A stretch of 42,662 bases of DNA, taken from the IMG/VR virus record IMGVR_UViG_3300046011_008537; one strand, 5' to 3'. The DNA is from a virus. Its lineage: Duplodnaviria > Heunggongvirae > Uroviricota > Caudoviricetes. This document shows positions 1 through 42,662 of this stretch, one piece after another (within the stretch, counting starts at the first letter, position 1; each line of letters starts with the position of its first letter). The notes under the pieces are model-generated. The model had not been told where the DNA came from. It was given only the letters and a program-made list of their open reading frames with translations, and made no database searches. The position numbers and the translations under genes were made by a program.

Positions 1-480
1 GAAGGACAAGATCCAGTTTTTCTTAGATTGAATTTCTTTGACCCCCCGTTCATGTATATGAATATATACACTTAGGTTTTAAAGAAAAACTGCAACTGGT
101 GCGGGTGTCAGCTACAAAAACTATTACAACTAGAAACTATCCTGTTAAAGATAGTCCGCCGATTATTTATGCTCTGATTGGCTGAAGAAGTGTTGTGGCT
201 AAAATCAACATAGGACGCATAAACAACAGACAAAGGGACCAACCCTAGACTAATGATAACGACACCGATTATCCAGTTGCCGAAAAGTATCCGAATAATA
301 CTTTTACTCTTATTAAGAGTGTCCGCCTCGTCTCAGGAACGGTAATAATCTAGTCGCATATAGATTTTACCTTTTCGGACCTACCGAAGATAAGGGTTTC
401 TTCGGTAAGGTGAGTTGCTATCTCACATTTTGCTAACTAATTGTAGGGTATGGCTGCGACGTTGAGTTCGGGATCAACTT
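1..480. ncRNA. Putative large structured non-coding RNA of unknown class; may extend beyond the left edge
   Basis: No ORF of 60 aa or more; visibly more G+C than the flanks. Perfect long-range stems 14-24/82-92 (CAGTTTTTCTT/AAGAAAAACTG), 92-99/273-280 (GCAACTGG/CCAGTTGC) and 104-109/261-266 (GGTGTC/GACACC). Many local hairpins, e.g. ACTATC/GATAGT, AAAAGTAT/ATACTTTT, ACTCTT/AAGAGT, ACCGAAGA/TCTTCGGT, GTGAG/CTCAC, GTTGA/TCAAC. Confidence 0.55.
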
Positions 481-485
481 GAAGT

Positions 486-514
486 AGTTTATTATATAAA
501 TTCTATTTAGTCAA
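486..514 (-). promoter_or_regulatory. Possible sigma70-type promoter (TTGACT-N17-TAAACT) firing into the structured region
   Basis: Minus-strand TTGACT at 514-509, 17-nt spacer, TAAACT at 491-486; predicted +1 near 479, just before the first hairpin. Confidence 0.35.
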
Positions 515-1153
515 GACTTTTTTCTTACACTTATCAAAATGATATCGTTGCATATTAGTTGCTCCTCCAGTTTTATAGCAATAAGGGCATGTAATTTTTA
601 GTTGTGGAATACCTTTTAATGAAGATGGTTTACTTTTCATAATAATGGATAATTTTATTTTAGTTTCTTCTAAACATGGTTTCCCTTTATTTGCATTTGA
701 CAATTTTATTCTATGTTCTTTTGTAGGCGATTTTCCTTTATTAGATGTAGATATCTTATCTCTATGCTCTTTAGAGTTTGTTTTGTTATATCTCGGGTGA
801 TTTTCTCGTGACATATTCATACCATAAAACCCATTTGGTTGGGCATATGATTTATTGATGAATAATGGGTTTTTAACAACATTAAATAATTTTTGAATTT
901 GCAATTCTTTATAGGTAGCCGATGGTCTAGTATCATGATATGAGATAATTTCAATAGAGAATAAATGTGGGTTGGTTTTTAACTCCAATTCCCATAAAGC
1001 TTTAAATTGTTTAGAACAAACTGAACCCTTATATCCACGTTTAATATTATCTATAGTAGATGATCCAATATAATTTTGAGGAAATTTGTCGCCTGCATAC
1101 GTGGTATGATAAACAACATATTTTTGGTCTGAATATATACTTGTGCTGGTCAT
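503..1153 (-). CDS. GIY-YIG homing endonuclease (Seg-like) with NUMOD3 repeats and a C-terminal Cys/His zinc-finger-like motif
   Basis: VVY...YIGS motif; repeats SKEHRDKISTSNKGK, TKEHRIKLSNANKGK and LEETKIKLS; CPYC...RYHFDKC tail; AGGAG RBS upstream of the ATG. Confidence 0.85.
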   Translation of the reverse strand: MTSTSIYSDQKYVVYHTTYAGDKFPQNYIGSSTIDNIKRGYKGSVCSKQFKALWELELKTNPHLFSIEIISYHDTRPSATYKELQIQKLFNVVKNPLFINKSYAQPNGFYGMNMSRENHPRYNKTNSKEHRDKISTSNKGKSPTKEHRIKLSNANKGKPCLEETKIKLSIIMKSKPSSLKGIPQLKITCPYCYKTGGATNMQRYHFDKCKKKVLTK

Positions 1154-1181
1154 AGGTTACTCCTAGAAAAGAATGATTAGT

Positions 1182-1227
1182 GCTAGTGGAGCCTCGGAAC
1201 TCGCGACTAGCTTTTAGTTTATTTATA
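1182..1227 (-). promoter_or_regulatory. T4 late promoter TATAAATA (1227-1220) plus a leader hairpin upstream of the endonuclease
   Basis: Exact TATAAATA on the minus strand, then GCTAGT-CGCG-AG-TTCCGAGG-CT-CC-ACTAGC (1211-1182); a homologous copy lies at 3513-3558. Confidence 0.75.
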
Positions 1228-1234
1228 AAAATGC

Positions 1235-1263
1235 TTGCTTTATTTTTATATATAACGTATAAT
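1235..1263 (+). promoter_or_regulatory. Sigma70-type early promoter
   Basis: TTGCTT (1235-1240), 17-nt spacer, TATAAT (1258-1263). Confidence 0.7.
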
Positions 1264-1287
1264 AATATTTTTTAATGGAGTTTGTTT

Positions 1288-1623
1288 ATGTTTATAGTTA
1301 AATCGAAAAATCAGTTTGGTGAGGAAATCTTAGTAAATCCAGAAAAAATTGCTTATGCAGTTCCTTCTTCTGGAGGTCAAGAAACAGTTATCTTTTTTGA
1401 TAATGATACTCATATCAGTGTATTAGAGTCATTTGTTGATTTTAAAAAAAGGTATGCTAAACCTACAGTTAAACTTTCTGTTGAGAAGGATGTCGTTTTT
1501 ACTGAAGAATTGGTTAATGCTGCTAATGCATATCCAGAACACTTACCTCGTCTACCAACAGGAAATGTCGATAAACGTACTAATCAATATAAAGAATGGA
1601 TTGCATCGAAAGAAGCTGCATAA
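1288..1623 (+). CDS. Hypothetical protein; N-terminus resembles FlbD-family small beta proteins
   Basis: ORF track 1282-1623; ATG at 1288 lies 7 nt after GGAG. GEEILVNPEKIAY...TVIFF...ISVLESF pattern. Confidence 0.6.
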   Translation: MFIVKSKNQFGEEILVNPEKIAYAVPSSGGQETVIFFDNDTHISVLESFVDFKKRYAKPTVKLSVEKDVVFTEELVNAANAYPEHLPRLPTGNVDKRTNQYKEWIASKEAA

Positions 1624-1658
1624 ATAAATAATCATATTATCCCTATTGGAATTAAATT

Positions 1659-1931
1659 GTGCCAATCTATCCATTAAAAAATACTGAAACTGGCGAAATC
1701 TTTGAGAAAATTATGAAGATTGCCGAATATGAAGAATATGTTAAAGATAATCCTCATATTCAAAGATATTATGATTCTGAATGTTCAAAAACTAGTTTCG
1801 GCGACCCAGTTAGACTAGGAATTAAAAAACCGCCTGCTGATTTTATGAAAGGCGTTATTGGGAGAATGAAAGAGTCTATCCCTGGAAATACACTCCATGA
1901 TAGAAAGTTTCAAATTCCAAAGGAATATTGA
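1659..1931 (+). CDS. FmdB-like (zinc-ribbon-derived) small protein commonly found upstream of phoH in T4-like phages
   Basis: GTG start; MPIYPLKNTETGEIFE...EYVKDNPHI motif; position before phoH. Confidence 0.6.
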   Translation: MPIYPLKNTETGEIFEKIMKIAEYEEYVKDNPHIQRYYDSECSKTSFGDPVRLGIKKPPADFMKGVIGRMKESIPGNTLHDRKFQIPKEY

Positions 1932-1948
1932 GATGTTCGTATAGTAGT

Positions 1949-1992
1949 AAAAAAGACCCGCGAATCGACTAATAATCGGTAAGCGGGTTTTT
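1949..1992. terminator. Hairpin flanked by A and T tracts, probable intrinsic terminator or processing site
   Basis: AAAAAAG-ACCCGC...GCGGGT-TTTT in the intergenic gap before phoH; the loop is long (21 nt). Confidence 0.45.
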
Positions 1993-2020
1993 CACTTTAA
2001 ATCAACCATAAAAGGAATTT

Positions 2021-2725
2021 ATGTTAAAACCTAAAAACAGATCTAAAAAATCAGCAAATAGAGTTTCTGCATTGCATTTTGAATTAAAAAAAATCTATCC
2101 AATGACAGAAAACCAAAAGAAAGTGTTTGATTTGTATGATGAAGGAAAGAACCTAGTCGTGTATGGTAGTGCTGGTTCTGGAAAAAGTTTTTTAAGTTTA
2201 TATCTAGGTCTAAAAGAAATGCTTGATGAAGCGGCATTTAGTAAAATCGTAATCCTGCGATCTGCTGTTGCAACTAGGGATTTAGGATTTCTTCCTGGAA
2301 CTGAACGAGAAAAAATATCTGTTTATGAAGCTCCATATCGGTCAATAATTAACGAATTATTTGGTCGCGCTGATGCTTATGATATTATGAAACAAAAAGA
2401 TATTATCGAATTTGAATCCTCTTCATTTTTGAGAGGTTTAACATATGCCAATTGTTTAATTTTCGTAGATGAAATTCAAAATATGACATTACATGAAATC
2501 TCGACAATCGTAACAAGATTAGGGGAAAATTCAAAAATTATTTTTGCTGGGGACGTTCGTCAGTCAGATTTAAATGAACGAAAAGAAAATTCAGGAGTTA
2601 AAGATTTAATTTCTATTGCCACAATTATGTCTGAATTTTCTTTAGTTGAATTTACTGTTGACGACATCGTGCGTTCAGATATCGTTAAAAGTTTTCTTAT
2701 TGCTAAAGAAAAATTAAATTTATAG
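2021..2725 (+). CDS. phoH: PhoH-family ATPase
   Basis: Walker A GSAGSGKS; RDLGFLPG, FLRGLT, DEIQN and GDVRQSD motifs characteristic of PhoH. Confidence 0.95.
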   Translation: MLKPKNRSKKSANRVSALHFELKKIYPMTENQKKVFDLYDEGKNLVVYGSAGSGKSFLSLYLGLKEMLDEAAFSKIVILRSAVATRDLGFLPGTEREKISVYEAPYRSIINELFGRADAYDIMKQKDIIEFESSSFLRGLTYANCLIFVDEIQNMTLHEISTIVTRLGENSKIIFAGDVRQSDLNERKENSGVKDLISIATIMSEFSLVEFTVDDIVRSDIVKSFLIAKEKLNL

Positions 2726-2726
2726 A

Positions 2727-3476
2727 TTAAATGTGTTTATGGTTTTTAAATATCCAACCAGTATTTATTCCATATTTCGATATTTTACCATTAGAACCTT
2801 TTGCTGAACTATAATTTAAATTGTGTTCTTTACAAAATTCTTTTAATCGTGTAGTTTTATATTCTTGATTAAATTTGGTGTTTATACATACCCACTTATA
2901 TGATTGACTTTCGGATATTTTTGGGTATGTTTTCCCTGTTCTACTAATTGATAAATTTTTCTTGTGTTCTTCGGATTTTTTTATTCCAGTTAATGCAATT
3001 GATATATTATTTTTTTGTTGTTTGGTTCTACTTTGCCCGTTATTTGCAATTGATTTTTTTATACTGGATTCAATAGACATAACTTTTCCTGTTTGCGCAA
3101 GACTCATTTTTATTTTAGTTTGTTCTGATATTGTTTCTGAATTTGATCCTCCATCCAATCCATTTTCAAAGATTAAGTTAGCCCAATCATCCGACTCAAC
3201 AATATTATTTTCATAAGAAAAATTTAAAGCAAAAGAAACTAATTCATCTATATTGGTAAACAATTTATACCATTTGGTTTCAATATATTGTTTTCCATAT
3301 TTTTGTATATGTGATTTCCAATACTTACCTGACCCAAGATATTTTATTGGATTATTTCTCGTAGTTTTACAAAAATATTTTTTGCCTGTAATTTGATGCT
3401 GCTTGATCATCAAATATGTTGGTTTAAATTTTGAACGTTGATATTCTGTAATAATATAAGTATTTGTGCTGAACAT
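2727..3476 (-). CDS. Free-standing GIY-YIG-variant homing endonuclease with NUMOD3 repeats
   Basis: TYLMIKQHQITGKKYFCKT...YLGSGKYW...WANLIFENGLDGG catalytic domain; SEQTKIKMS and SEEHKKNLS repeats; GGAG RBS. Confidence 0.8.
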   Translation of the reverse strand: MFSTNTYIITEYQRSKFKPTYLMIKQHQITGKKYFCKTTRNNPIKYLGSGKYWKSHIQKYGKQYIETKWYKLFTNIDELVSFALNFSYENNIVESDDWANLIFENGLDGGSNSETISEQTKIKMSLAQTGKVMSIESSIKKSIANNGQSRTKQQKNNISIALTGIKKSEEHKKNLSISRTGKTYPKISESQSYKWVCINTKFNQEYKTTRLKEFCKEHNLNYSSAKGSNGKISKYGINTGWIFKNHKHI

Positions 3477-3512
3477 TAATGTTCTCCATGAATATTGTAA
3501 GGAATGTTTAGT

Positions 3513-3558
3513 GCTACTGGGAATTGGCGTTCCGCGAGTAGCTTTTTTATTATTTATA
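3513..3558 (-). promoter_or_regulatory. T4 late promoter TATAAATA (3558-3551) plus a leader hairpin upstream of the second endonuclease
   Basis: Exact TATAAATA, then GCTACT-CGCG-GAA-CGCCAA-TTC-CC-AGTAGC (3542-3513). Confidence 0.75.
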
Positions 3559-3578
3559 GTTTAATAGAGAGAAATAAA

Positions 3579-4229
3579 ATGAATTTTTGTCATGTTAATA
3601 TTGAATTAACGGAATACCCAAGAGTTGATATAAATGGTAGCAGGCACTATCAAATAGGTCATAAATGTTATCCATCTATTACCAATGTCTTGGGTTCCAC
3701 TGCTGATAAAACTTATCTTAATGAATGGCGGAAACGCATTGGAGATAACGAAGCTGATCGTATTTCCGCCAATTCATCTAAAAGAGGAACTAATCTTCAC
3801 CTAATGTGCGAAGATTACCTCAACAATAGACCTCTTTCTTGTAAAATGCCTGATGCATTAGAAATGTTCTATTCGCTTAAACCTGTTTTAAATAGAATTA
3901 ACAACATTCATTGTCAAGAAGCAACTCTATACAGCGATAAATTGCAAATTGCTGGAACTGTTGATTGTATTGCTGAGTTTGATGGATTATTATCTGTAAT
4001 TGATTTTAAGAATTCCCGTAGGGATAAAAAAGAAGAGTGGATTCAAGATTATTTACTACAAGAAACTTTTTATGCCCTAGCATATCAAGAAATGACTGGT
4101 AGTAAAATTAAACAGATCGTGACAGTAATTGCGGTTGAAGATCGAAAACCTCAAGTTTTCGTCAAGGAAATTAGACCTTATATCAAGCCATTAGTTGAGC
4201 GAAAAAAGTTATATTTAAATAAATATTAG
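3579..4229 (+). CDS. PD-(D/E)XK (Cas4-like/lambda-type) exonuclease of T4-like phages
   Basis: YPSIT.VL, EWRKRIG, RGTNLH, AGTVDCIAE, IDFKNS motifs. True start taken as ATG 3579; the track start at 3504 runs through the antisense regulatory hairpin. Confidence 0.85.
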   Translation: MNFCHVNIELTEYPRVDINGSRHYQIGHKCYPSITNVLGSTADKTYLNEWRKRIGDNEADRISANSSKRGTNLHLMCEDYLNNRPLSCKMPDALEMFYSLKPVLNRINNIHCQEATLYSDKLQIAGTVDCIAEFDGLLSVIDFKNSRRDKKEEWIQDYLLQETFYALAYQEMTGSKIKQIVTVIAVEDRKPQVFVKEIRPYIKPLVERKKLYLNKY

Positions 4230-4252
4230 ATACACATTTATTAAGGATTAAT

Positions 4253-5122
4253 ATGAAAACTTTTAAACAATTTATTTTTGAATCAGAAAAACCAAAAGAA
4301 TACGAAATAATTTCCAATAGTCATGGAACTCATGCTTCTCTAGATAAACATACTAAAAAGCCATATCATGACAAACCAAAAGAATATGAAATAATTTCTA
4401 ATAGTCATGGATCTCATGCAAGTAAACCAACAAAACTAAAAGAAAATACTGAGCATCCTAGTTTTGAAGAGCATTTTTTACCTAAAATTAAATCTGCTGA
4501 TGATCGCATCAAATTTAATAAAGGTATGGATGATCATATGGATAATTTGCACGAAACTCATCCTCATTCAGCTAGAGGAGAATTTCATCAAAATTTTTTC
4601 ACGCAAGGTTCTTCGGGTATAACTGCAGATTTAATTGGTCATCATACAGAAGGTACACCATTAAAACATGGTAAATTTGTAAACGATTTGGATAAACATG
4701 GGTTCGTACCAGCTAAACATAAATTCGATACCTATTCTGGTGTTGGTTTTAATATTAAAAACGCAGAGCCAGCTGGAAAAAGTAAACAAGGTAATTCAGT
4801 TTATCATCAACCGACTTATCTATCTTCTTCTATCGATAAAAATGTCGCTCGTTCTTTTGCGTTTACTGCTGCTAGTCGAAATAGATCCAAAGATGTTCAT
4901 ATATTGCATTGGCATCACAATGAACACGATCCAGTTGGCGTTGTTGGTAAGCATAGCCAATATTCTCATGAACACGAAGTATTAATTCCCAGAACAGAAA
5001 CTACTGCTTCAAGACATCATATTGAACATATGAGAACTGACAAATATAGCGATAATTATGATAACATAATTCATGTTCATCACGTTAAAAGAGTTCCTGA
5101 ATCGGAAATAGTAAAAGGCTAA
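4253..5122 (+). CDS. ADP-ribosyltransferase (Alt/exoenzyme-like fold) with a putative capsid-targeting N-terminus
   Basis: YLSSSIDKNVARSF (STS motif) and EHEVLIPR (ExE motif); N-terminus MKTFKQFIFE resembles T4 internal-protein MKTYQEFIAE; His-rich. Confidence 0.7.
   Translation: MKTFKQFIFESEKPKEYEIISNSHGTHASLDKHTKKPYHDKPKEYEIISNSHGSHASKPTKLKENTEHPSFEEHFLPKIKSADDRIKFNKGMDDHMDNLHETHPHSARGEFHQNFFTQGSSGITADLIGHHTEGTPLKHGKFVNDLDKHGFVPAKHKFDTYSGVGFNIKNAEPAGKSKQGNSVYHQPTYLSSSIDKNVARSFAFTAASRNRSKDVHILHWHHNEHDPVGVVGKHSQYSHEHEVLIPRTETTASRHHIEHMRTDKYSDNYDNIIHVHHVKRVPESEIVKG
4289..4419 (+). repeat. 47-bp direct repeat pair (4289-4335 and 4373-4419) encoding KPKEYEIISNSHG(T/S)HA
   Basis: Two copies 84 bp apart with 3 mismatches. 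Confidence 0.95.
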
Positions 5123-5123
5123 T

Positions 5124-5849
5124 ATGAAAACGTTTAAACAATTAAAAGAAGAGTTGATTAAAGTATCTGGACAAAAAGGGTCAAATCCAGGTGGCACATA
5201 TAGGGATACTAAGAAAAATACTGAACATTATATTAAACATCCAGATAATCCAGATCAAGCAAAAACAGAAGTTTTATCTTCTAAACTTCATGAATTAATG
5301 GGAATTCACACACTTAAACCTAAATTAGTTAATATTGAACATAATAAAACTTCAGTATCAACAGAATTTAATCATAATCTTGAACCAGTTACCTCTAAAC
5401 ATATTCCCCATTTAACTAGCAAACACCATAAACAATTAGGTAAAATCTATGCTGCTGGTGTTCTTACTAAAAATTGGGATGCAATGGGAACTGGAATTGA
5501 ATATGGTCAAGGAAACGTTTCCCTAGATAAAAAGAAAGGTCATCTTGTTTCAACAGACCAAGGCGGATCTTTTAATTTTAGAGCACAGGGCGGACATAAA
5601 GATTATGGACATGATATAGCAGAAAAAGATTCTTTGAAAAACCCTAGTATGTCAGAGGGAGCTAAGTTCTTTAATAAAGCAATGGAACATCCTGGAGTTC
5701 GAGAACATGTTGTTAACTCATTAAAAAGTATGCACCCAGATAAAGTTCATAAGGCGTTTAAATCCTCTGGATTAAGTAACTGGGAAGAATTACATAATAA
5801 TTTTAAACAAAGACATAAAAAACTGCTTGACAATCTAGAATCTTCGTAG
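5124..5849 (+). CDS. Atypical kinase-like protein (HipA/PI3-PI4K-like fold) with a putative capsid-targeting N-terminus
   Basis: Gly-rich loop QKGSNPGG, HYIK lysine, helix-C EVL, catalytic NWD...GN, metal-binding DQG; begins MKTFKQLKEE. Confidence 0.6.
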   Translation: MKTFKQLKEELIKVSGQKGSNPGGTYRDTKKNTEHYIKHPDNPDQAKTEVLSSKLHELMGIHTLKPKLVNIEHNKTSVSTEFNHNLEPVTSKHIPHLTSKHHKQLGKIYAAGVLTKNWDAMGTGIEYGQGNVSLDKKKGHLVSTDQGGSFNFRAQGGHKDYGHDIAEKDSLKNPSMSEGAKFFNKAMEHPGVREHVVNSLKSMHPDKVHKAFKSSGLSNWEELHNNFKQRHKKLLDNLESS

Positions 5850-5855
5850 TATAAT
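5827..5855 (+). promoter_or_regulatory. Consensus sigma70 promoter
   Basis: TTGACA (5827-5832), 17 nt, TATAAT (5850-5855). Confidence 0.85.
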
Positions 5856-5888
5856 AAATTTATGTTAACTTTGAGCGGGAATTAAATT

Positions 5889-6245
5889 ATGTGGATATGT
5901 ACAAATTATGGGTTTTTTAGTATTGTTAAAGTAAATCCATTATATATAAATGATGGTGATAATGCTGTAAATGAAGTTTTTGCTATTAGAGCTAGAGATA
6001 TAAAACATTTACAGCACGGGTTTCCAAATAAAAAAGTTTTTCAATACCCTAACTCAGATTATGGATACAGGGTATATTTGACTGTAGAAGAATTAAATGA
6101 ATTTTTGTTAAATGAAGTTCAACAAATAAATTATGCTAACTTTAAAAATTCAGTTAAAGATTCCAAATTACATAAATTCTTTAGTGAGATTTGGTATTTG
6201 GGAGTTTCTATTTTATGCGATAAACCTAATAATCGGAGGGTATAA
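5889..6245 (+). CDS. Conserved phage hypothetical protein
   Basis: MWI...GFFSIV...IRAR...DY.YRV...INY.NFK pattern recognised as a recurrent phage family of unknown function; own early promoter. Confidence 0.7.
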   Translation: MWICTNYGFFSIVKVNPLYINDGDNAVNEVFAIRARDIKHLQHGFPNKKVFQYPNSDYGYRVYLTVEELNEFLLNEVQQINYANFKNSVKDSKLHKFFSEIWYLGVSILCDKPNNRRV

Positions 6246-6248
6246 ATA
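6241..6248 (+). promoter_or_regulatory. T4 late promoter
   Basis: Exact TATAAATA overlapping the upstream stop codon, ahead of the hydrolase gene. Confidence 0.7.
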
Positions 6249-6379
6249 CTCCTATATCATTAAGTTTTGAAATTTTTTAACAAAATTAGTAGCTTTTCAG
6301 GAAAAGATAAGTCCTAATTTCATAATTAAAAGTATTCCGCTGTGACTGTATTGGATACTTTTTAAGGAGAAAAACAAAG

Positions 6380-6871
6380 ATGTATTCAATTGCGAAAAAG
6401 GCGATAATTCTTGCTATTCTAATAATAATATCAAAAGCGAGTTTCGCAGAATCGTTATATGACGAATCAGAAAAAACGTGCTTGGCTAAAGTAATTTATC
6501 ATGAAACCAGAGGAGAACCGCTATCTGGTAAAAAAGGTGTAGCTAAAGTTGTCTTAAATCGAAAATCCGATAAACATTTTCCCAAAACAATATGTTCAGT
6601 AGTTAATGAAATTACTACTCGTAAAGGGAGAAAAGTCTGTCAATTTTCATGGGTATGTACCCGACCCAAAATTAAATGGGGTAGTGCTGAGTGGAAAAAT
6701 AGTTTAGAATTATCTAATGATATTCTAAGCAACAAGGTTTCTCTTCCAGACTTTGGTTTAAATGTATTGTTCTTCAGAAGTATTTACTGTAGAAAGGGGT
6801 TTGGAAAGGGTAATTACAAGCTAGTGTCAAAACTAGGTAAAACTAACTTTTATACAAAGAAGATTGCTTAA
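6380..6871 (+). CDS. SleB/Hydrolase_2 cell wall hydrolase with a signal-peptide-like N-terminus
   Basis: CLAKVIYHETRGE...VAKVVLNR...FPKTICSVV...CQFSW; hydrophobic N-terminal helix; AAGGAG RBS. Confidence 0.9.
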   Translation: MYSIAKKAIILAILIIISKASFAESLYDESEKTCLAKVIYHETRGEPLSGKKGVAKVVLNRKSDKHFPKTICSVVNEITTRKGRKVCQFSWVCTRPKIKWGSAEWKNSLELSNDILSNKVSLPDFGLNVLFFRSIYCRKGFGKGNYKLVSKLGKTNFYTKKIA

Positions 6872-7095
6872 TGGAAAACTTTGAAGAAATGCATAAATTC
6901 TCGAATATTATTTTTGATAAAGTAAAATCGAGTAAACTAGAGTATCTGGATGCAATTGTATCGTACTGCTCGGAAAAGGAATTGGAAGTTGATTCGATTA
7001 TATCGCTGATATCTCCAGCTCTTAAATCTAAAATGGAAGAAGAAGCTATTGGGCTGAGGTTGATAAAAAATTCATCTCCGCGCTTGACTTTTTAA
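6871..7095 (+). CDS. gp33: Late-promoter transcription coactivator gp33
   Basis: YLDAIVSYC.E..LE...I..LI...LKSKMEEEA motif; directly upstream of gp59 and gp32. Confidence 0.85.
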   Translation: MENFEEMHKFSNIIFDKVKSSKLEYLDAIVSYCSEKELEVDSIISLISPALKSKMEEEAIGLRLIKNSSPRLTF

Positions 7096-7112
7096 AAGTA
7101 GTATAGTATAAT
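7084..7112 (+). promoter_or_regulatory. Sigma70-type promoter for gp59-gp32
   Basis: TTGACT (7084-7089), 17 nt, TATAAT (7107-7112). Confidence 0.8.
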
Positions 7113-7132
7113 TATTGAGTAGGTGAAACAAA

Positions 7133-7729
7133 ATGTCAGGATATACAGCTTGTTGCTTATATCGAGCCTTAAAACTACATTTTACAACAGATTATGATTT
7201 CAATAAGTATAAAGGAAAAGTAAAATATACTCCTGCGCAGTTTGATAAAAATTCACATAAATATGTGTATGAAAAACTTGCAAAGAAATTTAGCGATGAG
7301 GATCTTAAAAAATTCTTTATCGCTAATTTTTTGCAAAACGAAAACGTATGGGTTCAAGACTTGTTATCGCAGGAAGCATATGAAAATTTCGTAAAGTTTA
7401 ATACGAAATGTCAATCATTATCTTATGTATTTGAAGGCGAGTTAATATCAATTTTTGGTGAAGAAAATCATAAATTGTTATTCAAATCAAATAGTGATGA
7501 CCTTCCGTTATTATTAACGAAGTTATTACGAAATGAAGTTTCTCCGGAAACTATATTAATTATGAATGAGTTTTTACATTTTCTACCTAAATGGGAAGTA
7601 AATATTAAAGATGAATTTGTTTGGCCGAAAGTTAAACTTAAATTGTTTAAATATAGGTCGTTTTTAGAGTATGATAAAAGTAAATTCAAAAAGACGTTTA
7701 TTAATACAGTTAAAGAATTTACCGAGTGA
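7133..7729 (+). CDS. gp59: Helicase loader gp59
   Basis: Y.ALKLHFT.DYDFNKY.GK N-terminus, FIANFL, ETILI; between gp33 and gp32. Confidence 0.9.
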   Translation: MSGYTACCLYRALKLHFTTDYDFNKYKGKVKYTPAQFDKNSHKYVYEKLAKKFSDEDLKKFFIANFLQNENVWVQDLLSQEAYENFVKFNTKCQSLSYVFEGELISIFGEENHKLLFKSNSDDLPLLLTKLLRNEVSPETILIMNEFLHFLPKWEVNIKDEFVWPKVKLKLFKYRSFLEYDKSKFKKTFINTVKEFTE

Positions 7730-7790
7730 AATAAGTTGTGTTAAGTTGTTAATACATTGTTTAAATTAATTGTTAATAAGGTGTTTATAT

Positions 7791-8723
7791 ATGGACTTTT
7801 CTAAATTAAAAAAATCATCAGGCTCAAACTTAGAAAAAATGGCTAAAGCTGTTGAGCAAATGGCTGGCGGAAATCAAAATAGCGATGCAGATGAATACTG
7901 GAAATGTGAGTTAGACAAATCTGGTAATGGTTATGCAGTTATTCGCTTTCTTCCAACATCTCCAAAAGATGCGGAATCAGATGGTCTTCCATGGGCAAAA
8001 TACTATGATCATGGCTTTCAAGGTCCAGGTGGTTGGTATATCGAGAAATCTTTAACGTCAATCGGTCTTGACGATCCGTTAGGAAAATATAATAGCGAAC
8101 TATGGGAATCAGGAATTGAGGCTAACAAAGAGCAAGCACGTAAGCAAAAACGTCGATTGCATTATGTCTCTAACATTTATATTGTTAAAGATACAAAACA
8201 TCCTGAACATGAAGGAAAAGTATTTAAATATGTTTATGGTAAGAAAATTTTTGAAAAAATTACTCAAGCCATGAATCCTCAGTTCGAAGATGATAAACCA
8301 ATCGATCCATTTGATTTCTGGTCTGGTGCAAACTTCAAATTAAAAATTCGTAAAGTTGATGGTTATCAAAATTACGATTTAGCTGAATTTGATAGCGCAG
8401 GTCCGTTGTTTGATGATGATGATAAATTAGAAAAACTTTGGAAATCACAATATTCTTTACAAGAATTATTGGAACCTAAAAACTTTAAATCTTATGCAGA
8501 TTTAGATGCTAGATTAAAAAGAGTTTTAGGTCAAACTAATCAATCAAAATATAAAACTGCTGAAGATTATACAGCAAAATCTCTTGATGAGGTTGAAGAT
8601 GAAGTATTTGTACAAAACGTAGTTGAAAAGAAAACTACTGCTTCATTTGCTAAAGCAGTAATTGATGATGAAGAAGATGATGATATGAGTTATTTCAGTA
8701 AATTAGTCGGTGATGATGACTAA
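7791..8723 (+). CDS. gp32: Single-stranded DNA-binding protein gp32
   Basis: GNGYAVIRFLP, HGFQGPGGWYIE, YGKKIFEKI, DPFDFWSGANFKLK, acidic tail; true start ATG 7791 (MDFSKLKK). Confidence 0.97.
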   Translation: MDFSKLKKSSGSNLEKMAKAVEQMAGGNQNSDADEYWKCELDKSGNGYAVIRFLPTSPKDAESDGLPWAKYYDHGFQGPGGWYIEKSLTSIGLDDPLGKYNSELWESGIEANKEQARKQKRRLHYVSNIYIVKDTKHPEHEGKVFKYVYGKKIFEKITQAMNPQFEDDKPIDPFDFWSGANFKLKIRKVDGYQNYDLAEFDSAGPLFDDDDKLEKLWKSQYSLQELLEPKNFKSYADLDARLKRVLGQTNQSKYKTAEDYTAKSLDEVEDEVFVQNVVEKKTTASFAKAVIDDEEDDDMSYFSKLVGDDD

Positions 8724-8726
8724 ATG

Positions 8727-8752
8727 AAAAAGGGAGCTTCGGCTCCCTTTTT
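8727..8752. terminator. Bidirectional intrinsic terminator with a C(UUCG)G tetraloop
   Basis: AAAAAGGGAGC-TTCG-GCTCCCTTTTT between convergent genes. Confidence 0.95.
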
Positions 8753-11665
8753 TTATGCTTCATGAGTATTGGTTCTCCACATATTGCCTTCTTCCATCAT
8801 TTTTATAGTTGGGTCGTCATTTCTAACAGGAGGCACTGATTTTGCTACCCCAGGATTATTTCTTGGAGGAGCAGCAGCTTGTTGCTGTGCTTGTTGAGGA
8901 GCTGTTTGGGTATTTCCCCCTCCTTGTTTCATATTTTCAATACCTTCTAGGTATTCCTTGCTTCCTGTAATATTATTACGCCTTTCATTTAACGCTCCCA
9001 TTTCCGTACTAATATCTTTTATGCGGTCTTCGTCTTTATTAAATTGTTCTCCGCTAACATTAACTGCCATACTTATGTTTTCGCGTTCGCTTTTTAAACT
9101 AGCCTTTTGCGCATCAATATCCCCAACTTCAGCTTGCATATCATCCATTTTAGAATTAGGAACTGGAGATGCTTTATTAGTCGACAACTTTTCTTCATTA
9201 GTTTTAGCACGGTCAGCAGATAATTTATCTTGTCTTTCGTGTATGCTATCTGTATCTTCGTCAAAAAATTCATATTTTGTTGAATTCATTTTATCAACTG
9301 CATCATTTAATAAATCAACTTGAGATTTATTATTATCTGGTCCAGTTGTATTTGTTACATTAAGTTTTTCTGAATCAGGAACATCGCTGTATGAGACAGG
9401 ATTTTCTTGACTGTTTGTTTCTGTATTTAATGGAAAATTATTACTTTCATCTGGGTTATAAGATGCATTAATAAAACCTGTATTATTTGGTTTTTCTATT
9501 TTAGTTATTGGTGTTGATGTTTTAGATTTTGATGCAGTTTGTATTTCATCAGATGGAGCATCCCCTACTTTTTTTCCATATGTCGCATAGTGATCAGCTA
9601 AAGCTTTTCCATATCTAGAACTAGTTGCATACCCAGAACTGCCCATCTCAGCAATAGCTTGCTCTGGGGTTTGAGCTTTTAATGCTTTATCGTATCTTTT
9701 AATTTTATTTTTCTCTAGAAAGTCAAATCTATCTTTAACAGAATCTTCTTCGGATTTATATCCTCTAAATCTAGATTTTTCTTTTGACATTTTACCGTTT
9801 CGTTCTTCTGGTGATGATAATTCACCAGTAGGGTCTGTAGTTCCTTGCCCTTTACCTGAATATTTTATACCGAATAAATTATTTTTAGGAACGTGATGCC
9901 CTCCTCCAGTCTCTTCTATGCTTTGTGATGCAGCTAAGTGAGCTTGCGCTTCCGGATTTTCTAAACCTCTTTGTTTTGCTTCTTTTAAAGCTAAGTTGTA
10001 AACTTTATCGTAATGTTCTTGATAATCTTTATGAGGGTTTTTAGATTTATTCCCCTTAATCGGCTCAGCAGTTTTTTCTGACCCACTAGCTGCTCCAGAA
10101 TAAGCTAAACCTGCAGCTGCAGCTCCACCAACAGCCACTCCTTTCAGAACTTTACCAACAGGAATTTTACTTAATACTTTACTCCAAATTCCTGAGCTTT
10201 TTTCGGATTCTTCTTTGTTTAAATCTACGCCCTCTCTTTCATCGCCACCGAAAATTGGAGATGCGGAACCTCCTCCGCCGCCACCGCCTTCGTTTTGTCT
10301 TGCACGTAAATTTTCAGAAGATAAATCTCTAGCAATATCTTGTTGAGATTGACCCTTAACCATAGCTGATACGTCTTTGGAAATTCCAACTACAGTGTCA
10401 TATGTTTTAGATAATATACTATAGATACTGTTTAAAACTTCAACGGCAGTTTTACCCGACATATCACCGCTACCAAAATGACTTTCTCCAGTTGTTCCAG
10501 AATCTCCTCCAGAGGGCATTGAACTTAATGTAGCTTCAGCTGAATTACCTGCTGGCATTAGAGCTCCCATACCTCCTACGACACCTCTAAATGGAGAACT
10601 ACTGCTACTTCCAACATATGCTCCTAGTGCTGCTCCAGGAATTTTTTCTCCATACTCACCAAGTAATTCTTTGCCTTTATTTTTTATTTTATCCCATACA
10701 CTTTCTTCTGTCGTGCCTTCTATAGCACCTTTTAATATATTTCCAGCTTCATCTACTAATCCAGGAAACTTTTCTGTTCCTGCGTCAACCAATTCTTGAG
10801 CTTTATTTTTTGCAGCAAGTTGATCTTCTTCTGATAATGTATTGTAAATTCCAGCTCCGATTCCAGTAGCAGCAGCTCCATACATGCCACCTTTAAGTAC
10901 ACTTTTTCCTAATGTTTTTCCTTCTGATAAAACTTGACGCCCAACAAATTTTCCGGCACCTGCTGCAGCGCCTCCTGCTTTATCTCCCATCCATTCTAAA
11001 GTTCTTCTGATATATCCTTTTTTATTTGGAGTAGTTTCGTCTTTAACTTCTTCTTTGGCTTTTTCAACTAATTTTTCTGTATTACTTTTAAATGGCGTAG
11101 ATTGTTTTCCTGCTTGCTGTCTTTGTTGCTGTACATATTCCTGAGCTTTTTTCTGTGCTTCTGCTTCTTTTTGAGCAGTTGCTGCAGCTTTAGCTTCATC
11201 TGCCAATTCAGTTTCGCTTTTAAATACATTACTATATTTTTTTAAAGAAGGAAGTTTTGATCCAATTGCTTCTGCTCCTCCTTTAAATATAGATCCACCA
11301 AGTTTTAACCCCCCTTTAACAGCAGCTCCACCAACAGCAAGTCCTGCGACATCAGTACCAAAAGAAATTAATGCTTTTCTTTGATTATCAATAATTTGTT
11401 GGTATTCTTTTTGACCTCCAGAAGCTCCGCCTAATTGAGCTGCTTCAACAAATCTTTGAGCATCATCTGCATTTGAAATCTTTTTTAATTGCTCTTGTTG
11501 TCTTGAGGTAAGCAAATTTGCTTTTGTTTCTCTATCAACAATATGTTGTCGTTCTACGCTATTCTTTTGAACCCTAGATAATTCTTCTTTTGTTTTATCG
11601 TATGCGCCAACAGCAAAATCTTTTGCGCTATCTAAAAATGATGAACCTGAATTATTATTTTCCAT
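8753..11665 (-). CDS. gp29-like hub/tape-measure-type protein with a GH73 (glucosaminidase/FlgJ-like) domain
   Basis: 970 aa, Ala/Gly/Lys-rich with glycine-zipper segments; ASQSIEETG...NNLFGIK...FRGY...SV.D...GYATSSRY at about 9580-10020; downstream of gp26 and the gp51-like ORF. Confidence 0.7.
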   Translation of the reverse strand: MENNNSGSSFLDSAKDFAVGAYDKTKEELSRVQKNSVERQHIVDRETKANLLTSRQQEQLKKISNADDAQRFVEAAQLGGASGGQKEYQQIIDNQRKALISFGTDVAGLAVGGAAVKGGLKLGGSIFKGGAEAIGSKLPSLKKYSNVFKSETELADEAKAAATAQKEAEAQKKAQEYVQQQRQQAGKQSTPFKSNTEKLVEKAKEEVKDETTPNKKGYIRRTLEWMGDKAGGAAAGAGKFVGRQVLSEGKTLGKSVLKGGMYGAAATGIGAGIYNTLSEEDQLAAKNKAQELVDAGTEKFPGLVDEAGNILKGAIEGTTEESVWDKIKNKGKELLGEYGEKIPGAALGAYVGSSSSSPFRGVVGGMGALMPAGNSAEATLSSMPSGGDSGTTGESHFGSGDMSGKTAVEVLNSIYSILSKTYDTVVGISKDVSAMVKGQSQQDIARDLSSENLRARQNEGGGGGGGSASPIFGGDEREGVDLNKEESEKSSGIWSKVLSKIPVGKVLKGVAVGGAAAAGLAYSGAASGSEKTAEPIKGNKSKNPHKDYQEHYDKVYNLALKEAKQRGLENPEAQAHLAASQSIEETGGGHHVPKNNLFGIKYSGKGQGTTDPTGELSSPEERNGKMSKEKSRFRGYKSEEDSVKDRFDFLEKNKIKRYDKALKAQTPEQAIAEMGSSGYATSSRYGKALADHYATYGKKVGDAPSDEIQTASKSKTSTPITKIEKPNNTGFINASYNPDESNNFPLNTETNSQENPVSYSDVPDSEKLNVTNTTGPDNNKSQVDLLNDAVDKMNSTKYEFFDEDTDSIHERQDKLSADRAKTNEEKLSTNKASPVPNSKMDDMQAEVGDIDAQKASLKSERENISMAVNVSGEQFNKDEDRIKDISTEMGALNERRNNITGSKEYLEGIENMKQGGGNTQTAPQQAQQQAAAPPRNNPGVAKSVPPVRNDDPTIKMMEEGNMWRTNTHEA

Positions 11666-11668
11666 TTA

Positions 11669-11809
11669 TTAAATATTCCTATTAGCTTCTTGCTGCTTAC
11701 GTTTCTCTTCTTTTTCTTTTAAATACTGTATTAATAAACCTATATAAATTTCCCTTTCCCAAGGGATCATGTCTTCCAGCTCAGTTAAACTATACTTATG
11801 GTGTTGCAT
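11669..11809 (-). CDS. gp51-like baseplate hub assembly protein (46 aa from its ATG; not in the ORF track)
   Basis: My translation: MQHHKYSLTELEDMIPWEREIYIGLLIQYLKEKEEKRKQQEANRNI*. The frame stays open upstream to 11872. Confidence 0.8.
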   Translation of the reverse strand: MQHHKYSLTELEDMIPWEREIYIGLLIQYLKEKEEKRKQQEANRNI

Positions 11810-11859
11810 TAATGAAAAGTTAGTTTTATAATAAGTTGTAAGATTAACATTACCAAGAA

Positions 11860-12585
11860 TTAGATAAAAAAATCAAAAATATCTCTTACTTCAATATGAT
11901 GATCAAAACCGCATTTTACACATACAATATCTAATTTTTTAATTATTTTAGGCTCATTAGCAAAGAATTCTTCTATTTTTAAATATTGTTCAATTGGTAA
12001 ATCGCCCAACCATGCTACAATATTTTGTACTGGTATATCTTTTGTATTATATACTGAATTTTCATCATAAATAAACTCAACATTTCTTGCAATAATTTCA
12101 AGCGTTTCTTCTGGAGTAGGAATCTTATCTCCAATTTTATTATGTTCTAATCTTTGATATTTTAACTTTAATCCAACTTTATCTGAAACTTCAATAGTAG
12201 AAGAAATATCAGATTTAGTAGTTTCCAATTCTGTTAATAGATTTAAATCGTAATCCATTACATTATTACATGTTCTTCCATCTTCTAATATATTTTCGCA
12301 TCTATATTTTAATTCAACAATTTCCGACTCAGATCTTGCTCGTAATTGATAAAATAAAAATTCAGTATCGCTGATTGATAACTCTTCAGTATCAATTGAA
12401 TCTAAAGTACAATTTGAGATTATTTGTTTTATTGCATCTACTAATGTATTTGGGTCGCCAGATTCTTTTCCCATTGCTAAAATTTTTTGTTCTCTGACAG
12501 TATATGGTCTGTATTTTACTGTTAATTCTGAAACAGGTAATTTGACTGTATATACTGGCGATTCAATTTTTGGTAAGAAACTCAT
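11860..12585 (-). CDS. gp26: Baseplate hub assembly protein gp26
   Basis: LPKIESPVY...LP.S...YRPYTVREQKIL...D.EFLF.QLRARS.SE; C-terminal CxxC and DFF. Confidence 0.9.
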   Translation of the reverse strand: MSFLPKIESPVYTVKLPVSELTVKYRPYTVREQKILAMGKESGDPNTLVDAIKQIISNCTLDSIDTEELSISDTEFLFYQLRARSESEIVELKYRCENILEDGRTCNNVMDYDLNLLTELETTKSDISSTIEVSDKVGLKLKYQRLEHNKIGDKIPTPEETLEIIARNVEFIYDENSVYNTKDIPVQNIVAWLGDLPIEQYLKIEEFFANEPKIIKKLDIVCVKCGFDHHIEVRDIFDFFI

Positions 12586-12593
12586 ATTAAATT

Positions 12594-13400
12594 TTATCCT
12601 CTTTTATATGGTGCAGGTGATGAAACGTTAAAATTTGATAACACTGATGTTGCAGCTAAAGGATTTCCGCTTTTAAATGCTCCTTTTATGGTATTTATTG
12701 TGGCTGCAGTTTGAATCGCTGTACCAACTAATTCCATTAATGGGCTTGCAGAATAGTTACCTGATTCTTGTACTTCAAAAAATTCATATTGATATTCAGT
12801 ATATGCAAATGTTACATTTAATGATTGTGCTTGATTTTGAGCGCTCCAAGCAAGTGGAACTTGATTTATTCCTATAGGAAACGCATCAAATAACTTAACT
12901 TGTACAAAAGGTTTTCCATCTATAGTATATTGAGTTATTACTATATCTCTAACATAATCTTTTTTATACTGTACATTGTAAGTTACATCGCTGCTTTGTT
13001 TTTCCCACGAAGCTTTCATTAAATTATTTCTGCCAGTTATAGTTGAAATCCAATTAAAAAAAACTCTTCTTGTAGCTTCAACTCCAGCTCCATGAGTATA
13101 AAATGATAAGGTTACGTCATTATATCCAGTCATAACTGCGAACTTTTCATTTACTCCATATATTTTTTGATTTACTGTTGCAGTGGATTCTCCAGGTAAT
13201 TCTGCTGTGTGACAATAAAATTTTATATGGTTATTTATCTCTGTGCCTTTACTTGGTATCGTAACATCGAAATATGCAGTTCTACCAACATCATATTTCA
13301 ATAGATAATGTAATGCATCTTGATACTTTCCATCGCTGGTTTTTGGTCCAGAACCGCTGAATAAACTTGTTATTCCAGCAAAACTATCCATTAATGCCAT
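12594..13400 (-). CDS. Tail-tube-fold protein (gp19/gp54-like tail tube initiator)
   Basis: YC..AELPG...VTLSFY...FFNW...LFDAFP......LAW...LNVTFAY; position between gp2 and gp26. Confidence 0.7.
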   Translation of the reverse strand: MALMDSFAGITSLFSGSGPKTSDGKYQDALHYLLKYDVGRTAYFDVTIPSKGTEINNHIKFYCHTAELPGESTATVNQKIYGVNEKFAVMTGYNDVTLSFYTHGAGVEATRRVFFNWISTITGRNNLMKASWEKQSSDVTYNVQYKKDYVRDIVITQYTIDGKPFVQVKLFDAFPIGINQVPLAWSAQNQAQSLNVTFAYTEYQYEFFEVQESGNYSASPLMELVGTAIQTAATINTIKGAFKSGNPLAATSVLSNFNVSSPAPYKRG

Positions 13401-13413
13401 TTCGTATTCCTTT

Positions 13414-14046
13414 TTATAGTGTCATATCTTGTGTAGCCATAGATTCTTTCCACACTTGTTGTTTTGGTTTTTTAACAAATGCTTCTATAGGCAAAGAAGC
13501 AGCATACGCCCAATCTTCAGGTGGAATTAATTTTATTCCAGATCTAACATTTGATTTTAAATATTGCTTAAAACATGGTTCAAAAAATGCAAATTCTTGA
13601 ACACCTTTTAAATTTTCATATTTTATGTTTAATCTATCCAATTTTCCATCTTTAAATACATATTTTTGTGCTAAATTACTTAACAAAATTAATCTTGGTT
13701 CGGGCGGTAAATAATGTAAATTTAATCCAGTAAATCCACCTTTGTGTATTCCAGTTAATAAAATTAATGGAAATGTATCATAATATGGTAAGGTTTTTCT
13801 TCCTTTTGGGTCATAATGAAAAAGATACATTTTACCGACTTCAAATGTATCAGTTTTATCTTCTGGTTTTAATAATTCTATTTGTTCCTGTTTAAATTCT
13901 TCTTTTGTTTCTACCGAAGGACTAGTTAATAACTGGATTTTTTCTTTAAACCATTGAATTGCTTCAGTTGCATTGCGTATTGTAAATTTAAAATGAAATT
14001 TTGAATCTAGTGGTTCAGCAGGTCCAGGTGGTTTGTTAATATTCAT
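13414..14046 (-). CDS. gp2: DNA end protector gp2
   Basis: FHYDPK...LPYYDTFPLI...GLNLHYLPP...FKQYL motifs. Confidence 0.9.
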   Translation of the reverse strand: MNINKPPGPAEPLDSKFHFKFTIRNATEAIQWFKEKIQLLTSPSVETKEEFKQEQIELLKPEDKTDTFEVGKMYLFHYDPKGRKTLPYYDTFPLILLTGIHKGGFTGLNLHYLPPEPRLILLSNLAQKYVFKDGKLDRLNIKYENLKGVQEFAFFEPCFKQYLKSNVRSGIKLIPPEDWAYAASLPIEAFVKKPKQQVWKESMATQDMTL

Positions 14047-14490
14047 TTATAATCCTAAATCCTTTTCTGTGAGAACTTTAAATTCCCATTTTCTATCCAT
14101 ACAATATTCTCTTGCTGCTTTCCATTTGGCTTGATTTATTGCGTAAGTACAAACTTCAGTTATATACTGTTTAGTAATTTTCTTTTTAACTTTTGGTTCG
14201 TTTGCCTGATATTCGGGCTTTATTTCAAGCAAATAAGTTTTAGTTCTTCCATCCACCCCTTTTACTTTAGCCCAAATATCAGGAAAATATCTATGTAATC
14301 TATTATCAACTGGAGATTTATATGGAATAACGCATTCTTCGGATGCCCATTCTAATACCGATGGATTATCGTCCATCCATTTAAATACTCTTAATTCCCA
14401 ACTTGATCGATATACAATATTACTTGCATTACCTTTATACTTGCTTGGATTTTTTGGAGTATATATCCCTTGCTTATAGTTTCTAGCCAT
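14047..14490 (-). CDS. gp4: Head completion nuclease gp4
   Basis: KYKG....IVYRSSWE...WASEE..IPY...RYFPD...EIKP...NQAKW.AA. Confidence 0.95.
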   Translation of the reverse strand: MARNYKQGIYTPKNPSKYKGNASNIVYRSSWELRVFKWMDDNPSVLEWASEECVIPYKSPVDNRLHRYFPDIWAKVKGVDGRTKTYLLEIKPEYQANEPKVKKKITKQYITEVCTYAINQAKWKAAREYCMDRKWEFKVLTEKDLGL

Positions 14491-14496
14491 GATAAA

Positions 14497-14521
14497 TATT
14501 TATAAATTATTAATATAAATA
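14497..14521. promoter_or_regulatory. Back-to-back divergent T4 late promoters
   Basis: TATAAATA on the minus strand at 14504-14497 and on the plus strand at 14514-14521. Confidence 0.85.
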
Positions 14522-14554
14522 GTATTTAGTTAAACCAACAAAAAGAATAAAATT

Positions 14555-15934
14555 ATGGCAATAGATCCAAATTCTCCTTTACGAAAATTATATGCAGGTA
14601 AAAATGATATGCCTGTATTAATGTACCCGCATGATCTAGGTAGTTCTAGGAAAGGGCATTTTATAACATTTTCAGTATTAGTTCCGACTAAATCAACATA
14701 TAAAGATTCAGGAGCAGCTAAATCTTCAGCAATCTCAGCATCTAGTCCTGCTGCTGCTCTTAAATCAGCACAAACTGCAATGAATAAAGTTGCTTCTACA
14801 GCATCTGCAGTTACAACAGCTGTAGGAGATGCAACAAAAGCAATTCAAACTGCTGCTGCCGTAGCAAATCAAGCTTTATCTACAGCAAATCAAGTTGTTG
14901 GTTCAGTAGCATCTGTTGTTGGAGTTGTAGCTGGAGCTAAAAGTATTATATCTGGTTCTATTGCAACTGGATCGATCAGCGGATTTGCTAGTGGCGTGGC
15001 TGGATTATCAGTTTTATCAAATGCAGCCACTTCTATTCCTGGAGTTTCTAGTTTCTTAAATGATCCGAGTAAAGCTGCATCGGATGCATTTAATGGAATA
15101 AAAGATTTTATAAACAATCCGCTAAAATCGGTTACTGGCGGAATAGCATCCAAAGCTGCTGCTTTTACAAATACAGGTCCAAAATTTACGCCATCAGCAA
15201 TGAAGCCTTCTGGATATATTAATCTTTATATGCCAGATACTGTATCTATGTCGCAACATGCTGGCTATGGTGACATAAGTATGACTGAAGCATTAGGTAT
15301 TGCAGGAGGAGTTGCAGAAGGATTAGCTGAATCTGGTAGTATTGCAGATAATACAGCATCATTATATGATAAACTAAAAGGATCTAAAGATTTAGGTAGC
15401 GCAATCAAAACAATTAAACAAGCTGATTATGACCCATTAGTATTAGAAGGTGCAGGAAAAATTGCTGGATCAACTGGAGTTGTAGCTAATGGCGGATCTG
15501 TTTCGAAATACTTATTAAAGCAAAATGGATATGCAATAAATCCGCAATTTGAAGTTGTTTTTACGCAAATGGATTTTAGAAGATTTCAGTTTGACTTTAC
15601 GTTTACGCCAAAAAGTAAAGAAGAAGCTGCGACAATAAGAAATATAATAAAATTGTTTAGATATCATTCTGCTCCAGGTATTCACGGAACAAACGAAATG
15701 GGTAGATATTTTGATGTTCCTGCTGTATTTCAAATTGAATATATGCATAAAGAAAAGAAAAATTCAAATTTACATTCCTTTGCTCCTTGCGTTTTAGAAA
15801 CAATTATGGTTGACTATGCTCCAGAAGTTGGTTGGGTTTCTTTTGAAGATGGTATGCCAGTTAAAACTAGGTTAACTCTTCAATTTAAAGAAACTGAAAT
15901 TATGACTCGCGATAAAATAGAACAAGGGTATTAA
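14555..15934 (+). CDS. gp48: Baseplate tail tube cap gp48 with an Ala/Ser-rich insertion
   Basis: LMYP.DL, INLYMPD, INPQFEVVF...RRFQFDFTFTPKS.EEA, CVLETI.VDY, LTLQFKETEI.TR. Confidence 0.85.
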   Translation: MAIDPNSPLRKLYAGKNDMPVLMYPHDLGSSRKGHFITFSVLVPTKSTYKDSGAAKSSAISASSPAAALKSAQTAMNKVASTASAVTTAVGDATKAIQTAAAVANQALSTANQVVGSVASVVGVVAGAKSIISGSIATGSISGFASGVAGLSVLSNAATSIPGVSSFLNDPSKAASDAFNGIKDFINNPLKSVTGGIASKAAAFTNTGPKFTPSAMKPSGYINLYMPDTVSMSQHAGYGDISMTEALGIAGGVAEGLAESGSIADNTASLYDKLKGSKDLGSAIKTIKQADYDPLVLEGAGKIAGSTGVVANGGSVSKYLLKQNGYAINPQFEVVFTQMDFRRFQFDFTFTPKSKEEAATIRNIIKLFRYHSAPGIHGTNEMGRYFDVPAVFQIEYMHKEKKNSNLHSFAPCVLETIMVDYAPEVGWVSFEDGMPVKTRLTLQFKETEIMTRDKIEQGY

Positions 15935-15937
15935 CAT

Positions 15938-16894
15938 ATGTCTACATTCTTTTCAACTTACCCTAAAACAATTATTAACAATAGATTAATTACGGATTTG
16001 ACAGCAAGAGCTGCAATTAGACAAAAATATTCAGATAGATTATCAATTTATTATCCATATGCATTACAAGAAGGCGATACTCCGGAAATAATTGCAGCAA
16101 AATATTATGGGGATCCAGAAAGGCATTGGATTGTTATGTTGGCTAACGATACAATTAACCCATTTTTTGATTTTGCTTTAGACTACCAAGTTTTTGACCG
16201 ATATTTAAATGACAAATATAAAAACGAAGCAAATAGCGTGAATCAATGGGCGGATTCTACTTGGAGAGGGCAATGGAATACAAATCAATATTTTGTCGCA
16301 AATACTGTAATTGTTAGTAATACTGCGTTTATTTGCAATAAAACTCATACTCCAACAGTATTTCTTGATGATTTAAAGAAAAATTATTGGACTAGAATTC
16401 TTGATGGAGTTTATTGGAAAGATGAATGGCAAGAAAATATGGACTATAACAAAAATGATGTTGTTAGACATAATAATACGATTTATATCTGTACGCAAGA
16501 TAACCTAGATAACGCAAATAATAATATCACATTTTCTGATGCAAATTACTGGAAAACGTATAGTAATGGAGCAGAATATGCAGCAGTAACAACTTACGGG
16601 TATAGAGCCACCACATCTGTATTTGATAGTAATACTAATGCAACAACTGAAAATACAATATTTATTGATAAAAAATCATATAATGGAGAGTATGACGATG
16701 ACGTATTTAATTATGCTTCAGAAGTAAAAGAATCAGGTAATATTACTAAAACAACAAGTAAAGAACGAATTTCAATATACCAATATGAACAAGAATTAAA
16801 TGAATCTAAACGAGAAATAAAATTAATTAGAGAAGAATATGTACCTCAATTAGAACAAGAATTAAAAATATTAATGGAAACATATTATGGCTGA
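15938..16894 (+). CDS. gp53: Baseplate wedge protein gp53 (LysM-like) with inserted Trp-rich modules
   Basis: FFSTYP N-terminus, Y.LQEGDTPEIIA.KYYGD...HWIVMLAN, C-terminal YQYE.ELNESKREIKL. Confidence 0.9.
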   Translation: MSTFFSTYPKTIINNRLITDLTARAAIRQKYSDRLSIYYPYALQEGDTPEIIAAKYYGDPERHWIVMLANDTINPFFDFALDYQVFDRYLNDKYKNEANSVNQWADSTWRGQWNTNQYFVANTVIVSNTAFICNKTHTPTVFLDDLKKNYWTRILDGVYWKDEWQENMDYNKNDVVRHNNTIYICTQDNLDNANNNITFSDANYWKTYSNGAEYAAVTTYGYRATTSVFDSNTNATTENTIFIDKKSYNGEYDDDVFNYASEVKESGNITKTTSKERISIYQYEQELNESKREIKLIREEYVPQLEQELKILMETYYG

Positions 16895-18233
16895 TGGTTT
16901 ATTTTATTCGCAAGATGTATCCATAAAAACTTGCAAAATTGTTGGTAATAATGGAGCACCTATTGATATAAAAAATTTAATTGTGGAATTTAATTATTTT
17001 GAAGATATTTTTTCTAATTTCGTTAATGGCGCAATAGTAATTAATGATTCTATTGGTATTATACAAATGTTTCAATTTCAAGGTCAAGAGGTACTGATTG
17101 TTTCGATAGATAAACCTGGATTAGAAAAACCTTTAAGTAAAACATTAAGAATCTATAAAGTTAGCGGAAGAACTCAAACAAAAACTTCTAATGAAAATTT
17201 TGTTTTACATTTTTGTTCAGAAGAAGCTATGTTAAATGAACAATATAAAATATCAAAATCATATTCAAATACAAAAATTCTTGATATTGTAAAAGATATA
17301 GTTAAAAATGATTTACAAATTGATGATAAACTTTTTACAAATCACGATGAAACTACTGGAATGAAAAGTTTAGTTGTTCCAAATTTAAAACCATTACAGG
17401 CAATTAATTGGTTAACAACTTTTGCTCAAGCTGATCAAGATAAAAATGCTGGCGCTTTTTATCTATTTTATGAAGATAAAACTGGATTTAATTTTAAATC
17501 CGTATTAAATTTATATAAACAGCCGATATTCAGAAAATATCAGTATGAAGAAAAGAATTTAAAAAAAGATTTAGTTACAGATTTAACGAAAGAATTTGTC
17601 AACGTTATTGCATTTGAGTCAGTTGGCTCATTTGATTCTGTATCTGCAGTAAAAAGTGGAGCTATGGCAAGTAAAACAATAACAATTGATCCATTAAGGT
17701 TAAAATTCGGCGAAAGTAATTATGATTATACCAAATATATTCAAAACGTGCAATCTTTAGATAAAGCGCCAATACCAAATTCAGCTACAAATAGAAAAGG
17801 AGATTTGTTAAGTCAAACAGCTGGTGCTGTTAAATTTGTAGTTTCAACCTCTGGCCAAAGCGAAAATAAATATATTAAAGATAAAGAAATTCAAGTTAAT
17901 GAACATAGACCAGAAGAAACAACTTCTATTAGATCTGCCCAAATGGCTTTAATGTGGTCAAATAGAATAAAACTTGTTGTTGCCGGTGATGTAGAAATGA
18001 CTGTTGGTAAAATTGTTGAATTTAATAAACCAGAGATAAGTTATAATAATTCTAATAGCAAAGAGAAAAAATCTGATCCATTTTATTCGGGTAGATATCT
18101 TGTTACTGCTGTTAGGCATATACTAAATCAAGAAAATAGATTTTTAACAGTATTGGAACTTTGTAAAGATTCATATCCAAATAAATTTAAAGATTTTGAT
18201 AATTCTGATGCAGGTTGGAAGGGTGTAAGATAA
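16887..18233 (+). CDS. Probable baseplate hub protein (gp27-like)
   Basis: FEDIF...G.I.I.DS, L.F.SEE, FYEDKTGFNFKS, SGRYLVTAVRH; between gp53 and gp5. Confidence 0.6.
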   Translation: MADGLFYSQDVSIKTCKIVGNNGAPIDIKNLIVEFNYFEDIFSNFVNGAIVINDSIGIIQMFQFQGQEVLIVSIDKPGLEKPLSKTLRIYKVSGRTQTKTSNENFVLHFCSEEAMLNEQYKISKSYSNTKILDIVKDIVKNDLQIDDKLFTNHDETTGMKSLVVPNLKPLQAINWLTTFAQADQDKNAGAFYLFYEDKTGFNFKSVLNLYKQPIFRKYQYEEKNLKKDLVTDLTKEFVNVIAFESVGSFDSVSAVKSGAMASKTITIDPLRLKFGESNYDYTKYIQNVQSLDKAPIPNSATNRKGDLLSQTAGAVKFVVSTSGQSENKYIKDKEIQVNEHRPEETTSIRSAQMALMWSNRIKLVVAGDVEMTVGKIVEFNKPEISYNNSNSKEKKSDPFYSGRYLVTAVRHILNQENRFLTVLELCKDSYPNKFKDFDNSDAGWKGVR

Positions 18234-19216
18234 TGAGCGCAAAAAGAGGAAATTTCATTGGACATAATGGATTTGTTTGGTGGATTGGGGTAGTCGAGGA
18301 TAGAATGGATCCCCTTAATCTTGGAAGATGTAGAGTTAGAATTCAAGGATTACATGAATCAACTAAAGGAAAAGTTCCAACCAATACATTACCATGGGCT
18401 CAACCCCTATTTTCCATTAATGGTTCTGCTTCGACTCCCACTACATTAAAAGAAGGCGATTTTGTGATGGGATTCTTTATGGATGGTAATGGAACACAAT
18501 TTCCAATTATTATGGGTATGTTTCATGGTATTCCAGAAGATTCTTCTGATGCTGAAAAAGGATATACCGATCCACGAACTGAAGAGCAATTAAAATCTGC
18601 TCCTAGAAAAGTTAAATCGGTTGATTATAGCAAAACAGGCGGAGCAGTAATTACTGAAGCTCCCTCAGCTAATTCTTATCCAAATAGATTACATGAACCA
18701 ACAACCAGTCGATTATCTAGAAATGAAGGTATCGAAAATACTATTATTAAAACTAAAAATGATTCAGTAAAAGCAGCTAAAGGACCGAAAGGTGCAACTG
18801 CTTGGACAGAACCTAATTCTCCATATAAAACAACTTATCCATACAATCAAGTTGTAAGCACTGAATCAGGACATTATTTTGAGCTTGACGATACGCCTGG
18901 AGCTGAACGTATACATATGTATCATAGAAGCGGAACGTTCTCTGAGACCCATCCAGATGGTTCACAGGTCGAGAAGATTGTTAAGGATAAATATACAGTT
19001 ATATTAAATAATGATAAAGTTTCAATATCTGGAGATTGTTCAGTGACTATTGAGGGGAGTAATAAAGTTTATATTATTGGAAATTGTGATACTACTATTG
19101 ATGGAAATTATACTATGACGATTAATGGAAATATGACAACAACTGTTGCTGGAACTATAAACCAAACAAGTGGTGGAGCAACTAATATTAAAGGTTCATC
19201 AATAAACTTAAACTAA
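18233..19216 (+). CDS. gp5: Baseplate central spike gp5 (OB fold plus short beta-helix, no lysozyme domain)
   Basis: WWIGVVEDR.DP..LGRCRVRI.G.H...LPWA; YPYNQV..TESGH.FE.DDTPG.ERI; 8-residue repeats. True start ATG 18233. Confidence 0.92.
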   Translation: MSAKRGNFIGHNGFVWWIGVVEDRMDPLNLGRCRVRIQGLHESTKGKVPTNTLPWAQPLFSINGSASTPTTLKEGDFVMGFFMDGNGTQFPIIMGMFHGIPEDSSDAEKGYTDPRTEEQLKSAPRKVKSVDYSKTGGAVITEAPSANSYPNRLHEPTTSRLSRNEGIENTIIKTKNDSVKAAKGPKGATAWTEPNSPYKTTYPYNQVVSTESGHYFELDDTPGAERIHMYHRSGTFSETHPDGSQVEKIVKDKYTVILNNDKVSISGDCSVTIEGSNKVYIIGNCDTTIDGNYTMTINGNMTTTVAGTINQTSGGATNIKGSSINLN

Positions 19217-19218
19217 AT

Positions 19219-19623
19219 ATGGCAACTAATACTATAAAAAATTTCAGTGGATATGTAGATTTGGATTTAACTTTCCAACCGCATCCAGCAAAAAAAGATT
19301 TAATGTTATCTATAGGGGAAGTTGCTGTATCTAGAGCATTAAAAAATTTATTGCTAACAAATTATTATGAAAAACCATTTAAACCGGATTACGGGTCAAA
19401 TTTAAGAAAATTATTATTTGAACCAATGTCTCCAATTACTACTTCGGCATTATCAAAAGAAGTAGAATATGTTATACGAAATTTCGACAAAAGAGTTACT
19501 CTACAATCAGTTGATGTTGAAGCATTGTATGATTATAATGTTTATCAAGTAACAATCACATTTTATATAGAAAATTTAGTCGAACCATTTACAGCAGATT
19601 TTATTTTATCTAGACTAAGATAA
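19219..19623 (+). CDS. gp25: Baseplate wedge protein gp25
   Basis: DLDL.F..HP, AV.RALKNLLLTN.YEKPF.P.YGS.L..LLFEP. Confidence 0.93.
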   Translation: MATNTIKNFSGYVDLDLTFQPHPAKKDLMLSIGEVAVSRALKNLLLTNYYEKPFKPDYGSNLRKLLFEPMSPITTSALSKEVEYVIRNFDKRVTLQSVDVEALYDYNVYQVTITFYIENLVEPFTADFILSRLR

Positions 19624-19653
19624 ATAATATTAAAAGGATTTAGGGGATAAATA

Positions 19654-21690
19654 ATGGCTAGTGCCAATTCATCAGTTAATATTGCAGAATTAGATTTTGA
19701 TGCAATTAAAAATAATTTTAAAGATTATTTACGAGGTCAGGATAAATTTTTTGATTATGACTTCGAAAGTTCAGTTATATCTACAGTATTAGATTTATTA
19801 GCATATAATACACATTATAATGCATATTATCTAAACATGGTTGCCAACGAATCATTTTTAGATACAGCTGTAAAAAGAAGTTCTACAGTATCTCATGCAA
19901 AATTATTAAATTATACTCCTTCTTCTAGAAGAGCTGCAAAAGCATCGTTAAATATTAAATTTAATGGCGTACCTGCACCAGACGTAAATATCCCAAAATA
20001 TACAAAATTCTACTCTCAAGCAATAGATAATACTAATTACTCGTTCGTAACTTTAGATGCAATAACAACTACAACAAGTAATGGAGTTGCTCAATTTTAT
20101 AGTATTCCAGTATATCAAGGACAACTAGTAAAATATACATTTAATGTTAATATGATACAAAATTCGACGTCAACATTTACTATACCAGATACAGATGTTG
20201 ATACTACAACATTAACAGTTTTAGTTTATGATAATTCACAGTCAACTGTTTTTAATAAATTTGAATTAGCTTCTAATCATTTAACTTTAGATAATACTTC
20301 GCAAGTTTATTTTTTACAAGAAGCATTAAATGGTAATTTTGAAATATATTTTGGAGATGGCGTTTTAGGTAAATCATTAACAACTGGAAACGTTATTACT
20401 GTTGAATATTTGACTACTAAAGGCGAAGCTCCTAATGGTGCATATAAATTTATATTAATGGATAATGTTGCCGGCGAGTCAAATAAAATTGATGTTACAG
20501 AAGTTGCTTCTGGCGGACAAGAAAGGGAATCGATTCAATCTATTAAATTCTCAGCTCCAAAAGCATATGCTTCCCAAAATCGAGCTGTTACTAAATCAGA
20601 TTATCTTGAATTATTAAAAAGAGATAATCCAATTTTACCAATTCAATCAGTTAATGTTTGGGGAGGAGAAGATATGACTCCTAAACAATTCGGTAAAATG
20701 TTTATTTGTATTAAACCCAATGGCGGATATAGTTTATCTGCGTCCCAAAAATACAGATTACTTAATGAATATATTAAACCATTTAGCGTTATTACAATAA
20801 CTCCTGAAATTGTTGATGTCGATTATACGTTCCTAAAATTATCTTCTAACATTTATTTTGATAGAAATAGATCTATTTTTGATGCTGTTCAATTATCTAG
20901 CCTTTTAAAGTTGGCAATATTAGATTTTTGTAATACAACGTTAAATACATTCGATTCCGTATTTATCTTACCTAATCTAATAACTACAATAAAAAATATT
21001 GATGCATCTATTATAACTTGCGAATCAACTGTTTCTTTACAAAAAAGATTTTTACCTATTTTTAATACAATTAATACGCACGAATTTAAATTTGAATCTT
21101 CTATAGTTAAAGGTTCTCTAGATAGCGATTATTTTGATTATCTTGATACCAATGGAAATATTGTACAAAATGTAAAAATAGAAGAATCTCCTGCAGTATT
21201 TAATGTAATTGAATCCGCGCAAATAATTAGCGGTGGCTCAGGTTATACGTCAATTCCTTCTGTTACAATTTTTGGCGATGGAACGGGAGCTATTGCAACA
21301 GCAGAAGTTACTAATGGAACTATAACTGCGGTAACTGTAACAACCTCTGGATTAAATTATACACAAGCAGTTGCTGTTGTTAGCGGAGGAGGAGGTTCCG
21401 GCGCGTCTATTATTCCTATTTTGAGCGGAAATATAATTAAATTAAGAGCGTATTATTATATTAATAACGTAAAAACTGTTTTATTAGATGATGTTGGAAC
21501 TATAGTTTATTCTACTGGTGTAGTTTCTCTAACAAAATTTAATCCATATAATATAAATAATCTATTAGGACAATTCTCAATTACAGTTACACCGGAATCT
21601 ACGATAATATCTTCAACACAAGATAAGATAATAACGTTAGATATTATGGACAATACGTCAATAACTATTAATATAAAGCCTAAAGTTTAA
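19654..21690 (+). CDS. gp6: Baseplate wedge protein gp6
   Basis: ELDFD.IK, DYDFE.S...LLAYNTHY...ESFLDTA, YFGDG.LG, SQNRAVT..DY. Confidence 0.95.
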   Translation: MASANSSVNIAELDFDAIKNNFKDYLRGQDKFFDYDFESSVISTVLDLLAYNTHYNAYYLNMVANESFLDTAVKRSSTVSHAKLLNYTPSSRRAAKASLNIKFNGVPAPDVNIPKYTKFYSQAIDNTNYSFVTLDAITTTTSNGVAQFYSIPVYQGQLVKYTFNVNMIQNSTSTFTIPDTDVDTTTLTVLVYDNSQSTVFNKFELASNHLTLDNTSQVYFLQEALNGNFEIYFGDGVLGKSLTTGNVITVEYLTTKGEAPNGAYKFILMDNVAGESNKIDVTEVASGGQERESIQSIKFSAPKAYASQNRAVTKSDYLELLKRDNPILPIQSVNVWGGEDMTPKQFGKMFICIKPNGGYSLSASQKYRLLNEYIKPFSVITITPEIVDVDYTFLKLSSNIYFDRNRSIFDAVQLSSLLKLAILDFCNTTLNTFDSVFILPNLITTIKNIDASIITCESTVSLQKRFLPIFNTINTHEFKFESSIVKGSLDSDYFDYLDTNGNIVQNVKIEESPAVFNVIESAQIISGGSGYTSIPSVTIFGDGTGAIATAEVTNGTITAVTVTTSGLNYTQAVAVVSGGGGSGASIIPILSGNIIKLRAYYYINNVKTVLLDDVGTIVYSTGVVSLTKFNPYNINNLLGQFSITVTPESTIISSTQDKIITLDIMDNTSITINIKPKV

Positions 21691-24389
21691 TGTCAAATAG
21701 ATATTCTACAATTTTCGATTCTAAATTCCCTGCGTTTATTAAGGACGATCCAGCATATTCAAGATTTATTGAATTTTTTGATGCTTATTATCAATGGTTT
21801 GATGACACTTATGATATATATGGGTTTGGAGATAAATTAGATATTGATTCCGGATTTCAAGAATTTTATGCATATTATGCAGCTGATTTTCTTCCATATT
21901 TTCCGGATATTGATACAATTGCAGCGGATAAAATAAAACTTTTAAAAATAGTAAAAGAATTATACAAAGCAAAAGGTATTCCGGATTCATTTAAATTTTT
22001 ATTTAGAGCATTATATAATACTGCTGTTGAAGTGTATCCAACCAGCGAGTTTATACTAAAACCAAGCGATGGTAAATGGATTGTACCTAGATCTATTAAA
22101 ATAAAATCTCTAGATCCTGCATTTTTAAATATAAACAATTTTAAAATATTTGGCGAAACTTCTAAATCGATTGGTGTTGTAGAAAAAAGTAAAATTAATG
22201 GTAAATTTATTCAGATTTATTTAAGTAATATTGAGCGAGTATTCTCTTCTGCAGAAACAATTAAAGTATTAGATTACAATAATAAAGAAGTTTATTTTTT
22301 AAATGGTGAACGCATTGAATATTCTTCAACACCGCCTATTGGAGCTACATCGCTATCTTCTAAAATTATTGGTTCGCTTTCTAATGTAACAATAAACCCA
22401 AATAGAAGAGGAAAATACTATAAAGTCGGCGATCCAGTTGTTATTTATGATGGGTTTAGTTTAATTACACCAAATCCTATTGGGGCAACTGCAACTGTTT
22501 CTGAAGTAACAACAGGACAAATACAAAACGTTGTAATTACAAATAGCGGCTATGGGTATAGAACATATCCAAATTCAGATATTCAAATTATTCGAACAGA
22601 TGGAACTATAGATACAAACGCTATTTGTATTGTATCATTAGTTGATGAATCTCGCCCAGCGAATGTTGCATATTTGACAAATGATGCAATTGAGGACAAT
22701 TTATTTGTTACGCTTGGTGCAAGCAATTATAATTTTCCGGTTTTTGCAAATGCTAATATAGCATTAATAAATTGTTTTTCGTTTTTGTCATACACAACAT
22801 ATCCAATTACTGCTGTGACAGTTAGAAATGGTGGCGGAGGATACGAGCAACCACCAACATTACAATTTCATTCTTCTTTTAAAGCAAACACAATTGGAAG
22901 TTATAGACAAGATATTGACGATATTGGTATATTAGCTCCAATAGAAATAATACATGGCGGTCAACAATATTCAAATACAGATACCTTAACGATCTCAGGT
23001 GGCGATGGAAGTTTTGCTTTTGCAAGAATTAAGTCAGTTAGTGCTAATGGTGCAATAACTTCAGTTGAATATTATTATAATACAAATAATCCATATAATG
23101 TTGGAGGAATGGGATATAATAATAATAATTTACCAACTGTTAATGTCAATTCTTCTACTGGATCAAATGCAATATTAACAATTCCATCTATATTAGGCAC
23201 GGGAGTCGAATATACTTTAGAAACAGATAGAATAGGTGCTATAACTAAGATTTCTTTAAATGATAACGGAGAAGATTATGTTTCTACTCCAAATGTTTCT
23301 CTAAGAATTCAAGATATAGTCATAACAGGTACTACTGTTGAAAGTATTGACCCTAAATCGTGTATTATATATCAAGGAAATTTAGAGACTCCATCATTTT
23401 ACGGTAAAATCGAATCAGTTTCGTCAATCTATTTTAATTCAGAAACAAGCGAACAAGTTTTTTCTGCTAGAGTTTACGATTATAAGGGAGCAATATCAGG
23501 AATATCTTCTTGTAATGTGTATAACACGTTAACAGAAACCGTTGTATCGAAAATAACACTACAAAGCGATTATAATACAACGACTTACAAAAATGGCGTT
23601 AGATTATTTGGAGATGGTTCAGCAAAAGCTACTGCAAAATTTTTAGATGGATTAATTTTTGACGAAGGGCGATATTTGAATGCAGATGGACAACCATCTG
23701 CGCACTCTGTATTACAAAGCGATGTATATAATCTTTCCACTTATATCTTAACAACAGAGAAAGATTACGATTCATATAAAGATGTTATTAAAAATTTATT
23801 ACATCCAATTGGAACTCAACTTATAACTAGAAATATTTTAAAATCTGAAGCAGCATTTTCAGTTTCAGCAAATTCTAATGTAATGACTGCGACAAATTTA
23901 ATAGATATCTCGAGTTTAGTTATTCAAAACCCAAATCCTGTAATAAATTTTTCCAATACGATATTAATTTATACTGATTCTGAATTAGATTCTATATTTT
24001 CTATAGGGTCTAAGATTGCAATTATAGGATATAATAATTTTAATATTTATTCTACAGTTAATGACATTAACACAATAGATAGCGAATTAATATTAGACGA
24101 TTACGTTCAATATAAATTTCCAAACGTGTTTAATGGATATACTCAAGCTAATACTATAATTATTTCTAAATACAATTATACAGGTTCTAATGCAAATGCT
24201 TCTATAGGAATTGGAGATGACATTTCTATGGGAAATAATATTGTTACTATAGAAAATATTGATTTTGCGAATAATATATTATATTTTCCAGTTAATTTAG
24301 AGTTAACTGGAACTGCATTAAATACAGCAAATGTTACTATTATTAAAAATTTAACATCAAATAACATTATAAAATATACAACGGTGTAA
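21690..24389 (+). CDS. Baseplate wedge initiator (gp7-like)
   Basis: P.FI......F.EF..AYY, LYKAKG...SF.FLFR.LY, LKPSDGKW, LLHPIG; between gp6 and gp8. Confidence 0.7.
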   Translation: MSNRYSTIFDSKFPAFIKDDPAYSRFIEFFDAYYQWFDDTYDIYGFGDKLDIDSGFQEFYAYYAADFLPYFPDIDTIAADKIKLLKIVKELYKAKGIPDSFKFLFRALYNTAVEVYPTSEFILKPSDGKWIVPRSIKIKSLDPAFLNINNFKIFGETSKSIGVVEKSKINGKFIQIYLSNIERVFSSAETIKVLDYNNKEVYFLNGERIEYSSTPPIGATSLSSKIIGSLSNVTINPNRRGKYYKVGDPVVIYDGFSLITPNPIGATATVSEVTTGQIQNVVITNSGYGYRTYPNSDIQIIRTDGTIDTNAICIVSLVDESRPANVAYLTNDAIEDNLFVTLGASNYNFPVFANANIALINCFSFLSYTTYPITAVTVRNGGGGYEQPPTLQFHSSFKANTIGSYRQDIDDIGILAPIEIIHGGQQYSNTDTLTISGGDGSFAFARIKSVSANGAITSVEYYYNTNNPYNVGGMGYNNNNLPTVNVNSSTGSNAILTIPSILGTGVEYTLETDRIGAITKISLNDNGEDYVSTPNVSLRIQDIVITGTTVESIDPKSCIIYQGNLETPSFYGKIESVSSIYFNSETSEQVFSARVYDYKGAISGISSCNVYNTLTETVVSKITLQSDYNTTTYKNGVRLFGDGSAKATAKFLDGLIFDEGRYLNADGQPSAHSVLQSDVYNLSTYILTTEKDYDSYKDVIKNLLHPIGTQLITRNILKSEAAFSVSANSNVMTATNLIDISSLVIQNPNPVINFSNTILIYTDSELDSIFSIGSKIAIIGYNNFNIYSTVNDINTIDSELILDDYVQYKFPNVFNGYTQANTIIISKYNYTGSNANASIGIGDDISMGNNIVTIENIDFANNILYFPVNLELTGTALNTANVTIIKNLTSNNIIKYTTV

Positions 24390-24391
24390 AT

Positions 24392-25762
24392 ATGATCAAA
24401 GGTTTAATTCCTTATTCTGGGTTATCGGAAGAAATAATAAAATATTACTTTTCTCCAAATTTAATATTTAAAAATAGTGAAGACGAATTTTTAAATTTAT
24501 ATTGCTTTATTGCAAAAGTCGATCCGTGGTTGGACGAAATAAATATTCCAGAACCAGAAAATTCTGATTTTTATTTAAAAAATGTCAATAAAAATTTAAT
24601 TGCTTTAAAAAAGATTAATACTAATGATATTTGCCCTGTTATAAAAAGAATTGATTGGGTAACTGGAACAATATATGAACATTATTCTTCTGATCAAGTT
24701 TCTAATATACAATATTACGTCAGAAATTCATACGATCAAGTATTTAAATGTTTATCAAATGGAACAACTAAAAATTCACTATCTGGAGTTCCTTCTATAA
24801 CGCAACCATTAATTGATTTTACCACTAATTTTACTAATAATATTATTGATACTGGAGATGGGTATATTTGGAAATATTTGTATAGTATTGACGTCGGCGC
24901 TAAATTAAAATTTTTTGACGAAAATTGGATGCCTTTACCAATAACTACACATAGAAAATCAATAAAAAATAATACAATTGGTTGTGGGGAAGTATCTATT
25001 ATTAATGTATATGATACAGGTGAAGGATATTCGAACGATAATGGTTTTAATATAACAACATCTATAAAAATAGATGGAGATGGCACTGGAGCGCAAGCTA
25101 GAGCTATTATTGCTAATAATAAAGTAGAAAAAATATTAATGATGAGTTTCGGCTCAAATTATACATATGCTACTGCAAACGTGGTTCCAAATATTGGATA
25201 TACAGGCAATGGCGCAGTTTTACTTTCTGAAATTTCTCCCGTCGGCGGTCATGGACACGATTTAATATCAGAATTAGGTTGCAGAACTCTTATGATTACC
25301 GCAGAATTTAATGGTACAGAAACTGGAACTTTACCTGCCGATATTGACTATAGGCAATTAGGATTATTAACCAATCCAGAAATACTTATTGGGTCAGAAA
25401 TAAAATTTGCAAATTCTTCTATATATAAAACAACTCATGACGTTACTGTTTCGCAAGGGTCTGGTATATATCAACAAGACGAAATTGTATATCAAGGCGA
25501 TGCTGCTACTCCAAGTTATTCGGGAAGAGTTTTAAATTTTGATGCAATAAATAACGTATTATACCTTATAAATACTCATGGAACGGTATCATTATATCAA
25601 GGGTTATTCGGAACTATATCAAATACTTCTCGGTTAATATTACAAGAAACAATCGAACAAGTAATTCCATTCTCTGGAAATATTATATACTTAGAAAATA
25701 GAACAAAAGTACAAAGAACTCCTTCTGGACTAGAACAATTTAGATTAACACTTAAATATTAA
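24392..25762 (+). CDS. gp8: Baseplate wedge protein gp8
   Basis: RIDW..G..Y, VFKCL.N, DGYIWKYLYSI, SP.GGHG.D, IIYLENR. Confidence 0.9.
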   Translation: MIKGLIPYSGLSEEIIKYYFSPNLIFKNSEDEFLNLYCFIAKVDPWLDEINIPEPENSDFYLKNVNKNLIALKKINTNDICPVIKRIDWVTGTIYEHYSSDQVSNIQYYVRNSYDQVFKCLSNGTTKNSLSGVPSITQPLIDFTTNFTNNIIDTGDGYIWKYLYSIDVGAKLKFFDENWMPLPITTHRKSIKNNTIGCGEVSIINVYDTGEGYSNDNGFNITTSIKIDGDGTGAQARAIIANNKVEKILMMSFGSNYTYATANVVPNIGYTGNGAVLLSEISPVGGHGHDLISELGCRTLMITAEFNGTETGTLPADIDYRQLGLLTNPEILIGSEIKFANSSIYKTTHDVTVSQGSGIYQQDEIVYQGDAATPSYSGRVLNFDAINNVLYLINTHGTVSLYQGLFGTISNTSRLILQETIEQVIPFSGNIIYLENRTKVQRTPSGLEQFRLTLKY

Positions 25763-25776
25763 GGTTTAAAAAAAAT

Positions 25777-28700
25777 ATGCTAAATTTTAATACACAACCA
25801 TACTATGATGATTTTAACGAAGATAAGAATTTTCATAGAATTTTATTTAAACCTGGAGCAGCAGTACAAGCAAGAGAATTAACTCAAGCGCAATCAATAC
25901 TGCAAGACCAAATTGGCAAATTCGGTAAATTTGTTTTATCTGATGGATCTAATGTAAGCGGTGGAAAATACACATTAAACACAAACGTAAAATCGTTAAA
26001 TTTAAAAAATATTGATTCAATTGCAACTGATATTGAATTTTTTACGGAAATGTTTGTTGTTGGGTCTCAATCAAAATGCGTAGGTTTAATTACTTCATGT
26101 GATATTTTAAATTATTATATGACAGTTAAATCTCTAATTAGAGGCGAAGTAAATTTTATTAGCGAAGAAACTTTATATATTTTTTCTTCTCGAGAAGTCG
26201 CATACGCATATCGTGCTGGTAATGAAACTATTATTACAAATAAACAATATGATTATACAGCGAAATTAAATATAGACCAAAATTACCCTATTTCTGGTTG
26301 TTTTGGACAAAAAGACTCGTACACGTTTACTATACCAACACAAACAATTAGTATTGGTAATATTATTACAGTAGCAAGCGAAAATTATAATACAAATTAT
26401 ATTGTAACTGAAATTGGTTATGATGGAACATTTAAGGTACATAGACAATTAACGAGTGATTTTAATAACGTTTCTGTAAATGTCGCAGCATATGCATCGA
26501 ATTATGTATTAGAAGTAAGTTTTTCTGATGGCGTATATTTTACTAATAATACATTTGTAAAAGCATTACCGCAATCAATTATTCCAAATTTAACTACACA
26601 ATATCCAAGTTGCTGTATCGGATTTGAAGTTGTTGAAACAGTTGTAGATTATATTGACGATACATCATTACTTGATCCAGCGCAAGGATCATACAATTAT
26701 ACTGCTCCAGGAGCAGATAGATATAAAATTTATTTAAATTTAGTTTCAAAACCGCTAATTAATGGTGGCATCGACCAAACAACATTAACCAATTCTAAAT
26801 TTATTGAATTGTTAAGAATTAAAAATGGTACTGTTGTTTATGATAACACTAGCCCAGTTCTTGGTGGATTAGAAGATGTACTCGCGGCTCAAATGTATGA
26901 TCATGCAGGAAATTTTATTGTAACTCCATTTAATATTTCATTTAGCGATTCAAATTTTACTGATGCAGCTACAACATTAAATGCAGTAGTTTCTTCTGGA
27001 AAAGCATACGTTTATGGGTATCCATATAATGCTACATTTCCTACCTATCTATCATTAGATAAGGCAAGAGAGACTGCAAACTCATTAAATAATATAACTA
27101 GCACATATTATGGTAATAGCGTAAGAATTTCTGATGCATCAGGCAAATTACCCATTCCTTCTTTAGGATCAAGAGTTGAAATACATTCTGTTAGTAAAAA
27201 TCAAAGCAAAACTAATGAAACGAGATTAGGTTATGCTTATGTTGGTAATATTGATTATACAACAACAAATGAATATTCATTATATTTGTACAATTTAACT
27301 ATTTCTGATCAAAAATTAGCTATGGCTAACTCTATAGTTGGCGCTAATTTTGCTGCGAATACAATACTAACGTCAGGCGTTAATGTTGTTACGGATTCAA
27401 AATATAATAAATTATTATTTAAATTACCATATTCGAATCCATCATCAATTTTTGATGCATCTTTAACATTAGATAAATTTACAACAATTTCTGTGTCATC
27501 AAGTACAGCTATATTGGAAACTTATAGCGGAAATAAACAATTTTCTTGCGGCGTTAATACAAATATTGATGGATTACCTCTTAGCACGAAAAATGAAAAT
27601 TTTATTCTTGTTGCAAAAACTACTAATGGCGCATATAGTTCTGGAGAATATATTGATTTAGCTGATGTTGTAATTAAAGTTCAAAATATTGGCGATAATT
27701 ATAGAGCAACATTTACGTTCTTAAATAGTTACACAGGATCAATTGACGTTAAATATAGCATCTACAATACTGCTCCAGCAAAAAAAGTAAAAAACCTTCA
27801 GAAAAATAAAATAGTACAAATTGATTGTAAAACCACGCCAACAAGTTTAGGGTATTCTGATATTGCAACATTCAAAGGAGTATTTAAAGCTCCTATTAAT
27901 AGCGCAGTTTATATTCCAGGAAGTAATGATTCTTGGGAGGCAGCAATTGCATATGATCAATATAATGTTGTAAAATTTGGCGATAAATTGTATATATCTA
28001 CAATTTCTTCTAATAGTAATAATTCTCCTCCATCTAATCCATCTAACTGGAAACTATTAGAAAATACTAAAATTAATTATAAACTGGATAATGGCCAAAA
28101 AGAATTTTTCTATGACCATGGAACAATATCTTCTCTATCTGCAGCTAATGTTGGGAAACTATTTGTATTATTTGATTATTATACCCATTCTTCTGGTGAA
28201 TATATTGCATTTAATTCGTATCCTAATGGATATAGAGATATCGCATCAGTAAAAATTAATAATACGATATACGATTTAAAAGATTATATTGATTTTAGAC
28301 CGCGCAGAAAAGATTCTTCTGATGCTACGATGGTATTGTATGACGATTATACAATACCATCAACAATAACTGATTCTAGGTTCTATTATGACATGTCATA
28401 TTATCTAGGAAGAATAGATAAATTAATATTAACCGGAGAAAGAAAATTACAATGGTTTAAAGGTGTATCATCTTATAAAAATTATATTCCACCCAAAGAT
28501 GATGTTAACGGAATGACTATTGCGACTATACAATTTGACCCATATACTCCAGACGCAAAATCTATAAAAATTAATTATTCTAAACATCGCAGATATACTA
28601 TGGACGATATTGGTACATTAGATACTCGTTTAACTAATGTCGAATATTATACTGCATTAACTATGGGCGAAAAAACAGCATTAGGTACAAATATAGTTGA

Positions 28701-31700
28701 TGAGTATGGCACAAGATTAAAAAATGGATTTATAGTCGATTCATTTACTAATTTAACTGTTGTTGATTTATCTACAAATGATAGAAATGTATCAATAGAT
28801 TTAGTTAAAAATTTAGCTAGACCCGCTTTTGATAAAAGAGAGTATTCGCAAATTACAGCATCAAAAGATGAGTTTGCTAATGAAGATTTAAACTTAAAAA
28901 TTTACCCAAATGGATTAGTAAGTTTTAAATCTGCGCGCAAACCTATAATTGTACAAGATCAAGCAACTGGTTATGTAAAAATTAATCAATTTGATTCTAT
29001 TTCATATAAAGGCGATTTATATTTAACTCCTCAATCTCAAGTATTCCCTGAACAATCCGGAGCAAATGTTCCAATTATTAATGAAGATACTGCTGCTATA
29101 GTAGCAGCGAAAACAACTCCGGGATTGGTATTTAATGACTGGCAAACATTTTATTCAAACACAACTGACTACAAAATAGAGGAAGGGTCAACTAGCGAAG
29201 TTACTTATGGAAAATCAGTTTATTCTGTTTCTACTGCGATTGTAGGTAAAGCAACCGAAACGCATAAAGATTTAATATCAGCTATAGTTCCTAAAACAAA
29301 ACAAACGACAATTAATTTTAGAGCAACTGGATTAGCTCCATTTACACGAATGTATGTTTATATTGCAAATAGGCTTGTTAGTGGATATGTTACCCCAGAT
29401 CATAATCCAATGGGCATAATTACTGGAGTTGCAATTAATTCTGGCGGTATAGGATACTCAGCAGGAGCAACGGCAGTATTAACTTCAGCTGCAAATGTTA
29501 CTGCTACATTTAAATTAAATGTTACTGGTGGTGTTATTGATTCAGTTACTATTACTAATATTGGAGCTGGATATACAACAAGTGGAACAACAAAACATAC
29601 TCTAACTATCACAGATTCAACACATACTACTACTGCTGAACTTGTAGCAGTTACCAATCCTAAACAAGGAACTTATTTATATACTGATGCTAGCGGAGAA
29701 TGTTCTGGTAGTTTAACTATACCAAATAATGATATGCTTAGTTTTGATGCTGGGGAATTATTGATAACTGTTTGTAGTACTCCTCATTATGATATAGCAA
29801 ATGCACTTTCTTGCGCTCAAGCAATCTATTATTCAAAATATGCATTTTTTGAAAACATTGTTACTTCAATAAGAAAACCATATATTAAAAAAATTAGAGA
29901 TATTCCTGATCCTCCTGTAAAACCAAGAGTAGGACAAATTATTGTACCATCTAAAATATCATATACGTTTAGCGATTATAAACTCTCTTATGCACAAACA
30001 AAAAGTGGTATATTAACTATTCCAATATATTTAAGTGGAGATGCACCGACTTCTGATGTTATCGTTACATATAATCTTAATGCTTCGCATGATCAACCTG
30101 GAGCAGTGGAAATTAATTCAGCAACACCAAGTCAATTTACATTTACGCCATCAAATTATACAACTAAACAAGATTTAGTTATAAACTACAATTTAAATGG
30201 AACGGTACCAAGTAATAAATTGGCAAGTTATATCGAATTTTATGCAGCTTCTTCTGATCCTGTATATAATTATGCAGGAATAGTAAAACCAGCTGAATCG
30301 TGGACTAAAAATTATATAATTGGAACTGCAACTACAAATTTATCTCCAATAGTAATTACAGATCCAAATCCAATAACAAAACAAGAACAAATTAATACAA
30401 TAATTCAACAAGAACATCCAAAAATTACAGTAACTAATTGCAGCATTCCAAATGAAAAAGGAACTGGATCTATTGTTGTCACATATAGTGGAACTGATAT
30501 TGGTTGGCATACTGCATCAACAACTACATATCCTCTACAATTTACAGCTGAACTTGTCGAAAATAACAGTGGAGTTACAATTACTTCTTCTGAATATCAA
30601 GCCGAAACTACAAATAAAGATCTTCAAACTGGTTCAACTAGACAAATAAAACAATTTCAAAATGAATATTTGTCATTTATGTTTAATCTTTATGGTGTGG
30701 CTCAAGGAACTTATCATGTAAAAGTAACTATTCACTCAAATAATCCAAACTGGGAAGGATTAAACGCGACTTCTACTGTCACAGTCGGAGCTGCAATAGT
30801 ACCTCCAGTTGATCCAAATATAATAGTTTGGTCTAATAATAATACAAGCCCAACAATTGGTGAACTTAATAATCCACCAAGAACTACGCATTCTAAAGGT
30901 GGAAGCAATATTATTGGTATAACATTAAATAAAGCTCCCACTGGTAGCGTATTAGTTAAAGCCAATTCATCATTAATGACTGGTGGCGGTGATGTAGTTA
31001 CGTTTTCTAATAATTTTACAGATTATGCGCTTGGTAATACAGTTACATTTACGGCAAGTAATTGGGATAAGTTACATTCTTTTGTTGCTCTTGGGTATGA
31101 TAACCTAAATAACGAATCTCTTATTACAACTCCATATTTTATTGATTTAAAAGCATCTGCCAGTAATCCTGCTGATTCAGGTTTCGTTGGTTTGTCGAAA
31201 CGAATTCCAATAACAAATACTGATTACGCAGAAGCTATTGGTGAGCCGATTTTGACAATTCTTGGAACAAAAACAACTGGCAATGGGTCTATAATTTCGG
31301 TATCCGTTGCATTAACTTCTCCTCCATTAGGAAACGATGTTGTTCGAGTTATGTTTGAATCTAATAATACAACAACTGGCGGTATTATTATTACTGGATC
31401 TGTATATGGCGCAAATGGTATATTCCAGTTTACAAATTCAAATTACGGCGTTCCTCAAACTCTACAAATTCAAGGAGCGCCTTTATCAGCTCTTGACTCT
31501 GGAGATGATGTAAAATATATATTAAAGTGTACATCCGAAAAATGGGATACAGTTAACAATAAGAAAATTGCATCTGAATGGACTAATGAGATACTTACTG
31601 ATTTAATTAACTCTCCATACATATATCGGTCAACTTCTGTAACCACAACTAGAAGAACTAAAAGATATGAGGCTTTGTGTTTAGGCAGAGATCCAAAATC

Positions 31701-32721
31701 ATGGACTCCAGATATGACTCAAATACAAGCTAATATTCAACCGGAAAATAATCGCGGGACTATAGTTAGTTATCAAGTAGTTGGCCCATGGATTGATGTT
31801 GCACAAAATGCGCTTAAATATACTGCAAACTTTACAGGAAAAATATCTGCGCAAAGATCATCGTCCACTAAAGTTACACAAACTAATCACGCGGATTTAA
31901 CAATAAGTTTAGATCCCAAATTTTATAATAATGTTTTAGATACTATGTTTGTTAATCCAAAAATTACATGTATTTCTGCATATAATATGACATCACTAAA
32001 AGATGTAACTGGTTCTATTAAGATTGATACAGCAGCTTCTGCAGGTTCTAATAGCCCTACAGTACCAGCAAGAGGCGGGTTTTTTGCCGTAATACCATAT
32101 ACAGGAAAAAATGGTACTGAAGTTCAACTAGTGACTACTTTTTATATTTCCGGAATATATTTTGATGCAATTGCAGCTGGATTTAAAGTTTCTGAATATG
32201 TTGATCAAGAGATAACAACTACATATTATAGAACAGACACATATGAACAAATTGGCGTACCTGACGTCAAAACTATTACTGGTACCGGAACTGACGTTGA
32301 TTGGAAATCTTCTCCTGAATCAGTTTTAGCTGCATATAATGTTATCGCAAATAATAGAGCTTATGATGCAATTTTACCTCAAACTGGATATAATCTTCGC
32401 GATAGGTTTTTATCTAAAGGCGTATTTACATCTGACATACGCGTGTTTGAAATAGAAACTCTTAAATCCAATTTACAAAATAAAGGTATATTTATTGAAA
32501 AAATTAAAGAAAAAATTATTAATAGTGGTGGCTTTTCAGGCAATATTGACCCGAAATTAAAGACTGCATACACAAAAGAGTTAAATGACTATAATAATAT
32601 TATTTTGGAATTAAACACTCTAGGTCTTGACGTAGCTGCTGCAGGAGGATATACAGTAATACCTCTTGTTTGGAATCCATTTGAATATACCAGTTCAATT
32701 AATTACGACTCTAATAGATAG
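25777..32721 (+). CDS. Large virion structural protein (DUF4815/VrlC-like), N-terminal and central part
   Basis: FNTQPYYDDF...FHRILFKPG.AVQARELTQ.QSILQ, APGADRY, DFRPR, YYLGRID, RLKNGFIVDSF. Confidence 0.8.
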   Translation: MLNFNTQPYYDDFNEDKNFHRILFKPGAAVQARELTQAQSILQDQIGKFGKFVLSDGSNVSGGKYTLNTNVKSLNLKNIDSIATDIEFFTEMFVVGSQSKCVGLITSCDILNYYMTVKSLIRGEVNFISEETLYIFSSREVAYAYRAGNETIITNKQYDYTAKLNIDQNYPISGCFGQKDSYTFTIPTQTISIGNIITVASENYNTNYIVTEIGYDGTFKVHRQLTSDFNNVSVNVAAYASNYVLEVSFSDGVYFTNNTFVKALPQSIIPNLTTQYPSCCIGFEVVETVVDYIDDTSLLDPAQGSYNYTAPGADRYKIYLNLVSKPLINGGIDQTTLTNSKFIELLRIKNGTVVYDNTSPVLGGLEDVLAAQMYDHAGNFIVTPFNISFSDSNFTDAATTLNAVVSSGKAYVYGYPYNATFPTYLSLDKARETANSLNNITSTYYGNSVRISDASGKLPIPSLGSRVEIHSVSKNQSKTNETRLGYAYVGNIDYTTTNEYSLYLYNLTISDQKLAMANSIVGANFAANTILTSGVNVVTDSKYNKLLFKLPYSNPSSIFDASLTLDKFTTISVSSSTAILETYSGNKQFSCGVNTNIDGLPLSTKNENFILVAKTTNGAYSSGEYIDLADVVIKVQNIGDNYRATFTFLNSYTGSIDVKYSIYNTAPAKKVKNLQKNKIVQIDCKTTPTSLGYSDIATFKGVFKAPINSAVYIPGSNDSWEAAIAYDQYNVVKFGDKLYISTISSNSNNSPPSNPSNWKLLENTKINYKLDNGQKEFFYDHGTISSLSAANVGKLFVLFDYYTHSSGEYIAFNSYPNGYRDIASVKINNTIYDLKDYIDFRPRRKDSSDATMVLYDDYTIPSTITDSRFYYDMSYYLGRIDKLILTGERKLQWFKGVSSYKNYIPPKDDVNGMTIATIQFDPYTPDAKSIKINYSKHRRYTMDDIGTLDTRLTNVEYYTALTMGEKTALGTNIVDEYGTRLKNGFIVDSFTNLTVVDLSTNDRNVSIDLVKNLARPAFDKREYSQITASKDEFANEDLNLKIYPNGLVSFKSARKPIIVQDQATGYVKINQFDSISYKGDLYLTPQSQVFPEQSGANVPIINEDTAAIVAAKTTPGLVFNDWQTFYSNTTDYKIEEGSTSEVTYGKSVYSVSTAIVGKATETHKDLISAIVPKTKQTTINFRATGLAPFTRMYVYIANRLVSGYVTPDHNPMGIITGVAINSGGIGYSAGATAVLTSAANVTATFKLNVTGGVIDSVTITNIGAGYTTSGTTKHTLTITDSTHTTTAELVAVTNPKQGTYLYTDASGECSGSLTIPNNDMLSFDAGELLITVCSTPHYDIANALSCAQAIYYSKYAFFENIVTSIRKPYIKKIRDIPDPPVKPRVGQIIVPSKISYTFSDYKLSYAQTKSGILTIPIYLSGDAPTSDVIVTYNLNASHDQPGAVEINSATPSQFTFTPSNYTTKQDLVINYNLNGTVPSNKLASYIEFYAASSDPVYNYAGIVKPAESWTKNYIIGTATTNLSPIVITDPNPITKQEQINTIIQQEHPKITVTNCSIPNEKGTGSIVVTYSGTDIGWHTASTTTYPLQFTAELVENNSGVTITSSEYQAETTNKDLQTGSTRQIKQFQNEYLSFMFNLYGVAQGTYHVKVTIHSNNPNWEGLNATSTVTVGAAIVPPVDPNIIVWSNNNTSPTIGELNNPPRTTHSKGGSNIIGITLNKAPTGSVLVKANSSLMTGGGDVVTFSNNFTDYALGNTVTFTASNWDKLHSFVALGYDNLNNESLITTPYFIDLKASASNPADSGFVGLSKRIPITNTDYAEAIGEPILTILGTKTTGNGSIISVSVALTSPPLGNDVVRVMFESNNTTTGGIIITGSVYGANGIFQFTNSNYGVPQTLQIQGAPLSALDSGDDVKYILKCTSEKWDTVNNKKIASEWTNEILTDLINSPYIYRSTSVTTTRRTKRYEALCLGRDPKSWTPDMTQIQANIQPENNRGTIVSYQVVGPWIDVAQNALKYTANFTGKISAQRSSSTKVTQTNHADLTISLDPKFYNNVLDTMFVNPKITCISAYNMTSLKDVTGSIKIDTAASAGSNSPTVPARGGFFAVIPYTGKNGTEVQLVTTFYISGIYFDAIAAGFKVSEYVDQEITTTYYRTDTYEQIGVPDVKTITGTGTDVDWKSSPESVLAAYNVIANNRAYDAILPQTGYNLRDRFLSKGVFTSDIRVFEIETLKSNLQNKGIFIEKIKEKIINSGGFSGNIDPKLKTAYTKELNDYNNIILELNTLGLDVAAAGGYTVIPLVWNPFEYTSSINYDSNR

Positions 32722-32765
32722 TCGTTTTGAAAATATATGTAAATAAAACTTAAAAAGGGCTTTTT

Positions 32766-34256
32766 ATGTCGCTAGATAGATCTTTAATAACATCTTATGT
32801 CAAAAATAAATTTATGACATCTGATTATATAAAAAATAGAATAAAACCAACCGGAACTCAAAAATATTATGACGAAGAAATTCAATTTTGGGTTGAACAA
32901 ATTTACAATTCTGGTTGGGAGGAAACTTTATTTAATATAGAATTCAATAAAGTATATGAAACAAATCATGATAAATCATTAAGTTCTATATCTCCCAATG
33001 ATTATATCGGGCAAACTTTTTACATAGATAATAAATCGTACCCAAAAGGTATGTTTATACATGATATTTGTATATTTACTGCACTAGAAGATACTTCAAT
33101 TCCATTAACTCTTGATCTTAGAAAATTAGTTAATGGTATTCCTGAAGTCGATACGCTGCCATTATCATCCGTTACAATAAGACCGGCATACGATAGAACT
33201 GAAGCGCAAATTATTCCATGGGAACCTGATGCTATAGAAAAAAATAGTTTACGACAATTTAAATTTGACCATCCAGTCTTTGTTGAACCTGGATGGTATT
33301 GTTTTACTTTAAAAACTTCATCGTCAAAATATTCAGTCTATATTGCAGAAAATGGGAAAGGAACACTAAATACAGGAAAAACTGTAGTTAACCCATATCT
33401 AGGAGATTTTATATATTCGAGTCAAGGAGAATCATGGGTTATTGACCCAACAAAAGATTTATGCTTTGAGTTATCTAAATCCGAATTTCTTGTAGGAGAA
33501 AGAAATTTATATTTAAACATTAAACCAGAACAGTATTCTGATGAATTTGCATATGATTTATTACATTTTAAAACATCAATAACTGAAGTTCCTGGGCATT
33601 CGTATTTAGAAGAAGCTAAAGCAACTGTAACTGAATTTGGTACAAATAATTCTAACGACGTTGTCATATTTAAAAATAGTAATGCTGTTCCGCCATCGCA
33701 TTCCACTATTAATAACAATGATGGCGCATTAATGTTAACATTAAAATTAATAAATAAAGATCCAAATTTAACACCTATAGTAGATTTACATGAGACTGGA
33801 GTTGTGTTGGTTAGAAATATTGTTGATTCGTACAGTCAATATATTTCCGATTCAGAATTAGGTCCAAATGGAAGCGCGTTTGCAAAATATATAACAAAAC
33901 CAATAATATTAAACGACGGGTTTGATGCTGATGGTATAACAGTATATCTTGACGTTAATAGACCAACTGGGTCTGATATAGAATTATTCTATAAAGTGTT
34001 AAATAAATATGACACCAGTGTTGCATTTGAAAATGCTAGGTGGCGTAGATTACCAAAAAAATCAACAGAAACAGCTTCACAATTATCTATTGATTTCGCT
34101 GAAGAAGAATATCAACAATTAAATATGTTTTATTTAGGCGAAAACGGCGAAACTTACACTACATTTAACCAATTAGCAATTAAAGTTGTATTTTATACTG
34201 ATGATCCAACAAAAGTACCGTCTATTAAGAATTTTAGAGCTATTGCTTCTGTATAA
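32766..34256 (+). CDS. Virion structural protein corresponding to the usual C-terminal part of DUF4815/VrlC-like proteins
   Basis: GQTF....KGMFI..I...IPLT...R...NGIP, FKFDHPVF, DLCF, KYITKPI.L, VPSIKNFRAIA. Confidence 0.7.
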   Translation: MSLDRSLITSYVKNKFMTSDYIKNRIKPTGTQKYYDEEIQFWVEQIYNSGWEETLFNIEFNKVYETNHDKSLSSISPNDYIGQTFYIDNKSYPKGMFIHDICIFTALEDTSIPLTLDLRKLVNGIPEVDTLPLSSVTIRPAYDRTEAQIIPWEPDAIEKNSLRQFKFDHPVFVEPGWYCFTLKTSSSKYSVYIAENGKGTLNTGKTVVNPYLGDFIYSSQGESWVIDPTKDLCFELSKSEFLVGERNLYLNIKPEQYSDEFAYDLLHFKTSITEVPGHSYLEEAKATVTEFGTNNSNDVVIFKNSNAVPPSHSTINNNDGALMLTLKLINKDPNLTPIVDLHETGVVLVRNIVDSYSQYISDSELGPNGSAFAKYITKPIILNDGFDADGITVYLDVNRPTGSDIELFYKVLNKYDTSVAFENARWRRLPKKSTETASQLSIDFAEEEYQQLNMFYLGENGETYTTFNQLAIKVVFYTDDPTKVPSIKNFRAIASV

Positions 34257-34499
34257 ATGGAAAAACTAAAAGTTAAAGATGCTCCGGGATGGATTAAAGA
34301 TCCATCCTCTAAAGCTGTATTAAATACCGATTTATCTGCATTAGAACAACGCAAACAAAATAAGAAGAAAATTAATCAAATAAATAGTTTAGAAGGAGAT
34401 CTTAGTAATGTTAAATCTGAACTAACTGAACTAAAATCAGAAATTAAAGATATTAAAGATATTTTATTGCAATTTATAAATGCCAAGTCTAATTTATAA
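34257..34499 (+). CDS. Small coiled-coil virion-associated protein
   Basis: VKD.PGW.KD..SKAVLNTD then a heptad-repeat helix; usual neighbour of VrlC-like genes. Confidence 0.7.
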   Translation: MEKLKVKDAPGWIKDPSSKAVLNTDLSALEQRKQNKKKINQINSLEGDLSNVKSELTELKSEIKDIKDILLQFINAKSNL

Positions 34500-34502
34500 A
34501 TA
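34495..34502 (+). promoter_or_regulatory. T4 late promoter
   Basis: Exact TATAAATA 35 nt upstream of the fibre GTG start. Confidence 0.75.
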
Positions 34503-34536
34503 TAGCTATAAAAATTTTATTTAAAGGGAAATACTA

Positions 34537-37500
34537 GTGGCTATATCTCAGATTACATATTCTAATACATTCTCGCATTGGATGGTGGTGACAAATCAAT
34601 TGGCGAGCGTCGTTAATACCCTCACTTCAGGGGATTTTTATAAAAATCAAGGAACTTTATATTTAAATTCTCCGCAAACGGGTTTATATGTAGGTAATTC
34701 TGCGATTTTAGGTGGAAACGTAACTATATCTGGTCCAACTGGAACTATATTAGAAATTCGTAATCCAACAAATATTTATAATACCCTTTCTGTTGCAAAC
34801 CTTATTAATGGTAGCTTAATACGAAGCGATACAATAATTTCTTCAATTAATGTATTTACGTCAACTGCAACAGTTAACACCAAACTTACTGTTGCCAATT
34901 CTTCTGTATTATCTGGAAATACTAGAATAACTGGAGATTTTGCAGTAGCGGGCAATACAGTAATTTCTGGTAATACATCTCTTTCTGGTACTACCAGAAT
35001 TAATGACGGTATGACATTAATTGGCGTATTAAATGCAACTGGAAGTATTATTGCTAATGGAACAATTGATTTATCTGGTAATTTAAATTTAACCGGCGAT
35101 TCAACTTTAACTGGTGATATAACATCAACTGGTAATACTGCATTTTATGGGAAAAGTGCGTTTTCTGGAAATACTGTAATATCTGGAGATATTACATCAA
35201 CAGGAAATACTGCGATTTTAGGTAAAACTGTTGTATCTGGAAATACATCGTTAGCTGGAAATACGGCTCTATCTGGAAATACATCGTTAGCTGGCAATAA
35301 TACTTTATCTGGAAGTACTCTATTAACTGGAAGCGTTAATTTAGTAGGAAATACTGCTTTATCTGGTAATAATAATCTATCTGGAAGTACAGCGTTAACG
35401 GGCAATACTATATTATCCGGTAATACCAATTTATCTGGAGAAGTATTATCTTCCGGAAATACAACTATTTCAGGAAATGTAATAATCAATGGTATCATAT
35501 CTTTATCTGGAACTACAATTTCTTCTGGAAATACAACAATTTTAGGAAGAAATATTTTATCCGGTAATACATCATTAGCCGGAAATACTGCTTTATCTGG
35601 AAATACAACTATTTCAGGGAATATTACGGTTTATGATACAATAAGTATAATTAACAATAAAGGCGTTTCTGCTAATGGACCAATTAAAAGCGACACAACT
35701 GTTTCCGGTTCAGTATTAGTATCAGATATATTACGAGTAAATTCAAATGTAGTTTTTGATACAACTAATGTAAAAATTAAAAGTTCCGACGGATTATCAT
35801 ATAATGTAATCTCATCAAAAGATTTAAGTGATGCTAATGCTACAATTTATAGAGATTTAGCCAATACAAATGCTAGTGTTGTTTCTACAAATACCTATGT
35901 GCAAAATTGGGCAAATAGTACATTCCTTAAATTTTCTGGAAACCCGTTAACTACAGCTTTAATACCAACATTACAAGTTACAAGTTTTACAACGAAAGAT
36001 TTGGTAGTAACTGGGGTTTTTACTAACCAAGGTTCTACGATTACAGATACTAATGAATATATTTTCCAAGCAAACTCAGGTTTACCAACATCCGTTAGTT
36101 CCCAGATTACCGTAAATAGAGGCGAATCAGCTAATACCGCAAACGTTAATGCTATGATTAGATGGAATAATCCATCTACACAATGGGAAATTAGAGATGT
36201 TAATAGTAATACATCATATTATAAAATAACTACAAAAAATGAATTAGATGGAGCAAATACATTTTTAACAACATTGATTGGTAATAAATTTACTAATGCA
36301 GCAACATTCGGTAGCGATTTAACTGTTGCAGGTAATTTGGTTGTTAACGGATTAACAACTACAATTAATACAAATACATTATCTATTGATGATAAAAATA
36401 TAACTCTTGGCGATGTTGCTTCATACACTTCAGTTACATTTACTTGCAGTAGTGGTTCTCCAATTATAGCTGTTACATCAACTGCTGGGTTAATTCCTGG
36501 AATGATTATTACTAAAACTGGCGGTCAAGCTACTCCTCCAGGTGGAGCGGCTACAATTGTTTCTGTTGATTCTACCACACAAATTACTGTTAATGTTAAT
36601 ATAAACACAACTAGCGGAACGCAATTTGTTGGCGATATTGCCGGCGTCTCAGACTTAACTGCTAATAGCGGAGGTATCACATTAAAAGGCACAATCGATA
36701 AGACTTTTAATTGGGCAAATACAACTTTTTCTGCGTGGACTAGTTCCGAAAATATTGCATTAGCTAGTGGTAAATCTATTATACTTAATGGTTCTTCTTC
36801 TGGTATAACTACAGTACAACCAAGCGCGATTGCTGGGGGAGTTTTAACATTATCAGCTAATACTGGAACTGTAATATCTACTGGTGATACTGGAACTGTA
36901 ACTAACGCAATGTTAAATGGTTCTATCACAAACAATAAATTCGCAAATAGTTCTATAACTATTGGAACTACAAATATTGCATTAGGTTCTTCTAATACTA
37001 CATTAAGAGGAATTACAAACTTAACTTTTGCAAATACTATCAATTCAGGAAATACAGTTTCTTTGATTGCTGATAATATTGGTGGGAATAATATAATTAT
37101 ATTCCCGAATCAATCCGGAACAGTAATTCTTTCTGGAGCAACAGGAGCTCCAATTACTGCTGCTATGATTGCAAATAATTCTATTGCAAATAATCATATT
37201 CATGATAGTGCTGCTATTGCAACATATAAATTAGCTGCAAATTCAGTAACACTTGGAACTACTAAATTAAATTTAGGCGAATCAAGTAATTCAATTCAAA
37301 ATATTGTTAATATAAAATTTGCAAATACTATCAATTCAGGAAATACAGTTTCTTTGATTGCTGATAATATTGGTGGGAATAATATAATTATATTCCCGAA
37401 TCAATCCGGAACAGTTGTACTTTCAGGCGGTGGTGGCGGCTCTAGTGGTGCATCAATTACTGCTGCTATGATTGCAAATAATTCTATTGCAAATAATCAT

Positions 37501-38775
37501 ATTCATGATAATGCTGCTATTGCAACATATAAATTAGCTGCAAATTCTATATCTGGAATATATTTGGGTAACAATTTAAATGCGTTAGCTAATGGTACTG
37601 GATTAACTTGGTCAACTGGAACAAATTATAATGGTTCAGCTGCTGCAACTTTAGCAATAGATTCTACCGTTGTTGCTTCTAAATCTGGCAAATTAAGTCA
37701 ATTTGCATCAACAACTAGTTCTGAATTCCTTGGAATTATTAGTGACAAACAAGGAACTGGTCCATTAGTTGCAAATAATAGCCCAACATTAACTACTCCT
37801 AATATTGGTGTAGCTACTGGAACATCTTTATCATTATCAGGCGATTTATCAGCTAGAAATTTAACTATTAGCGGAACTACGACAACAATTAATTCAAGTA
37901 CATTATCTATTGATGATAAAAATATTACTCTAGGTGATGCAGCTGGAATTTCAAATTTAACATTTATTTGTACTGCGGGTTCTGCAGTTTTAACTGTTGC
38001 ATCAACTGCTGGAATGATTCCCGGAATGATTCTTACAAAAGATTCTGGCCAAGCTATACCGCCAGCCGGAGCAACAATTGTATCTATTAATTCTGACACA
38101 CAAATTACTATTAGCGGAACGGTTAATACATCTGGTGGAACTCAATTTGTAGGGCATTTTGATGGATATACTGATGCAACTGCTGATCAAGGTGGTATTA
38201 CATTAAAAGGTACAACCGACAAAACTATAATATATTCCACTGCTGCAGTAGGCGGAGCTAGTGCATGGAGATTTTCAGAAAATATTGATTTAATTACTGG
38301 AAAATCGTTTAATATTAATAATACGTTAATTGCTAACTCAACACATTTAGGTGCTTTATCTGGCTCATCGATAACTAATGTAACTGCAAAAGGTTTATCT
38401 GCTAATTCTGATATTTCAACATATAGAGAGAAAGTTACTGATATAACTATTAGTTCAGGCGGAGCTACTAATATAGATGTAAGTGTTGGTAATATTTTTA
38501 ATATAACACTTAGCTCTGGAATTGCAAGTACAGTTACTTTAAATTTAATGTACTATAATGTTGGTAGTGGATATACACGACCAATAACATTAATAATTAA
38601 ACAACCAGCGACAAGCCCAGGAAAGCTTGTTACTGTAAATGGAGCTAAATATACTGATGGGATTGCTCCAATTTTATCAACCGCTGCCAATGCTATGGAT
38701 GTATTAACCTATTGGTCTATAGATAATGGTACAAACTGGTTTGGTACTTTTGCCATGGCTGGCATTATAATTTAA
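34537..38775 (+). CDS. Repeat-rich tail fibre or baseplate appendage protein
   Basis: GTG start; N-terminal TF..W...TN baseplate-attachment-type motif; hexapeptide repeats; duplicated modules; C-terminal MDVLTYWSIDNGTNWFG domain. Confidence 0.75.
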   Translation: MAISQITYSNTFSHWMVVTNQLASVVNTLTSGDFYKNQGTLYLNSPQTGLYVGNSAILGGNVTISGPTGTILEIRNPTNIYNTLSVANLINGSLIRSDTIISSINVFTSTATVNTKLTVANSSVLSGNTRITGDFAVAGNTVISGNTSLSGTTRINDGMTLIGVLNATGSIIANGTIDLSGNLNLTGDSTLTGDITSTGNTAFYGKSAFSGNTVISGDITSTGNTAILGKTVVSGNTSLAGNTALSGNTSLAGNNTLSGSTLLTGSVNLVGNTALSGNNNLSGSTALTGNTILSGNTNLSGEVLSSGNTTISGNVIINGIISLSGTTISSGNTTILGRNILSGNTSLAGNTALSGNTTISGNITVYDTISIINNKGVSANGPIKSDTTVSGSVLVSDILRVNSNVVFDTTNVKIKSSDGLSYNVISSKDLSDANATIYRDLANTNASVVSTNTYVQNWANSTFLKFSGNPLTTALIPTLQVTSFTTKDLVVTGVFTNQGSTITDTNEYIFQANSGLPTSVSSQITVNRGESANTANVNAMIRWNNPSTQWEIRDVNSNTSYYKITTKNELDGANTFLTTLIGNKFTNAATFGSDLTVAGNLVVNGLTTTINTNTLSIDDKNITLGDVASYTSVTFTCSSGSPIIAVTSTAGLIPGMIITKTGGQATPPGGAATIVSVDSTTQITVNVNINTTSGTQFVGDIAGVSDLTANSGGITLKGTIDKTFNWANTTFSAWTSSENIALASGKSIILNGSSSGITTVQPSAIAGGVLTLSANTGTVISTGDTGTVTNAMLNGSITNNKFANSSITIGTTNIALGSSNTTLRGITNLTFANTINSGNTVSLIADNIGGNNIIIFPNQSGTVILSGATGAPITAAMIANNSIANNHIHDSAAIATYKLAANSVTLGTTKLNLGESSNSIQNIVNIKFANTINSGNTVSLIADNIGGNNIIIFPNQSGTVVLSGGGGGSSGASITAAMIANNSIANNHIHDNAAIATYKLAANSISGIYLGNNLNALANGTGLTWSTGTNYNGSAAATLAIDSTVVASKSGKLSQFASTTSSEFLGIISDKQGTGPLVANNSPTLTTPNIGVATGTSLSLSGDLSARNLTISGTTTTINSSTLSIDDKNITLGDAAGISNLTFICTAGSAVLTVASTAGMIPGMILTKDSGQAIPPAGATIVSINSDTQITISGTVNTSGGTQFVGHFDGYTDATADQGGITLKGTTDKTIIYSTAAVGGASAWRFSENIDLITGKSFNINNTLIANSTHLGALSGSSITNVTAKGLSANSDISTYREKVTDITISSGGATNIDVSVGNIFNITLSSGIASTVTLNLMYYNVGSGYTRPITLIIKQPATSPGKLVTVNGAKYTDGIAPILSTAANAMDVLTYWSIDNGTNWFGTFAMAGIII
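34900..35640 (+). repeat. Degenerate 18-bp tandem repeat encoding (S/T)GNT-x-(L/I)
   Basis: Recurrent TCTGGAAATAC-like units; the protein reads SGNTSLAGNTALSGNTSLAGNNTLSG... Confidence 0.9.
37027..37547 (+). repeat. Near-perfect intragenic duplication
   Basis: 37027-37124 is identical to 37318-37415 (98 bp); 37151-37244 matches 37454-37547 (94 bp) with 1 mismatch. Confidence 0.95.
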
Positions 38776-38801
38776 CGTTTCTTTTAATAAGGAGAAAATT
38801 T

Positions 38802-39149
38802 ATGACATTAAGATTAATTGACGAAGTTTATTTGTATACATCTTCTCAACCAGAAGATGCGTTAACAAACAGAGAATTAGTTTCTTGGTTTGACCATTCT
38901 GGTATTCCATATATTCATTTATCATATGGAAATGATAATCACGAAGAGGTTTTAACTGCAGTAAATACTTGGTGGCGACACGATATTGACACTGGAATTT
39001 TACAAGAACCTCTTACGGGATTTCCATTTGTGGTATATACGGAATCGCATTCAGATAAACCAATATCATATTTACCAAGAAAATATATTACAACTAAAGA
39101 AAATATAGTTGAACAATTACCTTCTCTTTATTCATTAGGTAGAGATTAA
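38802..39149 (+). CDS. Hypothetical protein, possibly glutaredoxin/thioredoxin-like fold without cysteines
   Basis: AAGGAG RBS; VYLYT...GIPY...FPFVVY pattern; lies between two fibre genes. Confidence 0.55.
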   Translation: MTLRLIDEVYLYTSSQPEDALTNRELVSWFDHSGIPYIHLSYGNDNHEEVLTAVNTWWRHDIDTGILQEPLTGFPFVVYTESHSDKPISYLPRKYITTKENIVEQLPSLYSLGRD

Positions 39150-39160
39150 AAGGATAAAAA

Positions 39161-41671
39161 ATGCCAATTGGTATCGGAACACAAATTAGAAGAACCATAG
39201 TTAATGCAGGAACAACAACTATAAGCATTGGCTCAGGGAATCAAGCATTTCCATTTGGGGTTAATTCAGTTAAAGTTAATATGAGTGGAAATCCAGGAAC
39301 AGCTGGCATTGCAGGTAAAGGAGGATCAGCAGGATTAGCTGGTCCTGGAAGTTGCGGTGGAGCTGGAGGTCCTGGAGGAGCTGCAGGTAAAGGCGGTAAA
39401 GGAGCTTGCGGTGGTCCTGGAGGTTGCGGTGGAGCTGGAGGTACTGCTGGCATTGCAGGTAAAGGCGGTAAAGGAGCTTGCGGTGGTCCAGGAGGCGCAG
39501 GAAGTGCCGGAGGAACTGGGGGAGCTGGAGGTACTGCAGGAGCATATTTAGGGTTAGGGGTGTTAGGTGGTCCTGGAGGTTGCGGTGGAGCTGCAGGTAA
39601 AGGTGGAGCTGGCGGAACTGCAGGAACTGCAGGAAAAGCCAGTTGCGGTCCAGCTGGACTTGGTGGTCCAGGAGGCGGAGCAGGAGGAGGATCTTCATCT
39701 ATTTCCTGCGGCTCATATTCGCCCACTAAATTTATTTTTACTGGAACTGGTGGAGCAGGAGGAGCATCTTGCTGGCACGCAGGAGCAGCAGGTGGAACTG
39801 GATCTATATATTCTCCTACTCCAGTAGCTATTTTAGGGGGATATGGAGGATTCGCATATGGTGCAACTGGAACTTTATATGGCAGTCCTGGAGAAGTTAC
39901 TACAGGTAGAGGTGGAACATACGGTAAAGCTACTACTGCATGCTCGGTAACTTATTCAAGCGGAAATAGAGGAACTGCTGGGGGAACAACATTAAATTCT
40001 AGTTTTTGCTGTTCTAATTCGTCTTATACGAATATTGCTGGAGCACAAGGCGGGGGCGGAGCTGGCGGAGCAGCATTTCGTTGGAAATCTAATTGTTGGT
40101 ATTCAACTGGTGGAGGAGGCGGAGGTGGAGCTGGATCTCCAGGAGGAGCAGGAGTTGCAGGTTCAGTATGGGGCGCAGGAAAAGGCGGAGCTGGTAGCGC
40201 GGGAGCTGCTGGCTCCCCTGGACAATGCGCTCCAAATACTTTTAAGTACACCTTATGTCCAGTAAATTCAACATATTTTTGCGGAAGTTGCAGGGGTTAT
40301 GCCGGCGGATTTGGAGTAGCTGGAGCTAATGCTGCTTTAGATGGTTCTTGTGCGCCAAACACATGGGCATTAACTTGCCCATCAAATAGCATTCAATTTT
40401 ATGGAAATTGTAGAGGTTATGCTGGAACAAAAGGTACAGAAGGAGGTTGCGGTACTAATGGTATATGCGCTCCAAATTCTTGGCTTGTAACTTGCCCAAC
40501 AAACGGGCTTACTCATTATGGGTGGTATAAAGGTTTTGTTGGTACTGCAGGAGCTCCTGGTATCGATGGTTCTTGCGCTACCAGTTGTGCTCCAAATACG
40601 TGGACTTCTTGTTCTGGAAATTCTGGAAATGCCGGAACTCCAGGAACTGATGGAAATCAATCTTCTATTTTTTGTATAATTGCTAAAGGAGGAACTGCTG
40701 GTACTGCAACTGCTGGAACTCCAGGAACCGCAGGAACTAAAGGCACGAAAGGAGCTAAAGGAGCTAAAGGTTATACTGGTAATGCAGGAGCTTGTGGTAA
40801 TGTAGGGTTTGCAAGTACATATAAAGGCGCAAAAGGGTCTAAAGGATCTAAAGGTACTGATGGCACCTATGGATTCGCCGGATATAAAGGATTAAAAGGA
40901 GTAAAAGGCGCCAAAGGTTACACGGGAAATAATGGATGTACCGGAGGTAAAGGATATAAAGGAACAAAAGGCTCTCCTGGTGGACAAGGTGTAACTGGAT
41001 GTCCAGGTAATGATGGAACAGCTGCTATTGCTGGGGTAGGTACTGCAGGAAATTGGGGAGGAGGCGGAGCTGGAGGCTATGCAGGTTCTATATTCAATTC
41101 CAAATTATATGTACCAACAGTTTTTGGTAGCGATGGAGCAACATATCCAGGAGGCGGAGCTGGAGGTATCGGAAAAGCGTGCGTAGGTCAATCAATGACA
41201 GGTTCTCCAGGAACTGCAGGAACTGTTGGCGTTTCAACTCAAGGAAAAGCTGGAACTGTTGGCGCAACCGGAAAAGATGGTAATGCAGGAACTCCTGGAT
41301 GTATAGGTTTAAGGGGTAACGTAGGACCTGCAGGAAATCAAGGAAAAGATGGAAGTGCTGGAACTCCAGGAACTGCTGGAAATGCCGGAACTCCCGGAAA
41401 AGATGGAACTCCTGGATCAGTTGGAAGCGTAGGTCTTAAAGGTGCATCAGGAACTCCAGGTAATACTGGGGCTGATGGAAATTCAGGAAAAAATGGATGC
41501 ATAGGTCTTAAAGGCGCATCCGGATCTGCAGGATCCCCAGGAAAAGATGGTAGCGCAAATTGCGGGGGGGCTGCAGATACGCTTAGTTGCGTTAGCGCAA
41601 AAATTTCTTCTAGAGTTTCATATCCATATGTTGCTGCGCAAAAAATTACCGTTTCATGGCCAAGACAATAA
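39161..41671 (+). CDS. Glycine-rich, collagen-like (Gly-X-Y), Cys-rich fibre or appendage protein
   Basis: Long Gly-X-Y tracts at both ends, poly-Gly stretches, repeated CAPN(T/S) Cys modules; AAGGA RBS. Confidence 0.75.
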   Translation: MPIGIGTQIRRTIVNAGTTTISIGSGNQAFPFGVNSVKVNMSGNPGTAGIAGKGGSAGLAGPGSCGGAGGPGGAAGKGGKGACGGPGGCGGAGGTAGIAGKGGKGACGGPGGAGSAGGTGGAGGTAGAYLGLGVLGGPGGCGGAAGKGGAGGTAGTAGKASCGPAGLGGPGGGAGGGSSSISCGSYSPTKFIFTGTGGAGGASCWHAGAAGGTGSIYSPTPVAILGGYGGFAYGATGTLYGSPGEVTTGRGGTYGKATTACSVTYSSGNRGTAGGTTLNSSFCCSNSSYTNIAGAQGGGGAGGAAFRWKSNCWYSTGGGGGGGAGSPGGAGVAGSVWGAGKGGAGSAGAAGSPGQCAPNTFKYTLCPVNSTYFCGSCRGYAGGFGVAGANAALDGSCAPNTWALTCPSNSIQFYGNCRGYAGTKGTEGGCGTNGICAPNSWLVTCPTNGLTHYGWYKGFVGTAGAPGIDGSCATSCAPNTWTSCSGNSGNAGTPGTDGNQSSIFCIIAKGGTAGTATAGTPGTAGTKGTKGAKGAKGYTGNAGACGNVGFASTYKGAKGSKGSKGTDGTYGFAGYKGLKGVKGAKGYTGNNGCTGGKGYKGTKGSPGGQGVTGCPGNDGTAAIAGVGTAGNWGGGGAGGYAGSIFNSKLYVPTVFGSDGATYPGGGAGGIGKACVGQSMTGSPGTAGTVGVSTQGKAGTVGATGKDGNAGTPGCIGLRGNVGPAGNQGKDGSAGTPGTAGNAGTPGKDGTPGSVGSVGLKGASGTPGNTGADGNSGKNGCIGLKGASGSAGSPGKDGSANCGGAADTLSCVSAKISSRVSYPYVAAQKITVSWPRQ

Positions 41672-41695
41672 TTAAATTACAAAGGAATTAAATAG

Positions 41696-41968
41696 ATGAA
41701 AAAATATGAATATACATATAAAATAAAAGATATTAATATAGCCGAAAATGCTCTTCTTGTTGAATATATGGCTACAGATGAATCTTTAACATCATATACT
41801 CTTCATATTCCTTCCTATATACTGAATGAAGATGAAACGAGAAAAACTATTGACGAAGTTATTAAATTTTGCGCTCCTCATGGTAGATGGGAATCTCAAG
41901 AAATTTTAGTTGAACAATATAATGATATTTTACATAAAACTGAACTGGTGCCTATACAAAATGCTTGA
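41696..41968 (+). CDS. Hypothetical fibre-associated small protein
   Basis: 90-aa ORF with AAGGA upstream, between the collagen-like gene and the oxygenase. Confidence 0.6.
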   Translation: MKKYEYTYKIKDINIAENALLVEYMATDESLTSYTLHIPSYILNEDETRKTIDEVIKFCAPHGRWESQEILVEQYNDILHKTELVPIQNA

Positions 41969-42563
41969 AATACAAAATAATGGTATTGCTATATTTGACA
42001 ATGCCTTTAGTGACGAATATTGCGATCAAGTTATAAATTTTTTTGAATGGTCGCAAAAAAATAATAGAACATGGAATAGATTACAATCAGAAAATGCTCA
42101 AGAAATATATAAAAATGATATATCAGCTTCGCTGCATGCATCAATAAATGAAAGATATTTTTCATCAGATAACACCAATTTAGTTGCTGAATTTAATGAT
42201 ACGTTTTTTGATGTTTGGTATGCAGAATATTTAAAATATTTTTCGACATTAAATACTGCAGAAAAGCATGGTATTTTTGCACACAAAATACAAAAAACTT
42301 CTCCTGGAGGAGGATATCATTTATGGCATTTCGAAGCCGGAGGATTAATTACTTCCAGAAGATTAGGTGCATATATTTTATATTTAAACGACATTGATGT
42401 TGGGGGAGAAACTGAATTTCTATATCTTCGTCAACGAATAGAACCGAAAAAAGGAAGATTGGTAATTTTTCCTTCTGGATACGTATTTACACATAGAGGA
42501 AACCCTCCGTTAACTAGCGATAAATATATAATGACGGGTTGGTTGGAGTATATGGGAGGATGA
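41961..42563 (+). CDS. 2OG-Fe(II) oxygenase (prolyl-hydroxylase-like)
   Basis: KIQKT.PGGGYH.WHFE, YILYLND...GGET.F, G..VIFP, H(THRG)...KYIMTGW; start taken as ATG 41961. Confidence 0.9.
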   Translation: MLEIQNNGIAIFDNAFSDEYCDQVINFFEWSQKNNRTWNRLQSENAQEIYKNDISASLHASINERYFSSDNTNLVAEFNDTFFDVWYAEYLKYFSTLNTAEKHGIFAHKIQKTSPGGGYHLWHFEAGGLITSRRLGAYILYLNDIDVGGETEFLYLRQRIEPKKGRLVIFPSGYVFTHRGNPPLTSDKYIMTGWLEYMGG

Positions 42564-42662
42564 GCAAATATTTATTTCACCCTATTGTAACAAAAAATCA
42601 AGATATTGGAGATTATGTTTTCTGGCAACAAGGGTTTAGCGATAAGGATATTAATGCTATTA
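42560..42662 (+). CDS. Second probable 2OG-Fe(II) oxygenase, 5' part only (truncated by the window edge)
   Basis: ATGA overlap with the previous stop, GGAGG RBS; MSKYLFHPIVTKNQDIGDYVFWQQGFSDKDINA resembles PKHD-type hydroxylase N-termini. Confidence 0.5.
   Translation, partial: MSKYLFHPIVTKNQDIGDYVFWQQGFSDKDINAI

Follow-up and report, generated by a model that had tools for sequence, protein, structure and literature searches.

The window analysed here, meaning the whole 42,662-nt stretch of DNA from a member of the Caudoviricetes (IMG/VR record IMGVR_UViG_3300046011_008537), begins with about half a kilobase that raises the question of whether a gene can be present where no protein is encoded, and, if so, which strand is transcribed and what the product might do. 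The longest open reading frame in positions 1-480 is at most 44 amino acids, in agreement with the initial annotation, which had seen no ORF there, and none of the homologous copies described below contains a coding ORF. The GC content of the element (38-40%) exceeds that of the surrounding 6 kb (26-33%). The nested pairings that had first suggested a structured RNA, namely 14-24/82-92 (11 bp), 92-99/273-280 (GCAACTGG/CCAGTTGC) and 104-109/261-266 (GGTGTC/GACACC), are all present, as are the hairpin ATCTA-GTCGCA..TAGAT at 348-365 and the TGCGAC at 455-460, and positions 1-500 fold better than dinucleotide shuffles (z -2.8 on the plus strand and -3.3 on the minus strand), a comparison by which that annotation had proposed to judge itself.

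Extent, conservation and distribution of the element

IMG/VR was scanned twice by pattern and once by neighbour protein, each time with the same 12 contigs as the outcome, and proteins homologous to the neighbour (P0001-P0031, 48-99% identity) led to additional contigs from ENA, Logan and JGI, giving 28 distinct sequences after deduplication (the window and 27 others). Across these 27 others, window positions 7 to ~479 are kept at 78-100% identity, the nearest virus record (G001) being 93% identical over 7-526. Whereas the identity of the neighbour protein drops to 48-62% in the divergent copies, that of the RNA stays at 78% or above (82% and 78% in copies whose protein is 58% and 48% identical, respectively). 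Synteny is constant: the element occupies a gap of ~800 nt between a DUF6433 gene on the minus strand and a gene of 102-118 amino acids on the plus strand.

The initial annotation placed the element at 1-480, and although the structured non-coding stretch is real, position 1 is not its boundary, since the window cuts through its interior. Homology to the relatives begins at position 7, the first six bases differing from every homologue, and in the homologues the conserved non-coding stretch extends ~100 nt to the left of position 1. These additional ~100 nt carry a GAA-loop hairpin (GATTCC-GAAG-GGAATC in the minus reading) and a 12-bp hairpin (GAGCGAAGCGAA...TTCGCTTCGCTC), and the left end of the element coincides with a second minus-strand early promoter, TTGACG-N17-TACAAT, that serves the 142-aa DUF6433 gene. 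The contig end itself (GAAGGA, positions 1-6) resembles a flipped loop of the GATTCC-GAAG-GGAATC hairpin and is probably an assembly-end artefact. Judging by the aligned copies, the whole element is most likely a structured non-coding RNA gene of ~570-600 nt.

The samples behind every source, viromes and metagenomes alike, came from lakes or other freshwater, and the element-bearing contigs encode T4 gp59, PhoH and T4-type RNase H; the carrier is, as far as these contigs tell, one lineage of uncultured freshwater T4-like phages. In a search of INPHARED GenBank phages by blastn in distant mode nothing matched the RNA, and the homing endonuclease next to it alone found matches, in coliphage genes. 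A JGI metagenome scan gave three contigs in all, the G001 record among them. When prokaryote genomes were scanned for a 20-nt pattern from the core, a single match appeared, within coding DNA of a rumen Prevotella MAG, which we regard as a chance match because nhmmer gave no further similarity. The covariance model of the 5' domain matched once in a 126-kb contig and once in the window, that is, a single copy per contig searched, and nhmmer together with this model detected no distant homologues and no second copy among 80 DUF6433 loci and the 126-kb contig. Four lake RNA runs of two studies yielded metatranscriptome contigs that contain parts of the element at depth 2-8, similar to the flanking genes, and that carry no strand, end or level information, stretches left uncovered being uninformative; one of these contigs spans from the RNA to the plus-strand genes across the endonuclease-free form of the locus.

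A comparison of the whole window, on both strands, with the 4227 models of Rfam 15, which include GOLLD, ROOL, HEARO, OLE, raiA, RNase P, tmRNA, 6S and the group I and II introns, yielded nothing at gathering threshold. With E-values up to 10, window 1-1400 and the full-length copy in L011 (3150-4000) produced chance-level scores of 13-21 bits, far under the thresholds. The Rfam comparison that the initial annotation had recommended thus matched no known family, group I introns included, and ARAGORN likewise agreed with its failure to see tRNA or tmRNA signatures, finding neither in the window or in four homologous loci. By these comparisons, the element is an unnamed class within Rfam 15.

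Promoters and exchange of cargo at the DUF6433 locus

The sigma-70-type early promoter TTGACT-N17-TAAACT, which had been read on the minus strand upstream of the first hairpin, was located in the window (Table 1). Its hexamers, TTGAC(T/G) and TA(A/C/T)ACT, are invariant at a fixed spacing of 17 nt in 28/28 sequences and are preceded by an A-tract, while the spacer and the first bases of the transcript are free to vary. From this invariance we place the transcription start at ~479, just before hairpin H1. The -35 element of a plus-strand promoter, TTGACT-N17-TATAAT, forms with that of the RNA promoter an inverted repeat between the two units, which are therefore predicted to be driven by a divergent early promoter pair.

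Table 1. Features of the RNA element and its surroundings, in window coordinates
Feature	Position	Strand	Remarks
RNA body, part inside the window	1..479	minus	inferred 5' end ~479; 3' end ~100 nt past position 1 in homologues
Sigma-70-type early promoter TTGACT-N17-TAAACT	486..514	minus	exact match in window; same site in L011
H1, first 5' hairpin (GUUGA...UCAAC)	461..478	minus	two double-change pairs, G-C to A-U
Pseudoknot 5' strand (GUCGCA on RNA)	455..460	minus	3 covarying pairs
H3, hairpin GUGAG-AUAGCAA-CUCAC	410..426	minus	two double-change pairs in 8 sequences
H4, hairpin with invariant loop GAAACCCUU	381..408	minus	four double-change pairs; internal loop tolerated
H5 (376-380/321-325), enclosing H6 and H7	321..380	minus	2 double-change pairs
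H6 (361-371/341-352)	inside H5	minus	6 double-change pairs
Pseudoknot 3' strand (UGCGAC), in H6 loop	353..358	minus	covarying, complementary forms
H7 (335-337/326-328)	inside H5	minus	invariant
H8 (317-320/306-309)	306..320	minus	3 double-change pairs
H9 (298-305/283-290), loop UUCGAA or UUCGGA	283..305	minus	2 double-change pairs
Highly conserved core, ~230 nt	52..280	minus	167/243 columns invariant
H14, hairpin	135-156	minus	double change present
H16, hairpin	52-71	minus	double changes present
Free-standing homing endonuclease gene, 216 aa	503..1153	minus	neighbour, not part of the RNA; PHROG 314 and 10820

The homing endonuclease gene is inserted between the two divergent early promoters and is missing from G001, L009-L012, L014 and L019. 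Because G001 joins the equivalent of 7-526 directly to that of 1232-1300, we consider the gene an optional insertion. At positions 503-520, the -35 hexamer TTGACT of the RNA promoter makes the last codons and the stop of the endonuclease (...K V L T K, stop), so that the insertion keeps the RNA promoter exactly. Differing endonuclease genes have been gained or lost on either side of the locus in L033, L037 and L044.

For comparison of loci, IMG/VR was also searched with an alignment of DUF6433 proteins. Analysis by nhmmer and the 5'-domain covariance model revealed the RNA only at loci whose DUF6433 is at least 87% identical; where DUF6433 is 52-70% identical, the site is occupied by small ORFs (L075, L076), by iteron-like repeats or by another non-coding insert, and more distant phages have the T4 RNase H gene there, next to DUF6433. 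Since relatives carry other cargo at the same position, the RNA appears to be an accessory gene, and the exchange argues against an indispensable role in cis.

Several features of these alternative loci deserve description in their own right. The non-coding insert, found in L070 (1880-2275, plus strand) and also in L071, L073 and L074, whose DUF6433 is ~68% identical, is a different stretch of ~400 nt at the same site, with the same kind of divergent early promoter, similar CGAAG-loop and GCGAAGC end hairpins and a folding z of -2.9, and is possibly a second RNA gene in the same slot. In L072 (1800-2470) the site contains about eight CATGAATA-like copies among C(GAA)G-loop hairpins (GCTGCGAAGCAGC, ACCGCGAAGCGGT), an arrangement that looks like iterons or repeated binding sites. 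In most T4-like relatives (L078-L135; e.g., L082:1643-2917), DUF6433 comes immediately after the gene for the T4-type RNase H / 5'-3' exonuclease, 1-40 nt separating the two. DUF6433 (PF20025) weakly resembles the N-terminal domain of ATP-dependent DNA ligase, and its position beside the RNase H gene might point to a common function in DNA replication or repair. We rejected the idea that the RNA substitutes for a lost RNase H gene, or is a decayed rnh, given an intact rnh ~9 kb away in the 126-kb contig, and likewise a specific link with the downstream Sm-like gene WYL_2, given that WYL_2 also occurs in 11 loci that lack the RNA. Between the second promoter and the DUF6433 start lie a C(UUCG)G hairpin (CCCUUCGGG) and a 12-codon ORF, MESVIDSNSNFK, that may encode a leader peptide (L011:3192-3260, minus strand; L001:2160-2237).

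This organization recalls the PeSL promoter/stem-loop cassettes of T4-type phage hyperplastic regions, which are short regulatory motifs flanking ORFs (PMC2839356, PMC4122927). As with PeSLs, each bound of the RNA gene has a near-consensus early promoter and an adjacent stem-loop, the 12-bp stem-loop standing directly upstream of the second promoter, and the cargo is swapped among relatives; unlike PeSL cargo, which consists of ORFs, the segment between the cassettes is here a 570-nt structured RNA. Within the window, which holds mostly late genes, the cassette elements recur at two TTGACK-N17-TANANT and three GCGAAGC sites, numbers close to those in shuffles. The site thus seems to behave like a T4-type hyperplastic region bounded by PeSLs, with the RNA as lineage-specific cargo.

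The same organization bears on the possibility that the RNA acts in cis, forming the 5' portion of a long early message that continues into the DUF6433...WYL_2 operon and tunes its stability, processing or translation. RNA and operon share a strand, the RNA invariably being the immediate upstream neighbour; with no intrinsic terminator predicted in the interval, read-through as a long leader is possible, and the metatranscriptome contigs exhibit no sharp boundary. Against this, every copy has the second strong early promoter between RNA and operon, relatives possess the same operon without this RNA, and a length of ~570 nt with a pseudoknot far exceeds known leaders. A leader function is therefore unlikely, and we favour a stand-alone RNA gene.

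Covariation, a pseudoknot and the functional strand

A fold shared by the homologues should leave compensatory changes, one of the checks that the initial annotation had named. RNAalifold on alignment A3 (27 sequences in minus orientation) predicted 133 consensus pairs, 27 of which show compensatory double changes, and by our own count 99.1% of the cells in consensus pairs are canonical. Slid controls, in which the partners were moved by 1-3 columns, retained 0-3 double changes and 38-46% canonical cells, and 0/300 column shuffles reached the observed covariation score. The full-length homologue likewise folds better than dinucleotide shuffles (z -4.4 on minus, -4.6 on plus). At least two covarying pairs fall in each of H1, H3, H4, H5, H6, H8, H9, H16 and the GAA-loop hairpin outside the window, and one each in H14 and the terminal hairpin outside the window. 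In the core, GCAACUGG(A) at 272-280 is predicted to pair over a long range with either UCUAGUUGU (126-134) or CCAGUUGC (92-99), the partner originally proposed; the sole change seen in this pairing is tolerated by both candidates, and the long-range helices of the core stay predictions because the region is nearly invariant.

The candidate pseudoknot between 353-358 and 455-460 passed the same comparison, in that each observed variant form stays complementary. The two strands occur as GUCACA/UGUGAC, GUCGCA/UGCGAC, GCCACG/CGUGGC, GUCACG/CGUGAC and UACGCG/CGCGU, with 100% canonical pairs in the 27 sequences. Together with the T4-type genes on the contigs, the non-coding nature of every copy and the lack of an Rfam match, these compensatory changes bear out the original proposal of a phage-encoded large ncRNA.

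Next, we considered which strand is functional, a matter left unsettled by the initial annotation. The consensus fold is 18 kcal/mol better on the minus strand (-115.1 kcal/mol and 133 pairs, versus -96.9 kcal/mol and 115 pairs on the plus strand), and mid-helix G-U pairs are seen only on minus in H6 (A3 columns 141-160, six sequences) and H14 (A3 columns 361-378, four sequences), positions that become A-C mismatches if read on plus. One-sided changes in robust helices number 9 on minus versus 5 on plus by hand and 7 versus 6 by script, and are not decisive.

The alternative, that the plus strand is the functional RNA, draws on several signs of the opposite kind. Its single-sequence fold is equally good (z -4.6); in 14 sequences a mid-helix pair (A3 columns 103-122) reads U-G on plus and C-A on minus; the GGTGTC/GACACC helix has variants that retain wobble pairs only on plus; the hairpin beyond the window reads GATTCC-TTCG-GGAATC on plus, a very stable C(UUCG)G tetraloop; and a possible H1-H9 loop-loop pairing, as judged by eye, fits all sequences on plus only. 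The CCGATT/GATTGG stem, which had been cited for its G-U pairs on plus, is no evidence for that strand, since two mismatches break it in the divergent L047 and L051 (by eye). In addition, no conserved plus-strand promoter was found to the left of the element, the single candidate -10 being deleted in L017 and L018, and the leftward region is transcribed in the opposite direction. On promoter conservation above all, the functional strand is probably minus, and a plus-strand RNA is quite unlikely.

Proposed role of the RNA and its relation to known systems

We return to the minus-strand, stand-alone reading and put a probability of roughly 0.6 on the following form of it: the element is an accessory gene for a large structured ncRNA that, during the early phase of infection, would work in trans in the form of a folded particle. 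Host RNA polymerase would start at ~479 from the sigma-70-type early promoter at 486-514 and would first produce a 5' domain (283-478) of nine helices, in which one hairpin loop pairs with the segment right after the first hairpin, forming the pseudoknot. The very conserved core (52-280) with its predicted long-range helices would follow, and the 3' tail outside the window would place the GAA-loop and 12-bp hairpins against the next early promoter, in the PeSL-like arrangement. Action in trans might be exerted by the RNA alone, with a protein, or as a self-assembly of the kind proposed for GOLLD and ROOL. Searching the rest of the window for sequences that the RNA might target by antisense pairing gave 10-13-nt chance matches only. 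More tentatively, this unnamed class of large ornate RNA, made early by lytic freshwater T4-like phages, might be an RNA machine in its own right, whether by assembling itself into a particle, by serving as a decoy for a host defence or nuclease, or by catalysis, with the core as the active part.

The closest parallels in kind are GOLLD (RF01998) and ROOL (RF03087), which are also phage-encoded non-coding RNAs of more than 500 nt with many helices, pseudoknots and highly conserved stretches; GOLLD was, moreover, first seen in lake metagenomes, and the present RNA likewise comes from lakes. Neither Rfam model matches it, however, and whereas tRNA genes are frequently adjacent to GOLLD and ROOL, ARAGORN found none beside the present RNA, which derives from a lytic T4-like phage, stands behind an early promoter and so far belongs to one narrow lineage. 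GOLLD and ROOL are reported to form homo-oligomeric cages, as visualized by cryo-EM (bioRxiv 10.1101/2024.12.08.627333). By analogy, it may be grouped in kind with these large ornate phage RNAs, without homology to them.

A role in DNA replication offers another reading, in which the promoter-driven structured transcript forms an R-loop and primes DNA synthesis at an origin. ColE1 RNA II (~550 nt) and the early-promoter transcript of T4 oriE prime DNA synthesis, and the element shares with them a sigma-70 promoter, an untranslated structured RNA of ~550 nt, a conserved run of five to seven G and a position near a skew minimum. In the 126-kb contig (G002), the cumulative GC-skew minimum and a minus-to-plus switch of gene orientation lie at 16-21 kb (L141, L142), within ~4 kb of the RNA locus (20,555-21,119). 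The length and promoter type fit such a primer, as do the roughly eight iteron-like repeats at the same site in a related phage and the RNase H gene that adjoins the site in distant relatives. These points are circumstantial, however, and close relatives do without the element; GC skew is confounded with transcription direction here, and we identified no antisense regulator, DnaA-type boxes or AT-rich unwinding element. The likeness to ColE1 RNA II and T4 oriE, in a locus that shows no analogue of the antisense RNA I, is a resemblance only, and a primer function is very unlikely.

Least probable of all, at odds that we consider slight, is a ribozyme or degenerate self-splicing, group I-like intron, perhaps tied to the homing endonuclease that adjoins the RNA in some copies: the T4 introns td, nrdB and nrdD also combine a T4-like phage, a structured RNA of several hundred nucleotides and a nearby endonuclease gene, and the plus-strand motifs AGACTAATG and AATCTAGTC resemble the R and S elements of group I introns (Tetrahymena intron), but, unlike those introns, the element has no exons, no split ORF, no Intron_gpI (RF00028) or group II match at E up to 10 on either strand and no conserved P7, its flanks being promoters of divergent or tandem units and its endonuclease lying beyond the promoter, outside the RNA, and missing from many copies. 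L017, L041 and L047 have lost the pairing of the putative P7 (GACUA/UAGUC), whose 3' half belongs to a covariation-backed hairpin; on L017-type sequences we rejected the group I reading of the R- and S-like motifs.

The stand-alone minus-strand RNA gene would join a small company. Bacterial and phage RNAs of more than 500 nt with conserved ornate folds are few (OLE, GOLLD, ROOL, HEARO, raiA), and each has opened new biology. The immediate reach of the present example is limited by its narrow distribution and uncultured host; its defined promoter, covariation-backed pseudoknot, ~28 natural variants and clean genomic frame make it suited to in vitro transcription, chemical probing and cryo-EM. 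For T4-type phages, the locus suggests that hyperplastic regions can hold RNA genes, besides ORFs, as accessory cargo.

Follow-up and report, generated by a model that had tools for sequence, protein, structure and literature searches.

Genes A and B, two adjacent phage genes, encode a predicted ADP-ribosyltransferase (ART) and a predicted kinase, and both proteins begin with a decapeptide of the type found on the internal proteins of phage T4. Because this T4-type tag heads both enzymes, they would probably be packaged in the phage head and injected ready-made with the DNA. We give a probability of about 70% to the explanation as a whole, in which the ART and the kinase are tagged, packaged, cut by a gp21-type protease and injected as a functional pair, encoded by a variable island of effector genes in an uncultured, T4-like aquatic myovirus. 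The window, the whole stretch of DNA analysed here, has a length of 42.6 kb.

The gene pair and its N-terminal decapeptide

4253..5122, plus strand: gene A, 289 aa, starting MKTFKQFIFE; tagged precursor of a predicted C3/VIP2-like ART without the canonical Arg
5124..5849, plus strand: gene B, 241 aa, starting MKTFKQLKEE; tagged, predicted CtkA/HipA/PI4K-like kinase, with the fold in residues 11–241
4253..4282, plus strand: tag of A (residues 1–10, MKTFKQFIFE), with candidate head-protease site I-F-E at residues 8–10, followed by Ser
5124..5153, plus strand: tag of B (residues 1–10, MKTFKQLKEE), with candidate site L-K-E at residues 7–9

An earlier note on this DNA had described two genes 1 nt apart with these N-termini, and the ORF coordinates and translations agree with it: A closes with a TAA whose last base is 5122, and B opens with the ATG at 5124. 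It had also called both proteins Cys-free and His-rich, unlike their neighbours, and our recount was identical, with 33 His in the 289 residues of A (11.4%), 19 in the 241 of B (7.9%) and no Cys in either. The other listed ORFs of the window with at least 80 aa mostly contain 0.2–3.3% His; only one exceeds 4.3%, a minus-strand ORF of 140 aa (7.1%) that lies within an 836-aa gene and is probably not a real gene. Across the two families, His content ranges from 6.9% to 13.2% in 20 relatives of A and from 3.8% to 12.3% in 27 relatives of B, and Cys is absent from almost all of them. Such Cys-poor families would fit, weakly, proteins that unfold through the tail channel; the argument is weak because the structural proteins of the window vary from 0 to 4.1% Cys, and Cys-poverty was rejected as a virion marker on that same range.

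The tag MKTYQEFIAE, which the earlier note gives for the T4 internal proteins, was found in ipII and ipIII of the T4 record, where ipI starts with MKTFKEF and gene 61.1 with MKTFKEFIKE. The tag of A is identical to that of IPII/IPIII at 6/10 positions, to that of gp61.1 at 8/10 and to IPI at 6 of its first 7 residues. It has F7, I8 and E10 in common with IPII/IPIII, carries F instead of Y at position 4, and is the best-conserved N-terminal block among the close relatives (0.91). According to mutagenesis in T4, targeting depends on residues 4 and 7 of the tag and processing on residues 8 and 10 (PMC9026906). These determinants are complete in A (F4, F7, I8 and E10) and partial in B (F4, L7, K8 and E9/E10), which has the processing part only in part. 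Processing of B, and perhaps its targeting, is less certain because L7 and K8 replace the F7 and I8 of T4. An (I/L)-x-E site had been claimed for both N-termini; it stands as proposed in A, while in B it is shifted and less T4-like.

In the window only A and B bear the tag, and only four ORFs do so in G002, a near-identical relative of 126 kb (91% identity for A and 96% for B); chance therefore does not account for the N-terminus that the two proteins have in common. A DNA pattern for MKTFKQF(I/M), scanned in IMG/VR, matched at least 120 viral contigs, in which at least 105 unique ORFs begin at the tag and carry cargo from at least 69 BLAST-unlinked groups. The tag is present on 28 of the 35 unique stand-alone B-type kinases, and it stays at residue 1 even with domains inserted behind it, as in P0050 and P0051, where an extra domain of about 170 aa separates tag and kinase. 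Other tagged cargo includes ART-PolyVal, Tox-ART-HYD1, Zeta-toxin kinase and glucosaminidase domains, types that were predicted to be virion-delivered (PMC5512222). As judged from this distribution, the decapeptide is supported as a portable tag that would correspond to the capsid targeting sequence of T4. Both AlphaFold2 models show the tag region as disordered. No tag-bearing gene was found in the four cultured marine T4-like phages Syn9, S-PM2, P-SSM4 and HTVC008M, three of which reportedly have published virion data, and a 58-aa tagged ORF of G002 had no match by tblastn against 50,697 phage records.

At each position of the tag different synonymous codons are in use, which therefore points to selection on the peptide, and the DNA upstream of the tag genes is not conserved. 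In addition, position 10, which the pattern leaves unconstrained and where the P1 residue of the protease would lie, is Glu in 84 of the 105 tag-headed ORFs (80%) among the matches listed. Both observations, together with the constant place of the tag at residue 1 and the fusion, seen in other phages, of the same enzyme pair to portal or MuF proteins, argue against an alternative that we consider unlikely, namely that A and B are cytoplasmic host-modifying enzymes made after infection, like T4 ModA and ModB. The decapeptide would then be a remnant, or would serve translation initiation, stability or, as a recombination handle, cassette swapping. Such an origin would suit the position of the cassette amid early-type replication genes (exonuclease, gp59 and gp32) and the fact that no late promoter is detectable for it; T-even internal-protein loci are also recombination hot spots, according to Repoila et al. 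as cited in PMC9026906.

Predicted folds and catalytic residues

4466..5101, plus strand: ART catalytic domain of A, residues 72–283, with motifs T160-Y-S162-G, S191-S-S193 and E240-H-E242
4298..4420, plus strand: H-G-x-H repeat of A, two copies of E-Y-E-I-I-S-N-S-H-G-x-H-A at residues 16–28 and 44–56, in a disordered linker
4436..4444, plus strand: second candidate head-protease site of A, L62-K63-E64, at the boundary between linker and ART domain

The AlphaFold2 model of A (pLDDT 78.9) matched C3 exoenzymes with a Foldseek probability of 1.0, and its comparison in VIA gave Z 15.2 to Plx2a (rmsd 2.7 Å over 168 residues), 15.0 to C3cer and 14–15 to C3 enzymes. A has the fold of C3 exoenzyme, VIP2, iota and Plx2a (Z 13–15), including the N-terminal helical subdomain, as well as their S-T-S motif and E-x-E-(V/I)-L-(I/L)-P-R catalytic strand. 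Unlike these enzymes, which have an Arg in strand 1, A has a Ser; it also lies below the Pfam threshold (ADPrib_exo_Tox, 18.4 bits against a cut-off of 23.4) and is very His-rich. Its homologues form 25 clusters, and three distant ones have a precomputed PF03496 match. PHROGs and NCBIfam gave no match to A, nor did tblastn against the 50,697 phage records; the profile of A retrieved no ART from the PDB sequences, and hhalign of this profile with the ART domain of phage Jeremy gave a probability of 1.7%.

Residues T160, G163, S191–193, E240 and E242 are invariant in the alignment of 20 A sequences. The position of the canonical Arg, at the end of strand 1, is an invariant Ser (T-Y-S-G) in this alignment and S, H or A, never R, in 18 divergent relatives that keep S-T-S and E-x-E; it was placed by motif and predicted strand rather than by superposition. 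No Arg was found in residues 150–190 of A. Arg280 (H-H-V-K-R), invariant in the close relatives, was rejected as a substitute, as it is not kept in the divergent ones. Because the conserved Arg is missing, A is filed as a variant R-S-E ART and not as a canonical member of the class; the earlier reading of A as an ADP-ribosyltransferase holds for the fold and fails for this residue. The model leads to the prediction that A is active as a mono-ADP-ribosyltransferase of the C3/VIP2 type, with an altered NAD pocket, and its E-x-E motif suggests an arginine acceptor; given the missing NAD-binding Arg, activity, or NAD as the donor, is not assured.

The linker before the ART domain has features of its own. 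Its repeat motif was found only in A-family ARTs among all loci examined, with two copies in the members listed and one to three across the wider family, and I20, N22, H24, G25 and H27 are invariant in the A alignment; residues 29–66 have a pLDDT below 50. E64 is at least 90% conserved in the same alignment, and a hydrophobic-x-Glu occurs at its position in most of the 18 divergent aligned proteins of the family, even in those whose tag is without Glu10. From this conservation, A would seem to be synthesised with a long propeptide, with a putative cut at the hydrophobic-x-Glu that follows the H-G-x-H repeats.

B had been read as a kinase, and its model bears this out with a bilobal fold of pLDDT 91.4, in which only residues 1–8 lie below 50. 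The VIA comparison gave Z 17.3 to CtkA of Helicobacter pylori (rmsd 3.0 Å over 208 residues), followed by PI4K type II beta (15.2), CotH (14.3) and the bacterial kinase complex 7vkb (13.7; HipT 13.6); over CtkA, HipA/HipT, type II PI4K and actin-fragmin kinase, which have the fold in common with B, Z ranges from 17.3 to 11.7. The Gly-rich loop, the Lys-Glu pair, the catalytic Asp/Asn pair and the metal-binding D-x-G of this branch are present in B, which differs from it by having no sequence-level family membership, a K-N-W-D catalytic loop and a compact size of 230 residues. Among 27 sequences, G19, N21, K38, E49, K116-N-W-D119, N131 and D145-x-G-G are invariant, and G23/24 invariant or nearly so; the catalytic roles were assigned by residue order and spacing rather than by superposition. 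B had no Pfam or NCBIfam match at E ≤ 0.1 and no PHROG match, and only its language-model neighbours carry the names HipA_2 or PI3_PI4_kinase. Its homologues form 61 clusters, and the best AlphaFold DB matches are central domains of proteins of about 1100 aa named ‘ADP ribosyltransferase domain’ (TM 0.82). On the basis of this model, an active kinase of the CtkA/HipA type is predicted for B, with protein Ser/Thr kinase as the most likely activity. A kinase family described in 2017 has lost the C-terminal subdomain and occurs mainly in phages of Verrucomicrobia-Chlamydia and Bacteroidetes (PMC5512222); it may be different from the B family.

A evolves fast: its dN is 2–5 times that of the neighbouring genes and its dN/dS is 0.22–0.47, versus about 0–0.27 for the neighbours. 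The fast-evolving parts are the surface helices and the loop before E-x-E, and the number of ART copies varies from one to two among the relatives. These rates and the copy-number variation would represent an arms-race signature.

These data also bear on a very unlikely alternative, that A and B are packaged but function inside the head or are not delivered active, being charge-balancing, DNA-organising or protease-degraded scaffold-like proteins. The catalytic motifs are invariant across 31–91% identity in both families and therefore argue for selection on enzyme activity, and the changing surface of A points to a changing external partner. B is indeed basic (pI 9.4), and His and Lys are frequent in both proteins, as would be expected by analogy with the T4 internal proteins, abundant basic proteins within the DNA (PMC3012670), and several T4 core proteins are tagged only for destruction; mature A, on the other hand, is near neutral (pI about 7–7.5), and there is no ATP or NAD inside the capsid.

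A third gene and promoter-like sites

5889..6245, plus strand: orf118, untagged 118-aa protein of a large unnamed phage family, after the kinase
5827..5855, plus strand: candidate sigma-70 promoter, TTGACA, 17 nt, TATAAT, inside the 3′ end of B and facing orf118
4218–4225, plus strand: AATAAATA, T4-late-promoter-like octamer, 27 nt before the ATG of A, inside the 3′ end of the exonuclease gene

By gene order, the conserved unit is A, B and a third, untagged gene, orf118, which is new relative to the pair described earlier. Of the 35 unique stand-alone B genes, 24 are followed within 60 nt by a gene of the orf118 family on the same strand, often after a gap of 0–17 nt, and 27 have one anywhere in the locus. 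Residues M1, W2, R34, R36, D57, R61, Y82, F85, K86 and W102 are invariant in the orf118 family, which comprises 1107 representative clusters at E ≤ 0.001. PHROGs and NCBIfam gave no match to orf118, its longer relatives carry no Pfam domain, and no similarity was found between orf118 and the gene that follows the ART-kinase protein of phage Jeremy.

This small conserved gene, and the structural closeness of B to the toxins CtkA and HipT/HipA, could suggest that kinase and orf118 form a selfish or exclusion module of the toxin-antidote type (as HipA-HipB or HipT-HipS), with the ART as a fellow traveller and the tag as incidental. However, the orf118 family extends far beyond the kinase and in other phages also adjoins genes for DNA polymerase A, NUDIX, ArdC and ribonucleotide reductase; it is therefore unlikely to be a dedicated kinase antidote. 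No orf118-like domain was found inside the large fused kinase-ART head proteins, and such a module would leave the tag on most stand-alone kinases unexplained. We regard it as highly improbable.

The candidate promoter before orf118 matches 12/12 consensus positions and is the best in 1000–9000; the next best (11/12) precedes gp59. Near A, the only plus-strand match of 10/12 (4368–4395) is within the gene itself, and no sigma-70 match of at least 9/12 was found between 3847 and its ATG. With regard to late transcription, the earlier note had reported only AATAAATA near 4218 and no exact TATAAATA upstream of A. Both statements were confirmed, and the octamer proved to be without statistical weight: ATAAATA occurs 36 times in the window versus 43.6 expected from composition, and late-type motifs lie upstream of 12% of 116 tag-bearing genes versus 17% of 1016 control ORFs. 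AATAAATA is therefore no evidence on timing, because the motif is at chance level and not enriched upstream of tag genes. A and B may be transcribed by read-through from the upstream early-type exonuclease gene.

An extended reading, which we hold to be quite unlikely, would join the three genes in a timed ‘inject, act, switch off’ system. The H-G-x-H propeptide would keep the ART latent in the producing cell, and the prohead protease would arm it by cutting. Kinase and ART would act on one target or adduct, the kinase phosphorylating for example the ADP-ribose mark or an adjacent residue, and this would account for the repeated finding of the kinase beside, or fused with, ARTs of four Pfam types and NUDIX domains. 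orf118, made early from its own perfect sigma-70 promoter, would silence or redirect the injected kinase, and the loss of the canonical Arg may reflect a changed reaction, or a donor that is not plain NAD.

Known systems and the proposed delivery

The association of kinase and ART is not restricted to this locus. An A-family ART lies within 4 kb of the B gene, in either orientation, in 20 of the 35 unique stand-alone B genes, and the ARTs that B-type kinase domains adjoin or are fused to belong to at least four Pfam types. P0051 and L155 carry an HYD1-type ART fused to the kinase; L189 combines a portal protein, a B-type kinase and an exoenzyme ART; L196 combines MuF, kinase and a DRAT-type ART; L212 combines MuF and kinase; and in Felix-O1-like phages kinase and ART lie inside proteins of about 1200 aa. 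By analogy, the portal and MuF fusions would give independent support for packaging of the ART-kinase pair. The predicted complex of the A domain with B had a score of 0.00 in a run without controls, which was given no weight for or against the pair. No publication on the ART-kinase pair was found in the literature.

Among known systems, the T4 internal proteins resemble A and B by the decapeptide pattern M-K-T-(F/Y)-(K/Q)-(Q/E)-F-I-x-E at residue 1 of unrelated cargo, by the hydrophobic-x-Glu protease site that ends the tag, by a variable locus and by a gp21-type protease in the lineage. They differ in being small inhibitors or DNA-binding proteins, while A and B are predicted enzymes of 25–30 kDa and putative cargo; A has an apparent, much longer propeptide with H-G-x-H repeats, and the tag of B departs at positions 7–8. 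As for gene neighbourhood, A and B are flanked by a PD-(D/E)XK exonuclease gene on one side and by cell-wall hydrolase, gp59 and gp32 genes on the other. The ip genes of T4 adjoin the lysozyme gene e and nudE, a point of synteny that is only suggestive and was given no weight.

T4 Alt, which keeps the catalytic Arg, belongs with A to the R-S-E structural class of ARTs. It is unlike A in its size of about 70 kDa, in its 7-residue propeptide instead of a tag of the internal-protein type and in having no dedicated kinase partner, and no sequence similarity between A and Alt was detectable in the phage collection. Alt is carried in the head, trimmed by gp21 and ejected, and as infection starts it modifies proteins of the host (PMC9503650, PMC9026906). 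The polyvalent, MuF- and portal-fused effectors, such as L189, L196, L212 and those of phages Jeremy and Mecenats66, hold B-type kinase and ART domains together on the same proposed principle, whereby modifying enzymes enter the cell ready-made along with the DNA (Iyer et al. 2017 PMC5512222; Iyer et al. 2022 PMC9503650). They are single polypeptides anchored by MuF or portal, whereas A and B are separate genes with their own short tags and stand outside that class.

The window itself is without a head module, and the gp21 gene is known from close relatives. G002 has genes for portal, gp21 protease (98 bits to Peptidase_S77), scaffold and gp23, and G001 also has a gp21-type protease. The gp23 propeptide of G002 presents L-M-E before Gly, which we take to be the position of the T4 gp23 cut. 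As inferred from T4, the tags of the A and B precursors would dock to the scaffolding core of the prohead, where the gp21-type protease would cut after Glu. A would be cut after I-F-E10 and probably again after L-K-E64, which would remove a propeptide of about 64 residues with both H-G-x-H repeats and free an ART domain of about 25 kDa; B would be cut after L-K-E9 or E10. The mature enzymes would remain in the DNA-filled head and exit via the tail with the DNA, and could therefore act on their targets before phage transcription.

The principle, T4-type tagged injection, is known, and the cargo is a widespread and unstudied enzyme pair. Provided that the tag has the same function as in T4, sequence alone would reveal which proteins a T4-like phage injects, and in these aquatic phages they would be enzymes and not small inhibitors. 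The decapeptide is also a candidate loading tag for the engineering of non-coliphage relatives of T4, and an ART without the Arg and with an apparent long propeptide would offer a case of a phage enzyme armed by a protease. The ART-kinase pair recurs across very different phages and is joined in three ways, by short tag, MuF fusion and portal fusion, a recurrence that suggests a common strategy for the first minute of infection, directed against the host or its defences.

Gene content and neighbourhood of the cassette

The window (32% G+C) represents part of the genome of a T4-like myovirus; genes for the baseplate, tube and neck follow farther along. Its gp32 shows only 52–55% identity to those of marine cyanomyoviruses and of viruses from single-cell genomes; therefore, the phage is an uncultured relative and not a known one. 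The features of the region are as follows.

2727–3476, − strand: homing-endonuclease-like gene (PHROG 314, weak NUMOD3 match), between orf234 and the exonuclease gene
3504–4229: PD-(D/E)XK exonuclease
4253–5122: ORF A, 289 aa, N-terminus MKTFKQFIFE
5124–5849: ORF B, 241 aa, N-terminus MKTFKQLKEE
5827–5855, + strand: putative promoter with a perfect sigma-70 consensus (TTGACA-17-TATAAT), inside the end of ORF B and facing orf118
5889–6245, + strand: orf118, untagged
6380–6871: SleB-type cell-wall hydrolase
7084–7112, + strand: second putative sigma-70-type promoter, near-perfect (11/12), just 5′ of gp59
7133–7729: gp59 helicase loader
7791–8723: gp32

The homing-endonuclease-like gene has a 100% identical copy in the loci L007 and L010 and is missing at this place in L005, L008, L011 and L012, whose exonuclease aligns from residue 23 onward only; this pattern suggests a mobile insertion by which the 5′ terminus of the exonuclease reading frame was altered. 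Amid the tail and fibre genes, an 836-aa ORF (39161–41671, + strand) has a composition opposite to that of its neighbours, with 4.1% Cys and 0.2% His.

The promoter before gp59 fits the use of host-type early promoters by the phage. No promoter match of at least 9/12 was found from 3847 to the ATG of A, and late-promoter motifs gave no support for late expression.

Across 68 viral loci, 53 unique B-type kinase domains were identified: 35 stand-alone, 2 in mid-sized fusions and 16, all untagged, embedded in proteins of 543–1632 aa. An A-family ADP-ribosyltransferase (ART) lies within 4 kb of 20 of the 35 stand-alone kinases, upstream or convergent, and a HYD1-type ART is fused directly to the kinase in the B homologue P0051 and in locus L155. 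A homologue of orf118 follows the kinase on the same strand, within 60 nt downstream, in 24 of the 35. The ART and the kinase are thus a functional pair in a unit of more than two genes, and we hypothesize a specific link between orf118 and the kinase. The orf118 family, which has no family name, comprises 1107 representative clusters and elsewhere in phages is found 3′ of genes for DNA polymerase A, NUDIX, ArdC or ribonucleotide reductase. Among its structural neighbours in the ESM Atlas is a bacterial cluster that carries a NUDIX fusion.

The N-terminal tag and its cargo

The earlier note had described adjacent genes 1 nt apart that share an N-terminal peptide like that of T4 internal proteins, with 33 (A) and 19 (B) His and no Cys. 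All of these features were confirmed from the ORFs. Both families are His-rich and Cys-free across 31–93% identity, so the composition is not a local accident.

The peptide also proved to be as described. In the T4 record, ipII and ipIII begin with MKTYQEFIAE, ipI with MKTFKEF and gene 61.1 with MKTFKEFIKE. T4 genetics assigns residues 4 and 7 of this sequence to targeting and residues 8 and 10 to processing (PMC9026906). ORF A carries F4, F7, I8 and E10, and ORF B carries F4 and L7, followed by K8, E9 and E10. A scan of IMG/VR with a DNA pattern for MKTFKQF(I/M), position 10 left free, matched at least 120 contigs. Among the matches listed, 105 unique ORFs begin at the tag, 84 of them with Glu at position 10, and their cargo falls into 69 groups without a BLAST link. 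Every tag position uses all synonymous codons and the DNA upstream is not conserved; therefore, selection acts on the peptide. The shared decapeptide is a portable tag: in two B homologues an additional domain of ~170 residues is inserted between it and the kinase, and further tagged cargo includes ART-PolyVal, Tox-ART-HYD1, a Zeta-toxin-type kinase and glucosaminidase, types that Iyer et al. predicted to be virion-delivered (PMC5512222).

Tagged ORFs are few per genome, two in the window and four in G002, a 126-kb relative. No gene of the cultured marine T4-like phages Syn9, S-PM2, P-SSM4 and HTVC008M fits the loose DNA pattern for the tag, which therefore marks other T4-like lineages.

In locus L031 (IMGVR_UViG_3300025288_000189; 6505–9422, − strand), a 3-kb stretch holds four tagged genes whose cargo is unrelated (158, 119, 275 and 175 aa). 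A 58-aa tagged ORF of G002 (L142:16891–17067) has MKTFKQFLEE followed by a Gly/Ala/Thr-rich stretch, and resembles both T4 gp61.1 (L218:667–831) and a group of ~60-aa tagged ORFs in five IMG/VR contigs; it may represent a small protein conserved across T4-like phages.

Evidence for a probable location in the head

In G002, A and B are 91% and 96% identical to those of the window and the gene order is kept. This genome encodes the portal, the Peptidase_S77 (gp21) protease, the scaffold and gp23, whose propeptide has L-M-E followed by Gly immediately N-terminal to the conserved capsid core, at the place that corresponds to the T4 gp23 cleavage site behind L-T-E.

The tag is present on 28 of the 35 stand-alone kinases. 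Pfam was run on six of the large untagged proteins, with these architectures among them.

L189:1928–5443 (IMGVR_UViG_3300050119_000049), 1171 aa: complete Phage_portal_3 (E 1e-106), B-type kinase (685–912), exoenzyme-type ART (979–1142)
L196: MuF, kinase and DRAT-type ART
L212: MuF and kinase
L209 (743–4942): kinase interrupted by NUDIX; weak exoenzyme-ART match (19.4 bits, under the 23.4 cut-off)

The Felix-O1-like phages Jeremy and Mecenats66 also have the kinase with a C-terminal ART in proteins of ~1200 aa, and in AlphaFold DB, B is matched best by the central domains of ~1100-aa proteins named for an ART domain (TM 0.82). Thus, where the T4 tag is not used, phages link this enzyme pair to head proteins by covalent fusion, and these fusions independently support a head location of the pair.

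In the L189 product, both enzymes are attached to the inward-facing end of a portal protein. In L209 the kinase is split into an N-lobe (~808–857) and a C-lobe (~1085–1196) around the NUDIX domain (929–1042), and it is likewise split in the large protein of L211:1091–4936.

The tag and the ART domain of A are separated by a disordered segment in which E-Y-E-I-I-S-N-S-H-G-x-H-A occurs twice. This motif is found in one to three copies per A-family ART and nowhere else among the loci compared. A hydrophobic-x-Glu site (L62-K63-E64 in the window) directly follows the repeats in most of 18 aligned members, even where position 10 of the tag is not Glu. In giant phages, the propeptides of head proteins are long and contain several sites of this type (PMC5694885). 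We infer that the whole ~64-residue N-terminal region of A is a propeptide cut off in the prohead.

The reading of the cassette as a packaged, co-injected enzyme pair is supported by evidence that is indirect but convergent. For A and B we infer packaging, cleavage, ejection, activity and targets alike, and estimate a probability of about 70% that both are packaged in the head.

Predicted activities and evolution of the locus

The enzyme identities proposed earlier, an ART for A and a kinase for B, agree with the models. B had no match in Pfam, PHROG or NCBIfam; its model (pLDDT 91) is a compact kinase fold, nearest to CtkA (Z 17.3, 208 residues), then to type II PI4K, CotH and HipT/HipA. Across 27 sequences there is no variation in the Gly loop, K38, E49, the K-N-W-D119 loop, N131 or D145-x-G-G, and B is therefore predicted to be an active enzyme.

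The sole Pfam match of A, with the exoenzyme ART family, was below threshold (18.4 bits). Its model, built from 20 homologues (pLDDT 79), places residues 72–283 in the C3/VIP2/iota/Plx2a fold (Z 15.2, rmsd 2.7 Å over 168 residues). S191-S-S193 and E240-H-E242 (the latter preceding V-L-I-P-R) do not vary in the alignment, nor does the strand-1 motif T-Y-S-G; no Arg occurs in residues 150–190. Eighteen more distant A-family proteins beside B-type kinases retain S-T-S and E-x-E; at the strand-1 position they have Ser, His or Ala, and none has Arg. Several of them have Y-H-G-T, which resembles the diphtheria-toxin/PARP motif and which we regard as a lead only. In C3-like enzymes E-x-E usually indicates an arginine acceptor, and by this rule the motif of A points to arginine as its putative acceptor.

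Among relatives, identity is 84–100% for the flanking genes and only 69–91% for A, the dN of A is 2–5 times higher and its dN/dS is 0.22–0.47. The changes are concentrated in the helical subdomain (81–150), residues 201–210 and 261–270 and the loop before E-x-E (231–240). Conservation is highest in the tag and in T-Y-S-G. In some relatives the ART is present as two paralogues in tandem; from one relative, B and orf118 are both missing. Such a pattern fits a fast-turnover effector island of the kind seen in the T-even ip loci.

In L006, the 3′ end of the exonuclease gene is present again as a ~90-nt copy (5884–5973; residues 202–241, 67% identical) directly 5′ of the ART gene, ~800 nt past the intact exonuclease gene, an arrangement that suggests that the cassette moves along with an upstream exonuclease piece.

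No paper was found on this tag variant or on the ART–kinase pair. The locus would represent T4-style capsid-targeted cargo, in which an ART without the usual Arg and a CtkA-like kinase form a widespread and unstudied module.

Follow-up and report, generated by a model that had tools for sequence, protein, structure and literature searches.

A -1 frameshift in the genes for tail assembly chaperones is well known from long-tailed phages; its conservation among these genes was reportedly described by Xu, Hendrix and Duda in 2004 (Mol Cell 16:11), and in phage P2 the E/E+E' chaperone frameshift uses the slippery sequence T TTT TTG. Among long-tailed phages, the G/GT frameshift is nearly universal, and the T4-like phages have so far seemed to be the exception. 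Genes 26 and 51 of T4 are paralogous and transcribed divergently, and the roles given to their products, such as 'hub assembly catalyst', have for decades been only vaguely defined. T4 gp26 and T4 gp51 are both counted among the chaperones of hub assembly, gp51 being needed for assembly and absent from the particle (PMC3004832). In cyanophages and marine vibriophages, the gp51 was recorded, without an explanation, as being devoid of the first ~200 amino acids (Sullivan et al., 2010; PMC3037559).

In this study, 42,662 nt of DNA from a tailed virus of the Caudoviricetes (IMG/VR record IMGVR_UViG_3300046011_008537), which as a whole is referred to as the window, were analyzed around the homologue of T4 gene 26. 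The phage of the window has been described as a freshwater T4-like phage. Our results indicate that its gene 26 is very probably recoded, such that a -1 frameshift at U UUU UUU gives a short and a long form of the protein. The features of the locus are listed in Table 1.

Table 1. Features of the gene 26 locus and its neighbors in the window.
Feature	Position	Strand	Description
Upstream gene, 268 aa, tail-tube fold (gp54/gp48-like tail tube initiator)	12594..13400	minus	phrog_45, PF06841
gp26 short form	12585..11860	minus	241 aa, zero frame, PF12322
TGA closing the -1 frame	11875-11873	minus	directly 5' of the heptamer
Slippery heptamer U UUU UUU	11872-11866	minus	in X XXY YYZ phase; read as GAT TTT TTT in the zero frame
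-1 frame extension, gp51 C-terminal module	11669..11872	minus	67 codons + stop
gp26 stop TAA	11860..11862	minus	one sense codon past the heptamer
ATG, extension codon 22	11807..11809	minus	start of the stand-alone 44-47-aa gp51 in the annotation of relatives
Downstream gene, 970 aa, candidate tape-measure/hub protein	8753..11665	minus	glucosaminidase domain, residues 573-696

The minus strand at the 3' end of gp26 reads AGA GAT ATT TTT GAT TTT TTT ATC TAA. The first-pass annotation had described a heptamer in X XXY YYZ phase with a TGA just before it, a -1 frame open to 11669 and a next gene starting at 11665, and reading of the sequence confirmed each of these. In the -1 frame of the minus strand, the extension is translated as FFYLILGNVNLTTYYKTNFSLMQHHKYSL...NRNI and ends at the TAA of 11671-11669. 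The predicted fusion consists of gp26 residues 1-240 and the 65 extension residues 3-67, that is, 305 aa, which agrees with the size of ~305 aa first estimated; its junction reads DIFDFF joined to YLILGNVNLTTYYK, and the predicted junction peptide is DIFDFFYLILGNVNLTTYYK. T7/A7 runs are three-fold depleted in the AT-rich window (23 observed versus 72 +/- 11 in shuffles). Among its 37 ORFs of at least 100 aa, only two possess an X XXY YYZ heptamer that is in phase and leads into a -1 frame open for 50 codons or more, and gp26 is the only one of the two with the heptamer at the 3' end of the gene. Given this depletion and this rarity, the gp26 heptamer is unlikely to be a chance feature.

In profile searches, gp26 of the window matches PF12322 over residues 10-240 with 159.6 bits (cut-off 24.5; E = 1.2e-46) and phrog_150 with E = 5.8e-50. 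The extension matches phrog_634 ('baseplate hub assembly catalyst') with E = 6e-29, its residues 2-66 being aligned with positions 56-120 of the 121 in the profile. As this match starts at extension residue 2, it covers the 21 residues that precede the Met of codon 22. The extension also matches positions 231-280 of phrog_150, which are the last 50 positions of this gp26/gp51 profile. T4 gp26 (208 aa) consists of PF12322 alone. In T4 gp51 (249 aa), PF12322 spans residues 1-201 (E = 3.9e-52), and residues 200-244 are aligned by BLASTP with extension residues 2-47 (E = 4e-6). In a joint alignment, one invariant column is shared by the FF at the C-terminus of the short forms, the FF at the N-terminus of the extensions and residue F200 of the long forms of the T4 type. 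Judged by these alignments, the predicted 305-aa fusion is collinear with full-length T4 gp51.

Because T4 gp51 is made of a gp26-type domain and the same C-terminal module, T4 has a separate gene for each of the two forms, short and long, and these genes are paralogous. It had been claimed at first that T4 lacks the frameshift because its two genes are divergent. The claim holds in that T4 gene 26 has no heptamer, but T4 makes provision for both forms through its paralogous genes. The two-gene phages of the T4 type serve as a negative control: the heptamer is absent from the end of their gene 26, which reads GAG/GAA TTC TTT, TTC ATT, TTT ATT or TTA TTT. In-frame long forms of the T4 type were found in 1375 deposited phage records, from T4 and its enterobacterial, Acinetobacter and Aeromonas relatives, and the -1 arrangement was matched in 552 deposited records. 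In a tree of the short forms and the N-domains of the long forms, three clans are joined at one node, a topology that does not date the T4-type duplication. For the cyanophages and marine vibriophages, the ~200 residues missing from gp51 would be those supplied by the predicted frameshift in gp26.

To compare the junction among relatives, 104 loci with both parts were collected from S-PM2, S-WAM1, P-SSM2, Melnitz, Mosig, Vibrio phage nt-1, Sinorhizobium phage phiN3 and two scans of IMG/VR, and gave 96 distinct junction sequences with a gp26 GC content of 23-53%. These junctions come from cyanophages, pelagiphage-like phages, Vibrio phage nt-1 (Straboviridae), Sinorhizobium phage phiN3 and IMG/VR contigs, with the Kyanoviridae represented among them. 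In all 96, T TTT TTY/A is followed by the extension in the -1 frame, so that the slippery heptamer and the -1 phase proposed for the 3' ends of gp26 genes are kept throughout the set. The heptamer is TTTTTTC in 55 junctions, TTTTTTT in 39 and TTTTTTA in two. Its positions 0-5 are T in every junction, while the neighboring zero-frame third positions are only 32-68% conserved. The two Phe codons are preceded by AGT, GAT, AAT, TCT, GCT or GGT, i.e., by six codons for five amino acids that always end in T, while in the rest of these genes T-ending codons account for 36-77% of the use of the five amino acids. For the first Phe, TTT is used in all junctions versus 71% elsewhere. Part of the T-run is explained by protein sequence alone, since the FF dipeptide is kept even in T4 gp26; in two loci, the zero-frame peptide has changed from FF to FL and the T-run is still kept. 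A variant strain in a lake metagenome also keeps the T-run and carries synonymous changes on both of its flanks, at 11860, 11863 and 11875.

Homopolymer runs are prone to errors in some sequencing chemistries, and the break between the frames might therefore be an assembly or sequencing error, or the mark of a decaying gene, in what is really one in-frame gene for the long form. This reading is hardly credible. The frame relation is identical in 96 of 96 junctions from isolates and many metagenomes, and the sequence of the window was recovered without indels in contigs from more than 20 independent runs. Moreover, the zero-frame stop lies 0-3 codons past the two Phe codons in 95 of the 96 junctions, and in 24 of the 96 a stop closes the -1 frame at most one codon before the heptamer, which is the pattern of a maintained two-product arrangement.

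The extension might instead be translated as a separate 46-aa 'gp51' gene, from the ATG at 11809 or by reinitiation past the gp26 stop, with no fusion being made. The ATG is present; such a gene is annotated in Melnitz, Mosig, S-PM2, P-SSM2, nt-1 and phiN3; and in 27 of the 96 relatives an ATG, GTG or TTG is found 2-6 codons past the heptamer, in some of them overlapping or adjoining the gp26 stop (TAATG in nt-1, TGATG in phiN3). Relatives with such early start codons may make an additional free small protein by coupled reinitiation; the window cannot, and the ATG at 11809 is the sole ATG, GTG or TTG before its extension codon 34. The first-pass annotation had noted that this Met is without a Shine-Dalgarno sequence, and none is visible upstream of the ATG in the window.

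The codons before the Met speak against a separate gene. No ATG, GTG or TTG occurs before extension codon 20 in 40 of the 96 junctions, and in these 40 start-less loci columns 1-21 carry 3.16 bits per column versus 3.41 for columns 22-50. A codon-signature test was made with 93 sequences in register over extension codons 5-20, which are 16 of the 21 pre-Met codons. In the -1 frame of these codons, differences amount to 0.446 at third versus 0.226 at second positions, and the synonymous share of differing codons is 0.36 versus 0.13 and 0.07 in the other two frames, which are interrupted by stop codons in 69 and 86 sequences of the 93, respectively. The stretch upstream of the Met, which had been suspected of being family-conserved, thus is conserved both in this coding signature and in the phrog_634 match. 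The Met itself is replaced by Ile or Val non-start codons (ATA, ATT, GTA, GTC) in 10 of the 96 loci, one of which belongs to the window's own clade (66% gp26 identity), and in one locus, L065, the first start codon is found only at extension codon 34. A separate gene also fails to account for the T that always ends the codon before the two Phe codons and for the loss of the T-run in the two-gene lineages, and in T4 gp51 the same module works as a C-terminal extension of a gp26-type domain. These results indicate that the pre-Met sequence is translated, and entry from gp26 at the T-run would be the only economical route to it; the ATG at 11809 most likely encodes an internal Met. With conserved coding before the Met and -1 entry from gp26, the '46-aa gp51' ORF would not be a separate gene; we regard a separate gene as a very improbable reading, and the first verdict that the stand-alone annotation is wrong is supported by the start-less and Met-less loci.

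The heptamer is compatible with tandem -1 slippage of two tRNA-Phe. In the 80-110 nt past the site, the RNA of the window folds no better than shuffles (z = 0.44), and the same is true of its clade (z about 0). Strong hairpins are predicted 4-10 nt downstream of the heptamer in some relatives, with z = -3.7 for S-PM2, -5.1 for S-WAM1, -4.9 for nt-1 and -4.0 for phiN3. On the other side of the site, 9-10 nt upstream, most relatives have an SD-like GAGG or GAAGG, which coincides with conserved Glu-Gly codons; the corresponding sequence of the window is degenerate (AGAGAT).

The same gp26-gp51 C-terminal product would result if RNA polymerase, rather than the ribosome, slipped on the T-run and added one U, and all the arguments from conservation would hold equally for transcriptional slippage of this kind. 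The site is a homopolymer, with 7 T's in the window and 8 in Melnitz and some IMG/VR loci, and a downstream RNA stimulator was not detected in the window. Efficient polymerase slippage takes a homopolymer run of about 8-9 or more, and the run of the window is shorter than this. The 55 relatives with TTTTTTC have only six T's, and TTTTTTA is found in two more; such six-T runs are shorter than those on which the RNA polymerase of bacteria is known to slip efficiently. In all the junctions, moreover, the run is exactly in X XXY YYZ phase, and the hairpins 4-10 nt downstream in S-PM2, S-WAM1 and nt-1 are typical of ribosomal frameshifting. Contigs from RNA libraries span the site without an indel, which carries almost no weight, as their depth is about 2 and contigs drop rare variants; nor do such contigs prove transcription. 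Since most relatives have only six T's, transcriptional slippage is the less likely route, and we consider it improbable.

We therefore favor ribosomal frameshifting and propose the following mechanism. Most ribosomes would read GAU UUU UUU AUC UAA in the zero frame and release the 241-aa short form. A fraction of the ribosomes would slip back by one base at the heptamer, with the tRNA-Phe in the P and A sites re-pairing with UUU UUU, and would then read 65 more codons in the -1 frame, to give a 305-aa protein of gp26 residues 1-240 and the gp51 C-terminal module. The short form would correspond to T4 gp26 and the long form to full-length T4 gp51. The gp26 domain may act as a tail-assembly-chaperone-like domain on the hub or tape-measure protein, and the helical C-terminal module, present in a minority of the molecules, may link it to another tail or hub partner. 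Both forms would probably be absent from the virion.

The predicted structure of gp26 is consistent with such a role. The AlphaFold model (pLDDT 92.7) shows a tail-assembly-chaperone-like N-domain of residues 1-96 and four Cys residues that resemble a zinc ribbon. An exhaustive search of 48,161 representative PDB chains with VIA-align gave 3FGX (Z = 8.1), 3KLU (Z = 7.2), 2OB9 (Z = 6.9) and 5IR0 (Z = 5.8) as the top four matches, all on residues 1-96, with Z = 4.4 for the fifth match. These four matches cover 81-86 residues of chains that are 96-119 residues long, at a sequence identity of 9-13%. They are Rbstp2171 (3FGX), YqbN (3KLU), the HK97 tail assembly chaperone (2OB9) and the PLE1 tail assembly chaperone (5IR0), and they are the solved tail assembly chaperone structures known (PMC9603447; PMC12987554). 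A cluster of the AlphaFold DB named 'Phage tail assembly protein' (111 aa) also matches gp26 residues 9-85. In the model of the T4-type long form (pLDDT 95.5), the C-terminal module is predicted to form four helices at residues 196-248, and the resemblance to the same chaperones is weak, at Z of about 3 only. Foldseek with the gp26 model returned nothing from the PDB at E <= 0.001, a profile search of PDB sequences returned nothing relevant, and when 68 homologues of gp26 were scanned against Pfam at E <= 10, no tail-assembly-chaperone family was returned, only PF12322 and zinc-ribbon noise. These models suggest, with moderate resemblance, that the N-domain of the short form has the tail assembly chaperone fold of gpG and HK97 gp13.

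The neighboring genes were also compared with known families. The protein encoded upstream matches the tail tube family phrog_45 with E = 4e-24 and PF06841 (Phage_T4_gp19) with E = 1.9e-4, the latter below the Pfam cut-off. Complex prediction for the 67-aa extension and this tube-fold neighbor (12597-13400) gave a score of 0.00, which is evidence neither way. The gene downstream had been called the tape measure gene at first. It does start where stated, at the position given in Table 1, but what makes its product a candidate tape measure is position, size and an embedded peptidoglycan hydrolase (glucosaminidase) domain (PF01832, E = 3.1e-16). No similarity to T4 gp29 could be detected for the 970-aa protein, nor any match to tape-measure families, so that the name 'tape measure' is drawn from position and size. 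Its PHROG and atlas matches are confined to the lytic domain, the nearest clusters being large phage proteins with lytic domains. In Melnitz, Mosig and phiN3, small ORFs lie between the extension and the large gene.

In the literature searched, a gp26/gp51 frameshift is not described, and no joined CDS is annotated in seven relatives (S-PM2, S-WAM1, P-SSM2, Melnitz, Mosig, nt-1 and phiN3). The presence of a -1 frameshift in gp26/gp51 of the T4 superfamily appears to be new to the literature. In the GenBank record of Acinetobacter phage Octan, the gp51 homologue is named 'tape measure protein assembly chaperone'; a paper behind this name was not found. A conserved frameshift would explain why the 'gp51' of cyanophages and marine vibriophages is about 20% of the T4 length, the puzzle of 2010 (PMC3037559), and would correct how the two genes are annotated in many metagenomic contigs and in deposited phage genomes, of which at least about 550 are concerned. 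It would also give two T4 genes a testable function, as the short and long forms of a tape-measure/hub chaperone, exemplify the replacement of one recoded gene by two paralogous genes, and add to the known frameshift signals of bacteria a U UUU UUU site that is abundant, AT-rich and poor in stimulators.

Among the known systems, lambda gpG/gpGT would share with the locus of the window a short and a C-terminally extended product from one gene and a -1 slip at an in-phase 3' heptamer. Common to both are also a -1 ORF without a start of its own and the place of the gene within the tail module, where it follows a tube-fold gene and precedes a very large one. The likeness extends to the proteins, as the T4 counterparts are assembly chaperones and the gp26 N-domain resembles the solved tail assembly chaperones. 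Unlike gpG, the gp26 of the window belongs to PF12322, is twice the size of gpG and has additional beta-rich and zinc-ribbon-like parts; also unlike lambda G/GT, it has no Pfam tail-assembly-chaperone sequence match, its zero-frame stop lies 0-3 codons past the site, its downstream gene is a candidate tape measure gene, and the T4 proteins are assigned to the assembly of the hub and not of the tube. The chaperones of 2OB9 (HK97), 3KLU, 3FGX and 5IR0 are likewise without a counterpart to gp26 residues 97-241. Phage P2 has a contractile tail, and its E/E+E' resembles the locus of the window in the use of a U-rich heptamer for a -1 shift in a tail assembly chaperone gene upstream of the tape measure gene, which in the window is a candidate only; the P2 proteins are of another family, and the overlap of the -1 ORF with what follows in the operon is of a different kind. 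The short form of the window is a homologue of T4 gp26, and its predicted long form is built like T4 gp51, with PF12322 and the same helical module joined at the conserved Phe. T4 differs in having two divergent paralogous genes, with no slippery run in gene 26, where the window has one gene and a predicted frameshift. By analogy, the view that the gp26 pair works like G/GT is well supported. Whether gp26/gp51 are true, diverged homologues of lambda G/GT, with the -1 frameshift ancestral to the whole T4 superfamily, we judge to be evenly balanced, given the moderate fold match, the Z of about 3 for the long form and the lack of a Pfam sequence match. If they are, T4 genes 26 and 51 would be a hard-wired G and GT pair, which arose when the recoded gene was duplicated and one copy came to encode the long form in a single frame, and T4-like phages would build their tube/tape-measure complex by the chaperone logic of every other long-tailed phage.

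In the window, T7/A7 runs are strongly avoided, with 23 observed against 72 ± 11 expected from dinucleotide-preserving shuffles of the window, although the window is AT-rich. Among its ORFs of at least 100 aa, only one besides gp26, the gene with the proposed -1 frameshift, has an in-phase X XXY YYZ heptamer behind which the -1 frame stays open. The -1 frame after this T TTA AAA heptamer is open for 55 codons. Because the stop of the ORF lies 110 codons further on, the heptamer is probably a chance occurrence.

Features discussed in the text; coordinates are those of the window except for L118, an IMG/VR contig
Feature	Location	Strand	Remark
Second ORF with in-phase X XXY YYZ	41910-42563	+	T TTA AAA at about 42231
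970-aa protein gene	8753-11665	-	Adjoins the frameshift gene on its downstream side
Four Cys of gp26	C96, C106, C222, C225 (gene 11860-12585)	-	Structure model and homologue conservation
In-frame gp51 long form, split	L118 1001-1746		IMG/VR T4-type contig, T-even-like genome

Judged by region 11400-12700 of the window, many studies have sampled lake water in whose metagenomes the phage is abundant, and pieces of this region are also found in two freshwater metatranscriptome runs, both from one sample. Three of the four gp26 cysteines are conserved at 90% or more, the four join two segments far apart in sequence in the structure model, and several gp26 homologues weakly match zinc-ribbon Pfam families; this chaperone family seems likely to have a structural zinc site. 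The 970-aa protein has seven consecutive Gly residues, long Ala/Gly-rich stretches of low complexity and, in its central part, a glucosaminidase domain; it is a candidate for a tape-measure or hub protein that also degrades the cell wall. In L118, the in-frame long form of gp51 is broken into one ORF segment of 126 aa and another of 153 aa, a split that may reflect a sequencing error, a pseudogene or a further recoding event.

Strong hairpins are found 4-10 nt 3' of the heptamer in S-PM2, S-WAM1, P-SSM2, nt-1 and phiN3 (L001, L002, L004, L024 and L025; z -3.3 to -5.1), and RNA folding found no strong hairpin directly 3' of the slippery site in the window's clade. A stimulatory element, if there is one, would be lineage-specific. 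On the 5' side, the relatives conserve GA(A/G)GG 9-10 nt from the heptamer (positions -14 to -10), with G at -11 in 96% of them, where the window has AGAGAT (11880-11886). The relatives' motif has the spacing at which the dnaX frameshift carries its SD-like stimulator, but it overlaps conserved Glu-Gly codons.
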